DNA from: Gemmatimonadota bacterium
GTDB lineage: Bacteria > Gemmatimonadota > Gemmatimonadetes > Palauibacterales > KS3-K002
Direction of reading: 5' to 3'
Length of the DNA stretch: 64,000 nucleotides
Assembly: GCA_039586795.1 (NCBI GenBank)
Contig: JBDHJS010000002.1
Location: forward strand, 1-64,000
A program made the translations under genes and the position numbers. Shown piece after piece: positions 1 to 64,000 of the stretch. The number at the start of each line of letters is the position of its first letter. The stretch's first letter is position 1. A model generated the notes under the pieces. It searched no databases, was not told the origin of the DNA, and saw only the letters and a program-made list of their open reading frames with translations.

Positions 1-1
1 C

Positions 2-385
2 ACGCTATGCAGCGCCACCCAGGACCGGCAGGATGCCGTGATCCGCATGATGGAGTCACCGCCCGACATCATGATCGTCATCGGCGGTTACAACTCCAGC
101 AACACGAACCATCTCGCGCAGATCTGCGCTCAGCACACTCGCACCTATCATCTCGAAGACGCGACCTGCATCGACCCGGCCGCGGGGACGATAAATCACA
201 AGATAGTCGGAACCGATGATGTCGTTACCGAGGACGATTGGCTGCCTGACGGCACGGTCGTGGTAGGCTTGACTGCCGGGGCGTCAACACCGAACAACAA
301 GATAGGAGACACCGTAGAGAGGATCCTCGAGATGCGCGGGTTGACGCTCGACGACCTCTTTGCCAACGGCTCTCCCGAGAACTAG
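2..385 (+). CDS. ispH: 4-hydroxy-3-methylbut-2-enyl diphosphate reductase, C-terminal part (5' truncated by window edge)
   Basis: IspH/LytB motifs VIGGYNSSNT and VGLTAGASTP. Confidence 0.92.
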   Translation, partial: TLCSATQDRQDAVIRMMESPPDIMIVIGGYNSSNTNHLAQICAQHTRTYHLEDATCIDPAAGTINHKIVGTDDVVTEDDWLPDGTVVVGLTAGASTPNNKIGDTVERILEMRGLTLDDLFANGSPEN

Positions 386-856
386 CAGCGCCTGCGCCGC
401 ATCCCGCCCTCTGGCTCCCTCCGTTCTCACGCGCCGTAGCGCCAAGCCCAGTCCGATGACGATCGCATCCACCGCCTGCCGCTGACCGTCTCTATTCTGG
501 ATCGCGTCGCGCACGGATCCGCCGACCTCATCCGAGTTGAGTGTCCGGTTCAACGCGAAAGTAACGGCACCGGCGACAGGCCAGAGCACCGGATCCGTGT
601 CCAGATCGACGATGAGGGAATCGACCAGAAGTATCGCCGAGAGGTCCGACAGTCGGCTGTCGAGCCGCTCCTGCATCTCCACATCGCCACGCAACTCTGA
701 CGCGACGGTGTCGGCGATGGCTTCCTGCAGTAGCGCTCGGAACTCGTAGTACTCCGGTGGCACCGATGGCCTGGAGATCGGGCACGCCACGATCGCTGTT
801 GTCAGCGCAAACGCCAAAAGCGCCGAATACCTCCGAGCCACGGTCCGCGCGGTCAA
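284..856 (-). CDS. Hypothetical protein, possible lipoprotein
   Basis: N-terminal basic and hydrophobic stretch ending in a lipobox-like IVAC; start overlaps the permease stop; 3' end runs ~100 bp antisense into ispH, so the true end is uncertain. Confidence 0.5.
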   Translation of the reverse strand: MTARTVARRYSALLAFALTTAIVACPISRPSVPPEYYEFRALLQEAIADTVASELRGDVEMQERLDSRLSDLSAILLVDSLIVDLDTDPVLWPVAGAVTFALNRTLNSDEVGGSVRDAIQNRDGQRQAVDAIVIGLGLALRRVRTEGARGRDAAQALLVLGRAVGKEVVERQPAHLEDPLYGVSYLVVRC

Positions 857-3135
857 CCCAACGCTCTCTTGAGAAGCGATTTCACCGCACCTCCATACCG
901 CTTTACCACCAGCACCGCGGTTGGCGAGTAGCGAGCCACGCGCTCTGGGATCTCACCGAACAGCACCATCCGGAACCACGGTTCCTTTGCCGCACCGATA
1001 ACCACCAGATCGTAGTCCCGACTCGCCTTGGCGATCCCGCCAGCAACTGAGCTGGCCACTTCGGTCCGTCTAATGATGTCGATATCGTCGCTGAAATGAT
1101 CCACCGTCTGGTCCATCCACTTGTGAGCGCGAACCTGCTGTAGCTCTGTGGCATCCGGCGCGAGCACGTAGCAGACCGTTATCTCCATCCCGGTACGGCG
1201 CGCAATCAAGCTGAGGTACTCGGCGGCCCTGATCGCGTGGGGTCCTCCGGCGCTTGGGAACAGCGCGGTTCCTAGATCTTGACGTTCCGTCGTCTTTAGA
1301 ACCATCAGGTCGCATGGCGCGTGGCGAATGACCTGGTCGGTGACTTCGCCGAATATTCGCTCGCGAGTGTCCGTATACCCCTTCCAGCCCATGACGAGCA
1401 GATCGGCGACGTTTCTCTCCGTTGCGGTGAATAGACCGTCCTCCACGCGGTGAGCGATGATCACATCTGTTTCTACTCGTGCGCCACGTTCCTGACAGTA
1501 CGCCCTGGCATGTTTAAGCAGCGCATCGCGGTGGTGAACGAAGCGAAGGCCGTCGTGGATAGGAAGCTGCCGCGGAACTTTGATCACCGTTACGGCGATC
1601 ACCCGACCGTTCCGTTCCTGCGCGATAGGAATGGCGAAATCGAGCAGGGGCTCCACTGTCGCTGGATTATGCAGCGTGACCAGCACGGCGAAATCGCCAC
1701 CGGGCACCTGGTCCGGTTGACCCGGCACCAAAACCTGTGGTTTCACCGGCGCGGCCTGTTTCTCTGAATAGGCGAAATAGATGATCGCGCCCAGCGCGAC
1801 CCAGGCCGCCGTCACATACCAGGCGAGCGGTTGGAACTGAAACTGGTATGCGGCGAGGAAGACGTTGAGTCCGATTCCCAGAACCGGCGTGACCGGATAG
1901 AGCGGGACGCGGTACCTGCGTTTGAGCTCCGGCGCTTTGCGGCGCAGAACGATCACTGCCAGGTTCACCATCGCGAATGTGAGCAAGAAGATCAGGCTCG
2001 CCGCCGAACCCACGGCTTCGATCGGTAACGTCAGGGCCATCGCCAGCAGGATCACCCCGGTCGCAACGATCGCCACGTGGGGAGTTCGCTTCTGGGGGTG
2101 GATCTCCGCCATCGGCTTCGGCAGCCAGTTATCTCTTCCCATCGAGAACGCCACCCGCGACGATGCCATGATCGTCGCGTTGAGCGCTGACAGAGTGGAG
2201 AAGAGGCCACCGAATACAATCACCGCGACCCCGAACGCGGGCATGAAGTCCTCCGCCGCCCTCACGATCGCCGTCTCGCCGAACCGCCCCAGGAACTCCC
2301 ACGAGGCACTGGCCGCGGGCTGTACGGCGCCCAGCGAAACGAAGACGATGAGCAGGTACATCGTCACCGCTACGGCCAGCGAGATCATTGTAGCCCGCGG
2401 GATGTTTACTTCCGGCTGCTTTATCTCCTCCGCGACAGTGGCAATCAGGTCGTAACCTTCAAAGGCGATGAACGTGAGCCCCATCGCCACCAGCACGCCG
2501 CCCGTACCCTTCGGGAAGAACGGCGTGAACTCAGCGGATGCAGCGCCGGGGTCACCCAGCACCTTCTTTAGGCCGTAGAAGATGAAGATCGAGAGGATCG
2601 CCAGCTTGGCCAGCGTTAGCGCGTTCTCGGCCATCCCCGTCACCTCGGCACCGCGTACGTTCAGCCGGATGAAGAAGAAGCCGATCACGATCGTAACGAG
2701 GGCGACCGCGCCCCGTTCGCCGATCAGGTCGAACGCGACTCCCGCGAACTCCGGCATGTACTTGAGGAAGAACTCCCAGAAGTAGCCGGCGAAGCCCAGC
2801 GCGTAAAGGCTACAGGCAACCGTATAGGCGAACCAGAGCATCCAGCCGGCGATGAACCCGACCAGCCCGGGGAAAGCGCGACGCACGAAGGCATAGCCAC
2901 CGCCCGCCTCCGGCATGGCGGCGGCCAGCTCCACGTAGGCGAACGCGGTGAGGAGGGTGACGGCGCCGTTGAGGGCGAACGCCAGGATCGAAGCGGGGCC
3001 CGCTTCACCGGCGGCGATGCCGGTGAGCACGAAGATGCCGGCGCCGATCATGGCGCCGACGCCGATCATCGTGGCATCGAAAAGCCCGAGATCTCGGGCG
3101 AAACTGGCGCTTGGAGTGCTCGCGTTGGTGGCCAT
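853..3135 (-). CDS. APC-family amino acid permease fused to two C-terminal universal-stress-protein (USP) domains
   Basis: GAMIGAGIF and AFEGYD APC motifs, ~12 TM helices; USP-type ends 'DLLVMGWKG...FGEVTDQVIRHAPCDLMVLK' and 'DLVVIGA...FGEIPERVARYSPTAVLVVK'. Confidence 0.9.
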   Translation of the reverse strand: MATNASTPSASFARDLGLFDATMIGVGAMIGAGIFVLTGIAAGEAGPASILAFALNGAVTLLTAFAYVELAAAMPEAGGGYAFVRRAFPGLVGFIAGWMLWFAYTVACSLYALGFAGYFWEFFLKYMPEFAGVAFDLIGERGAVALVTIVIGFFFIRLNVRGAEVTGMAENALTLAKLAILSIFIFYGLKKVLGDPGAASAEFTPFFPKGTGGVLVAMGLTFIAFEGYDLIATVAEEIKQPEVNIPRATMISLAVAVTMYLLIVFVSLGAVQPAASASWEFLGRFGETAIVRAAEDFMPAFGVAVIVFGGLFSTLSALNATIMASSRVAFSMGRDNWLPKPMAEIHPQKRTPHVAIVATGVILLAMALTLPIEAVGSAASLIFLLTFAMVNLAVIVLRRKAPELKRRYRVPLYPVTPVLGIGLNVFLAAYQFQFQPLAWYVTAAWVALGAIIYFAYSEKQAAPVKPQVLVPGQPDQVPGGDFAVLVTLHNPATVEPLLDFAIPIAQERNGRVIAVTVIKVPRQLPIHDGLRFVHHRDALLKHARAYCQERGARVETDVIIAHRVEDGLFTATERNVADLLVMGWKGYTDTRERIFGEVTDQVIRHAPCDLMVLKTTERQDLGTALFPSAGGPHAIRAAEYLSLIARRTGMEITVCYVLAPDATELQQVRAHKWMDQTVDHFSDDIDIIRRTEVASSVAGGIAKASRDYDLVVIGAAKEPWFRMVLFGEIPERVARYSPTAVLVVKRYGGAVKSLLKRALG

Positions 3136-3222
3136 AGGAGCGACCTATTTTGGCCAGCGTTCTGATGCAGCGCAACGGATCCCTATTTGCAGGCGTCCCA
3201 CCGCAGGCCTAGCTTCGCAGCG

Positions 3223-4284
3223 ATGGACGAGAATCTGCTAGCGGGCAATCGAATTTGCGTTGTCTTGTTGAGCGGCATCGGCGACGTGGTGCACGGTCTG
3301 CCGGTGGTAAACGCGCTCAAACGGGATGCTCCCGAGCGTAATATCACGTGGGTCGTTCAATCGGAGCCGGCGCCGCTCCTACAGCCACATCCCTCGATCG
3401 ACCGAGTAATCACTTTCGATCGCAAGAAGGGTCTCTCCGACATTCGTCGGCTGTGGCGCGAGCTCAGGCCGCTCGAGTTCGATCTGGTCATCAACTTCAA
3501 CATCTACTTCAAGTCGATCATACCGACGTTCACCGCCCGGGCACCCGACAAGATCTCGTTCGGGCGCGACCGGGCGCGCGACCTGGTCTGGCTGTTCGCG
3601 AACCACCGGTTGTCCGCCCGACCGATCCGACACACGCAGGACCACTTTCTCGAATTCCTCGACTATCTGGCCATACCCGTCGAACCTCTCGAATGGAAGA
3701 TCTCGCTCACCGACGATGAGCGAGAACAGCAGCGCGAGTTCTTTGCGCGCTTCGACGATCAGTGTGTGGTAGGAATCGTGGCGACCACGGCTCGTCATGA
3801 GAAGGATTGGCAGACGGAGCACTTCGCCGACGTTGCGACGGCCCTGGAGCGCGACTTCAATATGAAAGTCGTCTTGCTTGGCGGGCCCGGCTTGCGCGAA
3901 CAGGCGCGTGCCCGGGCGCTGGCCGAACGAACCGAGGCGGACACCGAATGGGCACTGGGCGACGACTTGAGACGCCTGACCTATTTGGTGGACGGGTGCG
4001 ATCTGCTGATCGCGGGCGATACGGGACCCCTCCATATCGCCCGTGCCCTGGAAACGCCAGTCATCGGCCTGTTCGGCCACACCGATCCACGCCGCGCCGG
4101 TCCTTACCGCGCTTTCGAGGACCTGGTGGTCGATCGCTTCAATTTCGACGCGCCCGGCCAACCCGCCGATTTCAGCAGGCCCGGCGCGAGAGATCTGCGT
4201 ACGTCGCTGATATCCGTCGATGATGTGCTCGAGAAGGTGAGGCTGGCCGTCGAACGGCTGCCGTCGGACCGACCCCCCGCGTAG
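3223..4284 (+). CDS. Glycosyltransferase family 9 (LPS heptosyltransferase-like)
   Basis: LSGIGDVV and GDTGPLHIARALETPVIGLFG motifs; start placed at ATG 3223. Confidence 0.88.
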   Translation: MDENLLAGNRICVVLLSGIGDVVHGLPVVNALKRDAPERNITWVVQSEPAPLLQPHPSIDRVITFDRKKGLSDIRRLWRELRPLEFDLVINFNIYFKSIIPTFTARAPDKISFGRDRARDLVWLFANHRLSARPIRHTQDHFLEFLDYLAIPVEPLEWKISLTDDEREQQREFFARFDDQCVVGIVATTARHEKDWQTEHFADVATALERDFNMKVVLLGGPGLREQARARALAERTEADTEWALGDDLRRLTYLVDGCDLLIAGDTGPLHIARALETPVIGLFGHTDPRRAGPYRAFEDLVVDRFNFDAPGQPADFSRPGARDLRTSLISVDDVLEKVRLAVERLPSDRPPA

Positions 4285-5304
4285 CTACCGTGCCGCGATG
4301 CGGTCGGCTAGCGGGTCGAGGATTTCTTGCACGGCCGACACCTCGATCCCCTGCAGACAATCACAATCCAATCCGTCCCGGCAGCGCTCGCAGTCGGGAT
4401 CGTAGAGCAGCGCGTGGGCGTCGACGCCGACGGGTCCGTATCTCCGTGGGTGCGCTATGCCGATCGGCATGTAGAACCCGATGGCGCACTTGCCAAGAGC
4501 CGCGGCGATATGCAGCGGGCCGGTGGAAGCGCAGACCAGCGCATCAGCCGCATTGATGAAGCCGATCAGCTGCGGGAGAGACAGCACACCGACCAGTGAA
4601 GTCACGTTCGCTCTGTCGAACGGAAGCCGACCGCCAATCTTCTCCAAGTCGGCCTCGGTGCCCGTTACGAAGATCGCATACTTATCCGCCGGCAGACTCT
4701 CGATCAGATGCGTGTAGTTCCTGAGGCTCCAACCCTTCGAGCTGCCGCTCGTCATCGGATGAATGATGACGTTGAGTTTGTCCGTCGAGATCAGCGAAAC
4801 CAGGTCGGGCCGCAACGACTCGATCCTGTTCATGCCATAGAGCGCCGGTATCTCAGCCAGACTCGGTATGTCCGTTATACCGAACGGCTTGAGCAGTTTC
4901 ACGTTGAGCTGCGATTCGTGAAGCTCCGATTTCCGCCTGGTGAATCCGACGAGCTTGTTACAGTTCCAGATGTGATAAGCCCGATGGGAGGTACCTACGC
5001 GCTGCGGGATTCTCGCCCGGCGGGCCGCCGACGCGATCTCCGATCGCGGGAACACATGGATGATGACGTCGGCGCCCCTCAGGAAATCCGCCTGAGCCTG
5101 CTTACCAGCGTCGGCCACCTCATCCCAGGCCAGGAACGTATCGACGTGCTCGCAGCACTCGACGGCCGCCCGCGTGTACGAACGACCCAGAAAGACGACT
5201 TCTGATGACGGGTAGCGTTGTTTGAGGAGCGCGGCCAGCGGCATCGTCAGCACAACGTCGCCAATGGCGTCGGTTCTGCTGACGATGACCTTACCTACGT
5301 TCAC
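4285..5304 (-). CDS. Glycosyltransferase family 9 (LPS heptosyltransferase-like)
   Basis: RTDAIGDVVL and STGPLHIAAALG motifs; C-terminal Cys cluster. Confidence 0.88.
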   Translation of the reverse strand: MNVGKVIVSRTDAIGDVVLTMPLAALLKQRYPSSEVVFLGRSYTRAAVECCEHVDTFLAWDEVADAGKQAQADFLRGADVIIHVFPRSEIASAARRARIPQRVGTSHRAYHIWNCNKLVGFTRRKSELHESQLNVKLLKPFGITDIPSLAEIPALYGMNRIESLRPDLVSLISTDKLNVIIHPMTSGSSKGWSLRNYTHLIESLPADKYAIFVTGTEADLEKIGGRLPFDRANVTSLVGVLSLPQLIGFINAADALVCASTGPLHIAAALGKCAIGFYMPIGIAHPRRYGPVGVDAHALLYDPDCERCRDGLDCDCLQGIEVSAVQEILDPLADRIAAR

Positions 5305-5362
5305 GTGCTGAGTTTCCGCCGTTCTGGGCCCGTTGGTGTCTAACGCACAGCTACTTCAGCGT

Positions 5363-6679
5363 CTACTGGGCCGAATAAGCGACCCCGTAGTCGCCGTTCG
5401 CGGCGCCGCCGTTGACATGGATGTAGTACATGAACAGCGCTGACACCAGAAGCTGTGCCGTCCACAGGACGGCAAACGCCCTGGCGCCCCATCGTTCATC
5501 TCTATCGAGAAAGCGTGTCAACCAGATGCTAACCAACGGGAAGGCCATCGCCAGATAGTGCCTTTGCATCGGCACGCCCATGGCCGTGAGGAGAAGCCCG
5601 CAGCCCCAAAGATACGAACCGATCACCAACGATGAGTCTGATGATTTTCCGACGAACAGCCTGGACCAGTCTTCCCTCGTCGTCCAGAGACGCCGGGCAA
5701 CCAGGGTCAGTAGATACAGCGCGCACGCCACGAGGATCACGTGCAGTACGAGCACCAGGTAAGTAGGTCGGCTGCCGATGAGTGGATAGCGTAGGAACGG
5801 TGCGAAGTCCCCACCCAGCGCGCTCTGCGATACAAGTCCCGTGAAATTGCTGACCCAGTAGTTCCACCACTTGAAGTGGTACCAGGCCGAGATCTCGAAC
5901 GCGTACCGTGACGTTCCCCAACTCGTGCTCACCTTGATGAGCCACGGGACGAGGCCCAATGCTCCAACGACCGAACCGGCGACCCACGAAAACCAGTAGA
6001 TCTCCTTCCTTTGCGCGTCGAACAACACCGTCCACGCCACGACAGCCGCCGGCAGGAAAAGCGCCGGCATGTGAATCTGCCCTAGCAGTGCTCCGATGAA
6101 GCCCCAGAGGAACGCGGCGGACCAGTGTCGGTGTCGATACCACCAGCCAATCAGGAACAGCATGGCAAACAGGGGCAGTACGGACTGCGCCCAGATCTTA
6201 CGATCCCAAACAACTGAAAGCGGACTGACGCAGATGAGCGCCGCTCCCCAGACCCAGCCGCGACGCTCATCTTCGGGGATGGCTGTGAAGGCAAACAGGA
6301 AGAGAACGATGATCGCCAGGATACACAGGACCTGAACCCCGCGGGCCAGCCCCACCGGCGTGTCGGCTCCTGAGACCTTCTGCAGGCCGATGAAGACCCA
6401 TACGCTCAGGCCAGGATTCACCACGCGCTGTGACGATGTCATGCCGGTGGCCGGCCACGCTTCGCCTTGAGCGACGGCCTGCGTCATCTCGAACATCCAC
6501 CGCTCGTCGCTCTTGTACTCGATGTCGGCGGGAAACGACACGCGCAGTGCGGCGCCGATCACGAGCGCCGCGACCGCAAAGGTCAGCAGCCGTCTCTCAC
6601 GCAGGTAACTGAAAGCCGTCAGACCGGCGAACGTCGACATCGAGCTCCAGGTGATGACCTTTTCCAGCCGAGCTATCAT
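5363..6679 (-). CDS. Polytopic membrane protein, GT-C/ArnT-like glycosyltransferase candidate
   Basis: About 10-11 TM segments, acidic 'KSDE' after the first TM, located in an LPS cluster. Confidence 0.55.
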   Translation of the reverse strand: MIARLEKVITWSSMSTFAGLTAFSYLRERRLLTFAVAALVIGAALRVSFPADIEYKSDERWMFEMTQAVAQGEAWPATGMTSSQRVVNPGLSVWVFIGLQKVSGADTPVGLARGVQVLCILAIIVLFLFAFTAIPEDERRGWVWGAALICVSPLSVVWDRKIWAQSVLPLFAMLFLIGWWYRHRHWSAAFLWGFIGALLGQIHMPALFLPAAVVAWTVLFDAQRKEIYWFSWVAGSVVGALGLVPWLIKVSTSWGTSRYAFEISAWYHFKWWNYWVSNFTGLVSQSALGGDFAPFLRYPLIGSRPTYLVLVLHVILVACALYLLTLVARRLWTTREDWSRLFVGKSSDSSLVIGSYLWGCGLLLTAMGVPMQRHYLAMAFPLVSIWLTRFLDRDERWGARAFAVLWTAQLLVSALFMYYIHVNGGAANGDYGVAYSAQ

Positions 6680-6842
6680 CAGAATGGGCGCTCCAACCTA
6701 GGTCGCGGCATCAGACCGCGGCAAGCGGACCGTCAATAGCCGTTCTGGCGTTGCCGCCTCGCGTCGGCTCGCCTAAGCTTGGCCGGCGGCGTGAAGCCTG
6801 AAACGCGTGATCGGCCGGCCGCGTACCGATGTAAGGGGGGCT

Positions 6843-7613
6843 ATGAAGAACGTTCCGAATGGCTATCGAAGTGAGGAGCTTGGGAAGACTCAGATCGTGG
6901 CGCGTGAGGACGTGCTGGAGTTCGTCAAACACGCCATCAATGAGTCCAAGACGCTCTTCGATTACGCGGCGCGCCATCCGGACGCGGAGGCCGTCAAAGG
7001 CCGTCAAACGCTCTACATGATTCCCGGCCCCGGAGCGGTCCGCTGGGTCGTGCGACAGCTGAGCCACGGCGGCTTGTTGGCTCCCATCACACGCAAGCGC
7101 TTTCTGAAGAGCGACCGACCGCGGCCATTCAACGAGCTGCTGCTTTCCGTTCGCCTTCAGCAACTCGACATTCGCACACCCAACGTCGTCGCCGCCGTCG
7201 TCTACCCTTCCGGTCTTTCTTATGGCGGCGAAGTAGCGCGGGAGAAGATCGAGAACGCGCTTGACCTGGCCGATTGCCTGTTCGGCAAAGACGACCTAGA
7301 GCCGATGGAAAGGGCCGGCGCGCTGGCCGCGGCGGGACGCTTGATCGGCGAGCTACACCGGGAAGACGTTCTCCATCCCGACCTCAACCTCAAGAACATC
7401 CTGATTCAATCGCCCACGGGCCAACCGCGTGCCTATATCCTCGACATCGAGAAAAGCGAGATCGTGTCAGACCTGTCGGGATCCCAGCGCGAGAACATGC
7501 TGGCTCGCTTCAGCCGGTCTGCACACAAGTTCGAGCACCGCGCCGGTCGGCGGATCAGCGCGGACGAATGGAAGATCTTCAGGGCGGCCTACAAGGAAGG
7601 ACGCGTCCACTAA
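6843..7613 (+). CDS. Lipopolysaccharide kinase, Kdo kinase (KdkA)-like
   Basis: HGGLL motif, catalytic HPDLNLKNIL and ILDIEK; purine-rich SD before ATG 6843. Confidence 0.8.
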   Translation: MKNVPNGYRSEELGKTQIVAREDVLEFVKHAINESKTLFDYAARHPDAEAVKGRQTLYMIPGPGAVRWVVRQLSHGGLLAPITRKRFLKSDRPRPFNELLLSVRLQQLDIRTPNVVAAVVYPSGLSYGGEVAREKIENALDLADCLFGKDDLEPMERAGALAAAGRLIGELHREDVLHPDLNLKNILIQSPTGQPRAYILDIEKSEIVSDLSGSQRENMLARFSRSAHKFEHRAGRRISADEWKIFRAAYKEGRVH

Positions 7614-8662
7614 CCGTCCAGCAAGCCTCGAGCGACGGACCACACCTCCTCAGGATCAACCCCACGCAGACAACTCAAGTGGTCACAGTTCGAGATCGAG
7701 CATTTCCGGAACGGCTCCAGCTCCTGCGGCCCCCCATCCCGACAGGGCACTTCTACTCGCATGACGGGATGGCTGGCGCGGTCATAGGGGTGCCATTCGC
7801 CGACCTCCGTCGGCCCGAATACCGTCACGGATTTCGCCCCCAGAGCAACGGCAATGTGCTTAGGCCCCAGGTCGTTAGAGATGACCACTTCAGTACAACT
7901 AAGCACTCCCATCAACTCACGAAGCCCCAGGTCATCGAAGAGCGGCACGTCTCGCTCTTCACAGACGTCTCGCAATCTCCATTCCTCGGATAGGGCCCGA
8001 TCGACAAATACGGCTACAGGTCGCTGCTCAGCGACGATCTGGTCCAGCACGCGCAGCCAGAGGTCTCTCGGGTACCGCTTCATATAGGAACTGCCGCCAG
8101 GCAGTAGCCCCAACAGCTTGAAGTCATCACTCCCGAGCTCGGGGAAATGGCGACCCAGACGATCTCGAGCTGAAGAGGCCTCCCGATCACTGATCACGAG
8201 CCTCGTAGGTGGAGGCCGAACATCGATGCCGACAGCGCGCAGCAAGCGATGATCACGTAGAATCGCATCCTCGTACCTACCCGGGTCAGGCACCCCAAGA
8301 GTCGAGAAGCGTTGGTCGCCTTCCCGCTTGTGTTGGTAGAGCGCTCGGTCGGGTGCACCGAGCAGCGGTATCAGGTTGCACAGCGTGTTGGTGGCGTGAA
8401 ATCCGAGAGCAAGATCATAGCGCTGACGCCTGAGCGACAGAAGCGATCTGGCCAGCATGACGGTCCCGCGTCCTGAGACCGTGTGAATCCGATCGATCCA
8501 TGAGACCTCCCGCAACACCGGCTCCGCAAAATCTCTCACCAGCACATCTAGCTTCGCGTCGGGATATGCACCGCGCAGACTCTGCAGCGCGGACGTCCAG
8601 ATGACGGCGTCGCCAATCTCGCGCAGTTTGATTGCCAGGATGTTTCGGTAACGCTCAGACAT
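7610..8662 (-). CDS. Glycosyltransferase family 9
   Basis: KLREIGDAV and SNDLGPKHIAVALGAKSVTVFGPT motifs; start placed at MSERY (8662). Confidence 0.87.
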   Translation of the reverse strand: MSERYRNILAIKLREIGDAVIWTSALQSLRGAYPDAKLDVLVRDFAEPVLREVSWIDRIHTVSGRGTVMLARSLLSLRRQRYDLALGFHATNTLCNLIPLLGAPDRALYQHKREGDQRFSTLGVPDPGRYEDAILRDHRLLRAVGIDVRPPPTRLVISDREASSARDRLGRHFPELGSDDFKLLGLLPGGSSYMKRYPRDLWLRVLDQIVAEQRPVAVFVDRALSEEWRLRDVCEERDVPLFDDLGLRELMGVLSCTEVVISNDLGPKHIAVALGAKSVTVFGPTEVGEWHPYDRASHPVMRVEVPCRDGGPQELEPFRKCSISNCDHLSCLRGVDPEEVWSVARGLLDG

Positions 8663-8744
8663 GGATTCCAAGCTAGGTACGCCCGGCGCGGCGCGGCAAG
8701 AACGGACTCGACGCGAGCGGGATAACCTGCCACTTTGTTCTGCC

Positions 8745-9650
8745 ATGAAGACCTGCGTAGTGACGAGCGCCAACGCGAACTTCTTTCCCTACCTCGAGGA
8801 CTTGGTTCGGTCGATCCGCGACCGGCCGCAATCGAATGCCGTTGATCTCTGCGTGCTGGACGTTGGGCTCTCTGAAGAGAATAGGTCGTGGCTCGCTCCG
8901 CTCGCGGCCTCCATCGTGGGGCCCGGATGGGATCTGCGAAGATCGAGCGACGAAAAAGCACCAGAGCACGAAAAATCTCTGCGCAGCCGCCCGTTCCTAC
9001 CGGAGCACTTCCCTGGTTATGACGTCTACGTGCACATCGACGCCGATGCGTGGGTGCAGGATTGGTCGGCCATCGACCTCCTCGTTCAGGCCGCTTCCAC
9101 AGGAGCTCTGGCCATCGTGCCAGAGGTGGATCGCGCCTACCCCGCGTTCGACACCAAGCTCAAAGTCGAGCGAATCATGGGCGTTCCCTACCGAATCTCA
9201 TCCGGCGGCTGGCGCCGCTACAAGGACATCTACGGTCGGCAGGTTGCGGACCGGCTGATTGATCAGCCCACGCTCAATGCCGGCGTCTTCGCGCTGGCGG
9301 CGAACGCACCGCATTGGCAGGCCTGGCGCGAGCAGTTTCAGCTCGCTCTGGAACGATCGCGTCGAAGTGGGCTGGATCAACTGACGCTCGAGTACCTGAC
9401 GTACGGTCTGAGAATGCCGGTTGAGCTTCTTCCCGCGACCTGCAATTGGGTCGCTCACCGCTCGATTCCCAAGTACGACGTCACTCGAAATCGCCTTGTC
9501 GAGCCGTATTTGCCGCACCGGGATATCGGCATCCTTCATTTGACGCTGGGAAGCAAAGACGAAGAGAGGGAGATTCAAACGCTGGACGGCAAGACGATCA
9601 CATCGACGCTTCGTTACTCGGGAGCCTGGCGAACGCACTCCGCTGACTAG
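8745..9650 (+). CDS. GT-A fold glycosyltransferase (GT8-like)
   Basis: DxD motif (HIDADAW), NAGVF and DQ motifs; start MKTCVVT. Confidence 0.7.
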   Translation: MKTCVVTSANANFFPYLEDLVRSIRDRPQSNAVDLCVLDVGLSEENRSWLAPLAASIVGPGWDLRRSSDEKAPEHEKSLRSRPFLPEHFPGYDVYVHIDADAWVQDWSAIDLLVQAASTGALAIVPEVDRAYPAFDTKLKVERIMGVPYRISSGGWRRYKDIYGRQVADRLIDQPTLNAGVFALAANAPHWQAWREQFQLALERSRRSGLDQLTLEYLTYGLRMPVELLPATCNWVAHRSIPKYDVTRNRLVEPYLPHRDIGILHLTLGSKDEEREIQTLDGKTITSTLRYSGAWRTHSAD

Positions 9651-9910
9651 GCCAGACGCTCGCGCACTTCCTTCTCCGTTAGTCCTTCTATTTCGATCAG
9701 CTTGTCCCGACCCTGCGCGCCTTTGACAACCTCCAGCGCTGATTTGGACAATCCCAATCGCTTTGCTAGGAACGCGATCAACTCCTTGTTCGCCGCGCCT
9801 TCGACAGGTGGCGCCGCTACTCGGATCTTAACAGCGTCGCCGTGACGGCCAGCGACCTCGGTGCGCGAGGCCCTCGGCTGTACCCTGACCGCGATACGAA
9901 CGGCGGACAC
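9647..9910 (-). CDS. DUF167 / YggU family protein
   Basis: VRVQPRAS...APPVEGAANKEL signature. Confidence 0.9.
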   Translation of the reverse strand: MSAVRIAVRVQPRASRTEVAGRHGDAVKIRVAAPPVEGAANKELIAFLAKRLGLSKSALEVVKGAQGRDKLIEIEGLTEKEVRERLA

Positions 9911-9914
9911 TCTC

Positions 9915-11195
9915 TCACTTCACCTTACGCACCTTACGGCGCAGGAAGTCCATCATGATGTACTGACCCAGCGTAACGGTCGAAGTGAAGTACGCCTTCC
10001 CGCGGCACAGCGCCGTCACCTTCTTGACGAAGTCGACCAGCGCGTAGTCCTGAGCCAGCATGAAGGTATTGATCTGGATGCCCGCGCGACGGCAGAGGCT
10101 GACCTCACTGAACGTCTCCTTGAGGATTCGACGGTCCAGGCCCATGGGGTTCTTGTAGATCTGGCCGGGCGCTACCGTGATCGCCGACGGCTTGCCGTCG
10201 GTGATCATGATGATCTGCCGCATATCCTTCTTCTGCGCCATCAGGAGGCGACGGGCCAGCCGGAATCCCTCCGCCGTGTTCGTGTGATACGGCCCGACCT
10301 GCGCGCGAGCCAGCTCACCCAACGGGATCTCCTCCGCGCTATCGTGGAACAGCACCACCCGCAGAGTGTCGCCGGCGTACTGAGTGCGTATCAGATGCGC
10401 GAGGGCGAGGGCGACCTTCTTCGCCGGTGTGAAACGATCCTCGCCGTAGAGAATCATCGAGTGGGAGCAATCGAGCATCAGCACGGTCGCGCAGGACGAG
10501 CGGTACTCCGACTGGTGCACGTGCAGGTCATCGTAGTCGAGGTTGATCGGCACGCCCAACCCTTCCCGCTCGATCGCCTTCTTCAGCGTCGCCGGCACAT
10601 CGAGGTTTAGCGTGTCGCCGAACTCGTACTTCTTCGATGCCGCTTCCGCTTCCACGCCCGTCGACAGCTGCGTCGTTTCGTGCGCCCCGAAGCTTGATTT
10701 GCCGATCGAACCGAGCAGGTCCTTCAGCGTCTTGTAGCCGAGGAAGTCGAGACTCTTTTGCGTCAGGTTGAACTTGATCGAACGAGAAGCACCCTGCCCC
10801 AAGCTGCCCGGACCGGTGACCGGCTGCCCTTCCGACGGCATTTGAGGCGCCTGATCAGTCGTCAAGTAACCTTCCTCGATGAGCTTCTGGACGATGTCAT
10901 CTAACAGCTCGGCCAGCTGGCGAGCGCCTTCTTCGTCAGGTTCTTCCGCCAACGCCTGAAGCATCTCCGGCGTCACCTCGCCCATCTCGAGCAGCTTCTG
11001 GAGAATCGCCTCCTTCAACGACTCGAGGCTGTCCTGCCCTTCATCGTTCCCGAACTCACCCCAATACGGATGGTAGTACGGGCCACCGGCGAATCCGCTT
11101 TGCAGGAGGAAATCGGCAAGCTGGTCGAGCAGCCCCTGGAGGTTGAGCGACTCCAGGAGATGGCCGCTGTATTTCGTATAGTTCGTAAATCTCAT
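9915..11195 (-). CDS. VWA domain-containing protein (partner type of MoxR/chelatase-like AAA ATPases)
   Basis: MIDAS motif DCSHSM, TNT, ITDGKP. Confidence 0.88.
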
Positions 11196-11289
11196 AGGCG
11201 CTTCGCACGAGTATTGTTGCTGGGCGTCTGCTCAAGTTAGCTTATCATAGCCGGGACAGCCAAATCGGACACCCGAGTTGGGGGACCTG

Positions 11290-11631
11290 ATGAAAAGTAG
11301 GATACAATCGTTCGCTCTCGTCTTTCTGACTACCGCGATCATCTTTTTCGCGCTGCAGAACCTTCACACCGTGCCCGTAGCCCTTCTCATCTGGGACTTC
11401 CAGGCAAGCGTTTCATTGCTGGTCTTGTTCCCGCTGCTCGCCGGCCTGCTCGTCGGCGGCGGCACCGCCATCTGGCTGGAGGCCGTCCGTCGCGCCAGAG
11501 CGCGCCGCGAGGCGAAGGAAGCCGTCGAGGAGCCCCCCAAGGAGATCGCAGACGACGTCGTGATCCCCCTGGAGGAACCGCCCGAAGCGACCACGGCGGA
11601 GATCAAGGACGAGGAGGAGATCGGCGCCTAG
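11290..11631 (+). CDS. LapA/DUF1049-like small membrane protein
   Basis: FALQN motif, two TM helices, acidic tail. Confidence 0.7.
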   Translation: MKSRIQSFALVFLTTAIIFFALQNLHTVPVALLIWDFQASVSLLVLFPLLAGLLVGGGTAIWLEAVRRARARREAKEAVEEPPKEIADDVVIPLEEPPEATTAEIKDEEEIGA

Positions 11632-12473
11632 TGAGCAGCGGCTCCCCATCCACCCGCACCCTCCGCTTCTCCAAGATGGAGGGCGCAGGTAACGACTTCA
11701 TACTGTTGAACGGCGCCGGGCTGGATGAGGTGCCCGACCTCGGAAAGGTCGCCGAGCTACTGTGCTCGCGACGCAGGTCGGTGGGCGCTGACGGTCTGAT
11801 ACTAGTTGAACCTCTGAAAGAGTGCGGCGCCGACGTCCGCGTGCGCTTCTGGAATCCCGATGGTGAAGAGGTCGGGACCTGCGGAAACGGGACTCGCTGC
11901 GCCGCCCGCTTCGCCACCGTCGAAGGTCTCGCCTCGAAAGAGATGGTGATCGATACGGACAGCGGCCACATCGCGGCGCAGGTGTCTGACCTGACTGTTT
12001 GCCTGCGTTATAGCGCGGAGCCCACCGTCGAGCTCGATGCGACCATCACCTCACCAGAAGGCAGACGTTCCGGGCACCGTGTGGAGATCGGCAACCCGCA
12101 CTTCATCATCACAATGGAGCACCTGCCGGACGGACCCATCGAGGCCGAGTGCCGGCCGTTGCGTTACGCTCCGGAACTCGAGCCCGCCGGGGCGAACGTT
12201 CACCTGGTTCAGGTAGTCGATCGGAACACCATCAAGATCCGCTCCTACGAGCGCGGCGTGGAAGCGGAGACCCTCGCCTGCGGTAGCGGATCGATGTCAT
12301 CTGCCGTTGCCCTCTGCGCCGCCGGTCACGTCGAATCGCCCGTCGCCGTCAAGACCCGCAGCGGCGATGTCCTGACCATCCGCTTCGAGCGCCGCGACGA
12401 CGGCGGGTTCACTCTCCTGGAGCTTGAAGGCCCCGCCCGAACCGTCTACACCGGCGAGCTGCCTCTCGACTAG
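11631..12473 (+). CDS. dapF: Diaminopimelate epimerase
   Basis: KMEGAGNDF, CGNGTRC, GNPH and ERGVEAETLACGSG motifs. Confidence 0.95.
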   Translation: MSSGSPSTRTLRFSKMEGAGNDFILLNGAGLDEVPDLGKVAELLCSRRRSVGADGLILVEPLKECGADVRVRFWNPDGEEVGTCGNGTRCAARFATVEGLASKEMVIDTDSGHIAAQVSDLTVCLRYSAEPTVELDATITSPEGRRSGHRVEIGNPHFIITMEHLPDGPIEAECRPLRYAPELEPAGANVHLVQVVDRNTIKIRSYERGVEAETLACGSGSMSSAVALCAAGHVESPVAVKTRSGDVLTIRFERRDDGGFTLLELEGPARTVYTGELPLD

Positions 12474-13565
12474 ATGAAGCCGCCCGGCCCGGATGTGATC
12501 CGCCGCCACCTGCTCGGCTGGTACGACCGCGCCCGCCGCGACCTCCCCTGGCGTCAGACCGACGACCCTTATAGCATCTGGGTCGCCGAGGTGATGCTGG
12601 TGCAAACGCAGGTCGACACCGTCATACCGTATTACGAGCGCTTCATCGCCCGCTTTCCCGATGTCCGTGCGCTTGCCACGGCCGACCTCGATCAGGTGTT
12701 GAAGCTGTGGGAGGGGCTGGGCTACTACGCACGCGCCCGGAACCTCCACAAGGCAGCACAAATCGTCGTCAACGAACATGGCGGCCGGCTCCCGTCGTCA
12801 GCCGAAGAGCTGCGAGCGCTACCGGGCGTCGGCCCGTACATGGCGGCCGCTATTGGCAGCATCGCGTTCGGCCAGTCGGCCCTGGCCCTCGATGGAAATG
12901 TCCGGAGGGTGCTGAGCCGACTGCACGACCTGCCGCAGCCGGCGCCTACCGCCCTCCTCGAACGCGGCGGCCCTCTGGTCGAGCAGCGGCCGGGCGACGT
13001 GAATCAGGCGATCATGGACCTCGGCTCGACGATCTGTAAGCCGCGGGCGGCGCGGTGCGAAGAGTGTCCGCTGGAGTCGCTTTGCCTGGCGCGGGCCCGG
13101 GGTACGGTCGACGAGCGGCCCGGACGACGACCGGCGAAGAAGCGCCCGCACTACGACATCGCGGTTGGAGTGATCTGGCGTGATGACGAGATCTTGATCG
13201 CGAAGCGGATGCCGGAGGGCTTGCTGGGCGGGCTGTGGGAGTTTCCCGGCGGCAAGCCCGAGCCGGGCGAGTCGCTAGAAGCCGCCGTAGTGAGGGAGGT
13301 CGCGGAGGAGCTGGACGTGGAAGTCGAGGCCCGGGAGAAGATCGCGGCGGTGGATCATGCCTACAGTCACTTCGAGATCACGCTGCACGCTTATCATTGT
13401 CGGTACCGCACGGGGACGCCGAAGCCGTTGGGTTGTCAGGAGTACGCGTGGGTGAAGGCGGGGGAGCTCGGAGACTATGCGTTTCCCGCGGCGAATCGCA
13501 GGGTGCTGGATGAGATTCGGGCTGCTGATTCAGGGATTCGGGGATTACGAGAGTCCGGGAGGTAA
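12474..13565 (+). CDS. mutY: A/G-specific adenine glycosylase with C-terminal Nudix domain
   Basis: WEGLGYYARARNL, HhH LPGVGPY, LDGNV, 4Fe-4S motif CKPRAARCEECPLESLC. Confidence 0.95.
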   Translation: MKPPGPDVIRRHLLGWYDRARRDLPWRQTDDPYSIWVAEVMLVQTQVDTVIPYYERFIARFPDVRALATADLDQVLKLWEGLGYYARARNLHKAAQIVVNEHGGRLPSSAEELRALPGVGPYMAAAIGSIAFGQSALALDGNVRRVLSRLHDLPQPAPTALLERGGPLVEQRPGDVNQAIMDLGSTICKPRAARCEECPLESLCLARARGTVDERPGRRPAKKRPHYDIAVGVIWRDDEILIAKRMPEGLLGGLWEFPGGKPEPGESLEAAVVREVAEELDVEVEAREKIAAVDHAYSHFEITLHAYHCRYRTGTPKPLGCQEYAWVKAGELGDYAFPAANRRVLDEIRAADSGIRGLRESGR

Positions 13566-13570
13566 TACGA

Positions 13571-14809
13571 ATGTCTAGATGGTCCAAGTCCGCTCGCCTT
13601 CCGTTCGTCGGAGTGATCGCGTGGATCGCGTTGGGGTGTACGGAGGCGCCGGAGGAAGCGGCTTGGCTGGTTCGCGACAGTGCTGACGTTCGGGTCGTTG
13701 AGAACCTGAGGCCGGCCTGGGAGGCGGGCCAGGCCTGGCGGGTCTTCGAGACGCCGGCCCTGGAGATCGGGGTCGAGGAGGGCGAAGAGCCGTACATGTT
13801 GTTCCGCGCCATGGATGCTCTGCGTCTTCCAGACGGCCGCATCGTCGTCAGCAACGCCGGGTCGGGCGAGCTGCGGTTTTTTGACCACGAAGGGGTCTTC
13901 CTATACAGCGCGGGTCGCCACGGGCAAGGGCCGGGGGAGTTCGGAGAGTTTTCCAGCATGAGATTATGGTCGGCGCCGCGGGACATTCTGGTGGTGACCG
14001 ACGGCGGCAACAACCGGGTGAACTTCTTCCGCACAACTGGGGAGCACGTTGGGTCCGCCCGCGTCGAGGCCGTCCCCGGTCGCAACCCTCCGTCTGTGAT
14101 CAGTGGCTTCGGCGACGGCACCTGGCTCGCCGTCGGCGGCAGTGGCCCCCTCACGGGCGCGACCGGTCAGATCATCCAGGGCGCTCGCGAGTATTTCCAC
14201 TACAACGCCAACGGAAGCCCTGCAGACAACTTGTTCGAGCTTCAACAAGCCCAGCGGTATGTCCATACGCTGGGAGACGTGACCCACTACCCATATATCC
14301 CTTTGACGGCTCAACCGTCCGTCGCGGCAGGAGTCTTGTGGATCTACGTGGGCAACGGTCATTCGAGCCGTATGGAGCGAAGACGCCTCGACGGAAACCT
14401 GAACTCCGTGATTCGATGGTCTGAGGGCGAACAGCGTCGAAGTCGGGACGTCTACGATCGATTCGTGGACGAGAGCCTGCAGTCGATTTCTTCTATGGAG
14501 CGACGGGAACTTTACCGGCACTACCTTGGGCTGGACCTGCCGCTCCCCGAGTTCATCCCGGCTTACCAAAACCTCATCGTCGATGACATCGGCAATGTCT
14601 GGGTGGAGGCCTACCGCCTGCCTTGGGAACGACAGCCAGTTTGGGAGGTGTTCGACCCCGACGGTCGCTGGCTGGGATCGATAGAAACGCCAACTTCGTT
14701 TCGACCATTGCAGATTGGCGGAGATTTTCTACTGGGGCGTCATCGGGATGAGTTGGGCGTCGAGCGGATTCGCCTCTACGAGTTAATCAAGCCACAGCCG
14801 GCAGGCTAG
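13571..14809 (+). CDS. Exported 6-bladed beta-propeller protein (probable lipoprotein)
   Basis: Lipobox ALGC; GRHGQGPGEF and VFDPDGRWLG repeats typical of this family. Confidence 0.7.
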   Translation: MSRWSKSARLPFVGVIAWIALGCTEAPEEAAWLVRDSADVRVVENLRPAWEAGQAWRVFETPALEIGVEEGEEPYMLFRAMDALRLPDGRIVVSNAGSGELRFFDHEGVFLYSAGRHGQGPGEFGEFSSMRLWSAPRDILVVTDGGNNRVNFFRTTGEHVGSARVEAVPGRNPPSVISGFGDGTWLAVGGSGPLTGATGQIIQGAREYFHYNANGSPADNLFELQQAQRYVHTLGDVTHYPYIPLTAQPSVAAGVLWIYVGNGHSSRMERRRLDGNLNSVIRWSEGEQRRSRDVYDRFVDESLQSISSMERRELYRHYLGLDLPLPEFIPAYQNLIVDDIGNVWVEAYRLPWERQPVWEVFDPDGRWLGSIETPTSFRPLQIGGDFLLGRHRDELGVERIRLYELIKPQPAG

Positions 14810-16746
14810 CCGATCTGCGACAACCGTTCCCGCAGTTCCTTCGCGCTTGCCAACCGCTCTTCCGGTTTCTTGGCCAGCAGTTCCAGGATGAGCGCCGACA
14901 ACGCGTCCGGAATGTCCGCGTTGATCTCCACCGGCGGCGACGGTTCGATGTTCAGCACCCTGCCAATCAGCGAGATCGTCGATTCGGCTTCGAAGGGCAG
15001 CTTCCCGGTCAGACACTCGTAGAGCAGGACACCGGCGGAATACAGGTCGCTGCTCGCCTCGGTGCTTTCTGAGAGCAGCTGCTCCGGCGACATGTAGGCC
15101 GGCGTCCCGACGATGAGCCCGGCCTCCGTGAGCGACGTCGTTCGCTCCGCCAGTCGCGCGACGCCGAAGTCCATCACCTTGAGCACACCGTCCGCGTCGA
15201 GCAACAAGTTCTGCGGTTTGATGTCGCGGTGGATAACGCCCTGCTCGTGGGCGACCTCCATGGATTCGGCGAGCTGGCTGCCAATGGCTAGAGTGGAGGA
15301 GACGCCGAGCTGCCCACGCGAATCGATCAACTCGCGGACCGTGATCCCCTCGACGTACTCCATCGTCAGGTAGTAAACGCCGGAACTCTCGCCGAAGTCG
15401 TGGGTGCGGACCACGTTCCGGTGCGAGATCTTGCGGGCCAACCGGATCTCCGTCTTGAAGCGATCGACCAGAGCCGCGTCGCTAACCATCTCCGGTCGCA
15501 GCGTCTTGATCGCGATCTCTTCATCCAGCTCCAGATCCCGGGCTCGATAGACCATCCCCATACCGCCGCCGCCGATCGCATCGATGACCTCGTATCGGTC
15601 GGCGAAGCGTTCGCCCGGCGACAGGCTCGCGAAATCCACCCCGGGCTCCTCTGCCGATCGCGACGCTCCACGTGCCGCCTCGATCTCGGACCGCAGGTCA
15701 CTCACCTGGTCCCGGAGTCGCCTCTCACGCGCCTCAACCTCCACGATCATTCCGTCGAATACCCGCGCTAGCTTGCCAAGCTCATCACCCCGGGCACTCA
15801 CATCGGCCAGCGAGCCCGGCTGGTACTTCCGAGCCTCCACAGCGCTCGCCGCTTCGGTAACGCGGCTTACCTGCCTCAGGTACTCGATCTCGTGGTCACG
15901 GAGCCGCTTCTTCTCCAGCGACGCATTGATCCGGGCTCGCAAGAGTACGGGATCGAACGGTTTCGGCAGGTAGTCTTCGGCACCCGCCTCAATACAACGC
16001 ACCACGCTCTCCATGTCGTCCAGCGCCGAGATCATGATCACCGGGATATCCCGGGTGGTCGGGTCATCTTTGAGTTGACCCAGGACTTCGTAGCCATCGA
16101 TCTCGGGCATCATGACATCGAGGAGCACCAGATCGAACGATCGTTCTCTTATCGTTCTAAGAGCGCTCTGCCCGTTCTCCGCGCACTCCACCACATGACC
16201 CTCGCGCTCGAGGCGCCGGCTCAACAGGTCACGGTTGGCTTCCACATCGTCCACGACCAGTACTCGGGCGGGCCCCGACTCGGAGTCGTCCCCGGTATCT
16301 TCGGTAACAGTCTTGTCAGCTTCCTCAGAACCGGCTTCCGCCCCACCGCCTTCGCCCGGCACCAGCTTCTCGGCCGCCGTGAGGATCCGCCTCAGGTCCC
16401 CGACCAGTTCTTCCTCGCTGGCCGCCGTGCTGGCCAACAGGGGCGCGACGGCGTTCACGATCTTCTTCTGCGGCTCACGCAGCTCCTCGTAGAGCTCCGA
16501 GAGCTCGCCGGAAGCGATCCGGGCGTCGGCGGAGCCTGTTGCCAGTCTCGCGTTGATCAGATTGAGGGCGCCGCGGGCCACGACCAGCGTTTCTTCGAGC
16601 GCTACGCGTCGGTCGGCGTGATCGCTATCCGGAATGTCTTCCAAGAGCATCTCGGCATACCCGACGATGTGATTGATCGGCGTACGCAAGTCGTGCCGCA
16701 GTTCTGCGATCTGTTCCGGTGTGAGCTTCGGTGAGTTCAAGGTCAC
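14806..16746 (-). CDS. Fusion of HisKA(DHp), receiver, HAMP-like linker and Hanks-type Ser/Thr protein kinase
   Basis: H-box RHDLRTPINHIVGY with no HATPase; REC VVDD..LLDVMMP..ISA..KPF; DELGKLARVFDGM; kinase GGGGMGMVY, AIK, HRDIKPQN, DFG, GTPAYMSPE. Confidence 0.92.
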   Translation of the reverse strand: MTLNSPKLTPEQIAELRHDLRTPINHIVGYAEMLLEDIPDSDHADRRVALEETLVVARGALNLINARLATGSADARIASGELSELYEELREPQKKIVNAVAPLLASTAASEEELVGDLRRILTAAEKLVPGEGGGAEAGSEEADKTVTEDTGDDSESGPARVLVVDDVEANRDLLSRRLEREGHVVECAENGQSALRTIRERSFDLVLLDVMMPEIDGYEVLGQLKDDPTTRDIPVIMISALDDMESVVRCIEAGAEDYLPKPFDPVLLRARINASLEKKRLRDHEIEYLRQVSRVTEAASAVEARKYQPGSLADVSARGDELGKLARVFDGMIVEVEARERRLRDQVSDLRSEIEAARGASRSAEEPGVDFASLSPGERFADRYEVIDAIGGGGMGMVYRARDLELDEEIAIKTLRPEMVSDAALVDRFKTEIRLARKISHRNVVRTHDFGESSGVYYLTMEYVEGITVRELIDSRGQLGVSSTLAIGSQLAESMEVAHEQGVIHRDIKPQNLLLDADGVLKVMDFGVARLAERTTSLTEAGLIVGTPAYMSPEQLLSESTEASSDLYSAGVLLYECLTGKLPFEAESTISLIGRVLNIEPSPPVEINADIPDALSALILELLAKKPEERLASAKELRERLSQIG

Positions 16747-17108
16747 TTACTCAGCAAGGTTTCCATCTTGGACAACAACCGATCCAGCTCGATCGGCTTC
16801 GTGTCGTAGTCATCGCAGCCCGCTTCGAGGGCCTTTTCGCGGTCACCCGCCATGGCATGAGCCGTGAGGGCTATGATCGGCACGCTCTCGGTCTCCGGCG
16901 CTGCCCGGAGCTGGCGCGTGGCCTCCCAACCATCGACTTCCGGAAGACTCATGTCCATCAGAATGAGGTCGTACTCACCCGTACGAGCCATCTCTATGCC
17001 CTCGCGCCCATCGACCGCCATCGCCACCTCATAGCCCTTCCGCACGAGCCGCCTCGAGAGCATATCCCGGTTCATCTCGTTGTCCTCGACCAGGAGAATC
17101 TTCGACAT
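16743..17108 (-). CDS. Single-domain response regulator (DivK/CheY-like)
   Basis: LVEDN, LMDMSLP, LTAHA and TKP receiver motifs; 121 aa. Confidence 0.95.
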   Translation of the reverse strand: MSKILLVEDNEMNRDMLSRRLVRKGYEVAMAVDGREGIEMARTGEYDLILMDMSLPEVDGWEATRQLRAAPETESVPIIALTAHAMAGDREKALEAGCDDYDTKPIELDRLLSKMETLLSK

Positions 17109-17133
17109 TGATCCAACAGCCTCCTTCGGGTTC

Positions 17134-19278
17134 TTAGTCGCCGGCGGGCTGTGCGCTGAGTTTCACGACGGCCGGTAGCCGGATCGCAAAGTTAGACCCC
17201 ACACCCACATCGCTCTGTACCTGAACATCACCGCCCATCATGTGACAGAACCGGCGCGTGATGGCCAATCCCAAGCCCGTCCCTCCGTACTTGCTCGTCG
17301 TCGCCGCCTCGGCTTGCGAGAAGGCTTCGAACACTCTGTTCATCTGGGCCGGCGTCATGCCGATACCGGTATCGGTCACATTGAACACGATCATCAGGCG
17401 CCCATCGTCCGCATCCTTGCGACGATCGACGTCCAGCGAGATCGTCCCGCCCTCGGTGAACTTCGACGCGTTCGACAGCAAGTTGAGCAACATCTGACGC
17501 ACTTTCGTCATGTCGGCGTACATGCTACCCAGGCCCTCGAAGCATTTCACTTCGAGTTGGTTATCATTCTTCGCTACCAACGGCGTGACCGTCGTTACCA
17601 CGTCATCGACCATCGCCCGGACATCGAAGCTCTCGAGGTGGAGTTCCATCTTCCCGGCCTCGATCTTCGACAGATCCAGAATGTCATTGATAAGCGACAG
17701 CAAGTGTCGACCCGCGGTGTTGATCTTCTCGAGATCGGTCGTGAACTCCCCGTGCCCCAGGTCAGTGACCTCTTCTTGCAGCATCTCACTGTAGCCGATG
17801 ATCGCGTTCAACGGCGTCCGCAGCTCGTGACTCATGCTGGCAAGGAACTGGCTCTTCGCGCTGTTGGCAGCCTCCGCCTCCCGGCGCGCTTGTAGCAGCT
17901 CCGTGATGTCGTGGTACAGCGCCAGAATACCTACCTGCTGCTTTTCGACAATGACCGGGACGCCGAGGATCTCGACGTCGACCAGAGTACCGTCTTTGCG
18001 ACGCCGGCGGCCTATCCCGTGAATCGGCCTGTCCAGTGCCTCCTTCGTATAGGCCACCGCCTCCGAGAGCGTCGCCTCCGTGGCGATCAGGTGGTCCAAC
18101 TTCTGTCCCACCACCTCGTCCTCCGTGTATCCGAACAGCTGTTCGAAGCCCGGATTGCAGGACACGATGTTCTCGGTGAGATCCAGCGTGACGATGGCGA
18201 CCGGGCTGTTGAGCACCAGTGCCTCGAAATACTGCCGCTGCCTCTGGGCCTCGGTGTAGAGGCCGGCGTTCTCAACCGCGATGGCGGCCTGCGGCGCGAA
18301 CATGTTCAGCAGGCGCAGGTCCTCGGGGCCGAACACCCGCTCCGGGTCGGAGTGGACCGTGGCGATGGCGCCCACCAGCCGTCGACCGATCAACAGCGGG
18401 GCCGCCATCACCGAGTGCACGAGGACGTCCGCGTACTGCACGGACTGCCCCAGCCATTCATGGTACGACGGGATGATCAGTGGCTCCCGCGTCTCCGCCA
18501 CCGCGCCCATCGCCCCCTCGCCCAACTTCAAGCGCGTGCCCGTCGAGTCCTTCCCGATGTTCTGACTGGCCACCACGACGAGCTCACGCGCGCCCTCCTC
18601 GTAGATCGCCACTTCACCGCCGGTTACTCCCAAGAGCGTCACCGCTCGCTCCAGCACGGCCTGCAGCACCTTGGAGAGCTCGAGCTCCGACGACAGGTCC
18701 GACATCGTGTCGAGCAACGCCTTGTGCTCATCGGCTCGCTGTCGCTCCTCGGCCAAAAGACGCGCACGTCCGATGGCGATGCTGGCCTGGTTCGCCGCCG
18801 CCGTTAGGATCTCGAAGTCGTCATCGCTGAACGCGTTCGGCTCGCTGCTCTCCACGACCAACACGCCGATCGTCGTCCCGTCGACGCGCAAAGGCACGTC
18901 GACCTCGGAGCCGCTGGCCAGGCTGGGCAAGTACTGCGACTCGCGCGTGACGTCCGCCGTGTAGTGGAGTTTCCCGTCCTGTAGCGCCCGCTCGCTCAGC
19001 CCCTCTCCGCGATGTACCCGCCAGTTGTCAGGAATGTCGGGCCAACCGATGCTGGCCTGCAGCACACGGTCGCCCGTATCCGGATCCAGCAGGAAGACGC
19101 CCAGGAAGTTGTACCCCAGTGCTTCGTCGTGGAGACCGGCCACGACCGACTGGTAGACTTCCGCCTCGTCGCTGGCGGAAGCGATCGCCGTGCTGAGCCG
19201 CAACAAAGCGGCCTGCCGGCGCGCCAGCCGGCGCTGGCGCGTGGGTCGGGCCGAGGTGGAGTTCCGCTGCGCTGTCAT
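17134..19278 (-). CDS. Soluble sensor histidine kinase: GAF-GAF-PAS-HisKA-HATPase
   Basis: [28 protein letters not shown]; two GAF and one PAS domain; no TM segment. Confidence 0.93.
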
Positions 19279-22200
19279 TGCGTCACCTGTTCCTCGGCGC
19301 CGCCAGCGTGAACCGCGACCAGGTCACGCACCACGGCGAGGAACTCGTCTCGGCCGCGGCCGCCCTTGCCGACGATTCGTTCGACTCCGCCGTTCAAGCG
19401 CCGTCGATCTTCGTCGGTCAGTTCCTTCGCCGTGAGCACCACGATCGGAATCGTCGACGTCTCTTCACGGGTGCGAACGGCTTCCAAGAACTCGAAACCA
19501 TCCATCTCCGGCATCATCAAGTCGAGAAGTACCAGGGCGGGTCGCTCTTCGGACAGCCGCTCCAGGGCCACGCGCCCGTTCTCCGCCTCCGCAACCGCCC
19601 AGCCCTCCTTCTCGAGCGTGCGCCTGATTAGCGTGCGCGTACTGTCGTCATCCTCGACGACCAGCACGGGCGCCGATGAATGATCGCTCCGGTATTTCCT
19701 CAGTATCGTCTTGAGCAGCTCGCGGTCTATCGGCTTCGTCATGTACTCCGACGCCCCCAACGCGAACCCCATGTTCTTTTCGTCGGCGATCGTGATCATT
19801 ACGACCGGGATCTTCGCCAGCGCCTTGTCCTCTTTGAGGGCGGTGAGCACAGCCCAGCCGTCCATCCCGGGCATCATTACATCAAGCGTGATCACGTCCG
19901 GCCGCAGCTTGCGGGCGGCCTTAAGACCGTCGGCGCCACTCGCCGCCACTTCGACGCTGTACCCTTCCTTGCCCAGCATGCGCATCATGATATTGCGCAC
20001 TGCCGGATCATCATCGATCACGAGCACCGTGCCCAGCGCCGCTCCCGGTTGCACCGTTTCCGGCTGCGATTCCACCTCACCGTGAGCTTGATCGATCAAC
20101 GACGGCGCCGTCGCCGGCAAGCGGACCGTGAACGTGCTCCCTTTGCCGGGCTCGCTCTCCACGGTCACGCCACCACCCATCATCTCACTGAACCGCTTGC
20201 TGATCGCCAGGCCGAGCCCCGTGCCGCCGTACTTGCTGGCCGTCGACACTTCGGCTTGCGCGAAGGCTTGGAACAAACGATCCAGCTGTTCGGGAGTCAT
20301 GCCGATACCGGTGTCCGAAACCAGGAAGACGAGGCTCTCGCCACTCCCGCCGTGGTTGTCACGCCTTGCCTCCAGCGTGATCGTACCGTTCTCGGTGAAC
20401 TTGCTGGCGTTGGACAGAAGATTCAGCAGCACCTGGCGAACTCGGGTCACGTCGGACTGCATCGTGCCCAGTTCACCCACCAGCTTCAGCTCGAGACGGT
20501 TAGAGTTCTTATCGATTAGCGGTCGAACTGTTGTCGCCACGCCTTCCACAGCATCGCGAACATCAAACGTCTCCAGGTACAGTTCCATCTTGCCAGCCTC
20601 GATCTTGGACAGATCGAGGATGTCATTGATGAGCGACAGAAGGTGCTTACCCGCCGAGTGAATCTTCTTCAGATCTGGTAAGAACTGGCCCTGACCTTCT
20701 TCCTGAGCGTCTTCTGCGAGCATCTCGCTGTATCCGATGATCGCGTTGAGCGGCGTGCGAAGCTCGTGGCTCATGTTGGCCAGAAACTGACTCTTCGATT
20801 CGTTGGCCGCTTCCGCATCGCGACGCGCCTTCAGTAGCTCCGTGATGTCGTGGTAGAGCGCCATGGCGCCCACGCGTTCGCCGCCCACCATCACCGGAAT
20901 CGTGAAGATCTCCACATTGATGAGCTGGCCGTCCCTACGCCGCCGAATGCCCGTGCCGGCCGTCGCTCGGCCGCTCATCGCCTCGTCGGTGTAACCGCGC
21001 GCCTCCGCGAACGTCTCGTCCGTTGTGACCAGCGTGTCGATGTTCTGTCCCAGCACTTCGTCTTCCGAGTAGCCAAACATCTTCTCGAACGCCGGGTTGC
21101 ACGATGTGATATTCATATCGAGGTCGACGTTCACGATCGCCACTGGATTGTTTAGGACAAGGTCCTCGAAGTAGCTCTGCGCCGCCGAGAACAGCGTCGC
21201 GTTCTCGATCGCGATGGCGGCCTGCGGCGCGAACAACTGCAGCAAGCGCAGATCCTCCGACCCGAATTCCCGCGACGGGTCGGAATGGACCGCCGCTATG
21301 GCGCCCACCAGACGGTTGCCGATCAACAGAGGCGCGACCATCACCGTCTGCACGGTGTCCTGGGCATAGTTTGCGGACCGACCGAGCCACTCCTGGTATC
21401 GCGGGATGATCAACGGCTCTCGGGTTTCGGCTACCTTGCCCATCGCGCCCTCACCCAACGCCATGCGCTGACCTACCGCGTCCGTGCCCATGTTGTGGCT
21501 CGCCGCGATCAGAAGCTCTCTGCGTGAATCATCCCAGGTCGCCAGCTCGCCGCCGGTCACGTTGAGTAACGAAACGGCTCGCTCCAACACGCCGTGCAGG
21601 ACGTTCGACAACTCCAACTCGCCGGACAGGTCCTTCATCGTGTCCAGCAGGGCTTGCTGCTCTTCGGCTCGTCGCCGCTCCGCATCGAACAGCCGCGCGT
21701 TCTCGATGGCGATCGCCGCCTGGGGCGCGAACATCGTCAGCCGCCTCAGGTCCGCCTCGCCGAACTTCCGCTCGGGATCGGAGTGAACACTGGCGATAGC
21801 GCCCACCAGACGGTTGCCGATCAACAGCGGCGCCGACATCACCGCCTGAACACTGCTCTGCGTGTACTTATCCGACCGGCCCTCCCACTCCTGGTAGCGC
21901 GGGATGATCAGCGGCCCCCGCGTCTGCGCCACGTGGCCCATCGCCCCTTCGCCCAGAGACATTCGAACGCCGACGGCGTTGGACGGCATATTGTGGCTGG
22001 CCGAGATCTCCAGCTGCTCCCGGTCGGCGTCATAGATCGCCAACTCGCCGCCAGTCACGCCCAGCAAACTGACCGCACGTTCCAACACCGCCTGCAGCAA
22101 CTTCGTTAGCTCCAGCTCGCCGGACAGGTCACCCAGCGTATCGAGAAGCGCTTGCTGCTCGGAGGCACGCTCGTGCTCGGCGCTGAATAGGCGCGCGTTC

Positions 22201-23087
22201 TCGATCGCAATCGCGGCCTGGGCAGCGAAGAGGTTGAGCAGCCGCAGATCGGCCTCTCCGAACTCGCGCCCTGGATCAGAGTGCACGCTGGCAATCGCCC
22301 CGACGAGGCGCGAACCGATGAGCAGCGGCGTGACCATGACCGCCTGTACAGAGGTCTGCGTGTACTTGTCCGACCGGCCTTCCCACTCCTGGTAGTTCGG
22401 GATGATCAACGGCTCGTGGGTCACGGCGACGTGGCCCATCCCGCCTTCGCCCACAGCCATCCGGGCCCCGACAGCGTTCGTCTCCATGTTGTGGCTGGCG
22501 ACGATGACCAGTTCCTCCGCTGCCTCGTCGAAGACGGCCAGCTCACCACCCGTGACGCTCAGCAGCTCGACGGCGCGTTCCAGCACCACCTGAAGCAAGC
22601 GATCGAGTTCCAACTCCCCTGACAGGTCGGCTAGCGTCGCCAGCAGGGCTCGCTGCTCGGCGGTTCGCAGCCGTTCCGCCTGCAGCAGCCGGGCGCGGCC
22701 GATACCGATGCTGGCCTGGTTGGCCGCGGCGGTCAGAATCTCGACGTCGCCTTTGTCGAAGGCCCGCTTCCGATCTCGCTGCACCACGAGCTCACCGATG
22801 GCGCTTTGGCCGGCCTTCAATGGGATCTTCAGCTCGGACACGTCCGCACCGCCTTCGCCGAACTCGCCGGCGCTCGCCTTGAGCGACGGCTCGAAGCTCG
22901 AGGTGCCCGCCAGAAACAGTCCGACCGCATCGAAGCCGAACATCTCATGACGCAGACCCTCCACCACGCTTCGACAGACCTCGTCCTCGCTCTGCGCTTC
23001 CGCGATCCGCGTGCTCAGATTGAGCAGCGCCGAGCGCATGTGAGCGACTGAGGCCTCGCTTGATGCTTTCCGTGCCGGTTCCTGCAT
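19275..23087 (-). CDS. Hybrid sensor histidine kinase: GAF(short)-GAF-GAF-GAF-PAS-HisKA-HATPase-REC-REC
   Basis: Three 166-aa GAF repeats, HK boxes, two receivers ([15 protein letters not shown]). Confidence 0.93.
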
Positions 23088-23102
23088 GGGTTCTCTGTTT
23101 CT

Positions 23103-25730
23103 CTAGGTGGGCACGGCCGTTGGCAACCGCACTGTGAACGTGGAGCCCACGCCGGCTTCGCTTTCCAGCGTCACATCTCCGCCCATCATCTGGCAGAAGC
23201 TGCGCGAGATCGCCAAGCCGAGCCCCGTGCCTCCATACCGCTTCGATGTAGACGTCTCGGCCTGAGAGAACGGCTCGAATAGCTTCGCCGCCTGCTCCGG
23301 CGTCATACCTATCCCGGTATCGCTAACGCTGAACACGATCTCGTCCTCACCGTTACCAAGCGTCTCGCGCTGCACCGCTAGGGTGACCGTCCCTTTTTCC
23401 GTGAACTTCGCCGCGTTCGACAGAAGGTTCAGCAGCACCTGCCGCGTCCGCGTCAGATCGGAATGCATGGTCCCTAGATCCACGTCACAGCGCAGCACGA
23501 AGTCGTTCTCGTTCTTCTCGACCAGCGGCCGAACCGTCGTCGCCACCTCCTCGATCGTGGCTCCGACGTCGAACGTCTCTGGCGTCAACTCCATCTTCCC
23601 GGCCTCGATCTTCGAGAGGTCCAGGATGTCGTTGATCAGAGTCAACAGGTGAGATCCAGCGGAGTGGATCTTCTGAAGATCGAGAACGAAGTCGTCTTTG
23701 CCGTCCGCCGACGCGTCTTCCTGCAACATCTCGCTGTAGCCGAGAATCGCGTTGAGCGGCGTGCGAAGCTCGTGGCTCATACTGGCCAGGAACTGGCTCT
23801 TGGCGCTGTTGGCCGCCTCGGCATCGCGCCGGGCCTCCAGCAGCTCCGTGATGTCATGGTACAGCGCCATCAGGCCCAAGCGCTCTCCGTCCACCACCAC
23901 CGGAACGCCGAGCACCTCCACATCGACCGTGCTCCCATCCTTCCGGCGACGCTGGCTGATCACTTTCACCGGACTGCTCTTCAGCGCCTGCTCGGTATAC
24001 GCGACGGCCTCCAAGCGCGTCTCCTCGGTCGTGATCAGGTCGTCCAGATTCCGGCCCACGACTTCGTCCTGCCTGTAGCCGTACATCGTCTCGAATGCGG
24101 GGTTGCACGACACCGCGTTGTGAGCCGAATCCAGCGTCACGATGGCCACGGGACTGTTCTGCACCAGCTCCTCGAAGTACTGCTTCTGCTGGCGAGCAGC
24201 CGTGTACAGCCTCGCGTTCTCGATGGCGATCGCCGCCTGCGGCGCGAAGAGCTGGAGCAGGCGTAGCTCCTCCGATCCCAGCTCCCGGGACGGGTCCGAG
24301 TGCACCGCCGCGATCACGCCCACCAGGCGGTTGCCGATCATCAACGGCGCCGCCATGACTGTCTGGACAGTGTCCTGAGTGTATTTCGCCGAGCGTCCTA
24401 GCCACTCCTGATAGCGCGGGATGATCAGCGGCTCCCGCTTCTCCGCCACGTGGCCCATCGCGCCCTCGCCCAGCGCCATCCGCTGGCCTACCGCGTCGGT
24501 CCCCATGTTGTGGCTCGCCGAGATCAGCAGTTCTTTGCTCGAGACGTCCCACGTCGCCAGCTCGCCGCCCGTCACGTCGAGCAGCGACACGGCTCGCTCC
24601 AGCACGCCATGCAAGACCTTCGACAGCTCCAGCTCGCCCGACAGGTCCTTCATCGTGTCCAGCAGAGCTTCCTGCTCCTCGGCGCGTCGCCGTTCGGCAT
24701 CGAATAGCCGCGCTTTCTCGATAGCGACCGCCGCCTGGGGCGCGAACATCGTCAGACGCCGCAGGTCAGAATCGCCGAACTCCCGGTCCGGGTCTTTGTC
24801 CATGACCGCTATGGCGCCCACCAACTGCCCGCCCATCAATAGCGGGGCAACCATCACGCCGTGGAACTCGACCTGCTCGTACTGCTCCGACTGACCCGAC
24901 CATTCCTGGTATCTCGAGATGATCAGCGGCTCCCGGGTGAGAGCGACGTGGCCCATCGCTCCTTCGCCAACCCCCATCCGGATACCCGTCGTGTCTCTCT
25001 TTCCGACGTTTTGGCTGGCGACGATCACTAGCTCCTCCCGCTCGCGCTCGTAGATTGCCAGCTCGCCGTGGCTCACCCGCAGCAGTGCAACCGCTCGGTC
25101 GAGTACGGCCTGCAGCAACGTCGACAGCTCGATCTTCTCCGATAGGTCCGCCAGCGTGGCGAGCAGCGCCTCGTGCTCATCCGCCCGCTGGCGCTCAGCA
25201 GCCAGCAGGCGGGCACGTCCAATGGCGATCCCCGACTGGTTGGCTGCTGCCCTCAGGATCTCGAAGTCGTCCGGCCCGAACGCGTGAGGCTGGTTGCTCT
25301 CGACCACCAGCACGCCGACCAGCTCGTTGTTGATCTGGATCGGGACATCGACCTCCGAACCCTCGTTGCGGGTTGGCAGGTAGCGTGTGTCCTGAGTCAC
25401 TTCGGCGGTGTAGTGGAGTCGTCCGTCCAGCAGCGGCCGCTCGCTCAAACCCCGGCCCGGCTGCACCCGGAGGCCCTCCGGAGCGTCGGCCAAGCCCACG
25501 CTGGCCACGACCACACGGTCACCCGTCGCCTCGTCCACCAGAAGCAGCGCCACGAAGTCGTAGCCCAGCGCCTCGTCGTAGAGCCCGTTCACGACCGCAC
25601 CGCAGATCTCGCTCTCGGTCTCCGCGCTGCCGATGGCCGTGCTCAAGCGCAACAACGCCGCCTGGCGGCGCAGCAGTCCAGTCTTCCTCTTCGTCATCTC
25701 CGGGCGAGACGGCGTTTGCGGCCCAGCCAT
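23103..25730 (-). CDS. Soluble sensor histidine kinase: GAF-GAF-GAF-PAS-HisKA-HATPase
   Basis: HK boxes, three GAF domains, PAS; paralogous to the two downstream kinases. Confidence 0.93.
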
Positions 25731-25950
25731 CGAGTCGCAGCTATGCTGAAGTTTCGGCTACATGCTGGTGCGGGGGGTCCAGCGTCAGTCGCAGCGCGAT
25801 ACGCGGGGAGCCGCGCCAGGGACGTAGGCAAGATGAGCGCACGAGGCCACCTCCCTTTGGCAAAGATAGTCGGGTAGCCTGAGAATATGGCCAGAGCGGG
25901 TGGAAGGGGCAACTTTTAACCAGGTTTGCGAAATAGTGCGGCCGGGTCGA

Positions 25951-26049
25951 GGTAGACGGTCGACAGTCGACGGTCGACGGTAAGCAAGCTAGGTCGTATT
26001 CCTCGGCCTCTACCGTCCACTGTCTACCGTCTACTGTCTACTGCTTACC
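25951..26049. repeat. Inverted arrays of heptamer repeats (consensus RGTMGAC) forming an imperfect hairpin
   Basis: GGTAGAC GGTCGAC AGTCGAC GGTCGAC GGTAAGC ... CTCTACC GTCCACT GTCTACC GTCTACT GTCTACT GCTTACC. Confidence 0.8.
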
Positions 26050-26101
26050 CTGCAAGCAGTGTCATGTTGTTGTCGGACAACAAGTTATAACACGCGCACT
26101 C

Positions 26102-26491
26102 TCAGCGCCGCAGACTCCGACCCAATGCGGCGCCGAACAGCACCAGCAGCGGGGCCGTCCAGAAACCTGGATAGTAGCCCCACTCGATGACCGTGATCAT
26201 GATGTGGCTGGTGCCGTTCAGGATCTCCAGGATCGCCCAGACTTTGGCTAGCCGCAGGGCCCAGCGTCGGCCGGCGGAGACAGAGGGCGTAGCCGCAGCT
26301 AACAGAATCAGAATGGCGATGTGGAAGAGGACGAAGAACTCCGGCGGCACTGACGAGAGGGGCGACAGCTCCTGGTAGCCAGATACGTAGTCCTCGAAGG
26401 TGTGTATGAAACGGGCAAAGATGAGGCCCGGATACAGGTGCCTTCCCGCCGACAGGTGGTGATGGTGGACCGTTATGTCTCGTGTGGCCAA
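26102..26491 (-). CDS. HXXEE-domain-like small membrane protein (possibly degenerate)
   Basis: HTFED in place of HxxEE, NGTSH and [11 protein letters not shown] family motifs; atypical N-terminus. Confidence 0.55.
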
Positions 26492-27948
26492 TTCGAGTCT
26501 CCCAGCCCGCTACTGCCATGCGAGGGACGAGGGCGATCCCGGCGCCGCGAGTAGCTCCCGGCGTCGTTGCGGCTGATCCGCCGCTTGGCGACCAGACCCT
26601 CGAGCACGACTTCGCTGGCGACGACGAGGCTGGCCCGCTCGGCGATGCCCGGCTCGGCGGGAACGGCTGTCCTGGCCAGCTCCACCAGCCCCGGCACAGT
26701 CTCGAAGCCCTTGAGACAAGCCTCGGCGCTCGATAGCTCGGCGACCTGCAGCGCTCCGCCGTTGTCGAAGTAATCGACGATCGGCCCCGCGTCCTCCTCG
26801 ACGAAGTACTCGTCGAACGTCGCGCCGGCGGCCCTCGAGATCAAGTCGCGGGCGATCTTCTCCCCACCCTCGAGCTCACCCTCGTACTCCAGCTCCAGCT
26901 TGCCGGTGATAGACGGGAGCGAGGCGTAGACGTCGGAAACCCAGGGCACGACCAGCGTCTCCTGGTTGGCCAGCGATCGGCGCTCGGCGTTGGAGATGAC
27001 ACTCTCCATCACGGTGATCGGGAGGCGCTGGGAGACGCCTGAACGACGGTCGATCCGCTGGTCCTCACGCGCCTCAAAGGCGACGCGCTCGACGATCTCC
27101 TTGATCATGCGCGGGACCTGGATGGGCCGCTCGCCACGGTCGATCCACGCCTCCTGCTCGGTAATCTGGACACCGTATTCGAGATCCTGAGGATAGTGGG
27201 TCATGATCTCGGCGCCGATGCGGTCCTTTAGCGGTGTGATGATCTTGCCCCGGGCCGTGTAGTCTTCCGGGTTGGCGGTGAACACGAGGACGGCATCAAG
27301 CGAGAGACGAATCGGGTAGCCCTTAATCTGGACGTCGCCCTCCTGCATGATGTTGAACAGCCCCACCTGGATCTTGCCCGCCAGATCGGGCAACTCGTTG
27401 ACGGCGAAGATCCCGCGGTTCGCCCGGGGTAGAAGACCGTAGTGAATGGTGAGCTCGTCGGACAGCACGTGTCCACCTCGCGCCGCACGGATCGGATCGA
27501 CGTCACCGATGATGTCCGCGATCGTCACGTCCGGGGTCGCCAGCTTCTCGACGTAGCGTTGATCACGGGGCACCCAATCGATGGGCGTATCTTCACCGTG
27601 CTCCTCGACCAGCAGTCTGCCGTACTTGCTGATCGGATGGAACGGGTCGTCGTTGACCTCCGAGCCGGCGATGATCGGGACCCGCTCGTCCAGCAAGGTG
27701 ACGAGATCGCGCAGGATGCGGCTCTTCGCCTGGCCGCGCAGCCCGAGGAGAATGAAGTTATGACGGGCCAGAACCGCGTTCACCAACTGGGGAACCACCG
27801 TGTCCTCGTACCCGAGGATACCTGGGAAGAGCGGTTCCTGCGCCTCGAGCTTGCGAATCAAGTTCGCCCGCATCTCGTCCTTCACGGAACGCGGGCAGTG
27901 GCCGGACTTCTTTAGTTCTCCGAGCGTCTTTGGAAGCGGCTGGGGCAT
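26473..27948 (-). CDS. Magnesium-chelatase-like / MoxR-type AAA+ ATPase
   Basis: Walker A variant GLRGQAKS, Walker B variant [27 protein letters not shown]. Confidence 0.88.
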
Positions 27949-27975
27949 GAGTGTCCTACTGGTTAAGGTTGTCCT

Positions 27976-29202
27976 CTACGCTGTAACGCCCGCCTGCGTT
28001 TCGGCCCGGGCTTTCGGTCGCGCGGGTGTCTTAATCATAAACACTACGGCGAAGGCGGCCGCAAGGGCCATCAGTACCGAGTTCATGACGAACGGTGCTG
28101 CCGGTGTGAATGTTCCAAACACCCAGCCACCCAGCGCAGCGCCCATCATCCGGGCAAACGCCGACAACGACTGCATCACGCCTAGCACCGATCCCTGCTG
28201 GTCTTCTTCCGTCGCCTGCGACGAGAGGCTGGTTAGGGTCGGCCAGTTGATCCCGGTGCCCAGGGACAGAGGTATGAGGGCTATGCAAAGCAGGGGAAGG
28301 CCATGGGTGATCGGAAAGAACAGGTACGCGATGACCAGAATGCCGGTGCCGAAGACCAGCAGGCGCCGCTCGGTGAAGCGGCGGGCGAGCGGCCCGATCA
28401 TCCGGCCCTGCACGATCGCCATCAGCAGACCGAAGTAGGCCATCAGGTAGCCCGCGTGGCGGGCATCGTACCCCATGTCCGTATCGAGCCACATCGGGAA
28501 CACAGTCGTGAACACGGCGAAGACCAACGTGGCCAGGGCGTAGATCCCCATCAGCGCTCGTACCTCTGACTGGTCGATCAGAGCCACCGTGTCCTTCACC
28601 CGTCTAGCCAGCCCCGCCACCTGCCGCGCGCGGGCTCGAGATCGGATCTCCGGTAGCAGCGATTCGGGCAGATAGAAGAAGGCCGCCACGGCGTTGGCGA
28701 ACGACAGGGCCGCAGCGAAGAATCCCGGCACGGCATACCCGAACTGAACCAGGCTGCCGCCGATCGCCGGACCGGCTATGAAACCGAGGCCAAACGCTGC
28801 TCCCACCAGCCCCATCCCTCGCGTCCGGTTCTCCAGGTCAGTTGTATCCGCAATGTAGGCCTGTGCCACCGAAATGTTCGCACCGGCGATGCCGGCCATC
28901 ATTCGCGAAACCAGCAGCAACCAGAGATCGGTAGCGAACGCGAAGATCAGATAGGAGAGTGCGGAACCGACTAGTCCTAGCAGAAGAATCGGGCGACGGC
29001 CGAGGCGATCCGACAGACGGCCCCAGATCGGCCCGAAAACCAACTGCATCGCAGGGTGCGCCCCAACGATGATCCCTATTATTGCCGGCGTGGCGCCCAG
29101 ATCCTGAGCGTAGAACGGTAGCATCGGCAGGACGATCCCAAACCCTATGAGATCGATGAATATCGTCAGGAATACGATCGTCAGCCGCGACAACTCGGCC
29201 AT
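27976..29202 (-). CDS. MFS transporter, TetA-like DHA1 family
   Basis: Motif A GRLSDRLGRRP, antiporter motif GFIAGPAIGG. Confidence 0.9.
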   Translation of the reverse strand: MAELSRLTIVFLTIFIDLIGFGIVLPMLPFYAQDLGATPAIIGIIVGAHPAMQLVFGPIWGRLSDRLGRRPILLLGLVGSALSYLIFAFATDLWLLLVSRMMAGIAGANISVAQAYIADTTDLENRTRGMGLVGAAFGLGFIAGPAIGGSLVQFGYAVPGFFAAALSFANAVAAFFYLPESLLPEIRSRARARQVAGLARRVKDTVALIDQSEVRALMGIYALATLVFAVFTTVFPMWLDTDMGYDARHAGYLMAYFGLLMAIVQGRMIGPLARRFTERRLLVFGTGILVIAYLFFPITHGLPLLCIALIPLSLGTGINWPTLTSLSSQATEEDQQGSVLGVMQSLSAFARMMGAALGGWVFGTFTPAAPFVMNSVLMALAAAFAVVFMIKTPARPKARAETQAGVTA

Positions 29203-29302
29203 ACCTCCGCGCCAGGGGAAGCCGAGAGTCTAGCACGAAGAGGCGGTGGGCGGTAGGTGGTTCTAGCGCGCCGACCCCCTCGCGACTTACCCTGCTCAGG
29301 TC

Positions 29303-29824
29303 ATGACCAACCTGCTGCTCATGCTCCGCGGCGGCGACCGTCGTTCGATCGGTCGGGCGGACGAGGTCGCTGCTCTGGTGATGAAGGACCCGTCGCTGTT
29401 CGGCGAGCTGTTCGATGGAATGCTCGCCGACGATCCTATCGTTCGTATGAGAGCCGCCGACGCGGTGGAGAAGGTAACCGCCGAGCGCCCCGACCTGCTT
29501 CAGCCGTACAAGAGGAAGTTGATCGGACGTGTCGCTCGCATCGACCAGCAGGAAGTACGTTGGCATTTTGCGCAAATCGCACCCCGCCTCGACTGGACCG
29601 ACAAGCAACGCTCGAGAGTCATCGACATCCTGCTGAGCTATATGGAGGACGAGAGCGCCATCGTGAGGACGTTCTCTTTGCAGGCGCTGGTCGATCTAGC
29701 TGGGGATGACGCGACACGACTACGACGCAAGGCGATCAAGCTGTGCGAGGAAGCGCTGGAGACCGGCCCCAAATCGATGCAAAGTCGCGCACGAAAGCTG
29801 CTGACAAAGTTCAGACAACATTAG
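29303..29824 (+). CDS. HEAT/ARM-repeat-like conserved hypothetical protein
   Basis: DDPIVRMRAADAVEK and DESAIVRTFSLQAL helical repeats. Confidence 0.7.
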   Translation: MTNLLLMLRGGDRRSIGRADEVAALVMKDPSLFGELFDGMLADDPIVRMRAADAVEKVTAERPDLLQPYKRKLIGRVARIDQQEVRWHFAQIAPRLDWTDKQRSRVIDILLSYMEDESAIVRTFSLQALVDLAGDDATRLRRKAIKLCEEALETGPKSMQSRARKLLTKFRQH

Positions 29825-30624
29825 GCGACGATCGAGTACGATCCGCCCACCTGCTTCACCCGACCATCCTCCACCAGCTTCGCCAGATGCGCCAGCACTG
29901 AGCCTTCAGCGGCGCTAAGGAGTTGCGGATCCAGATCCTCGTAGACCTTCGCACGAATCTCCGGCGGCGTGGCGGCGCCGGCGGCCAGAGCGTCCAGGAC
30001 CTGTCTCTCCCGCTCCAGCCGGTGCTGGATGTACTCGTCGAGCTTATCGGCTGGCTCCTCGATCGGAGAACCGTGCCCCGGATAGATCGTATCGAGATCG
30101 AGCCGGGCCAGGCGCTCCAGCGTCGCCATGTACTCCTTCATATCGCCCTCCGGTGGCGCGATCATCGATGTGCCCTCACCGAGAATCACATCGCCAGCGA
30201 AGAGCGCCCGTGCGTTGGGCCAGTGGAGGCAAATGTGGTCCGCGCAATGGCCGGGGGCCGGTACCGCCTCCAGAAGGCCCCCGCCGAAGTCGACCATCGA
30301 CCCGGCGGACAGGGGAATGTCAGGCGGATCCAGGGCCGCCAGCTCAGCCGACTCGGGGACTGCCGCCAATGGCGCCGCAAGCCGGAGCGTAAGCTCCGCC
30401 GCGCCGTCCGCGTGGTCCGCGTGGTAATGGGTTATGCAAACGGCCGCCACCTCAGCGTTCCCCAACATCACCTCTATCGTATCAAGGTGATCGCCCAACG
30501 CCGGGCCCGGATCGATCACCACGCAGGGAGACGGCCCGAGAACGTAGGTCCGTGTACCGTCTAGGGTCAGTGGCCCCGGGTTGCCAGCGACCACCGTCTT
30601 CACCCAGTGGATCGCCTCAGCCAT
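29821..30624 (-). CDS. MBL-fold metallo-hydrolase (LACTB2-like)
   Basis: NPGPLTLDGT, THYHADH, PGH, GD, PGHG motifs; C-terminal winged helix. Confidence 0.9.
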   Translation of the reverse strand: MAEAIHWVKTVVAGNPGPLTLDGTRTYVLGPSPCVVIDPGPALGDHLDTIEVMLGNAEVAAVCITHYHADHADGAAELTLRLAAPLAAVPESAELAALDPPDIPLSAGSMVDFGGGLLEAVPAPGHCADHICLHWPNARALFAGDVILGEGTSMIAPPEGDMKEYMATLERLARLDLDTIYPGHGSPIEEPADKLDEYIQHRLERERQVLDALAAGAATPPEIRAKVYEDLDPQLLSAAEGSVLAHLAKLVEDGRVKQVGGSYSIVA

Positions 30625-31459
30625 CGCCGTCTCGGTCGTCGTAACCTGGTTCGCCGGGCATCAGCGGGATCACCTCGCCGTCGATCCGACGTAGCCGCGG
30701 CAGGATAGGTAGGATCTCTTGACGTAGGAAGCGCTCCTGCCACTCGGCCACGCTGCCTCCCTCCTCCAACCAGCCCAACGTCCGCGCCGTAGGGAACAAC
30801 ATGCGGAAGTCATAGTCGAAATACCGGTCCAATGCCTCGGCAGGCGTCACCCAAACATGCTCCACCAGCTCGCCAAGCTCGGCGCTCACCTCGGCGTCCG
30901 CCGGCGCTCGGGCCAGGAAGAACCGCGCATCGTATCTCCGGGACAGCGACTCCGGCGTGACCCAGCGCGCGCACAGCACCAGACGGTCACCGGCCAATCG
31001 CTTTCCCAAGGACGACAGGATGTCCATGAACATCTGGCGCCCGGCGACCAGGGCGTCACGCTTCATAGCCAAATCGTCCTCGCTGGCCTCGGGCCCGGAG
31101 GCCAGCAGGACGCCGGTCTCCTCGAACAGTTCACGCAGCGCCGCAATCACGAAGACGCGAGCCGTTGTGCCCTCGGGATCCCCGGCACCTTCCACGGCCT
31201 CAGCCGGAGGCTCATCCAGCCACTCCTCCCATGCTGAATCCGCGTCCGCCACGTCCAGCGTACCCCCCGGAAAGACATAGGCGCCGGCGGCGAAGCCGAC
31301 ATCCGGGCGGCGTCGGACCAGCAGAACCTCGGGGCCCGCATCCGTGTCCCGCGCCAGGATCACTCCGGCGGCGGGTCTTGGCGTCACGGGCACATGGTTC
31401 GGGCCCGCGGACTCCGCCGCGGCCAGCTCCTGAGTTTCCATATGGTAGCGCCGTTTCAT
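30617..31459 (-). CDS. NUDIX hydrolase (Nudt19-like)
   Basis: VFPGG...ALRELFEETG, WVTP..RRYDARFF. Confidence 0.88.
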   Translation of the reverse strand: MKRRYHMETQELAAAESAGPNHVPVTPRPAAGVILARDTDAGPEVLLVRRRPDVGFAAGAYVFPGGTLDVADADSAWEEWLDEPPAEAVEGAGDPEGTTARVFVIAALRELFEETGVLLASGPEASEDDLAMKRDALVAGRQMFMDILSSLGKRLAGDRLVLCARWVTPESLSRRYDARFFLARAPADAEVSAELGELVEHVWVTPAEALDRYFDYDFRMLFPTARTLGWLEEGGSVAEWQERFLRQEILPILPRLRRIDGEVIPLMPGEPGYDDRDGDG

Positions 31460-32337
31460 CTCAGTTCCTCCAGGAACCGGCGAATCTCACCCAGCGTGCG
31501 ATCCCGCTCTTCGACGTGAGGGACGTGCCCGCTCTCATCCAGGACGACCAGCCGGGCGTCCGGAAGCGTGTCAGCAAGTTCCTCAGCCCACTCAAGGGGG
31601 ATCGGGTCATAACGGCCGTGAAGAACGAGCGTCGGGACCACTACCTTCTTCAAGGCGTGTTCGAGCTGCGGGCCCTGGCCCTTGAGACTCAACCATGTCG
31701 CCTGTTGTGCCTGCGCCTGAACGACGAACGGGGTCGATCCCACCGCGTCCCCAGGATCCCGGAAATAGCCGGCGATGCTGATGTCGAAGCGGCGTTGCAC
31801 GTAGGCTTCCGGATCTCGCTCGGCGAGCCCGGAGGTCTCCAGTTCCGCCCGCATCCGATTCACCTCCTCGGAGACCGAGCGGCGGGCGAATTCTTCTTTG
31901 AAGCGGTGATGATAATCGCCCCAGCCGGCCGCCGGAGCCACAAGCACCATCGCGTTCACGCGATCGGGATACTCCGCAGCGTAGAGCAGCGCCAAAAGAC
32001 CACCCCAGCTGTATCCGAGCAAAGTCATCTCGTCGAGACGCCACAGGTTGCGCAGCGCTTCTAGATCGGACACGTGATCGCGCCAGCCGACCCGCGACGG
32101 GTGCGCCACGCGCGACCGCCCTCCCCCGCGCTGGTCGTAGAAGATCAGGCGACGCCCGCCGGCAAGTGGAGCGAAGTGGGGCAGCAAGTAGTCGTGGTGC
32201 GCGCCGGGGCCGCCGTGCAGCACAACAAGGGGGGCTCCTTCACCCACTTCCCGCACGAATAACTGGCCGTCAGGCCCCTCAGCCAGGTAATGCTTCTCGT
32301 TAGGCCACTGCGCTCCGCCAATATCCGTCCTCATCAT
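31456..32337 (-). CDS. Alpha/beta hydrolase, proline iminopeptidase-like
   Basis: HGGPG, YDQRG, GYSWGG nucleophile elbow, SGH. Confidence 0.88.
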   Translation of the reverse strand: MMRTDIGGAQWPNEKHYLAEGPDGQLFVREVGEGAPLVVLHGGPGAHHDYLLPHFAPLAGGRRLIFYDQRGGGRSRVAHPSRVGWRDHVSDLEALRNLWRLDEMTLLGYSWGGLLALLYAAEYPDRVNAMVLVAPAAGWGDYHHRFKEEFARRSVSEEVNRMRAELETSGLAERDPEAYVQRRFDISIAGYFRDPGDAVGSTPFVVQAQAQQATWLSLKGQGPQLEHALKKVVVPTLVLHGRYDPIPLEWAEELADTLPDARLVVLDESGHVPHVEERDRTLGEIRRFLEELR

Positions 32338-32409
32338 CCGCTTGCGCTCGCTCGATCCTTATCTTCCGACGTTGAATTCCACCGGCGCTCCTAATAGACT
32401 TGGGGCGCT

Positions 32410-34158
32410 ATGAACATCTCAATCGATACAGTTGCGCGCGACCCGCGCAACCGGGAGCGACCTTTCCGCGCCCGGGCGGCCCACTGGCTCGCCCTGGCTG
32501 CGATGTGCGTCCTCGCCGCGCCGACAGCGGCGCTTTCTCAGTCCATCGAGCCAAATGCGCTGCTGGACCACGTGAAATACCTGGCCAGCGACGAATTGGC
32601 CGGCCGCGAATCGGGTGAGCCAGGCGCCGATAGGGCCGCCGGCTACATCTCCGGGCTGTTCAAGTCGTACGGCCTGGAATCGCTGGGCAACGAACTCTAT
32701 CAGCAGCCGTTCGAGATCACGACGACGATCAGCGTGGCGCCCGACAGCCGACTCGTCCTCGAGACGCCGAGCGGAAAGCGCGAGCTGAAGCTCGGAGAGG
32801 AGTGGATGCCGTTCAACTTCTCCGGCGCCGGTTCCGCGAGCGGCGGCGTCTTCCGTGCCGGCCACGGCCTCAGCGATGACGACTACGAGGGCGTGGAGTC
32901 GCCGGGCATCGTCGTGCTCCTCGGCGGCACGCCGGAAGACTTCAGCCCTCACGGTTCCGGCATCGACCCGTCGCCCCGTCGTAAAGCCACGACGGCGCGC
33001 GAGAAGGGCGCCGAGGCCGTGTTGGTCCTTCGGCAGCGCCTGGACATGCCGCAAGCCGGAGACCCGCCCCACGCGGTGGGCATCCCGGCCATCCAGATCC
33101 TGGAGACAGATGAGCTCTCCGAATTGCTTGATGATGCCGACCTGAGGATCACACTGGAAGCGAATGTCGAGCCGCTGCGCGTCACGGCCTACAACATCGT
33201 TGGCAAGCTGGCGGGCTCGGACCCTGCCCGCGCCGACGAGATCCTCGTCATCGGCGCCCACTACGACCACCTGGGCATGGGCGGCCCCGGCTCGATGGCG
33301 CCAGAAGAGCGCGTTCCCCACAACGGAGCCGATGACAACGCGTCCGGCACCGCGGTGCTGCTGGGATTGGCGGAGTACTACGCCAAGAACCCTGACGCGC
33401 GCCCGGCCCGCAGCATGGTGTTCGCCGCGTTCGCCGCCGAAGAGATGGGACTGCTCGGCTCCGACTACTTAGTCAACAACCCGCCCTTCTCACTCGATCA
33501 GGTGACGGCCATGTTGAACTTCGACATGGTCGGCCGTTTGAACGAGGGCAGGATGCAGGTGTTCGGAACGGAGTCGGCGGAAGAGTTCGAGACACTGCTC
33601 GATACGCTCGATGCCAACAACGATGACGTCACGCTGAGCTATGTTGGCGACGGTTACGGCCCCAGCGATCAGACGTCCTTCTACGCCAAGAAGATCCCGG
33701 TCCTGCACATGTTCACGGGTACGCATTCTCAGTACCACCGGCCTGATGACGACTGGGAGTTGATCAACGCCGAAGGGATGGCGGCGGTCGCCGAATTCTC
33801 CATCGCGCTGATCGACGAGCTGGCGAACTGGCCCGGCGACCTGACGCTGATCGAGCGGCAGCGGCCACAAGCACAGGGCGGCGGCGGCTACGGACCCTAT
33901 CTCGGTACGATCCCCGACTTCGGCGAGGTCGAAGGCGGCGGCCTGCGCCTGTCAGGCGTACGCGCTGGAAGCCCAGCTGAAGCCGCCGGCCTGCAGGGTG
34001 GTGACGTGGTCATCGAATTCGCCGGCAACGAGATCATGAACATCTACGACTACACCTACGCGCTACGCGATCACGCGCCCGGCGACACAGTTCAGATCAA
34101 AGTCCGACGCGAAGGCGAGGTCGTAGAGCTAACCGCGGTGCTAGGCAGCCGTCAGTAG
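32410..34158 (+). CDS. M28 family aminopeptidase with PA and C-terminal PDZ domains
   Basis: GAHYDHLG, GADDNASG, AAEEMGL, YHRPDD; PDZ YLGTIPD..GSPAEAAGL. Confidence 0.92.
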   Translation: MNISIDTVARDPRNRERPFRARAAHWLALAAMCVLAAPTAALSQSIEPNALLDHVKYLASDELAGRESGEPGADRAAGYISGLFKSYGLESLGNELYQQPFEITTTISVAPDSRLVLETPSGKRELKLGEEWMPFNFSGAGSASGGVFRAGHGLSDDDYEGVESPGIVVLLGGTPEDFSPHGSGIDPSPRRKATTAREKGAEAVLVLRQRLDMPQAGDPPHAVGIPAIQILETDELSELLDDADLRITLEANVEPLRVTAYNIVGKLAGSDPARADEILVIGAHYDHLGMGGPGSMAPEERVPHNGADDNASGTAVLLGLAEYYAKNPDARPARSMVFAAFAAEEMGLLGSDYLVNNPPFSLDQVTAMLNFDMVGRLNEGRMQVFGTESAEEFETLLDTLDANNDDVTLSYVGDGYGPSDQTSFYAKKIPVLHMFTGTHSQYHRPDDDWELINAEGMAAVAEFSIALIDELANWPGDLTLIERQRPQAQGGGGYGPYLGTIPDFGEVEGGGLRLSGVRAGSPAEAAGLQGGDVVIEFAGNEIMNIYDYTYALRDHAPGDTVQIKVRREGEVVELTAVLGSRQ

Positions 34159-34180
34159 CTCTAACGCCGACCAGCATAGA

Positions 34181-34212
34181 AATCGGGGGGTCGCCAAATC
34201 GACCCCCCGATT
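34181..34212. terminator. 13-bp perfect stem-loop between convergent genes, probable terminator
   Basis: AATCGGGGGGTCG-ccaaat-CGACCCCCCGATT. Confidence 0.7.
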
Positions 34213-34244
34213 CTCGTAATCCCCGAATCCCCGAATCGCAGATT

Positions 34245-34727
34245 CTACAGCGGCTCGTCAGCGCCCAACTGGCGACGACCTCTCAGCTCCGGGAAGTAGT
34301 AGACCACGACGCCGCTCTCCGGCTCGTTACCAACATCCACATAGCCGCTCCGGCACATCTCCCGCAGTAGCTCTTCTGCTTCAGCGAACGTATACCCGGT
34401 GATCATCGCCGCCTGAGTGACGGTCAGCTTGCCATCCTGCTTCACGGCTGCGCGGAGCAGCATCTGCTCCGGCGTCGGCTTGGTGTGCCCTCCGCTGGAG
34501 CGCAGGGAGCGCGCCTCTTCCAGCAGGTTGGCTTCGTCTACTTGACGGCGAAGAGTGATCAGATCGATGATCTGACCCACCCCCATCAGCCCCCACGTGA
34601 AGAGCCATAGGAAGCCGGTGCCCCATTTGCCCAGGTACAGGCGATGGAGACCGGCAAACCCGAATAGCCAGCCCGCCCACAAGCCGTAGGCTATGCCTTC
34701 CTTAAACTTCTTTTCGCCTTGTTCCAT
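34245..34727 (-). CDS. TM2-domain membrane protein
   Basis: GFAGLHRLYLGKWGTGFLWLFTWG..GQIIDL; start placed at MEQGE. Confidence 0.85.
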   Translation of the reverse strand: MEQGEKKFKEGIAYGLWAGWLFGFAGLHRLYLGKWGTGFLWLFTWGLMGVGQIIDLITLRRQVDEANLLEEARSLRSSGGHTKPTPEQMLLRAAVKQDGKLTVTQAAMITGYTFAEAEELLREMCRSGYVDVGNEPESGVVVYYFPELRGRRQLGADEPL

Positions 34728-34993
34728 TCCGGCCCGCCGTCTGTTTCGCGCAATCCCGCAGCGCGGCCCGCTCCTATCATCAATGACGTGGTACCAGTGT
34801 GCCCGGGTTTCAACAGGCTGGGGTGCAAGGAACCTAAATCGCACCCCCGCCTGCCTCAAGGTGCCGGCGCCGATTCACAGGCCCGGCACTTCCCTGTCGG
34901 CCTCAGCGGTTCCCGGACGGACTTGATGACCCCACTTCAGAACGACAGAATGTTTGGAGGCCAAACAGGTTACCACTTGCTTGGGGTCTATCT

Positions 34994-36460
34994 ATGAATA
35001 CCCGAATCAGACGCCGCCTATTCGCTCCGGTCATTCTGACCTATGCCCTCGCCCTCGTCGGCTGTCCCGTTAACCCGGCCACGGGAGAGCGGCAGCTGAT
35101 CATCTACAGCGAGCGGCAAGAGATCGAGATGGGGCTGGCGGGGGCCCAGCAGGTCGAGCAGATCTACGGCCTCTACGACGACCAGGCCCTCCAGGACTAC
35201 GTCGACGGGATCGGCCAGGAGTTGGCCGCGGCCTCCGAAAAGCCAGGATTACCGTGGCACTTCAAGGTCGTCGACGACCCCATCGTCAACGCGTTCGCCC
35301 TGCCCGGCGGCCAGATCTTCATGACCCGAGGGATCCTCAGCTACTTCACGTCCGAGGCGGAGATGGCTGCGGTCCTCGGCCACGAGATCGGCCACGTCAC
35401 GGCACGGCATTCCGCAGAACAGATGAGTCGGGCCACGGTCGCCGGTTTGGGGGTCGGCGTCGGCGCCGTCCTCTCCTCCGACATCGCCAGGTACCAGGGG
35501 GTTTTGAGCGCCGGCCTCGGACTCATGTTTCTGAAGTTCGGACGCGACGATGAACGGCAATCCGATGACCTGGGCTTCCGCTACATGAGTACCGTCGGCT
35601 ACAACCCCAGAGAAGCCGCCGACGTCTTTACCATGCTCGGCCGAGTCACCCAGGCGGCGGGCGGCAGCTCGCTACCCGGGTGGCTGTCGACGCACCCGGA
35701 TCCCGGCGAACGGGTGCAGCGGATCAACCAGGCGCTCGATTCACTGGAACGGGCCGGTGTGCAGGTAACCGGCGAAGTAGGCCGCGATCGCTACTTGCGG
35801 CAGATCGATGGGATCGTCTTCGGCGAGAACCCCCGGGAAGGCTATTTCGAGGGACAGCTGTTCCTGCACCCCGACCTGGCGTTCAAGCTCCAGTTCCCCG
35901 ACGAGTGGCAGACTCAGAACACGAAGATGGCCGTTGCGGCGGTGAGCTCAGAAGGTGATGCCATCATCCAGCTGACGTTGGCCGATGCCGCAAACGCGCG
36001 TCAGGGACTCCAGGCCTTCGTCGCCGATTCAGCCATCCAGCAGCGGGGATCATCGTCAAGCTCTACGCTGAACGGCATGCCGGCCGCTTCGACTTACTTC
36101 TACGCCTCCACTCCGGAGGTCCAGCTGGCCGGCCTCGGCGTGTGGGTGGAGTACAATGGCGTCGTCTTCGAGCTTCTCGGCTACACGCTGGCGAGCAAGC
36201 TGCAACAATACGACGGGACCTTCCAAAGCTCCCTCGGTAGCTTCGATCGTGTGACCGACTCGGAGGTCCTCAACGTCCAGCCACGGCGCATCGAGCTGGT
36301 GACGACGGACCGAAATATGACAATCGAGCAGTTCGCTCAACGGCATCCCTCAACCGTGTCGCTCACCACGCTGGCGATCATCAACGGCGTAGAGACTGGC
36401 GCGATGATCTCCGCCGGGACGACGCTCAAGCGCGTGGTGGGAGGACCTGAGGGACGGTAG
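34994..36460 (+). CDS. M48 family metalloprotease lipoprotein (BepA/YggG-like) with C-terminal LysM-like segment
   Basis: Lipobox LVGC, VNAFALPGG, HEIGH, STHP. Confidence 0.9.
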   Translation: MNTRIRRRLFAPVILTYALALVGCPVNPATGERQLIIYSERQEIEMGLAGAQQVEQIYGLYDDQALQDYVDGIGQELAAASEKPGLPWHFKVVDDPIVNAFALPGGQIFMTRGILSYFTSEAEMAAVLGHEIGHVTARHSAEQMSRATVAGLGVGVGAVLSSDIARYQGVLSAGLGLMFLKFGRDDERQSDDLGFRYMSTVGYNPREAADVFTMLGRVTQAAGGSSLPGWLSTHPDPGERVQRINQALDSLERAGVQVTGEVGRDRYLRQIDGIVFGENPREGYFEGQLFLHPDLAFKLQFPDEWQTQNTKMAVAAVSSEGDAIIQLTLADAANARQGLQAFVADSAIQQRGSSSSSTLNGMPAASTYFYASTPEVQLAGLGVWVEYNGVVFELLGYTLASKLQQYDGTFQSSLGSFDRVTDSEVLNVQPRRIELVTTDRNMTIEQFAQRHPSTVSLTTLAIINGVETGAMISAGTTLKRVVGGPEGR

Positions 36461-36488
36461 ACGGTGGGTGGTGGGTGGTAGGTGGTAG
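36456..36488. repeat. Heptamer tandem repeat at convergent junction
   Basis: GGTAGAC GGTGGGT GGTGGGT GGTAGGT GGTAG. Confidence 0.65.
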
Positions 36489-37604
36489 CTATCGGACCTT
36501 GCCGCGGGCGGCGATCGGCCAGACGTCCACTACGTCGTTGCCGTCCAGGATGCAGAGCTCGTCGTGTAGATTGACGGCTGGGCACACGTGGTTCGGGATG
36601 ATCTCAACGACTCCGCCAACAGCTGGGAAGTCCTCGCCCTCCGGTATAGCAACAACCCCGTGCTCTTCGCTCAAACTCACGATTCGCGCTTGGGGCGCTT
36701 GCCTTATGTAACCGTAGCCATCGTAGCCCTCCAGCGCGAAGGCGGTCCGCGCTCGCTCGGCGAAGAGTGATTTGCTACCCGCATCCAGGACTGCACGATC
36801 GGGCTGCGGTCGGCTGATCACCGTGGCCAAGACGCTCAGCGCACACTCTCTCGCCGTCGCCTGCCCAAGCGCCATCTCGTTCACATCGTTGAAGACGTAG
36901 GTGCCCGGGCGCATCTCCGTGATCCCCTCCACCGACGCCGTGTAAGGCGCTGCCGGCGTCGAGCCAACACTCACTTCCTCCACCGCCTGACCCCGCTCGC
37001 GAAGCGCGATTGCTACTTCCATGATCCGTTCGCCGGCGGCGACGGCCCGCTCTTTCATCTGGTCAGCGCTGGTAGCGCCCTCCGGCACATGTCCTTCGTG
37101 TGTCTCAACGCCGCGCAGACGCAGGTGTCCGGCGCGGGCGACTTCATCCGCCAACGCGAGGATCTGTTCCGTCTCGGATAGCCCGCACCGACCCTTCCCC
37201 GTATCCACTTCGATCAGCACATCCAGCTGCTGGCCGGCCGCACCGAACGCCCGTTCGAGGATTCCTACTCCCTCAGAGCTGTCAACGAGAACCGCCACGC
37301 GCACTCGCTCCGCCAGCGCTATGAGTCGGCGGATCTTCTCGCCGCCGATCACCTGGTTGGCGATGAGAATGTCCTCCACGCCTCCATCCGCCATCACCTC
37401 GGCTTCCCCGACCTTGGCGACCGTGACCCCGCTCGCCCCGGCCTCCAGCTGGCGTCGGGCGACATGCGGCGACTTGTGGGTCTTGGTATGCGGGCGCAGG
37501 CGTACTCCGAACTGGTTGGCAACCTTCTGCATCCACTCGATGTTGTGGCGCAGCGCGCCCGAGTCCACCACAAGGGCGGGAGTATCGAGGTCGGACTTCC
37601 TCAT
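36489..37604 (-). CDS. Fold-type III PLP enzyme, D-threonine aldolase / D-serine dehydratase (DSD1)-like
   Basis: RPHTKTHK PLP-lysine motif, EMRPGTYVF, SEEHG, PNHVC. Confidence 0.9.
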   Translation of the reverse strand: MRKSDLDTPALVVDSGALRHNIEWMQKVANQFGVRLRPHTKTHKSPHVARRQLEAGASGVTVAKVGEAEVMADGGVEDILIANQVIGGEKIRRLIALAERVRVAVLVDSSEGVGILERAFGAAGQQLDVLIEVDTGKGRCGLSETEQILALADEVARAGHLRLRGVETHEGHVPEGATSADQMKERAVAAGERIMEVAIALRERGQAVEEVSVGSTPAAPYTASVEGITEMRPGTYVFNDVNEMALGQATARECALSVLATVISRPQPDRAVLDAGSKSLFAERARTAFALEGYDGYGYIRQAPQARIVSLSEEHGVVAIPEGEDFPAVGGVVEIIPNHVCPAVNLHDELCILDGNDVVDVWPIAARGKVR

Positions 37605-37732
37605 ACCGGCTCTCCAGAAACCGTTAGTTGAGTTCAGTACGTCGCGTCAGTATAGCGGCTCTTCGCCGGAATGTGCTAGCTTTTCCGCCCGACCATCACG
37701 TCAATCAATTCCAGCAGCCAGAGGAATTCGTC

Positions 37733-40700
37733 ATGCGTCGCTTTCTAGGACTCGCTCTCGTTTTCGCGGCTCTCACCGCCACGGCTCGGGCACAAGAAGC
37801 CCCCTTCTGGATGCGCTATCCGGCAATCTCGCCCGACGGTAGCACCATCGTGTTCAGCTACAAGGGCGATCTCTACCGGGTGCCAAGCTCCGGCGGCGAA
37901 GCGCGCCCGCTAACCCTCTACGGCGGCCACGACTACATGCCCGTCTGGTCTCCCGACGGCACGTCGATCGCCTTCGCGTCCGATCGGTTCGGAAACTTCG
38001 ACATCTATCTTATGCCCGCTACGGGCGGCTCGGCGACGCGACTCACATTCCACTCCGCGTCCGATTATCCGTCTGATTTCAGTCCCGACGGACAGAATGT
38101 GATCTTTACGTCGAGCCGTCTGGACGACGTGCTAAATCCAGCCTTCCCGACGGGCGCCCTCTCCGAGTTGTACTCAGTACCCGTAATCGGGGGCCGTGTC
38201 ACCCAGGTCCTGACGGTCCCTGCCGAGCTGGCCCGTTACGATCGTGCCGGTACACGGCTCATCTACCAGGACCGCAAGGGCTACGAAGATGACTGGCGAA
38301 AGCACCATGAGTCTTCCGTGACGAGAGACATCTGGCTCCATGACCTTGGGGACGGGACGTTCCGGCGGATCTCGACCTACCCGGGCGAAGACCTCAACCC
38401 GGTCTTCACGCCGGACGAAGCCGGCGCGTACTACCTCAGCGCCGAAAATGGCACCATCAATGTGCACCAAACGTCGTTCGCCGACCCCGGGACATCGCAG
38501 CAGATCACTTCCTTCGAGAATCACCCGGTCAGGTTCCTCTCGAGCTCGACGGATGGCACGCTCTGCTACAGCTACAACGGCGAGATCTACACGCAGAGCC
38601 CCGGCGCCCAGCCTGCTCGAGTGAGCATCACCGTGGCGACGGACGCCCAGCATCGGTCTGAGGAGATCGTGTCTGTGACTTCGGGGGCGACCGAGATGGC
38701 TGTGTCCCCGAGCGGCAAAGAGGTCGCCTTTGTGTACCGCGGCGAAGTCTTCGTCACCTCCCTCGAAACCAGCGTCACCAAGCAGATCACGCAGACGCCC
38801 GAGCAGGAACGTTCGATCAGTTTCAGTCCGGATGGCAAATCGATCCTCTACGCCGGCGAGCGAGGCGGTAGCTGGAACATCTACCGCACGTCCATCGCCC
38901 GGGAGGAAGAACGGTACTTCTTCAACGCCACGATCCTCGATGAAGAACCCGTGCTGGTGTCGGACGCCGAGACCTTTCAGCCGGCCTACTCGCCGGACGG
39001 CAAAGAGGTCGCGTACCTGGAAGACAGGACCACGCTGAAAGTCATCAGCCTCGAGTCTGGAGACACGCGCACCATTCTGGAAGGTCATAGGAACTTCTCC
39101 TATGCGGACGGCGACCAGCATTACCAGTGGTCTCCCGACGGCAAATGGTTTCTCGTGGAGTTCCTGCTGCCCAGTTACTGGATGAGCGAAGTGGGTCTGG
39201 TGCCGTCCGACGGTGCCGGAGAAGTCGTAAACCTGACCCGCAGCGGCTACCCGGACTTTCGCCCCAAGTGGATGATGGGCGGCAAGATGCTGCTCTGGTT
39301 CTCGAGCCGCGATGGACTGAAGAGCCAGGCGAACACGGGATCCACCCAGGCCGACGCCTACGCCATGTTCTTCACGCAGGACGCCTACGAGCGGTTCAGC
39401 TTGACGAAGGAAGAGTACGAGCTGCTTCAGGAGAGCGAGGAAGACGAAGAAAAGGACGAGGAGGATGACAACGGCGACGAAGACGAAGACGCGCTCGAGC
39501 CCATCGAGATCGAGCTCGACGGCATCGAGGACAGAAAGGTGCGACTCACCATCCACTCTTCCCGGCTTTCCGATGCGGTCGTGACGCCCGACGGCGAGAA
39601 GTTGATCTACCTATCTCGTTTCGAGAGAGGGTACGACCTGTGGGTGACGGAGCTCCGGACCCGCGAGACCAAGATTCTGGCCAAGCTTGGGGGCGGTGGC
39701 GGCCAGCTGGAGCTCGACGAGGATGGCAAGAACGTCTTCCTGTTGTCGGGTGGCAGGATCTCCAAGTTCGGCGTGAGCGATGGCAAGCGCACCAACATCT
39801 CGTTCAGCGGCGAGATGGTACTGAACGCGGCAGCCGAGCGCGAGTATCTGTTCGAGCACGTGTGGCGTCAGGTGAGAGAGAAGTTCTACGACCCGAACCT
39901 GCACGGTGTCGACTGGGACTTCATGAAGACGGAATACGCTCGTTTCCTGCCCTACATCAACAACAACTACGATTTCGCCGAGCTGCTGAGTGAGTTGCTG
40001 GGTGAGCTGAACGCGTCACACACCGGCGCCGGCTACCGAGCGCGCAGCGAGAACGCAGACGCTACGGCCTCCCTGGGAGCGTTCTACGATCAGGCGTACG
40101 CGGGTCCCGGGCTCAGGATCGCCGAGGTAATGGCGAAGGGACCGCTGGTGCAGTCAGGCACCCGGATCACGGCCGGCGTCGTCATCGAGCAGATCGACGG
40201 TCAGGCGATCACGCCCACGACCAACTACTATCGGCTTCTGAATCGAAAAGCGGGAAAGAAGATCCGGCTCTCGCTGTTCGACCCCGATTCCGACGACAGG
40301 TGGGAAGAGACGGTCAAGCCGATCTCTTTAGGCAGGGAATCGCAGTTGCGCTATGAGCGTTGGGTCGAGACTCGTCGCGATCTGACGCATGAGCTTTCCG
40401 GCGGACGACTGGGGTACGTGCACGTCCGCAGCATGAGCGACTTCAGCTATCGCACCGTTCACGAGGAAGTGCTCGGCGAGCAGGTGACCAGCGAAGGCCT
40501 CGTCGTGGACACGCGGTTCAACGGCGGTGGCGATCTGGTGAACGATCTCTCCGCCTTCCTCAGCGGAGTGCGCTACATGGACTTCGTGACTCGAACCGGT
40601 CAGGTGATTGGATTCGAGCCGCAGCGTGATTGGACGAAGCCGTCGATCGTCATCGCCAGCGAGGGCAACTACTCCGACGCCCACTGCTTCCCCTACGCGT

Positions 40701-40960
40701 ATCAGGCGCTGGGGATTGGACTGGTTGTCGGGACTCCCGTGGCCGGCACCTGCACCTTTGTGTGGTGGGAGACGCTGCAGGACCGGAGCCTCTATTTCGG
40801 CATCCCGAACATGGCCGTGAACGCCGAGGGCGCTCCGCTCGAGAACCGACAGCTCGAGCCTGACATCCGAGTGGAGAACGAGCCGGCGGCGCTGATCGCC
40901 GGGCGCGACCAGCAGCTGGAGCGGGCCGTCCAAGAGCTGCTGAACATCATCGGCGGCTGA
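37733..40960 (+). CDS. Tricorn-protease-like S41 peptidase
   Basis: Signal peptide, PD40 (SPDG) propeller repeats, ELNASH, DTRFNGGG, NYSDA, DQQLERAV. Confidence 0.92.
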   Translation: MRRFLGLALVFAALTATARAQEAPFWMRYPAISPDGSTIVFSYKGDLYRVPSSGGEARPLTLYGGHDYMPVWSPDGTSIAFASDRFGNFDIYLMPATGGSATRLTFHSASDYPSDFSPDGQNVIFTSSRLDDVLNPAFPTGALSELYSVPVIGGRVTQVLTVPAELARYDRAGTRLIYQDRKGYEDDWRKHHESSVTRDIWLHDLGDGTFRRISTYPGEDLNPVFTPDEAGAYYLSAENGTINVHQTSFADPGTSQQITSFENHPVRFLSSSTDGTLCYSYNGEIYTQSPGAQPARVSITVATDAQHRSEEIVSVTSGATEMAVSPSGKEVAFVYRGEVFVTSLETSVTKQITQTPEQERSISFSPDGKSILYAGERGGSWNIYRTSIAREEERYFFNATILDEEPVLVSDAETFQPAYSPDGKEVAYLEDRTTLKVISLESGDTRTILEGHRNFSYADGDQHYQWSPDGKWFLVEFLLPSYWMSEVGLVPSDGAGEVVNLTRSGYPDFRPKWMMGGKMLLWFSSRDGLKSQANTGSTQADAYAMFFTQDAYERFSLTKEEYELLQESEEDEEKDEEDDNGDEDEDALEPIEIELDGIEDRKVRLTIHSSRLSDAVVTPDGEKLIYLSRFERGYDLWVTELRTRETKILAKLGGGGGQLELDEDGKNVFLLSGGRISKFGVSDGKRTNISFSGEMVLNAAAEREYLFEHVWRQVREKFYDPNLHGVDWDFMKTEYARFLPYINNNYDFAELLSELLGELNASHTGAGYRARSENADATASLGAFYDQAYAGPGLRIAEVMAKGPLVQSGTRITAGVVIEQIDGQAITPTTNYYRLLNRKAGKKIRLSLFDPDSDDRWEETVKPISLGRESQLRYERWVETRRDLTHELSGGRLGYVHVRSMSDFSYRTVHEEVLGEQVTSEGLVVDTRFNGGGDLVNDLSAFLSGVRYMDFVTRTGQVIGFEPQRDWTKPSIVIASEGNYSDAHCFPYAYQALGIGLVVGTPVAGTCTFVWWETLQDRSLYFGIPNMAVNAEGAPLENRQLEPDIRVENEPAALIAGRDQQLERAVQELLNIIGG

Positions 40961-41001
40961 CCATCGCGCCGTCACACACTCTTAGAGCGCGGGGATAACT
41001 C

Positions 41002-41868
41002 ATGATCAGAGCCGCAAAAGATCCCTACCTGGTGCCGTTCGATGGGAGCTTCCGAGTGAAGAAGGCGCCAACTGCGCCACCGAAGAAGGAGATCAACAAG
41101 AAGGCCAACAAGAAGAAGCTCGCAAAGCTGCACGATGAGCTGGACGATCTTCAGCGCAAACTGTACGCGGACGATCGTTACGCCGTGCTCATCGTCTTCC
41201 AGGCGATGGACGCGGCGGGCAAGGACGGTACAATCCGCGCCGTGTTCTCCGGCGTGAACCCGGCCGGCGTGCAGGTCTTCTCGTTCAAGCAGCCTTCCGC
41301 CGAGGAGCTCGATCACGACTTCCTATGGCGGACGGCGCGGCGGCTCCCGGAGCGCGGCCGGATCGGCGTCTTCAACCGCAGCTACTATGAGGAGGTACTG
41401 GTCGTTCGCGTCCACCCGGAAATCCTGGAGAACCAACGCCTTCCCGGCCGATTGAGCCCGAAGCGATTCTGGAATGCGCGCTTCGAGTCGATCGCCGAGG
41501 AAGAGGAGCATCTGGCCCGCAACGGCGTCGTGATTCTGAAGTTCTGGCTAAACGTCTCCAAAGATGAGCAGCGAAGTCGTTTCCTGGCACGAATCGACGA
41601 GCCGCAGAAGAACTGGAAGTTCTCCAGAGCCGACGTGGAGGAACGGAAGCACTGGGACGACTACATGAAGGCATATCAAGACGCCCTCAACGCCACGTCA
41701 GAGTCGTGGGCGCCGTGGTACGCGATACCGGCTGACGACAAGCCGTTTATGCGCTTGAAGGTCGCGGAGATCATCGTCAATAACCTGAAGCGTCTGAACC
41801 TGGCTTACCCGGAGGTGAGCGCGGAAACGCGGCGGCGTTTACTGGAGATGCGGAAGTTGTTGAAGTGA
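41002..41868 (+). CDS. ppk2: Polyphosphate kinase 2 family (polyP:nucleotide phosphotransferase)
   Basis: [11 protein letters not shown]alker [19 protein letters not shown]. Confidence 0.92.
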
Positions 41869-41911
41869 GTTATCCGCAGCGGGGGTTGGGGCGGGAACGG
41901 TGGATCGCTCG

Positions 41912-42430
41912 TTAGCCAACCTCCAAGAGGGTTCGCTCGATCTGGCGCATATGGATGCGGTCGTGTCCCGCCAGTAAGCGGACCGATAGATCGACGCTCT
42001 CGGCGCCGCGTTCCGAGTGGAGACCGTAGCGCTCCCACGCCGGTCCGCGAGTTCGAAGGTAGAGATCGACGCTCAGTCCCCGGAGTCGGCGTAGCTCTTC
42101 CAGCAGCATCGAGAGCGGCCTGTTGTTGTGATCCATCCCCGCGACCATCAGGTCCTGGTCGTATCCCGCGATTTCCGGCTTGTCATGGCTGAGCATCAAG
42201 CGCATCCGATATCCGTATATCCATTCCGAGTCGCCCAAGTGGCCCAACACTTCCTTGACCGACCAGGCGCCTTCCCGCGGGCGTCGTTCCAGCATCGCTT
42301 CGTCGAGATCGGATAGTCGCTCCTCGATTAGGCCGGGGGTGTGGGCCAGAACATCGATGGGGTCATCGTCGCCGAGGAGGGCGAGAAGCTCGTCGCGGTA
42401 GGCCTCGAATTCGGTGATCGGGTCCGCCAT
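41912..42430 (-). CDS. DinB/YfiT family protein
   Basis: WSVKEVLGHL and GHDRIH motifs. Confidence 0.85.
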   Translation of the reverse strand: MADPITEFEAYRDELLALLGDDDPIDVLAHTPGLIEERLSDLDEAMLERRPREGAWSVKEVLGHLGDSEWIYGYRMRLMLSHDKPEIAGYDQDLMVAGMDHNNRPLSMLLEELRRLRGLSVDLYLRTRGPAWERYGLHSERGAESVDLSVRLLAGHDRIHMRQIERTLLEVG

Positions 42431-42449
42431 GGTCAGTCTCCATTGCTTC

Positions 42450-42543
42450 GAGCACGAGCAGGAGCACGATTAAGAACAGGAGCAATGAGCAAGAGGGCTC
42501 CCGGTCTGAGTCGTGCTGCTGCTCGTGCTTGTGCTCGTAATCG
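42450..42543. repeat. Inverted arrays of hexamer repeats (GAGCAS / STGCTC)
   Basis: gagcacgagcaggagcacgattaag...gtcgtgctgctgctcgtgcttgtgctcgtaatcg. Confidence 0.75.
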
Positions 42544-42548
42544 GACTT

Positions 42549-44885
42549 CTAGTTCAGATTCTCCTCGAACAGCTTCAAGATCCGACGGTACTCATCCGTC
42601 CAGGCCCAATCGTGCTCGAATCCGTGCTGCTCCTTGGGATAGATCGCCACCTCCCAGTTCTCCTTGCCAAGCTCCATCAAGCGCTCGGCCAGGCGGACCG
42701 TGTCCTGGAAATGGACATTCTGGTCGATCATGCCGTGGCAGATCAGCAGCGCCCCTTCCAACCCCTCCGCATGATAGATGGGCGAGCTGAGACGGTACGC
42801 CTCCGCATCGTCCTGCGGCAGCCCGAGAATGCGCGACGTGTACCAGTGATTGTAGTAGGCCCAATCGGTCACCGGACGCAAAGCGGCTCCCGCGGCAAAT
42901 GTCTCAGGCTCCAGGAACATCGCCATCAACGTGATGAAGCCGCCGTAGCTACCACCATAGAGCCCGATCCGACCCGGCTCGATCCCCAATGAGTCGATGA
43001 GGAACGCCGCACCATCGACCTGATCCGCGAGGTCCTTTCCGCCCATGTGCTTGTGAATCGCCGTCCGCCAGTCACGCCCATACCCGGCCGAGCCCCGATA
43101 GTCGATATCGAGCACCGTGTAGCCCCGCTGGGCGAGCAGGTTGTGGAACATGTATTCCCGGTAGTAGCTGCTCCACCAACTGTGGACGTTCTGCAGGTAG
43201 CCCGCGCCGTGGACGAAGATCACGGCCGCGCCGTTCGGGTTCTCCGGCCGATAAAGGCGGGCAGGGACCTCGAGACCGTCGCGTGCCGGGAAGTACACGA
43301 TCTCTGGAACCATCCAGTCACGAGCTTCGAACTCGGGCGTCGTCGACTCGGTGATCTGTCGCGCCCGGGCGCCTTCCTTGTTGTCCTGCAGGAAAAGTTC
43401 CGGCGGGTGGTTCATCCAGGCGTAAAGCACTCCCAACCGGCGGCCATCCGGCGACACGGCAACCGAGCTCGATCCGCCCTGCATCGTCCCGTGCCCGGTG
43501 ACCAGGCGCCGATCCCTGCCATCCAGGTTCATGCGGTAGAACCCGCGCTCGTGGGGGCTCGCTTCACTCGTGATCAGGAAGAACTCCTTCTCGTCGGGCG
43601 ACAGCCAGGCGTTCAACACTTCCCACGGGCCTGTGGTTAGCGGGAGCGGCTCCCCGCCGCCCACGGCGATTGTGTAGAGATGCGCGAAGCCGGACGCCTC
43701 CGACATGTACCAGACGTGGTCGCCGTCGGGCATCCAGCCGGCGCTGGCCCATCCCGGGCCACCGATCCATGCATCATCGTGCAGCTGATCGACGATGCGT
43801 GACTCACCGGTCTCGGGATCAACGATGAAGACCCAGCGGTCCTTCATGTCGTCGGCGAGTCCCATGATCAGCAGCCGCTGTGAGTTCTTGGACCACCCGC
43901 GGAACATCAGTCGGACTTCACGATCCTCCTGGCCGTGGTCGACCCAGATCACCTCACCCGTCGTCAGGTCCATGATGCCGAGTTTGGAACTGCTCTGTGC
44001 ATCGCCGACGTTGGTCCGCTTGCGAGGTGCCTGCCGCGTGTACCCGTCCTCCGTCACGTAGTCCGGGACCCAGGCGAGGCGCGGATTCTGCGCTTCCATG
44101 GAGAGGCTGAACACCATCTGCGAGCCGTCCGGCGATATCCAGTATCCGCCGAACCTCTCGCCGTTCTTCACGAAGAACGTCTTTGGCGTGTCGACCTGCT
44201 CCGGGTCCGTGGGCGGCGGCCAGCGGGTTGCCCGCTGAATTGAGTCCTCACGAAAGACGCGCAGCAGTTCGGCCTGCTCCTCCTCCAGGAATAGGCGCTG
44301 TCCCTCCGCTTCCCGTTCCTCGCGTGGCTCGTTGCCGCGTCGGATGTCGGTGAGCTGGGTGATCGTCCCGCTGCTCACATCGACGCGAAAGAGGTTGTTG
44401 CTGACCACGTAGTAGACGGCGCTGCCGTCGGGCGCGATCCGAATCGACGACAGTCGCCCGGGAGTCGACAGCAGCAGGCGTTCCTCGCCGCTCCTCACGT
44501 CGAGCAAGTAAAGATCGCCGCCGTCAGTGAACGCAGCCCAGCGTCTGTCATCGCTGTACGTGGCCGACAGACGCGGTTGCAGGTGCCGCGCCTCGTCGTC
44601 ATCGACGACTTCCGGGTCGCCGCCACCCCGGTCCACACGATAGACCCGCTGTCGCTCCTCCCCCGGCGGCTTCCAAACGAAGTACAGAGTCCGGCCGTCC
44701 GGCGACCAGCTGAGCCGGGAAGGTGAGGTCCCCACCAGCGCGGGGCCTTGCATGATGTAAGGGACGGTAAGTTCCGACTGGGCCTGAACGGTGGGCGCTT
44801 GCGGCGCCTGTGTGCTGGCTACGTTTACATGTGAAGCGACTAGAACCAACGCGATGAGGAAAACGCTGAGATAGTTGACCCGCAT
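42549..44885 (-). CDS. S9 family (DPP-IV-like) prolyl oligopeptidase, exported
   Basis: GGSYGG nucleophile, HGMIDQNV, QHGF; N-terminal propeller and signal peptide. Confidence 0.92.
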   Translation of the reverse strand: MRVNYLSVFLIALVLVASHVNVASTQAPQAPTVQAQSELTVPYIMQGPALVGTSPSRLSWSPDGRTLYFVWKPPGEERQRVYRVDRGGGDPEVVDDDEARHLQPRLSATYSDDRRWAAFTDGGDLYLLDVRSGEERLLLSTPGRLSSIRIAPDGSAVYYVVSNNLFRVDVSSGTITQLTDIRRGNEPREEREAEGQRLFLEEEQAELLRVFREDSIQRATRWPPPTDPEQVDTPKTFFVKNGERFGGYWISPDGSQMVFSLSMEAQNPRLAWVPDYVTEDGYTRQAPRKRTNVGDAQSSSKLGIMDLTTGEVIWVDHGQEDREVRLMFRGWSKNSQRLLIMGLADDMKDRWVFIVDPETGESRIVDQLHDDAWIGGPGWASAGWMPDGDHVWYMSEASGFAHLYTIAVGGGEPLPLTTGPWEVLNAWLSPDEKEFFLITSEASPHERGFYRMNLDGRDRRLVTGHGTMQGGSSSVAVSPDGRRLGVLYAWMNHPPELFLQDNKEGARARQITESTTPEFEARDWMVPEIVYFPARDGLEVPARLYRPENPNGAAVIFVHGAGYLQNVHSWWSSYYREYMFHNLLAQRGYTVLDIDYRGSAGYGRDWRTAIHKHMGGKDLADQVDGAAFLIDSLGIEPGRIGLYGGSYGGFITLMAMFLEPETFAAGAALRPVTDWAYYNHWYTSRILGLPQDDAEAYRLSSPIYHAEGLEGALLICHGMIDQNVHFQDTVRLAERLMELGKENWEVAIYPKEQHGFEHDWAWTDEYRRILKLFEENLN

Positions 44886-46199
44886 TTATGCTTCCTCCGG
44901 AAAGTCCTCCAGAACTTCCTTCACCTTGGCCATGAAGAAGTCGCCCATGGCGCCATCCACGACCCGGTGATCGAACGTGAGGCCGAAGTACGAGCGTGAC
45001 CGTATCGCGATCATGTCGTCGATGACGACCGGTCGCTTCTCGATCGCGCCGATACCGAGGATTCCGACCTGTGGCTGGTTGATGATCGGCGTGCCAAATA
45101 GAGAGCCGAACACGCCGGGATTCGTGATCGTGAACGTGCCGCCCTGGACGTCGTCAGGATCGAGCTGCCGCGTGCGCGCTCGCTCGCCGATGTCCTGCAG
45201 ACGCCGTGCGATTCCCAGCAGGCTGAGCTCGTCGACGTCCTTCAACACGGGAACGATGAGCCCGCTGCCCTCATCCATGGCCACGGCGATGCCGATGTTG
45301 TAGTTGCTGTGGTAGACGACCTTGCGGCCAACGACCGACGAGTTGAGCACCGGGTAGGCCTTCAGACCCTCGAGCACCGCCTTGATGATGAACGACAAGA
45401 ACGTGAGCTTGACGCCATCCTGTTCGAAGCGCGGCTTGAGTTTCTTGCGAATGGCGGCCACGCGATCGAAGTCGATCTCGAACACCGAGCTGACATGCGC
45501 GCTAATTCGGCGGCTCATGAGCATGTGCTCCATGATCCGCTGCCGCATGATGTTCATTTCCTCGACGCGATCGTTCTCTCGGATGATCACGTCCGGGATC
45601 TTGATCTCCAGCGTGTCACCGTGAATCGGGACGTAGAGCACGCCGGGCGCGCCGACCGGCATCCCGGCCGCGGCACCGCCACTCTCGATGAACGCCAGGA
45701 TATCCTTCTTCGTCACGCGTCCCGCGACGCCGCTGCCGGAGAGCCGCGCGATATCCACGCCATGCTCAGCTGCGATGCGCCGCACCAGCGGCGTCGAACG
45801 AGTCCGCAGCCGCTGCTCTTTGGTTCCGGGCCCGTCGCCGTCGATCTTGGCCGCGAGGGGCGCGGCCGCTGGGGCGGGCGCGGGCTTTGCCGCGGGCTTC
45901 TCGGCTGGTTTTGCCGCCGGTGTTTCCTCTGCTTCGGCCGGCGCTTCGGCCGCATCGGCTTCCGTCTCGATGCGAGCGATCACCGAGCCGACCTCCACGG
46001 TTGTCCCTTCCTCGACCAGGATCTCGGCCAGCGTGCCCGAGACGGGTGATGGGATATCGGCATCCACTTTGTCGGTGGAAATCTCGAGGATCGACTGATC
46101 CCGCTTCACCTCGTCGCCGATGTTCACCATCCACCGAGTGATCGTCCCCTCGGCGATCGATTCTCCCATCTGCGGCATTATGACATCGACTCTTGCCAT
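44886..46199 (-). CDS. 2-oxoacid dehydrogenase E2 (dihydrolipoamide acyltransferase)
   Basis: Lipoyl STDKVD, E3-binding GSGVAGRVTKKD, catalytic FDHRVVDG. Confidence 0.95.
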   Translation of the reverse strand: MARVDVIMPQMGESIAEGTITRWMVNIGDEVKRDQSILEISTDKVDADIPSPVSGTLAEILVEEGTTVEVGSVIARIETEADAAEAPAEAEETPAAKPAEKPAAKPAPAPAAAPLAAKIDGDGPGTKEQRLRTRSTPLVRRIAAEHGVDIARLSGSGVAGRVTKKDILAFIESGGAAAGMPVGAPGVLYVPIHGDTLEIKIPDVIIRENDRVEEMNIMRQRIMEHMLMSRRISAHVSSVFEIDFDRVAAIRKKLKPRFEQDGVKLTFLSFIIKAVLEGLKAYPVLNSSVVGRKVVYHSNYNIGIAVAMDEGSGLIVPVLKDVDELSLLGIARRLQDIGERARTRQLDPDDVQGGTFTITNPGVFGSLFGTPIINQPQVGILGIGAIEKRPVVIDDMIAIRSRSYFGLTFDHRVVDGAMGDFFMAKVKEVLEDFPEEA

Positions 46200-46226
46200 G
46201 GCTTCGGCCTCAGGTCTTTGGTTCTG

Positions 46227-47234
46227 CTAGTACGCGAGCATCCAACGCGCAGCTCTCGCTATTTGATCCGCCTGCACAAGATACTCGTCCTCGAGCGGCG
46301 GACTAAAGGGAACGGGTGTGTCGGGGCCGGTCACGCGGCGCACCGGTGCGTCCAGCCACTCGAAACAGTTCTCGTTGACGCGAGCGACGATCTCTCCGGC
46401 GATCCCACCGGTGCGTGGCGCTTCATGAACTACCAAGCATCGATTCGTCTTCTTCACCGAATCGACTATCGCCGCATCGTCAATTGGGTTCAGGGAGCGC
46501 AAGTCGATAACCTCGATCTGCGCGCCGTCTTCGTCCGCCAACAATTCAGCCGCTTCCACCGAACGCTGAACCATCGCACCGAAGGTGAGCACGCTCAGCG
46601 CATCTCCCTCTCGGGCGCAACGCGCCTTGCCGATCGGCACCACGAAATCGTCTTCGGGAAGCGCTTCTCTGACGCGTCGATAGAGATACTTGTGCTCAAA
46701 GTAGAGGACCGGGTCCGGGTCCCTGATGGCCGCTTTCAACAAGCCTTTAGCATCATACGGCGTAGAAGGCGCCACCATCTTCAGACCCGCGACGTTCAGA
46801 AAGTACGACTCCACATTCTGCGAATGAAAAGGCCCTCCCCTTCCACCACCACCGCACGGTCCGCGCACGACGATCGACGCGTTCTCCCCCGTTCGGTATC
46901 GCAGTTTCGCCGCGAAGTTGACCAGCATGTCGAACGCCGGCGCGATGAAGTCGATGAACTGCATTTCAACGACCGGCTTCAGGCCCAGCTGGCTGGCTCC
47001 GATCGCCGCACCGACAATCGCCGCTTCGCTGATCGGCGTGTCGATGACCCGGTCGGCGCCGAATCGCTCCCTGAAGCCCTCGGTCAGCTTGAACGCGCCG
47101 CCGTAGCGGCCGATATCCTCGCCAAGGAGAAAGACCGACTCGTCGCTCTCCATCTCTTCGCGGAGTCCGTCCCGAATCGCCTCGAGGTACGTTACCGTCT
47201 GACGATCATCTGTCGCGACGTCCGTCTTGGTCAT
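46227..47234 (-). CDS. 2-oxoacid dehydrogenase E1 beta subunit (branched-chain type likely)
   Basis: GEDIG..GG, DTPISE, EMQFIDF, FHSQ, FEHK. Confidence 0.93.
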   Translation of the reverse strand: MTKTDVATDDRQTVTYLEAIRDGLREEMESDESVFLLGEDIGRYGGAFKLTEGFRERFGADRVIDTPISEAAIVGAAIGASQLGLKPVVEMQFIDFIAPAFDMLVNFAAKLRYRTGENASIVVRGPCGGGGRGGPFHSQNVESYFLNVAGLKMVAPSTPYDAKGLLKAAIRDPDPVLYFEHKYLYRRVREALPEDDFVVPIGKARCAREGDALSVLTFGAMVQRSVEAAELLADEDGAQIEVIDLRSLNPIDDAAIVDSVKKTNRCLVVHEAPRTGGIAGEIVARVNENCFEWLDAPVRRVTGPDTPVPFSPPLEDEYLVQADQIARAARWMLAY

Positions 47235-47301
47235 AAGCAGTGGTTGAGGTCAGAACCGGCGAAACCGTAGCGGCAAAATCTAACCCGGGCTAAAGGCGAC
47301 T

Positions 47302-48339
47302 TCAAACAGCGGGCCGTCGGAGGGGCAGCTCGAGGATCCGCGCATCGCCTGACACGCCGCCCTCGGACCAGCGGACGCTGGCCGGCGGCTCGACTTCTCG
47401 TCTGACGTAACCCAAGCCGATGGGCCCCAAATCTGGCGAGTTCGCCACCGATGTGACCTGGCCAATGTCCTTGCCCGCCAGGGATAGCGCCGATCCCGGC
47501 ACCGCACCGTCCGCGTCGAATTCCAGTCCCCGGAGCCGACGATTCACATGACCACGAAAATGGACCCGGGCCACCACTTCCTGGCCCAGGTAGCAACCTT
47601 TGTCGTAAGAGATCGCTTCCCCCTCCAGCCCGGTTTCCTGGGCGAGGTTGTCATCGCTGATGTCCACCCCATACAACGCCAAACCCGACTCTATCCGGAC
47701 AACCTCCAGCGCCCGCGCCCCAACGGGTCTCCCGCCGGCCGCGCCCACCGCCTTCGACAGATGCTCCGCCAGCGCCCTCGCCGCATCGGCAGGCGCGATG
47801 AACTCCAAGCCGTCCGAGCCCAACCATCGGTTCCGGATCACAAGGACCTGGCGACCGTCCAGGTCGTGCCCGCTTGTCGCCAGGTGCTCTGTTGGAGGCT
47901 CCAGCCCCAGAGCATCCTGGACCGCGGTAGCCGCCTCGGGACCGTACACCGCCAGCTGGGTCACTGCCTCGCTGACGTCTTCGAACGTCGCGTAGATCGG
48001 CGGCAGGTACTTCTTGAAGGTGGCGAGAAGGTTCGGAAGCCCACTCCGCGGAACATCGAGGAGGGTATCGCCGGCCCGGGGGAAGACTCGCAGGTCCGTC
48101 AGGACTCGCCCTTTAGCGGTGAGCAGGAACGCGTGTCGCCCCACATCCGACAGACCCGCTACCTGGTTGCTTACCAGTCCGTTGAGCATCTCGTCGCGAC
48201 GGTCACCGGATACGACCACGCAGCCCCGGTCGGAGCGCGCCGCCAGCCCACAAGTATCTACCAGGGCACGATACTCGGCCTCAAAGTCGCCCAGCTCAGA
48301 AGCTGCCGTCAGGTTTTCTAGATCCACTTTCAGTATCAC
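47302..48339 (-). CDS. ygfZ: YgfZ/GcvT-like folate-binding protein
   Basis: KGCYLGQE signature; start placed at GTG ~48339, downstream of the ompA terminator. Confidence 0.85.
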   Translation of the reverse strand: MILKVDLENLTAASELGDFEAEYRALVDTCGLAARSDRGCVVVSGDRRDEMLNGLVSNQVAGLSDVGRHAFLLTAKGRVLTDLRVFPRAGDTLLDVPRSGLPNLLATFKKYLPPIYATFEDVSEAVTQLAVYGPEAATAVQDALGLEPPTEHLATSGHDLDGRQVLVIRNRWLGSDGLEFIAPADAARALAEHLSKAVGAAGGRPVGARALEVVRIESGLALYGVDISDDNLAQETGLEGEAISYDKGCYLGQEVVARVHFRGHVNRRLRGLEFDADGAVPGSALSLAGKDIGQVTSVANSPDLGPIGLGYVRREVEPPASVRWSEGGVSGDARILELPLRRPAV

Positions 48340-48348
48340 ACCAAAAGA

Positions 48349-48386
48349 CGAAGCGCCCCCGGCCCGTCGGGCCGCGGGGCGCTTCG
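48349..48386 (-). terminator. Intrinsic terminator after the OmpA-family gene
   Basis: CGAAGCGCCCC...GGGGCGCTTCG stem followed by TCTTTT on the minus strand. Confidence 0.7.
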
Positions 48387-48405
48387 AATGCAAAGCAGCG
48401 CTGAG

Positions 48406-49044
48406 CTACATGCCCGCACCGCGGACCGAGCCGCCGTAATCGATCGCCAGAACGACGCGGCGGTTCTCGATACCGGTGACACCGGGGCCACGGGCCCCTG
48501 GAACCACCTGACGGTCCGGTGACTCACCGTAGCTGACCGAACGGACCTGATCGCCGGGCATCCCGCCCGCTGTGGTCAGGTACCGCTTGACGGCGTCCGC
48601 ACGACGCTTGCCGAGCGAGATGTTATACGCCTCGCTGCCAGCAGGATCGGCGAAGCCCTCGACCGTGATCAGGGCGTCGGCGTAGAACTCCTTGACTACC
48701 TCCGCAAAGCGATCCAGCACCGGCCTGTCGAGGTCACGGATGTCGGCCTTGTCATAGTCGAAGTGCACAGGAACGTTGAACTTCAGCATCCCCTGGGCCT
48801 TCTCCATAGTGACATTGAAGTCCCTCCGCAGTGCCTGCATCTCGGACTCGAGGCTCGAAACGCGGCTCTCGAGCTGGTCGACCCGGCCCGACAGCTGCTG
48901 ATCGCCGGCCGCCATCTCCTGACGCACCTGCGCGAGCTCGGCATCGAGTTCCTCTGGCTTGACGCCGGCCTGGCAGCTGACCAACCCCAGGGCGAGAATG
49001 CCGAACACCGCGGTGGTCGCCAACCGCACGTGTCGTCTGACCAT
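48406..49044 (-). CDS. OmpA/Pal-like peptidoglycan-binding lipoprotein with coiled coil
   Basis: Lipobox LVSC, VHFDYD, EGFADPAGSEAYNISLGKRRA, NRRV; SD GAAGGAGG before ATG 49044. Confidence 0.9.
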   Translation of the reverse strand: MVRRHVRLATTAVFGILALGLVSCQAGVKPEELDAELAQVRQEMAAGDQQLSGRVDQLESRVSSLESEMQALRRDFNVTMEKAQGMLKFNVPVHFDYDKADIRDLDRPVLDRFAEVVKEFYADALITVEGFADPAGSEAYNISLGKRRADAVKRYLTTAGGMPGDQVRSVSYGESPDRQVVPGARGPGVTGIENRRVVLAIDYGGSVRGAGM

Positions 49045-49363
49045 CGCTCCTCCTTCTGGTATTGCGTGTGACGGAGCCATAGGCCCCACAAACCTAACGT
49101 CGGGCCTTGGCGATTACCAACCTCCGCCGGCAAGCCAGCGGTTGACCTCGACGATCCGTGATCTCGGTGCCGTCCCAAACCCCGTAAACCCGGCACACGC
49201 CTATCCTTACGCCAGACAGGGATTGCTCGGGAGCGACGTTATTAAGCGGGCTAGGGCCTGGGGAGTAACAATATGTAGCGGGTGAGGCGCATTGGCAACG
49301 GTGGACCGAGCCTGCCGCAACACCAAAATTGACTCCGGGCGGGTCGGGCACAAGATTGGGGTT

Positions 49364-50350
49364 ATGAACAACTCAACTCAGACTCCGGCACCAGCCAGCC
49401 GAGTCAAGCTAACGGATATCTCCTCCCGGTCCTGGGAGCACCCAGCCGACCGGGCAGCCCTCCGCAGCCTCAACACCATCCCCGGCTTCTCCGATGTCGT
49501 TCGCAAGATCGTCGGTCTATTCGGAGAGCGCGGACTGAGGCTGTTCTTCCAGGCGCAAGCGGTTCGTGTGACCCCAAACCAGTACGGGTGGATTCACGAT
49601 CTGCACCTGCGGTCCATCGATACCCTCGATCTCGGTTGGGAACCGGAGCTCTACATCTCGCAGACTCCGGTGGTCAACGCGGGCGCCCTAGGTGTCGAAG
49701 AGCCCTTCGTGTTGATCAACAGCGCCGCGATCGACCTGCTCAGTCCAGAGGAGCTAGAGACCGTCCTCGCCCATGAGATCGGGCACATCGCCAGCGACCA
49801 CGTCCTGTATCGAACGGTCTTCACCCTGCTGCTCCTGCTCGCCCAGCGGCAGCTTCCCATAGCCGGGATCGCGATCGGAGCAGTCATCCTGGCGATGGCC
49901 GAGTGGAACCGCAAAAGCGAGCTGTCCTGCGACCGTGCGGCGCTGCTCGGGACACAGGATCCCGACGCCGTGATGGGCGCCTTCATGAAGCTGGCAGGCG
50001 GCACCGATCACCACAGCGACGCTCTCAATCTGGGCGAGTTCATTCAGCAGTCCGACGAGTACGAAGAGGACGAGAGCCTGGGCGACGCGGTGTTCAAAGT
50101 CATGAACCTGCTCGGTTCCACCCACCCGTTCCACGTCCTACGAGTCGGCGAGCTGCGACGCTGGATTCGAGAGGGTCACTACGACCGGATCATCCGCGGC
50201 GAGTACGTGCGGCGAAGCGAGTCCCAGCGTGCCTACAAGGAGGATGCCAAGGAAGCGGCGTCCTACTACAGCAACGCGGTGAAGAAAGGGATCAGCAAGC
50301 TGAGCGCTTTTCTGGATGACGCCCTAAAGGGCGGGCCGGTGGATTTATAG
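49364..50350 (+). CDS. M48 (Ste24/HtpX-like) metallopeptidase
   Basis: WEHPADRAAL, HEIGH, ELSCDRA, STHP. Confidence 0.9.
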   Translation: MNNSTQTPAPASRVKLTDISSRSWEHPADRAALRSLNTIPGFSDVVRKIVGLFGERGLRLFFQAQAVRVTPNQYGWIHDLHLRSIDTLDLGWEPELYISQTPVVNAGALGVEEPFVLINSAAIDLLSPEELETVLAHEIGHIASDHVLYRTVFTLLLLLAQRQLPIAGIAIGAVILAMAEWNRKSELSCDRAALLGTQDPDAVMGAFMKLAGGTDHHSDALNLGEFIQQSDEYEEDESLGDAVFKVMNLLGSTHPFHVLRVGELRRWIREGHYDRIIRGEYVRRSESQRAYKEDAKEAASYYSNAVKKGISKLSAFLDDALKGGPVDL

Positions 50351-50366
50351 GATCGTTCCGAACATG

Positions 50367-50602
50367 TCGACAGCCGACAGCGGACAGCCGTCGCTCGACG
50401 GCCGAGGACTATTCGGCGATCGACGTACTACGCCCGATTTTCTTCAGTCGACGCCCTAACCGCCGGTCTTCCTAGTCAAACCACATCCACTCCCCGCCAG
50501 CCAGGGAACGTCGAATGACGACCGCAGGTCGTCGGTCGTCGGGCGTCGAATAGTCCTCGAACGTCGAGCGGCGAATTTCGGCTGTCGGCTGTCGGCTGTC
50601 GA
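50367..50602. repeat. Long imperfect inverted repeat (~52-59 bp arms) with terminal heptamer repeats, MITE/REP-like
   Basis: Left arm TCGACAGCCGACAGCGGACAGCCG..CGCTCGACG..CGAGGACTATTCG (50367-50418) is mirrored at 50544-50602. Confidence 0.75.
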
Positions 50603-50667
50603 AATAGACCGACCGCCGGCCGCCGCCATCGATGAATGTAGGACGTCGAACGTCGAAATGACCCCAC

Positions 50668-50700
50668 AAAAAAAGGGGCACCCAAAGGCGCCCCTTTTTA
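50668..50700 (-). terminator. Intrinsic terminator, best on the minus strand (possibly bidirectional)
   Basis: Minus strand GGGGCGCC-TTTG-GGTGCCCC-TTTTTTT; the G-U pair becomes an A-C mismatch on the plus strand. Confidence 0.85.
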
Positions 50701-50954
50701 CTGAGTCGAGCATTGTCGTTCAAGTACTGAATCGGTGCGCTGCCTAGCCGCTTGGCGGCTGAAGAGAAGAGGAAATGTCATAGACCCGATCAGCAGCGAT
50801 ACACCGGGTGCCAGCACTCTGGTAGCCAAAATCGAACTACTACGCTCTACTCAAGATCTATACCTTCACACCTGCTCCGAGAAGAAGGAACCCACGGTCC
50901 TCCTCTACCCACCCTCACAGGAGGAAATGCCGGATTACCATGTTCTCCCGGCTC
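50668..50954 (-). ncRNA. Candidate structured small RNA (~290 nt), family not recognised
   Basis: TAAACT -10-like box at 50960-50965, consecutive hairpins with G-U pairs favouring the minus strand, duplicated CAUUUCCUC, own terminator, no credible long ORF. Confidence 0.55.
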
Positions 50955-51037
50955 TCACTAGTTTAGATGCTGCCTGAGCCAGAATCGTTGCATCCTGCAG
51001 GTCAAGGCCGAATCCCGGCTCCATAGGAAAGACACCG

Positions 51038-52072
51038 GTGAAGCCAAAAACGTTAAACGTGCCGCCCCACTTCGATCCCCCGTCGGTAGGTAAGGTCTGG
51101 CGCGTCCGGTACGCCCAGCGGGCCGACGAGGCTGCCCTCTGGTCCCATCGCAACGATATTCGCGCCGCGGCGGAAGACTCGGCAACGATCTGCCTGGTCC
51201 TCGTCGACTGTCAAAACACCTTCTGCGTTCCCGATTTCGAACTCTTCGTCGGCGGTCGCTCAGGTCGCGGGGCGGTCGAGGACAACGTTCGGCTCTGCGA
51301 GTTCATTTACCGCAACCTCGGCGCCATCACGCTCATCGCGCCGACGATGGATACGCACACCGCGATCCAGATCTTTCACCCCGTGTTTTGGGTCGACGAA
51401 GCCGGGAATCACCCGCTCGGTGGTCAGACCGTGATCACGCAGGCGGATGTGGAGGAGGGTAAGTGGAGGGTGAACCCGGGGGTCGCGGCTGACGCCGCCG
51501 ACGGCGACCAGGAGTTCTTGAGCCGCTACGCGCTGCACTACGTCCGCACGCTCACCGAGGGCGGCAAGTACCCGCTCCTCGTTTGGCCCTATCATGCCAT
51601 GCTCGGCGGCATCGGTCACGCCCTTGTTTCCGCCGTGGAAGAAGCCGTCTTCTTTCACAGCATCGCTCGAAGAACCCAGCCCCGGTTCGAGCTCAAGGGA
51701 AGCATTCCGCTGACCGAGCACTACTCGGTGCTCCACCCTGAGGTAATGGAGACCCATGACGGCGTCTCGATTGGCGCCGTGAACACGAGCCTGATCGACA
51801 AGCTGCTCGAGTTCGATGCGGTGCTCATTTCCGGCCAGGCGAAGAGCCACTGCGTCGCCTGGACGGTTCACGATCTCTTGAGTGAAATTTACGACCGAGA
51901 CCCGGCGCTGGCCGAGAAGGTCTACCTGCTGGAGGATTGTACCTCACCCGTTGTCGTGCCGGGAATCATCGACTTCACGGAGCAAGCCGACCGCGCTTTT
52001 GAGGTCTTCAGGGATGCCGGAATGCATATCGTGCGTTCGACTGACCCGCTGGAGAATTGGCTGCGCGTGTAG
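51038..52072 (+). CDS. Isochorismatase/nicotinamidase-like cysteine hydrolase (long form)
   Basis: VDCQNTFC, DTH, WPYH, GQAKSHCV, LEDCTS motifs. Confidence 0.85.
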   Translation: MKPKTLNVPPHFDPPSVGKVWRVRYAQRADEAALWSHRNDIRAAAEDSATICLVLVDCQNTFCVPDFELFVGGRSGRGAVEDNVRLCEFIYRNLGAITLIAPTMDTHTAIQIFHPVFWVDEAGNHPLGGQTVITQADVEEGKWRVNPGVAADAADGDQEFLSRYALHYVRTLTEGGKYPLLVWPYHAMLGGIGHALVSAVEEAVFFHSIARRTQPRFELKGSIPLTEHYSVLHPEVMETHDGVSIGAVNTSLIDKLLEFDAVLISGQAKSHCVAWTVHDLLSEIYDRDPALAEKVYLLEDCTSPVVVPGIIDFTEQADRAFEVFRDAGMHIVRSTDPLENWLRV

Positions 52073-52078
52073 TGCGAA

Positions 52079-52780
52079 TCAACTGATCGTGACGGGAATC
52101 GGTTCGGTGATGGCTGCTTCTTCCAGCGTAACCTCACATCGATAACCCAAGAGTTGCACGCCGGAATCGGCGGCGAGCGAGAGCGCATCGGCGAACTTCG
52201 GATCTATCGAACGGGCGGCGGTCACGCTAACCGCATCGCGCCGCTGGACGACGAACAGCACGGCGGCCCAGTACCCGCGGGTCATGGCGCTGGCCAGCTC
52301 TTTGACGTGGCGTGCGCCCCTGGCCGTAACGGCGTCGGGAAAGAGGGCGCGGCTCCCCTCGACCAGGGTCACCGACTTCACCTCGAGCAGCAGTCGCTCG
52401 TCACCGCGAGCCAGCAGGAAGTCGAACCGACTTCGACCCCACGCGTGCTCCCTCTTCATCATCTCCCACTCGGCGAGCTCAGACAGACCGCCAGTTGCGA
52501 GTGCCTCGGCGACGAGCTCGTTCGGCAGGGTCGTTACGAGGGATACGAGTTCGCTCGAAGGAGCACGCACCAGAGCGAGGGTGAACCGAGTCTTTCGATG
52601 CGGACCCGACTCGGGTCTCACCCAGACTTGCGCCCCCGGTAGTAGGAGCTCCGTCAAGCGTCCAGGATCGGGCAGATGCGCCTCGACGTGCCGACCCTCG
52701 AGCTCGACGATAGTCAGAAACCGATTCGGCCTGGAGTGGAAGCTCGCCTGGAGAAGTGGTCCGGGGATTCGCACCTGCAC
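52079..52780 (-). CDS. sfsA: Sugar fermentation stimulation protein A (PD-(D/E)XK-fold nuclease-like)
   Basis: RPNRF, HLPDPGRL, SRFDF, EVKSVTL, FPDAVTARGARH. Confidence 0.93.
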   Translation of the reverse strand: MQVRIPGPLLQASFHSRPNRFLTIVELEGRHVEAHLPDPGRLTELLLPGAQVWVRPESGPHRKTRFTLALVRAPSSELVSLVTTLPNELVAEALATGGLSELAEWEMMKREHAWGRSRFDFLLARGDERLLLEVKSVTLVEGSRALFPDAVTARGARHVKELASAMTRGYWAAVLFVVQRRDAVSVTAARSIDPKFADALSLAADSGVQLLGYRCEVTLEEAAITEPIPVTIS

Positions 52781-52798
52781 GCGCGGAGGGTAGGACGA

Positions 52799-53917
52799 CT
52801 AGCCGCTCGATCGCGCCCGTTGATACTCCGCTTCTAGCGTCGAGACGAGCGCTTCGCGCTGATCGTAGAGGCGACGGTGCGGGCGCGGCGCATGCCGGCT
52901 CAGTGTGTACGCGGCCAGCATCGGCAGCCCGATACTGACATCCAGATAGCACACCACCGTGTCGGGCAGCGCTTCCGGATCGACCTTCCCCCAACTGACC
53001 GCCTCTGAAGGCGTGGCTCCAGAAAGGCCGCCCGTATCGGGGCGCGCATCGGTGACCTGGATGAAGTAGTCGTGACCTTCCTCCTCAATGCCCAGGACCT
53101 CCTGAATCTGCGGCTCGGTCTGCAACAGGAAGTTCTTGGGACTACCGCCGCCCATGATCACCACCGCGCTCTTACCACCTGATCGTTTAGCGCCGAGGAC
53201 GACCGCCGCCGTCTCGTTGACGTCTATCGCCGAATCGATGCGCAGCTCACCGCCGGTCAGCGCCATAGCCGCAACGTTCATCCCGATGCTCGAGTCGCCC
53301 GGGGAAGAGGTGTAGACGGGTACCCCGGCCTCGTAGCACGCGGCAAGCACTGACTTCCGCCCGAGCCCAAGCGCCTTCTCGCGCTCCAGCACGTACTTTC
53401 CGCACAGGTGATGAAACTCAGCCGTGCCCATCGTCCGCTGAAACTCCTCTGCCTCGAAGACTTGACGGAAGAAAGCGTCGGTGGAGAGGAGCACATCGTA
53501 GTCGAAGAAGACGTCGTAGATGCGGACAACGCCTTCCTCGCGCAGCTGCACATCGCTCACGTTCGGTCGGCCGCGGCGCATCTCCAGTCCTAGCCCGAAA
53601 TGGGCATCGTGGTAGAGGATCGCGCCCGTCGATACGATCCAATCCACGAAGCCCGCTTCGATCAGCGGGATCAGCGTCGACATCCCCAGCCCTGCCGGCG
53701 TGAGCGCGCCGCTCAAACTCATACCGACCGTTACATCGTCCGCGAGAATCCTGGTCGCGTAGAGCTGGCAGGCCTCCCGCAGCCGGCCGGCGTTGTAGGC
53801 GAGGAAGGCGCCATCGATCAGCTCGGCGATGTTCTCCGCACCGTTGATCGGCGCCGGGTCGATAGGGGCGCCGCTGAGATGGGGGCTTCGGCCAGGACTG
53901 TCGGGCATCGTTCTCAA
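52799..53917 (-). CDS. Deoxyhypusine synthase-like protein (probable homospermidine synthase)
   Basis: [38 protein letters not shown] with the catalytic Lys. Confidence 0.9.
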
Positions 53918-54762
53918 GCGCTCTCGTTCATGCGATCGCGGTGCGCGTCGATGATGATTTGAGCCGCGACCTCGGGGGTGTCCGCGTATTGGATGATCTC
54001 CAGGTCTTCCGGCGCGATCTTGCCACCGTCCAGCATCGTTGCTTTCAGCCAGCGAATCAGACTCTTGTGGTAGCGCGTGTTGTAGATGACCAGGGGGAAG
54101 TTGTGAACCTTCCCAGTCTGGATCAGAGTCAGGGCTTCGAACAGTTCGTCCATCGTCCCATAGCCACCGGGGAATATGACAAACCCCTCCGAGTAGCGGA
54201 CGAACATGGTTTTGCGCACGAAGAAGTACCGGAAGGTCAAAGGCAAATCGACGTAACGGTTCATCGACTGCTCGAACGGAAGCTCGATGTTGAGTCCGAT
54301 CGAAAGCCCCTTCCCCTGCCGCGCGCCCTTGTTTCCCGCTTCCATGATCCCGGGACCCGCACCCGTCATCACCGCGAAGCCCGCCTCCGCCAAGAGGCGA
54401 CAGGTTCGCGTCGCCGCGATATAGTCGGGATTTGATTTCGGTGTCCGCGCCGACCCGAATATCGAGACCGCTGGCCCGACACGCGCCAGCGCGTCGAATC
54501 CATCCACGAACTCACCCATGATCCGAAACACACGCCACGGATCTTTCAGCGTGTCGTCCGGTAGTCGATCGAACGCCTCTGCCAGGCGCTCGGCTTCCGG
54601 TCGCTCGGCTCGTTCCGCGAGCTCTGGCTTGCCTATCGTCCGCGTGAATAGCCGTTCATCTTCCGTGTACTCGGCAGTCTTCCGCCGATCGATGTGCCGC
54701 CGCTCGGCGGGTTTCTTTCGACGCTTTCCCCGGACTCCCGTCCTCCGCTTCTCCATCGTCAA
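53914..54762 (-). CDS. LOG family (TIGR00730) Rossmann-fold nucleotide phosphoribohydrolase
   Basis: [36 protein letters not shown]. Confidence 0.92.
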
Positions 54763-54890
54763 CTGCTCCCTTCACACCACGGCGTTTCTCGATGCGGGCC
54801 TTCCTCACTCCACAACTTTTCACCGGAGCCGGGTCCGCGCCAGTGTGCCAAAGCGGCAGGTCACTGCGCCTGCGATCGCCTGGCCCGGAA

Positions 54891-54933
54891 GGTGGAAACA
54901 TTTGTGGAAAAGCCCGTAACACATTGTGAATAA
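54891..54933. promoter_or_regulatory. Cluster of DnaA boxes
   Basis: TGTGGAAAA (54903-54911) and TGTGAATAA (54925-54933) match TTWTNCACA on the minus strand; a degenerate GGTGGAAAC at 54891 has the same orientation. Confidence 0.55.
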
Positions 54934-55028
54934 ATGGGATAGGGCGGGGAGAAAAAGTAGTGCAAGAAGAAGGGCGGCGCTGGTCCGCACCGCCCTTCCC
55001 TGTGACTCGACTCGCCGGATCGGACCGT

Positions 55029-55499
55029 TCAGTTCCCCGGCGCCGGCTTCACGACGTGGGGCTTCGCTACATCGGCGGGCGTGTCGGGCGCTTTCACCGT
55101 TCGCGCGCCGGGCTCCTCCATGTGGACCTGGCCGTTGAAGCGGGCACCCTCGTCGAGCTGAACGCGACGACTGCGGATCTCGCCCTGAATATCACAAGTG
55201 GACTGAAGCTCGAGACGGCTTTCCGCGGAGATGTTGCCGTTTACGCGACCGCTGATCACCGCGTCTTGAGTGATCACGTCGCCGACGACTTCGCCGCTAC
55301 GACCCACGACGACGGACTTGCCGGCGCGGATGGTGCCTTCGACTCGGCCCTCCACACGAACGGTGCCTTCGGTCTCGCAGTCGCCCACGATATTCATACC
55401 GGGCGCGATCAGAGAGATCGCAGAATCATCGGGCTGCGTAATCGGTTTGCTCATGGGTGCTTGGTTCTCCTCCGGTGGTTTCTTGCCTCTTCCAATCAT
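55029..55499 (-). CDS. Bactofilin (polymer-forming cytoskeletal protein)
   Basis: SLIAPGMNIVGD..VEGRVEG..GRSGEVVGD..EGARFNG beta-helix. Confidence 0.93.
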   Translation of the reverse strand: MIGRGKKPPEENQAPMSKPITQPDDSAISLIAPGMNIVGDCETEGTVRVEGRVEGTIRAGKSVVVGRSGEVVGDVITQDAVISGRVNGNISAESRLELQSTCDIQGEIRSRRVQLDEGARFNGQVHMEEPGARTVKAPDTPADVAKPHVVKPAPGN

Positions 55500-55508
55500 C
55501 TGCCTAGC

Positions 55509-56294
55509 TCAAGATCCAGATCTCTGCTGGACCAATGTAAAAGGATCGATGGGCATCATATCCTGCAGGATCTCAAAGTGCAGGTGTGGAGCCGTAGAGC
55601 GCCCGGTGTTCCCCGAAAGCGCGATGACTTCGTTTTGCAGAACCTCGTCTCCCGGTTCAACGAAGAGGCGCGACGCATGTCCATACATCGTTTGATAGCC
55701 AGAGTTCCCGTGCTCGATCAGAACGTAGAGCCCATACACCGAGTCAGCGCCAGCCTCCAACACGACACCGGCGCCGCTGGCACGTATGTACGAGCCCTGG
55801 GCAACGGCTATGTCGATGCCCGGGTGAGTTCCGTCCTGGGCCTGCTCTAGGACCTGGGTCACGAAGCCACCCGTCGCCAGCGGCCAGATGGTCGGGATTT
55901 CTGGCGACAGCCCTGACGGCGCCGTTTCGTCCTCTGCCGCGGGCTCGTCCCCGGGAAGCATCTCCGGCGCCGCGGCCTGCGCGAGGATATCGGCGCCCAG
56001 CATACTGCGGATCTTCTGATATTCGGTCTGCAGCAAGTCGACTGTCTGGGCCAGCTCCGTGACCCGAGCGTTGTCGGCCTCGAGCTCGGCGATCTGCTGC
56101 TCAAGACCCGGCACTCGCGCCGTCTGCGCGGCAAAGAACCACCAACTCCCGAGCAGCAGCGCCAGGCCCAGCGACCCAGCCGCAGCAAGTGCGCCACCAA
56201 TGCGCAACAACCGACTCGTCAGCTTCAGACTGCGCGTCCGCTGCGTGTCGCTGGGTACGAGGACGACTGTGTAGTTGGCTTCGTTGTCGCTCAT
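55509..56294 (-). CDS. M23 family peptidoglycan endopeptidase with TM and coiled coil
   Basis: HPGID, YGH, GRSTAPHLHFE. Confidence 0.92.
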   Translation of the reverse strand: MSDNEANYTVVLVPSDTQRTRSLKLTSRLLRIGGALAAAGSLGLALLLGSWWFFAAQTARVPGLEQQIAELEADNARVTELAQTVDLLQTEYQKIRSMLGADILAQAAAPEMLPGDEPAAEDETAPSGLSPEIPTIWPLATGGFVTQVLEQAQDGTHPGIDIAVAQGSYIRASGAGVVLEAGADSVYGLYVLIEHGNSGYQTMYGHASRLFVEPGDEVLQNEVIALSGNTGRSTAPHLHFEILQDMMPIDPFTLVQQRSGS

Positions 56295-56301
56295 ACTCGA
56301 A

Positions 56302-57201
56302 CTAGATGATGCCGCCGACGCCGACTATGGCCTCGACGACGCGCTCGAAATCCTGAGTATCACGGAACGGAATCTCGATTCGGCCCCTCTCGCCACCATC
56401 GAGGCGGACCCTGACGCTGGTGCCCAGGGCCCGAGAGAGCGCCTGCTCGGCCTTTGCCACGTAAGCCGCCGACTTCTGCTGAGGCTGCTTCTTCTTCGAC
56501 GCCGCGTCCTTCTTGGAAGCCCTTCGCTCTCTGACCCGCTCCTCTACCTGGCGAACGCTCAGCCCTTTGTCGGCTGCGGCCGTCGCCAACTGGACCACCC
56601 GCTTCTCGTCGCTGAGCCCGAGCAGCGCCCGAGCGTGCCCCGCCGAGATCCGGCCCCGAGCCAACAACTCCCTGACGGCCTCAGGGAGAGCCAGCAGCCG
56701 GATCGTGTTGGTCACCGTGGATCGGTCCCGACCCACCCGCTCGGCAACCTGCGCTTGCGTCAAGCCGAACTCGTTGACCAACCGGCTGTAGGCATGCGCC
56801 TCGTCCAGCGGGCTCAGGTCCTCGCGCTGTAGGTTCTCGATGAGGGCCAAGACCAGCATCGTGCGATCGTCGACGTCGCGAACGACCACGGGAACGTGCG
56901 TCCAACCCAGCTCCTGCACCGCTCGATAGCGCCGTTCCCCGGCGACTACCTGCCAGGACCCATCTTCCGTGCCGCGCACCACGACGGGTTGGAGTAGGCC
57001 GTTCTCCTTGATGGACGCGGCCAACTCCTCGAGGTTCTCCTCGTCCATAGCCTGGCGCGGCTGGAACGGGTTCGGTTTCAGCTCCGACAGGGCGAGCTGA
57101 TCCGCTTCACCGACGGCGACCTTCTCCTCCGAGACGTAGTCGCCGAGAAGGGCGCTGAGCCCTTTACCGAGTCGCTTCTGCTGTTTTTTGGCCACGTCCA
57201 T
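56302..57201 (-). CDS. parB: Chromosome partitioning protein ParB
   Basis: LGKGLSALL, PNPFQPR, AGERRYRA, ENLQREDL, HTH, GHARALL. Confidence 0.96.
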   Translation of the reverse strand: MDVAKKQQKRLGKGLSALLGDYVSEEKVAVGEADQLALSELKPNPFQPRQAMDEENLEELAASIKENGLLQPVVVRGTEDGSWQVVAGERRYRAVQELGWTHVPVVVRDVDDRTMLVLALIENLQREDLSPLDEAHAYSRLVNEFGLTQAQVAERVGRDRSTVTNTIRLLALPEAVRELLARGRISAGHARALLGLSDEKRVVQLATAAADKGLSVRQVEERVRERRASKKDAASKKKQPQQKSAAYVAKAEQALSRALGTSVRVRLDGGERGRIEIPFRDTQDFERVVEAIVGVGGII

Positions 57202-57961
57202 TCCTGCTCATAAGTTCTTGTGCCAACGCAAGATAGCTCGATGCGCCCGAAGATGTCACATCGTAGACGACGATCGGCACGCCAAAGCTGGGGGCTTCTG
57301 CCAGCCGGATATTCCTCGGGATGAACGTTTGGAAGACCTTGGGCCCGAAGTAGTCCCGGGCTTCGCCCGCAACCTGCCGCGAAAGGTTCAGCCGCTCATC
57401 AAACATCGTTAGGAGGACGCCCTCGATCTGCAGACCCGGGTTCAGACTGCGCTGAACCAACCGCACGGTGTTCAACAACTGGGTGAGCCCCTCCAGGGCG
57501 TAGTACTCGCATTGGATCGGGATTAGCACGGTGTCCGCGGCCGCCAGCGTGTTGACGGTGAGCAGCCCCAGAGAAGGAGGCGAGTCGATGATGATGTAGT
57601 CGTACCGATCCTTCACATAACGGAGCGCCTCTCGCAGCAGCGTCTCCCGCCCCTCCCGGTTCGTCATCGCCACTTCCGCGCCTAAGAGGTCACGGCTCGA
57701 GGGCAGCAGATCGAGTTGCGGGAAGTGGACGTTATGCAGGATGACGTGATCCGCCCGCTTCTCCTCCAGCAAGGTATCGTAGATAGAAGCCGGCAGCTCA
57801 TCGCGGTCGATTCCCAGGCCGCTCGTCGCGTTCCCCTGGGGATCAGCATCGATGACGAGGGTCGGCCGCTCCGCCACGGCGAGGCAGGCACCGAGGTTGA
57901 TGGCGGTCGTAGTCTTCCCGACGCCGCCCTTCTGATTGGCAATAGCTATGATCTTCGACAT
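57164..57961 (-). CDS. parA: Chromosome partitioning ATPase ParA/Soj
   Basis: NQKGGVGKTT, DPQGNA, DSPPSLG, QCEYYALEG, LAEAPSFG. Confidence 0.96.
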   Translation of the reverse strand: MSKIIAIANQKGGVGKTTTAINLGACLAVAERPTLVIDADPQGNATSGLGIDRDELPASIYDTLLEEKRADHVILHNVHFPQLDLLPSSRDLLGAEVAMTNREGRETLLREALRYVKDRYDYIIIDSPPSLGLLTVNTLAAADTVLIPIQCEYYALEGLTQLLNTVRLVQRSLNPGLQIEGVLLTMFDERLNLSRQVAGEARDYFGPKVFQTFIPRNIRLAEAPSFGVPIVVYDVTSSGASSYLALAQELMSRNGRGQKTAEATR

Positions 57962-58055
57962 AAGAACGTGGGCCCGAACAGGAGCGGTGGTGACGGGGGT
58001 GGGCTCAGTTCTGGCGAATAATACCCGGGTTGGGCGTCAAGAGAAAGGGTTGGGA

Positions 58056-58071
58056 TGTTTCACGTGAAACA
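58056..58071. promoter_or_regulatory. parS: parS centromere site
   Basis: Perfect TGTTTCACGTGAAACA, extending to a 20-bp palindrome at 58054-58073. Confidence 0.95.
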
Positions 58072-58148
58072 TCTGTTCCCGAAGCTCCCCTTCTAGCGCG
58101 CACGCTTTTTCCATCAAAGCGAGGCCTACTATCAAGAAAGGCGTGGCA

Positions 58149-58236
58149 TTCAGGGGTTCGGTGGTTACGAGATTCGGCAGTTGACGACACTCAATCGCCA
58201 AAGCCCCGACTCTCGTAATTCCCGAACCACCGAATC
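58149..58236. repeat. Inverted octamer-repeat element (GATTCGGG/GATTACGAGA family)
   Basis: ggggttcggtggttacgagattcgg ... ccccgactctcgtaattcccgaaccaccgaatc; related copies at 13527-13555 and 34209-34237. Confidence 0.65.
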
Positions 58237-58260
58237 TTGTACCCAACCCCAAGCCACACA

Positions 58261-60162
58261 CTACGGGTTGCGCGTTTCACGTGAAACGTCCGACCCGCGC
58301 CGGGCCTTACGGACCTCCATCATCAGGTTCTGGAGATCGCTCGGCGCCACGCCCGGTATGCGCGCCGCCTGCGCCAGCGTCGCCGGACGGATCCGTTCCA
58401 GCTTCTGGCGCGCTTCCTTCGACAGGCTACTGAACTCACCGTAGGCCAGATCCGGGGCCAAACGAAACTCCGCCTGGCGATGCAGTCGCTCCGCGTCTCG
58501 TCGCTCCTTGGCGATGTAGCCCGCGTACTTGAGCTCCATCTCCACCGCCGCCAGGTCGTCCGGCACCGGTGCCTCCATCGCCGATCCATCGCACAGCTTC
58601 ACCAGGTCGAGGAGATTCACTTCCGATCGTCGACCCAGGACCGCCAGCGCGGTGTCTTCGACGATCTTCGAGGTGCCTCGCGACTCCAGATAGTCGTTCA
58701 CTTGATCCGGCGTTGCCAACGTCCTCCGCGTCCACGTCCGAGCCGCCTCCCGCTCGCCGAGCTTCATCTCCAGAGTACGCTTCTGCTCTTCGCTCAGTAG
58801 ACCGACGTCGGCGGCGAACGGACCCAAGCGGCGCAGAGCGTTGTCCTGGCGAAGCAGCAGCCGGTACTCGGCTCGGGAGGTGAAGAGCCGATATGGCTCG
58901 TCCACACCCCGGGTCACGAGGTCGTCGAGGAGCACGCCGATATACGACTCGTCTCGCGCCGGGATCCAGGGCGTCCGTTCCAGCACGGAGAGCGCCGCGT
59001 TAACCCCGGCCGCGATCCCCTGCGCCGCTGCCTCCTCATAACCGGTGGTGCCGTTTACCTGGCCCGCGAAGAAGAGGCCCGGGATCGCCTTCGACTCCAG
59101 GGTCGGTGTCAACTGGTGCGGGGGAAAATAGTCGTACTCAATGGCGTAGCCAGGCTGGGTCATCCGCACGCTTTCGAGCCCAGGCACGGCGGCCAGGAAC
59201 TCCCGCTGCACGTCGGGCGGCATCGACGTGGATACGCCGTTGACATAGAACTCTGTCGTCTCGAGGCCTTCCGGCTCGAGGAAGATCTGGTGCCGTCGCG
59301 CGTGAGGGAAGCGGACGATCTTGTCCTCGATCGATGGGCAGTAGCGGGGGCCCTGCGCAGAGATCTCGCCGCCGTAGAGCGCCGAGCGCTCCAGGTTGAG
59401 CTCAATGATCTCTTTCACCTCATCGCCGGCCCAGGTGATCCAGCAGGGAAGTTGCGGTAGCCTGTCGGTCGCCTCCCAGTGAGAGAAGCGGAAATCATCC
59501 GGATCGCCATCCTGCCGCTCGGTCTTTGCGAAATCGATCGTGCGGCCGTCGACCCTGGGAGGCGTCCCGGTCTTGAATCGAGTGACCTCCAGGCCCAGGG
59601 CTTCGAGCTGCTCGGATAGCTCCACAGATGGAGCGTCGCCAGCTCTTCCTGCCGCCTCACGGATGCCGCCGCCGATATGGATTCCGCCCCGCAGGAACGT
59701 GCCGGCGGTCAGCACCACGCGCCGGGCGCGGAAGCTTGACCCATCCCGGCATACCACACCCGCCACCCGCTCGCCGTCGAGGAGAAGAGATCCGACGTTG
59801 GACTGGAAGAGATCCAGCCCCGGAATCGCTTCCAGAAGGCCTCGCATGGTCCGGGAATAGAGCCCCCGATCGCACTGCGAGCGCGGAGCCCATACGGCAG
59901 GACCCTTACGCCTATTGAGCATTCGGAATTGAATGGACGTTCGATCGGTACAAACACCCATCAGACCGCCCAGCGCGTCTACCTCCCGGACCACCGTGCC
60001 CTTCGCCACACCACCTATCGCCGGGTTGCAGCTCAGCTGCGCCACCCGCGCCAGGTACGATGTGACCAACAGCGTTCGCCCGCCCATGCGACCGGCCGCA
60101 GCCGCCGCCTCGCAGCCGGCGTGGCCGCCGCCAATGACTATGACATCGTATTCTTCGATCAT
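58261..60162 (-). CDS. mnmG: tRNA uridine-5-carboxymethylaminomethyl(34) synthesis enzyme MnmG (GidA)
   Basis: GGGHAGCEAA, SCNPAIGG, GPRYCPSIEDK, GQVNGTTGYEEAAAQG. Confidence 0.97.
   Translation of the reverse strand: MIEEYDVIVIGGGHAGCEAAAAAGRMGGRTLLVTSYLARVAQLSCNPAIGGVAKGTVVREVDALGGLMGVCTDRTSIQFRMLNRRKGPAVWAPRSQCDRGLYSRTMRGLLEAIPGLDLFQSNVGSLLLDGERVAGVVCRDGSSFRARRVVLTAGTFLRGGIHIGGGIREAAGRAGDAPSVELSEQLEALGLEVTRFKTGTPPRVDGRTIDFAKTERQDGDPDDFRFSHWEATDRLPQLPCWITWAGDEVKEIIELNLERSALYGGEISAQGPRYCPSIEDKIVRFPHARRHQIFLEPEGLETTEFYVNGVSTSMPPDVQREFLAAVPGLESVRMTQPGYAIEYDYFPPHQLTPTLESKAIPGLFFAGQVNGTTGYEEAAAQGIAAGVNAALSVLERTPWIPARDESYIGVLLDDLVTRGVDEPYRLFTSRAEYRLLLRQDNALRRLGPFAADVGLLSEEQKRTLEMKLGEREAARTWTRRTLATPDQVNDYLESRGTSKIVEDTALAVLGRRSEVNLLDLVKLCDGSAMEAPVPDDLAAVEMELKYAGYIAKERRDAERLHRQAEFRLAPDLAYGEFSSLSKEARQKLERIRPATLAQAARIPGVAPSDLQNLMMEVRKARRGSDVSRETRNP
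58273..58288. promoter_or_regulatory. parS: parS site inside the 3' end of mnmG
   Basis: Perfect palindrome CGTTTCACGTGAAACG. Confidence 0.9.
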
Positions 60163-60284
60163 CCGTTACCTGAATTGACGTCCATCACATGCCGCCTGCT
60201 GGCCGCACGCTGATGCGCGATTCATATTAGCCACGAGTGATCAAAACTAGCAGCGCAACACACGCCCGCAAAACTCACGGCGCC

Positions 60285-60569
60285 ATGACCGACGACAATC
60301 ACATCTGCAAAGCCTTCAAGGTGCACGGCCGCGTTCAGGGAGTCGGCTTTCGATGGTGGGCTCTCCACCAGGCACGCGCCCTCGGTCTCTCCGGCTACGT
60401 TCGAAACAACGCCGATGGAACGGTCGAGATCGCCGTCGCCGGAACCGCCGCTGCCGTGAACGAGATGTGCGCCCGCCTGGCGAGCGGTCCGTCCATGGCG
60501 CGAGTCGATCGACTGGAGGAGCTCGCGACACCCGACCGACTGACGGGCGATTTTCGCATCGACATCTGA
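60285..60569 (+). CDS. acyP: Acylphosphatase
   Basis: VHGRVQGVGFR and GYVRNNADGTVE. Confidence 0.93.
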   Translation: MTDDNHICKAFKVHGRVQGVGFRWWALHQARALGLSGYVRNNADGTVEIAVAGTAAAVNEMCARLASGPSMARVDRLEELATPDRLTGDFRIDI

Positions 60570-62872
60570 TGCTATCTATCTCATTGTATAATAATGGTTT
60601 ACAGAACTCGCCACCCGCGGGTTTCCGGCTTGCGATCGCACTGAAAAGCATCGCCCTCGTCTTCATCATCGGCGCCGTCATGTCGTCTTCGTCTGCGACG
60701 CTGTTCGCCCAGACGTCATCGAGCGTTACCACGAATCCAAAGATCGGGCTCGTCCTGAGCGGGGGCTCCGCACGCGGCTTCGCTCACATCGGCGTCATCC
60801 GCGCGTTGGAAGAAGCGGGCATCGAAGTGCATGTCGTCACGGGCACGAGCATGGGGAGCATCGTCGGAGGCATGTACGCCATCGGCTACACGCCGGACGA
60901 GATGCTCGAGGTGGCGGGCGGCGCCAACTGGGATCTTCTATTCAACGATGCGCCGTCCCGCCGGAACCTCCCGTTAGCTCGCAAAGCCGAATCGGATCGC
61001 TCGGTACTAACACTCCCCATCCGCGACGGGCGACCGGGACTACCGGGCGGCTTCATCGCCGGCCAGCGCATCAGTCAGTTTCTCGGGACGCTGACTTGGC
61101 GATTCCACCCGGTGACCAACTTCCGCGAGCTGCCGATCTCATACGCCGCCGTGGCTGCGGAAGCGGCCAGCGGCAAGGCGATCCGCCTGGACCGCGGCTA
61201 CTTGCCGGAAGCGATTCACGCCAGCATGGCCATCCCCAGCGTCTTCGCTCCCGTAGAGGTCGATGGCGTGCTCCTCATCGATGGCGGTGTGGCCCGCAAT
61301 CTTCCCGCCGAGGATGCCATCGCTCTCGGAGCCGACGTTTTGATCTGCTCGGATGTATCGAAGCCGCTTGTCCCGGCCGACAGCCTGACCGACTTGCTCG
61401 CCGTGCTCGACCAAACGATAGGGTACCGAGGCTGGTATTCGACACTGGAGCAGCGCGCGCTGTGCGACGTTTTGATCCTGCCGGAGATCAACCAGCTGAG
61501 CAGCACGGCATTTGATAAGGCGGCGGAGTGGGCGGAGTACGGTGAGCTCGCGGCGCGAGAGAAGTTGGCCGAGTTGAACGAGCTCGGCCTGACCGCCAAC
61601 CAGCGTCGGCGATGGCCGGCGCGAACCGCAGCTCTGGCAACGGCCGATCCATTTGCCGATTCCGTATTCGTCTCTCGCATCGAGTTAAAAGGTCTCGTAA
61701 GAGCGACTCACCGTTTCACGCGTGACAAACTGAAGCTGCTCGTTCCTGGCTGGGTCGTGCTGTCCGACCTCGATGAGGGGATCGCGCGCCTTTACGACAG
61801 TGGTCGTTTCCGAACGGTCAAGTACAGACTCGATGAAGATCGCGACGCGAGTGGTGGTCCGAATGTGGACGGCGCCCGCGTTCTGCAGGTTAGCGTCGAC
61901 GAGCAGAGTCTTGCTCAGTTGGGCTTCGGCTATCGATACGACAGTAGGTACAAGGCTTCGATATACGGCTACGTAGAATTGGCCGACCCGCTCGTCTATG
62001 GCTCGCGGCTCAACGTGGATGTACGCCTGGGAGAGCAGGGTCTGGCCATCGGTCACTGGCTGGCGACCTTTGGCAGGCGACCGGAGTTCATCGCCGGCGC
62101 CGAGGCCGGCTACCGACGGATGCCTTTCGACATCTACGAAGGCGACCTTCGCATCGCTTCGCCCCGTGCCTTCGTGACGGACTTCAGCGTGCTGGGTGGT
62201 CTGTTGTTGGGCAACGGTGCGACCGTGGCCGGGCGAGTGAAAGGGGAGTACGCCGACCTGGATGAGTTCGCGGCGGCCGGCCCGCCGTTCGCCGGCGAAG
62301 ATCAAACGTACTACACGCTTGCCGGCCTCTTCATCCTGGACACCTACGATCGAGCCGTCTTTCCGCGCAGCGGGGCAGGGGGCCTGGTCAAGGCGGAGTG
62401 GGCGGACGTCTTCTCGAGTGGCGGGAGCACTTTTTCGCACTTCGTTCTCGACCTGCACGCAGCAGCCCGCGTCTATGAAGGCCTATCCCTGCTGGGCCGA
62501 GTCATCGCAGGAAGCAGCACCGGCACGCTGCCGGACAACTACTACTTCTTCCTCGGCGGAACGAACAGCTACTTCATCTTCCCCGATCGCCATTTCCCGT
62601 TCGCCGGCCTGAAGACGATGCAACTCTTCGGGCAGCACGTGCAGGCTCTGCAATTGGGGATGCAGTACGAGTTCTCCCGCTACCTCATCGGGCGGCTGCG
62701 ATGGAATGGCGGCGCGACGATGGCCGAGTGGGATCTCGACACCGATCTGTGGACCTACGGGATGGACATCACGGTGGCAGCGGTGACCCGCTTCGGTCAC
62801 GGGGCCGTGTCAGCAGCCTGGGACCTCGACTCCGGGTTGCGACTCGTGATCGACGTCGGCTACCCGTTCTAG
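60569..62872 (+). CDS. Patatin-like phospholipase with POTRA and C-terminal beta-barrel (PlpD / type Vd-like)
   Basis: LSGGSARGFAHIG, GTSMG, DGG; POTRA-like segment; barrel ending in VGYPF; start codon uncertain. Confidence 0.85.
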   Translation: MLSISLYNNGLQNSPPAGFRLAIALKSIALVFIIGAVMSSSSATLFAQTSSSVTTNPKIGLVLSGGSARGFAHIGVIRALEEAGIEVHVVTGTSMGSIVGGMYAIGYTPDEMLEVAGGANWDLLFNDAPSRRNLPLARKAESDRSVLTLPIRDGRPGLPGGFIAGQRISQFLGTLTWRFHPVTNFRELPISYAAVAAEAASGKAIRLDRGYLPEAIHASMAIPSVFAPVEVDGVLLIDGGVARNLPAEDAIALGADVLICSDVSKPLVPADSLTDLLAVLDQTIGYRGWYSTLEQRALCDVLILPEINQLSSTAFDKAAEWAEYGELAAREKLAELNELGLTANQRRRWPARTAALATADPFADSVFVSRIELKGLVRATHRFTRDKLKLLVPGWVVLSDLDEGIARLYDSGRFRTVKYRLDEDRDASGGPNVDGARVLQVSVDEQSLAQLGFGYRYDSRYKASIYGYVELADPLVYGSRLNVDVRLGEQGLAIGHWLATFGRRPEFIAGAEAGYRRMPFDIYEGDLRIASPRAFVTDFSVLGGLLLGNGATVAGRVKGEYADLDEFAAAGPPFAGEDQTYYTLAGLFILDTYDRAVFPRSGAGGLVKAEWADVFSSGGSTFSHFVLDLHAAARVYEGLSLLGRVIAGSSTGTLPDNYYFFLGGTNSYFIFPDRHFPFAGLKTMQLFGQHVQALQLGMQYEFSRYLIGRLRWNGGATMAEWDLDTDLWTYGMDITVAAVTRFGHGAVSAAWDLDSGLRLVIDVGYPF

Positions 62873-62876
62873 CGAT

Positions 62877-64000
62877 CTACCATTCGTGCGCGGTGCGCCC
62901 CCGACGAACCGCTCGACCGGGGGTGGCGCCGGTGTGTTCGCCGTCTGTGAGGACCGCCACGCCGTTCACGAGCACGTGCAGCATCCCTGTCGCATACTGG
63001 TGCGGCGCGTCGAACGTGGCGTGATCGATGATCTCATCCGGATTGAAGACCACGATATCCGCGAAGTAGCCGGCCTCGATCGACCCGCGCCCGTCGAGAC
63101 CCAGGTTCGTGGCCGGCAAACGGGTCAGCCGCCGCACTGCCTCCGCCAGCGTGATCACCCGTTCCTCACGGACGTACTTGCCCAGCAGTCGGGAGAACGT
63201 TCCATAGGCGCGGGGGTGTGGGTTCGACTTGATGAACACTCCTTCCGGCGCCAACGAGCCGGCGTCCGACCCGAAGCTCACCCACGGCTGGGCCACCTTC
63301 TTGGCGACGTTCTCCTCCGACATGGTGAAGTAGACGCAACCGACCCGGCTGTCGTCTTCGATCACCAGGTCCATCGCGGTCTCCTCCGGCGACGTGCCGC
63401 GCATCTCCGCGACTTCGGCCAGCGTCTTCCCGGTCAGGTGCTTCAGATCATCGTTCTTGAAGCTCACCAGCAAGACCTTGTCAGCCGAACCTGCGGCCAA
63501 GTACGTGTTCGACCACTCGTCGGACAGCGTGACCATCTCACGCTTCACGCGTTCCCTAATCTCCGGGTCCTTCAGTCGCTCGACCCACGCATCGTGCCCA
63601 CCTTCCTGCACCCACGGCGGCATCGACGCGTCGAGACCCGTGGAGCTCGCCGGGTAGGTGTACATGTCGGCGGTGATCCTCAGCCCTTCCGCTCGCGCCG
63701 CTTCGACGCGCGCGAACACCTCATCCAGCTTGTCCCAATTGTCTCTACCCGATGCCTTGAGGTGATAGATCTCGGCCGGGATGTTCGCCTCGCGGGCAAC
63801 TCTGAAAAGCTCGTCCATCGCTGGGAAGATCGTGTAACTCTCGTTCCGCATGTGAGTGATGTAGATACCACCGTACTCGGCGGCGACCTTCGCAAGCTCG
63901 ATCAGCTCCTCGGTCTCGGCGTAGAAGGCGGGCGCGTAAATGAGCGACGACCCGAGACCCAGCGCGCCGTCTCCCATCGCCTGCCGCACCAGGCTACGCA
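62877..64000 (-). CDS. N-acyl-D-amino-acid deacylase (amidohydrolase), 5' truncated by window edge
   Basis: THMRNE, YHLK, GSDAG, PHPRAYGTF, ADIVVF, VLVNG. Confidence 0.92.
   Translation of the reverse strand, partial: RSLVRQAMGDGALGLGSSLIYAPAFYAETEELIELAKVAAEYGGIYITHMRNESYTIFPAMDELFRVAREANIPAEIYHLKASGRDNWDKLDEVFARVEAARAEGLRITADMYTYPASSTGLDASMPPWVQEGGHDAWVERLKDPEIRERVKREMVTLSDEWSNTYLAAGSADKVLLVSFKNDDLKHLTGKTLAEVAEMRGTSPEETAMDLVIEDDSRVGCVYFTMSEENVAKKVAQPWVSFGSDAGSLAPEGVFIKSNPHPRAYGTFSRLLGKYVREERVITLAEAVRRLTRLPATNLGLDGRGSIEAGYFADIVVFNPDEIIDHATFDAPHQYATGMLHVLVNGVAVLTDGEHTGATPGRAVRRGRTAHEW

Follow-up and report, generated by a model that had tools for sequence, protein, structure and literature searches.

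In the DivJ/PleC-DivK-PleD system of Caulobacter and Agrobacterium, the gene for a single-domain receiver directly precedes a gene for a receiver-enzyme protein, several paralogous kinases are present, and both DivK and PleD, encoded in one operon, are direct kinase targets, with DivK having a downstream role of its own in alphaproteobacteria (PMC7003649). In the Spo0F-Spo0B-Spo0A and CckA-ChpT-CtrA relays, a kinase-inactive histidine carrier derived from a DHp domain stands between two receivers (PMC9981736; PMC3433190), and the latter study portrays ChpT as a dimer resembling a whole histidine kinase. In P. aeruginosa, three hybrid sensors converge via HptB on HsbR, a serine kinase/phosphatase, acting on its receiver; phosphorylation of HsbR represses its kinase (PMC5085249).

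Here we describe a five-gene cassette from a Gemmatimonadota bacterium that likely allows a His-Asp signal to switch a protein kinase. If true, this would directly connect, at the molecular level, the two main bacterial phosphorylation systems. Gemmatimonadota genomes encode dozens of orphan Hanks kinases; the one under study has 48 full kinase domains besides that of the fusion, and 5 FHA matches. The first-pass annotation knew of no characterized example with this layout. A literature search covering few subscription papers and no supplements, which may tabulate architectures, indeed returned no paper on the fusion protein or the cassette, and no experimental study of a His-Asp-to-Ser/Thr-kinase wiring of this design. 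The claim nevertheless needs qualification, as HptB-HsbR-HsbA is a characterized precedent with a different kinase type: several sensors act through a histidine carrier on a receiver governing serine kinase activity. The HsbR kinase is GHKL-type, not Hanks-type. That system has a separate Hpt protein, combines phosphatase and kinase in HsbR and has scattered sensors, whereas the cassette has a PknB-like kinase and a tethered DHp-derived bundle and lacks a STAS substrate gene. A review of regulator output domains reportedly lists receiver-kinase fusions. Neither the fusion nor the cassette is described in the available parts of PMC1183210 and PMC2176072.

Organization of the cassette

The window, meaning the whole stretch of DNA that was analyzed, comprises 64,000 nucleotides (GCA_039586795.1, contig JBDHJS010000002.1). 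The cassette consists of five adjacent genes, all on the minus strand. ORF coordinates and junction sequences confirm the co-orientation and tight packing reported for these genes by the first-pass annotation, with 4-bp overlaps between HK2 and HK3 (19275-19278) and between the stand-alone receiver and the fusion gene (16743-16746), and gaps of 15 bp between HK1 and HK2 and 25 bp between HK3 and the stand-alone receiver. Domains were assigned to the five proteins using Pfam plus local domain mapping. Consistent with the earlier statement that no DNA-binding, GGDEF/EAL, cyclase or PP2C domain is encoded here, Pfam lists no DNA-binding, GGDEF/EAL, cyclase or SpoIIE family for the five proteins, and likewise no Hpt gene, SpoIIE plus RsbW-like kinase, or STAS substrate among the five genes. 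Sequence alignment indicates that the catalytic residues (His, Asp and kinase) are intact. Hydropathy maxima in 19-residue windows range from 0.7 to 2.0, and because the two top peaks (1.89 and 1.97) fall on GAF core strands, a membrane anchor is not evident in any of the proteins.

Co-transcription was probed with six RNA sequencing runs, which contained just 5-17% of the words. Four runs yielded scattered contigs of depth 2-5 inside and outside the cassette, from libraries that may include DNA, and two RNA pieces span gene junctions; no single transcript is apparent from them. A promoter/terminator scan of the locus gave chance-level counts (1 versus 1.8; 6 versus 5.4).

Sensor histidine kinases

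HK1 (23103..25730, minus strand, 875 aa) has the architecture GAFx3-PAS-HisKA-HATPase, HK2 (19275..23087, minus strand, 1270 aa) is a hybrid kinase with the architecture GAFx4-PAS-HisKA-HATPase-REC-REC, and HK3 (17134..19278, minus strand, 714 aa) is GAFx2-PAS-HisKA-HATPase. Each has the H-box histidine and a HATPase_c domain with N, G1 and G2 boxes, and the His, Asn and Gly boxes are retained in all 89 histidine kinase cores aligned. The HK2 and HK3 classes (21 and 26 cores, respectively) each occur once per locus. Pfam and hydropathy thus uphold the annotation of three soluble GAF/PAS histidine kinases and a stand-alone receiver; of the three kinases, only HK2 is a hybrid, bearing two receivers, and HK1 and HK3 carry none. 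The consensus of 134 and of 70 GAF matches contains no conserved cysteine for a bilin chromophore, so the GAF domains of HK1-3 do not qualify as bilin photoreceptors.

Both HK2 receivers keep their aspartate. Six loci with at least 10 kb of upstream sequence have orthodox kinases only, and in five of five such genomes tested a hybrid-type receiver pair is absent elsewhere (best match 32%). The two receivers of the hybrid kinase are therefore likely to be dispensable modulators, as judged from these comparisons.

The stand-alone receiver and its docking surface

The stand-alone receiver (16743..17108, minus strand, 121 aa) is DivK-like, with Asp52 as the phosphoacceptor. In a midpoint-rooted tree with FastTree supports, it is sister to DivK (0.996), a label that denotes position before pleD, with pleD confirmed at 4 of 18 loci. 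It shares 36% identity with DivK, against a background of 29%, and its best single-domain PDB match is DivK (1m5t, E 6e-25). A receiver of a DivK sister clade thus lies upstream of a receiver-enzyme gene, as in the DivK-PleD pair. The cassette differs from that pair in that its kinases are soluble and encoded within the cluster, in its extra histidine bundle, and in its Hanks kinase behind a HAMP domain rather than a REC-REC-GGDEF protein. The small receiver carries the sequence LTAH and is without the FATGUY motif, which characterizes several relay-intermediate receivers (PMC9981736).

A docking helix with N+4, R+10 and R+11 is found in 40/40 small receivers and 34/40 fusion receivers, and in 0/49 and 0/45 hybrid receivers. 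Only these two receivers bear the triad among the 35 readable of 43 in the genome; with a docking helix in common, both could be accessible to the kinases. The H-box H-x-L-R-T-P-x-N-x-I-x-G-Y is common to the fusion bundle and all three kinases, its N-x-I-x-G-Y part occurring in none of the genome's 10 other readable H-boxes. A predicted complex between the bundle and the small receiver scored 0.37 (best control 0.03), with contacts agreeing at 90% or more and a partner pLDDT of 86. Of 157 solved pairs, 116 attained this mark, as did 2 of 215 mismatched pairs; scores of 0.60 or below comprised 18 solved pairs and both mismatches, and DHp and receiver form a textbook pair whose prediction can pass by likeness; the model thus lends weak support to a bundle-receiver complex.

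The fusion protein

The last gene (14806..16746, minus strand, 646 aa) encodes a protein with the Pfam and locally mapped architecture HisKA(12-65)-REC(162-273)-HAMP(291-337)-Pkinase(385-635). It had been read as a DHp-REC-kinase fusion, which holds for the receiver and the kinase; the HAMP domain had been overlooked, and the N-terminal region is a tandem hairpin with four helices. These DHp-like hairpins (residues 10-126; 16369..16719, minus strand) are predicted to form a single-chain four-helix bundle, as in the isolated model (four helices, pTM 0.73), and are weakly similar to one another (32% over 41 residues, E 0.005). The sole histidine, His18 (codon 16693-16695, minus strand), lies in hairpin 1, leaving hairpin 2 without any. 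Because HATPase_c is absent from the fusion, as it is from its best 120 homologues, the protein does not classify as a histidine kinase.

Across the 40/40 aligned fusions there is no variation at His18, Asp210 or any catalytic residue of the kinase, and Thr22, at position H+4, is likewise kept in 40/40 bundles. Among 62 diverse modules, the bundle histidine is present in 59/59 aligned positions, a figure that is partly circular because the sequences were anchored on that motif. Fold searches with a single-sequence model of the bundle retrieved helical bundles of generic type, the best being a pectin methylesterase inhibitor (Z 12.0, rmsd 2.7, 114 aligned residues); none of the matches listed was a DHp, Hpt, Spo0B or ChpT entry, and Foldseek gave no match at E 0.001; the ESM Atlas yielded only HisKA-labelled or unnamed small clusters. 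Like ChpT, Spo0B forms a dimer that looks like a complete histidine kinase. The fusion bundle appears to share with these proteins a conserved histidine on a DHp-like four-helix scaffold, as modeled, but it is not a stand-alone homodimer with a degenerate ATPase-like domain, having instead two hairpins in one chain that is joined to the final receiver.

The fusion receiver (residues 162-273; 15928..16263, minus strand) contains Asp210, and its helix-1 surface resembles the one on the stand-alone receiver. It is 46% like PleD, against a background of 33%, in a comparison with PleD loci found by a profile that included the fusion receiver itself, and it forms no clade with PleD. In the PDB, the N-terminal half of the fusion matches PleD best. 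The PleD equivalog NF007135 (REC-REC-GGDEF) scores 134.9 bits against a cut-off of 474 and GGDEF is absent. The HAMP domain (residues 291-337; 15736..15876, minus strand) lies between receiver and kinase and is flanked by long helices in the structure model (residues 266-304 and 322-360); its match (E 0.003) is below the Pfam cut-off, which several fusion homologues exceed or approach. The full-length model has a pTM of 0.50, from which domain packing is not readable.

The PknB-like RD kinase domain (residues 385-635; 14842..15594, minus strand) matches PF00069 (E 2.6e-53) and has the Hanks-type fold and motifs, comprising the Gly loop, beta3 Lys, alphaC Glu, HRDxKxxN, DFG and an APE-like motif, with Ser/Thr phosphotransfer being predicted. 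Its invariant motifs comprise Lys414, Glu433, HRD 506-508, Asn513, DFG 526-528, Thr540 and Thr548. The RD kinase fold is shared with PknB/Stk1 (TM-score 0.8-0.9 by Foldseek) and with Gemmatimonadota dCache_3-HAMP receptor kinases, whereas the fusion has neither membrane anchor nor PASTA repeats, a receiver module replacing the extracellular sensor. The PknB/Stk1 equivalog NF033483 is matched over the kinase part only, at 325.9 bits against a cut-off of 450. The kinase domain clusters with the dCache_3-HAMP receptor kinases (support 0.79), and since these are placed behind HAMP in membrane receptors, its nearest family is already HAMP-coupled.

Conservation across Gemmatimonadota

The five-gene set is conserved across Gemmatimonadota. 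The fusion is present in 42 of 300 other genomes of the phylum, and its domain set is kept in the best 120 homologues except for one partial sequence without HisKA. Kinase, HAMP and receiver are conserved jointly (53-66%) across three other families. In all 40 loci examined, an orthologue of the stand-alone receiver (65-86% identical) lies 21-70 bp ahead of the bundle match, and this constant order of receiver and fusion argues that the arrangement is not due to chance. The receiver was also found in nine of nine further loci. At least one same-strand histidine kinase core is present in 38/40 loci, the exceptions being one contig end and one divergent histidine kinase. Searches of 40 control genomes without a full-length fusion gave three matches (two 54% relatives and one cassette truncated at a contig end) and, apart from that split cassette, no fusion orthologue. 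The architecture and neighborhood check proposed with the first-pass annotation thus bears out co-conservation of the fusion and its receiver partner.

No substrate gene accompanying the cassette was found in the 41 loci examined. Kinase genes near 15/41 loci were considered as a conserved downstream substrate kinase and rejected, being scattered in the tree save for a clade of four. Antisense shadow ORFs aside, no other neighbor is conserved in more than 4/41 loci.

Related cassettes with other outputs

Sequence comparison indicates a cross-phylum cassette for which the Ser/Thr kinase serves as one of several plug-in outputs; the counts for this cassette represent a small sample because 1/64 parts of the genome collection were scanned. 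Elsewhere the place of the kinase is taken by a cyclase (as on S. meliloti pSymB), PP2C, a histidine kinase or a short tail, which agrees with the earlier remark that similar modules end in cyclase or phosphatase outputs. The same position on the receiver helix is occupied elsewhere by cyclase, SpoIIE, GGDEF, HK or HD domains, as would be expected of an output slot. These relationships suggest a wider family with exchangeable outputs, of which the DivK-PleD gene pair would be one member. In 40/66 representative module proteins there is no enzyme at all, and thus receiver-HAMP may act mainly via partner binding; most of the 37 enzyme-less tails listed have one conserved amphipathic motif. The kinase replaces this amphipathic tail where other proteins have SpoIIE or HK domains.

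The bundle is missing from 6/17 non-Gemmatimonadota cassettes, so its role is not universal. In these six, the kinase, small receiver and output receiver are the same, but the two receivers have no intervening H-box. Receiver-bundle fusions occur in L070 and P0148. The L070 sensor is an STK-STAND-HK fusion. Partner-switch-like genes, read by eye, are seen only in sister cassettes L091, L093 and L112.

Proposed mechanism

We propose, with a probability of roughly 55%, that the cassette works as a branched His-Asp network in which a Hanks kinase under receiver control provides the main enzymatic output. The proposal builds on the observed gene order, domain content, intact active sites and co-occurrence. 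The kinase may not be the sole output, as the first-pass annotation had it, since the small receiver is sister to DivK, which in alphaproteobacteria has its own part to play downstream (PMC7003649). The GAF/PAS kinases would autophosphorylate on cytoplasmic ligands and would phosphorylate both the small receiver and the fusion receiver, as DivJ/PleC do with DivK and PleD. The ATPase-less single-chain bundle, with an H-box copying that of the kinases, would be unable to autophosphorylate and might serve as a reversible histidine shuttle that links the small receiver with the tethered Asp210. The state of Asp210 could then be transmitted through helix 5 to a HAMP dimer and a kinase pair, altering trans-autophosphorylation of the activation loop (Thr540/Thr548).

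A bolder reading, rated slightly below even odds, takes the bundle, a single-chain DHp pseudo-dimer, as an undescribed class of tethered, plug-in histidine phosphotransferase present across many phyla, and the fusion as a Gemmatimonadota Hanks kinase switched directly by receiver phosphorylation through HAMP, descended from a receptor kinase whose membrane sensor was replaced by a DivK/PleD-like phosphorelay module. With such a relay bundle, the known histidine carriers would gain a further type.

The invariant companionship of His18 and the small receiver would also be expected of a strict linear relay of the Spo0F-Spo0B-Spo0A type, in which phosphate passes from the kinase histidine to Asp52, His18 and Asp210 with no direct route. 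The receiver-bundle fusions, the weakly supported model of the bundle with the small receiver, and the dispensability of the hybrid receivers are consistent with such a path. We nevertheless consider it unlikely, given that the docking surfaces present no bar to direct contact between the kinases and Asp210, that 6/17 of the non-Gemmatimonadota cassettes are without an intervening H-box, and that the DivK/PleD precedent is branched (PMC7003649). Because docking surface and H-boxes match, the small receiver is kin to DivK, and the bundle can be missing, the branched network fits better.

The sequence D/E-x-x-T is the HisKA phosphatase signature. Conservation of Thr at H+4, the optional nature of the bundle across phyla and the DivK kinship of the small receiver would suit a tethered drain, in which the kinases load Asp210 directly, His18/Thr22 strip the phosphate, and the small receiver acts as a sink, an allosteric kinase regulator or a second output, as DivK does. 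A pure phosphatase usually needs less histidine conservation than the partly circular 59/59 recorded here, and this role appears quite improbable. Least plausible is a kinase that escapes receiver gating and whose tethering lets it phosphorylate proteins of the cassette itself as feedback or a second input, with receiver-HAMP signaling by partner binding as in the enzyme-less forms: such forms with their amphipathic tails, the lack of an accompanying substrate gene and the L070 sensor would accord with it, but the kinase occupies a tail position used by SpoIIE or HK domains in other proteins and is conserved together with HAMP and receiver.

The whole path could be rebuilt in vitro, since all parts are soluble, and a genetic model is at hand in S. 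meliloti 1021, which carries a twin with cyclase output. This uncharacterized sister on pSymB (NC_003078.1 near 368 kb; CP140937.1, U8C39_13990/13985) has, in the same order, an HK-REC-REC protein (74% in the H-box region), a 121-aa receiver (67%) and a tandem hairpin-REC protein (62% in the receiver). It differs in its membrane HAMP-PAS sensor beside a Tll0287-like gene and in its adenylate/guanylate cyclase output, the output protein being without HAMP by Pfam. The histidine lies in hairpin 2 of the S. meliloti protein, whereas that of the Gemmatimonadota fusion lies in hairpin 1.

A conserved five-gene cassette

The cassette is real and conserved, and its five minus-strand genes, with their 4-bp overlaps and their gaps of 15 and 25 bp, occupy window positions 14806..25730 as the first-pass annotation had described. 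Pfam and local domain mapping yield GAFx3-PAS-HK for HK1 (23103..25730), GAFx4-PAS-HK-REC-REC for HK2 (19275..23087), GAFx2-PAS-HK for HK3 (17134..19278), REC alone for the small receiver (16743..17108) and HisKA-REC-HAMP-Pkinase for the fusion protein (14806..16746). The HAMP domain of the fusion, previously overlooked, falls below the Pfam cut-off (E 0.003) and is found in homologues too. Pfam likewise upholds the absence of DNA-binding, GGDEF/EAL, cyclase and SpoIIE families from the five proteins, and the description of the kinases as soluble agrees with hydropathy peaks located on GAF strands. The GAF domains of these kinases form two conserved types, neither with a conserved Cys.

At its 3′ end the cassette adjoins a convergent gene (13571-14809, +), and 372 bp separate its 5′ end from the nearest same-strand ORF. 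Inverted arrays of a 7-bp unit lie upstream (25941-26050) and form a long hairpin; arrays of at least 3 units number 52 genome-wide, where three shuffles gave 0, and they often face each other in pairs. The upstream arrays are taken to be a REP-like dispersed element. On one side of the cassette lies an ORF of 491 aa (26473-27948, −), which has a P-loop-like motif and matches no Pfam family, and on the opposite side a VWA protein gene (9915-11195, −); ATPase and VWA genes are often partners.

In counts over genomes that are kin and not independent, the full-length fusion occurs in 42 of 300 other Gemmatimonadota genomes (one matched from residue 156 onward, yet its bundle is present), and within the family of the source genome 7 of 18 genomes carry the N-terminal module. 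The co-conservation expected of the putative operon held in the neighbourhoods of 40 of these 42 loci: the small receiver, 65-86% identical, lies directly upstream of the fusion in all 40, and a same-strand kinase core is nearby in 38. One exception is a contig end; the other (L070:3995-12795) carries receiver and bundle-receiver-HAMP-kinase in one protein beside a divergent STK-STAND-GAF-HK-REC-REC gene encoding 2041 aa. The small receiver also accompanies 9 of 9 additional fusion loci, and 40 control genomes without a full-length fusion gave three matches: two are relatives at 54%, and the third is a cassette truncated where its contig stops. No substrate gene accompanies the cassette among the neighbours of the fusion loci. 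At one locus (L079:7375-9268) the fusion gene is apparently frameshifted inside HAMP in that assembly.

Each locus has one to four kinases, and the kinase cores form classes that are single-copy within a locus (the HK2 class comprises 21 cores, support 0.997, and the HK3 class 26, support 0.97), so that the paralogues are old and retained. Six loci whose upstream sequence extends to 10 kb or more lack the hybrid kinase, and the HK2-type receiver pair was not found elsewhere in 5/5 tested genomes with such loci; hybrid receivers are therefore not required.

Architecture of the fusion protein

Among the best 120 fusion homologues (60-100% identical; every named source is Gemmatimonadota), receiver and kinase are present in 120, HisKA in 119 and HATPase_c in none. 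His18, Asp210, Lys414, Glu433, HRD, Asn513, DFG, Thr540 and Thr548 are invariant in 40 aligned fusion proteins. The AlphaFold model, with a full-length pTM of just 0.50, places four N-terminal helices (10-37, 44-67, 79-106, 112-126) ahead of a disordered linker, followed by the receiver, by long helices spanning HAMP and by a PknB-like kinase. The isolated bundle is predicted at pTM 0.73 and matches generic bundles only in a fold search. The two hairpins weakly resemble each other (32% over 41 residues, E 0.005). Hairpin 2 has no His in this protein, and several relatives score a further HisKA stretch there; the S. meliloti twin has its His in hairpin 2 and none in hairpin 1. We interpret the bundle as a DHp pseudo-dimer made from one chain, of whose faces one would be active.

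Exchangeable outputs

The Hanks kinase is one exchangeable output of the cassette. On S. meliloti pSymB the same gene order ends in a cyclase, and in that locus (L072:2812-8308, strain 1021) a Tll0287-like gene overlaps the sensor kinase. Among 66 representative proteins that match the module in full (73 of 150 matches scanned), the outputs are 6 Hanks kinases, 14 histidine kinase ATPases, 3 SpoIIE, 1 HD, 1 TIR (P0221) and 1 PAS; 40 have no enzyme, and a shared short tail ends most of these. That commonest form (P0128, P0131, P0136 and about 35 more) is bundle-receiver-HAMP with a conserved 35-residue amphipathic tail that falls in no Pfam family and probably acts as an output by binding protein. 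In P0124 and P0153, receiver-receiver-HAMP is fused to a ParA/MinD-like ATPase.

A scan of 1 of 64 parts of the genome collection found cassettes with cyclase, SpoIIE, GGDEF or HK outputs in named genomes of Betaproteobacteria, Gammaproteobacteria, Alphaproteobacteria, Rokubacteria, Acidobacteria, Verrucomicrobia, the Armatimonadetes group, Cyanobacteria, Rhodothermales and Myxococcota/deltaproteobacteria. Both receivers occur in 25 loci, 17 of them outside Gemmatimonadota; of these 17, 6 lack an H-box between the receivers and the remaining 11 possess one. In three bundle-less cassettes (L091:4053-6900, L093:5158-6912, L112:5283-6980), genes judged by eye to be RsbW-like, STAS-like and patatin-like sit between the DivK-like receiver and the receiver-SpoIIE gene.

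Proposed wiring of the cassette

Helix-1 positions set receiver specificity. The surface N+4, R+10, R+11 is present in 40/40 small receivers and 34/40 fusion receivers, in 0/49 and 0/45 of the two hybrid-kinase receivers, and in none of 33 further receivers that could be read in the genome, where 8 of 43 were unreadable. The bundle H-box matches those of the three cassette kinases, and 10 other readable H-boxes, from 28 sites in the genome, differ. Judged from these sequences, the cassette seems closed off from other parts of the cell and fully interconnected within. Prediction of a complex between bundle and small receiver lends weak support (0.37 versus 0.03 for the best control, contact agreement of 90% or more, a pLDDT of 86 for the partner); the mark used is reached by 116/157 solved and 2/215 mismatched pairs, both of the latter at 0.60 or under, and a textbook pair such as this may pass by likeness.

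In the receiver tree the small receiver and DivK are sisters (support 0.996; 36% identity versus 29% background), and the search had not selected for this link. The fusion receiver shows 46% likeness to PleD, a link that is circular, and forms no clade with it. DivK and PleD share one operon and each is a direct kinase target (PMC7003649). Taken together, the docking surfaces and H-boxes, the DivK kinship, this precedent and the complex prediction favour a branched network in which the bundle would be a reversible shuttle, at slightly better than even odds (about 0.55), over three rivals. A strictly linear relay through the cassette is unlikely, as the small receiver's relation to DivK and the cassettes that lack a bundle both argue against it, and a bundle acting as a drain, with a DivK-like side role, is somewhat less probable again. 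Receiver control of the kinase, which we propose, is common to the branched, relay and drain models; an ungated kinase is the least credible.

The convergence logic is not new, since in the HptB-HsbR system several hybrid sensors converge on a receiver-controlled Ser kinase/phosphatase whose kinase is repressed by phosphorylation (PMC5085249). The earlier remark that no characterised example of this layout was known is accordingly narrowed to the fusion type: neither a Hanks kinase preceded by receiver and HAMP nor a single-chain His bundle was found in searches of open-access literature.

Origin of the kinase domain

The fusion kinase domain stands apart from the 48 other kinases of its own genome and groups with Gemmatimonadota membrane dCache_3-HAMP-kinases (support 0.79), a grouping partly expected, as that family was chosen by similarity to the query. 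These receptor Ser/Thr kinases (L153-L162, for example L153:3035-5068, −) are widespread in Gemmatimonadota and are its nearest relatives; none was found in its own genome at E 1e-80. The kinase of L110, a deltaproteobacterial DHp-REC-kinase, is unrelated to that of the fusion, which suggests a separate fusion event.

Follow-up and report, generated by a model that had tools for sequence, protein, structure and literature searches.

On its minus strand, the window (the whole 64,000-nt stretch of DNA analysed here) carries a predicted small RNA of about 291 nt whose promoter boxes, 14-nt internal motif and terminator, as judged from aligned homologues, are conserved as one unit. It is likely a new RNA family, confined to one bacterial family among the genomes searched. 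We read it, with a probability of roughly 0.55, as an ECF-induced, chaperone-independent base-pairing sRNA that would work like FoxI and FoxJ of Fusobacterium.

A promoter-to-terminator unit on the minus strand

The features of the locus are as follows.

49292..50350, plus strand: M48 peptidase gene, convergent (PF01435, E 1e-22)
50668..50699, no strand assigned: hairpin of the intrinsic terminator, with 7 U (minus) and 5 T (plus)
50668..50958, minus strand: predicted small RNA, ~291 nt, with its start placed from the promoter (~50956-50959)
50701..50854, minus strand: long 3' rod with branched apex, in long variants only (5 of 28 copies)
50746..50760, minus strand: GCCGC/GCGGC hairpin, in 5 of 5 long variants
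50764..50779, minus strand: CU-rich anti-SD-like stretch at the apex of the 3' rod, unpaired probability 0.73
50856..50869, minus strand: core motif GUGNAG(U/G)NAUAGAU, 14 nt, candidate seed or protein-binding site
50921..50929, minus strand: first CAUUUCCUC, specific to this copy
50929..50952, minus strand: 5' hairpin GCCGG/CCGGC, kept in only some genera
50934..50940, no strand assigned: GAAAC box at a fixed position, degenerate (GGTAAT) in this copy, AAAC at the same place in 25 of 28
50959..50964, plus strand: putative sigma70-like -10 box TAGTTT of the divergent gene, overlapping the ECF promoter
50963..50969, minus strand: ECF-type -10 box CATCTAA, 17 nt after the -35 box
50987..50992, minus strand: ECF-type -35 box TGCAAC; in 26 aligned copies AC is invariant and GCA present in at least 90%
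51038..52072, plus strand: nicotinamidase/isochorismatase-like gene, divergent, the usual neighbour (atlas matches 0.96-0.98)

The initial annotation had proposed a lineage-specific non-coding RNA on the minus strand between two plus-strand genes. Both flanking genes do lie on the plus strand, and the proposal itself holds up: promoter, motif and terminator are kept together within one family whichever way the downstream gene points. The boundaries and the strand are supported by this comparative evidence, that is, by the conservation of a promoter-to-terminator unit. Every motif it named was found in place, with TAAACT at 50960-50965, CAUUUCCUC at both 50921-50929 and 50769-50777, and UUCCUUCUUCUC at 50879-50890. 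The nicotinamidase-like neighbour gene gave no Pfam, NCBIfam or PDB match. Between the M48 gene and the terminator lies an inverted repeat with 86-nt arms (50364-50605), REP- or MITE-like, with copies on at least 7 other contigs.

The terminator had been described as a minus-strand element. Its 7-U tail is there, but its restriction to the minus strand is not, as the plus strand offers 5 T and the M48 gene points into the hairpin. With 7 U on one strand and 5 T on the other, the terminator can serve both directions and is likely bidirectional. A terminator scan did not list the 50668-50699 hairpin; a similar hairpin ends the homologues. The hairpin is also retained in at least five genomes in which the next gene is co-directional (G002, G006, G014, G016/G007 and G022, from translations), which argues for a transcript of the RNA's own.

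Conservation within one of the families examined

BLAST gave clear matches to the element in 2 of 60 relatives. Upstream of the homologous neighbour gene, the full unit was present at 21 of 27 family loci, cut by a contig end at three and absent from three. Its parts follow a constant order: TGCAAC-N16/18-C(A/G)TCNAA, TAGTG, the GAAAC box, a stretch that varies, GUGNAG(U/G)NAUAGAU, a 3' section that also varies and, at the 3' end, a GC-rich hairpin plus a run of U. The promoter-plus-TAGTG pattern occurs in 11 of 15 family genomes and is absent from the 285 genomes searched elsewhere in the class. With a model trained on the sequences of 26 copies alone, the unit is detected in 24 of 31 family genomes; copies from 19 of these went into the model, and five (G003, G007, G027, G028, G030) are independent of it. 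The unit is thus conserved in relatives, as had been asked of a real RNA, and was seen in no other family examined. A metagenome search with a pattern of the promoter end alone returned 13 loci, and all 13 also carried AUAGAU and the hairpin; six repeated known copies and seven were new distinct sequences, bringing the collection to 28 copies. These measure 162-295 nt, most homologues being 160-210 nt, and since kin are not independent such homologue counts show range rather than significance. Among the matches listed, the named records bearing the unit are titled Gemmatimonadota (L086, L093, L100, L101, L124), and those of a contig-wide pattern scan were mostly unrelated ECF promoters.

Five family genomes without the unit (77-93% complete) yielded no core motif. 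Outside the family the pattern of this motif occurs in 2 of 300 other genomes of the phylum, in neither case in this architecture. An exact core motif in another family (L241, G199:C23:206-225) reads as the Shine-Dalgarno (SD) sequence and start of a protein gene. The sequence model matched 7 of 114 sister-family genomes at E 0.003 or worse, and the three matches inspected were protein-gene promoters or lacked a promoter. Its other matches were weak, those inspected being other ECF promoters or the sibling RNA described below. None of the viral contigs carried the element.

An ECF-type promoter with probable overlapping DNA signals

The TAAACT box lies where it had been placed but reads differently: it is the tail of an ECF -10 element (TGCAAC-17-CATCTAA), and the promoter is ECF-type, not sigma70. 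A sigma70 promoter scan gave 0 sites. In the available text of the sources, ECF promoters have in common AAC at -35 and CGT(C/A) at -10 (PMC5758882), and the Fusobacterium sigmaE motif, with which the RNA promoter agrees, is AAC plus GTCWAA (PMC9546586). A like promoter (GCAAC-16/17-CGTCTAA) lies upstream of an ECF sigma gene in this genome (C14, start 11474, minus strand), and orthologues of that gene have the same promoter type upstream in 26 of 27 family genomes, the one miss being cut by a contig end. The ECF promoter pattern occurs 313 times in the 31 family genomes, compared with 152 for a reversed control. A looser GCAAC..CRTCYA pattern is not enriched in this genome overall (35 vs 36), with 10 vs 5 between genes. 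As the genome encodes 22 sigma70-family genes, the cognate sigma factor of the RNA promoter can only be inferred.

The fixed GAAAC box is probably promoter DNA, likely serving as the -35 element of either a tandem ECF promoter (GAAAC-17-CGTA) or the promoter of the divergent gene. CGTA follows it at 17 nt, giving an intact second promoter, in 3 of 28 copies. The GAAAC-17-CGTA type occurs 131 times in this genome vs 47 for the control, and 71 vs 5 between genes. On the other side, the box stands 18 nt from an opposite-strand TAnnnT ahead of the neighbour gene; TAnnnT is found in 27 of 28 copies, at a constant 18 nt from a hexamer starting with TT. A shortened copy in G027 (L385, G027:C35) sits beside a different divergent gene and has lost the GAAAC box, while ECF promoter, core motif and terminator are all retained. 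This genome also appears to hold a large GAAAC-N16/18-CGTA ECF-type regulon (the 71 intergenic sites vs 5 in the control), with many sites before ABC permease-like and PadR-like genes, named here from their sequence.

The core motif and the exchangeable 3' domain

GUGNAG(U/G)NAUAGAU is the sole nearly universal transcribed motif. Every AUAGAU position is conserved in 27-28 of 28 copies; for the UG and AG that precede it the figure is 26-28. The mean unpaired probability of the core motif is 0.63 vs 0.40 for the body; across the 28 copies it has no constant pairing partner and is paired in several. No shared ORF or conserved peptide was found in any frame among the homologues. A plus-strand ECF promoter built on the core motif was considered and rejected, its geometry being present in only ~4 of 28 copies.

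The description of the RNA as highly structured did not survive: the fold has z -3.24 on the minus strand but -3.12 on the plus strand too, and without the terminator it is no better than shuffles (z -0.20; -0.84 in another run). The listed stems are partly alternatives to one another. The GCCGC hairpin is confirmed by both the minimum-energy fold and a five-copy consensus; GUAGUU/GGCUAC and ACCCGGU/AUCGGGU are absent from both. In the 5' hairpin, a copy's own pairing exceeds foreign-genus pairing in 20 of 28 cases and shuffles in 16 of 28. Attempts at a family-wide consensus structure yielded 0 pairs on 21 5' domains and 7 weak pairs on 9 copies. A GGAAAC/GGUUUCC helix was dropped as a general feature, being strong in only 10 of 28 copies, and switch or pseudoknot models were unsupported across the family.

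The long 3' rod behaves differently in the five copies that have it: 86% of cells pair, compared with 38-44% in slid controls. Of its 45 pairs, 13 change on both sides, a value that 0 of 500 shuffles reach, but this covariation is overstated because the structure was derived from the same five sequences. Behind the constant motif, the 3' domain varies from 34 to 191 nt and is exchangeable among copies. In G006 (L065:2806-2931, plus strand) an unbroken hydrophobic ORF of 41 codons, with its SD sequence, lies within the rod; the frame is broken in the other four long copies, has no Pfam match and reaches a best atlas score of 0.86.

CU-rich stretch and candidate targets

Duplication of CAUUUCCUC had been put forward as a core feature, complementary to SD and start regions and suited to pairing with ribosome-binding sites. 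The family does not bear this out: the exact motif occurs in 3 of 28 copies and is doubled in 1 of 28, the present one. Eight of 28 copies have a looser CA..CCUC motif in their 3' part. None of 3926 predicted starts, obtained by rough calling of genes in this genome, the one genome covered by the whole-genome target scan, reads GAGGAA directly followed by ATG. The 16S rRNA 3' end was not found in this assembly. When five seed candidates were run against start regions, the best duplex energies fell within the range of shuffled seeds. The top-ranked partners of the CU-rich seed were a DUF481 protein and lpxD, both envelope genes, and both pairings are lost in G002 despite the same stretch being present there (the DUF481 comparison in relatives leaves out the G009 row).

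For the core motif, a strict complement to the invariant positions was found at two sites beyond the locus itself, one of them at +3 of a family-2 glycosyltransferase gene. Pairing at that start ranges from -8.5 to -26.9 kcal/mol over 21 genomes with no covariation, and permuted motif patterns match a start region 5% of the time. Three candidate targets were checked in relatives; none showed covariation, and no target survived.

Possible traces of a transcript

Five sequencing runs contained a small share of the stretch, and four were examined in detail. Pieces at least 99% alike cover the element at 50827-51043 (X1), 50787-51008 (X3) and 50674-50825 (X4), the X4 contig ending at 50674, inside the U tail. 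In X2 the near-identical piece falls in the neighbour gene, off the RNA. These contigs are unstranded at depth 2-4, X1 and X3 reach 50-85 nt beyond where the RNA is predicted to start, and DNA may be the source of X1 and X2.

Relation to known RNA classes

As the initial annotation had supposed, the RNA fits no known family: Rfam gave no family at threshold in the window (0 at gathering score). Weak matches in the region were driven by the terminator only, as they were in 8 homologous or sibling loci. It is likewise neither tmRNA nor RNase P, as no model matches at the element and the true genes lie on other contigs (C19, C20). A riboswitch or 5' leader does not fit because the downstream gene is convergent in this genome (G000), in G004 and in genus g4, and there is no Rfam match. 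The genome, 97.8% complete, yielded no Hfq, ProQ, CsrA or KhpB N-domain in searches whose controls were positive; therefore no helper is known for this RNA. The element accordingly departs from Hfq- or ProQ-dependent sRNAs, for which the chaperone gene was not found, and from CsrB/RsmZ sponges, for which there is neither a CsrA that could be found nor repeated GGA loops. Two features expected of ECF/sigmaE-dependent sRNAs are present, namely a conserved ECF promoter and a terminator of its own without a conserved ORF. A tRNA-Sec gene is present in this genome.

A 6S-like, RNAP-binding role had also been suggested. RF00013 finds nothing in this 97.8% complete genome, and the element lacks both an RF00013 match and an end-to-end rod with a central bubble. 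The suggestion is weakened by a separate 6S-like rod with paired ends between zapA and an rny-like gene (L223:1823-2060; C23 of this genome, ~84366-84603, plus strand), a site that we take to be a usual 6S position, which literature searches did not confirm. This rod has z -2.68 and a sigma70-like promoter, is kept in 3 of 5 relatives tested and is missed by RF00013.

The sigmaE sRNAs of Proteobacteria include MicA and RybB. MicV and VrrA are Hfq-dependent members of the same group (PMC6694218). So far as the available text describes this type, the present RNA resembles it in ECF control, its own terminator and a short conserved motif in a variable scaffold, and differs in that such RNAs need Hfq, which was not found here, in having its motif internally rather than at the 5' end, and in the lack of an Rfam match. 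With 6S (RF00013), Ms1 and CoRP, as the accessible part of PMC11077062 presents them, it shares the size range of its short variants and a stand-alone gene, and differs in lacking an end-to-end rod, in its ECF promoter and in the existence of a better 6S candidate elsewhere in the genome.

The closest likeness we see is to the sigmaE-dependent FoxI and FoxJ of Fusobacterium nucleatum, which, in the available text, act through C-rich seeds in a species without Hfq (PMC9546586, PMC11005410). Measured against that text, the common points are an ECF promoter (AAC at -35, GTCWAA-like -10), a stand-alone RNA, a host in which no Hfq was found, a C/U-rich loop in some copies and, elsewhere in the genome, a second RNA behind a promoter of that kind. 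The present RNA differs in being longer and modular, with a universal motif that is purine-rich rather than a C stretch, and no sequence relation was found. This likeness rests on promoter type and anatomy; membership would rest on induction and targets. A search of the open-access literature found no paper on small RNAs of Gemmatimonadota.

The second non-coding unit of this genome (C91:108519-108812, plus strand) has the same ECF promoter together with a tandem GAAAC-17-CGTA promoter and its own terminator. It contains C-rich stretches and anti-SD motifs better than those of the RNA reported here, and is likely a sibling sRNA. Its loci are L192, L329-L333, L388, L391, L396, L397, L399 and L403. 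In this genome and in genus g4 it lies between what we presume, from motifs, to be DinB-like and Hsp15-like genes.

Proposed mechanism and alternative explanations

In the mechanism that we favour, the conserved autoregulated ECF sigma factor, or a relative with the same preference, would activate the RNA promoter, and the RNA would run from there to its own terminator, with the start placed from the promoter. GUGNAG(U/G)NAUAGAU would act as the shared seed, and the exchangeable 3' domain with its CU-rich loop may be a lineage-specific second pairing site for ribosome-binding regions. Short pairing would then repress or tune mRNAs without Hfq or ProQ, making the RNA the non-coding arm of an envelope-type stress response.

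The conserved pieces might instead be DNA signals, with overlapping divergent promoters, a transcription factor site for the nicotinamidase-like gene in the 14-nt motif and a shared terminator, any RNA being a by-product. Both the GAAAC box and AANNTA make plausible promoter DNA, the body folds no better than chance and the terminator could serve convergent genes too. We nevertheless consider this unlikely: the 14-nt motif is neither palindrome nor repeat, lies 66-128 nt from the start and is retained in G027 beside a different neighbour gene, while the rod covaries and the terminator persists before co-directional genes. Nor was an NrtR found in the genome, and an NrtR-like box occurs in 0 of 28 copies. 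A little less probable is an ECF-made RNA that binds protein, for instance by serving the ECF holoenzyme as a decoy. Read in reverse complement, AUAGAU gives the ECF -10 (ATCTA), and GAAAC resembles an ECF -35. A single short motif, mostly unpaired, in a scaffold that can otherwise be exchanged would suit protein binding, and neither a conserved mRNA target nor a chaperone was found; against this, the promoter-mimic geometry (UAGAU, 17-18 nt, GUU) is present in only ~4 of 28 copies, and the copies share no rod with a central bubble. We hold as equally doubtful the broader reading of an ECF-induced, modular, chaperone-free RNA whose motif is not an mRNA seed and serves either as such a decoy or as a start-stop ribosome trap.

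Translation of the RNA seems slightly less probable again. The motif would be a ribosome-loading start-stop mini-ORF (NUG-NAG-NNA-UAG), with a small membrane protein in some lineages that has decayed here. The motif opens with GUG, AUG or UUG in 27 of 28 copies (AUU in 1), and three codons later an in-frame UAG follows in 27 of 28. SD energy upstream of the motif is -3.7 vs -2.3 for random sites and -5.3 for genes, and in G006 the hydrophobic 41-codon ORF lies directly behind the motif. However, other NUG sites in these RNAs score -2.9, UAG is never replaced by another stop, and neighbouring third positions are invariant, unlike the fourfold sites of the neighbour gene, whose identity is only 51%; the G006 frame, without a Pfam match, is broken in the four other long copies. 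That the element is the organism's unrecognised 6S RNA is very improbable. RF00013 finds none in the genome and most homologues measure 160-210 nt, yet the element has an ECF promoter and no end-to-end pairing, and the zapA-rny rod, with its sigma70-like promoter, z -2.68 and retention in 3 of 5 relatives, is a separate candidate.

Significance

Because metagenome assemblies are where the hosts are known from, direct tests are limited. Were the decoy reading true, the RNA would be a 6S-like brake on an alternative sigma factor. A family-wide RNA under ECF control, together with the sibling unit behind the same promoter type, would carry the non-coding arm of ECF stress responses into another phylum, in a genome where no Hfq, ProQ, CsrA or KhpB was found, and the exchangeable 3' domain behind a constant motif would be a natural case of modular sRNA evolution.
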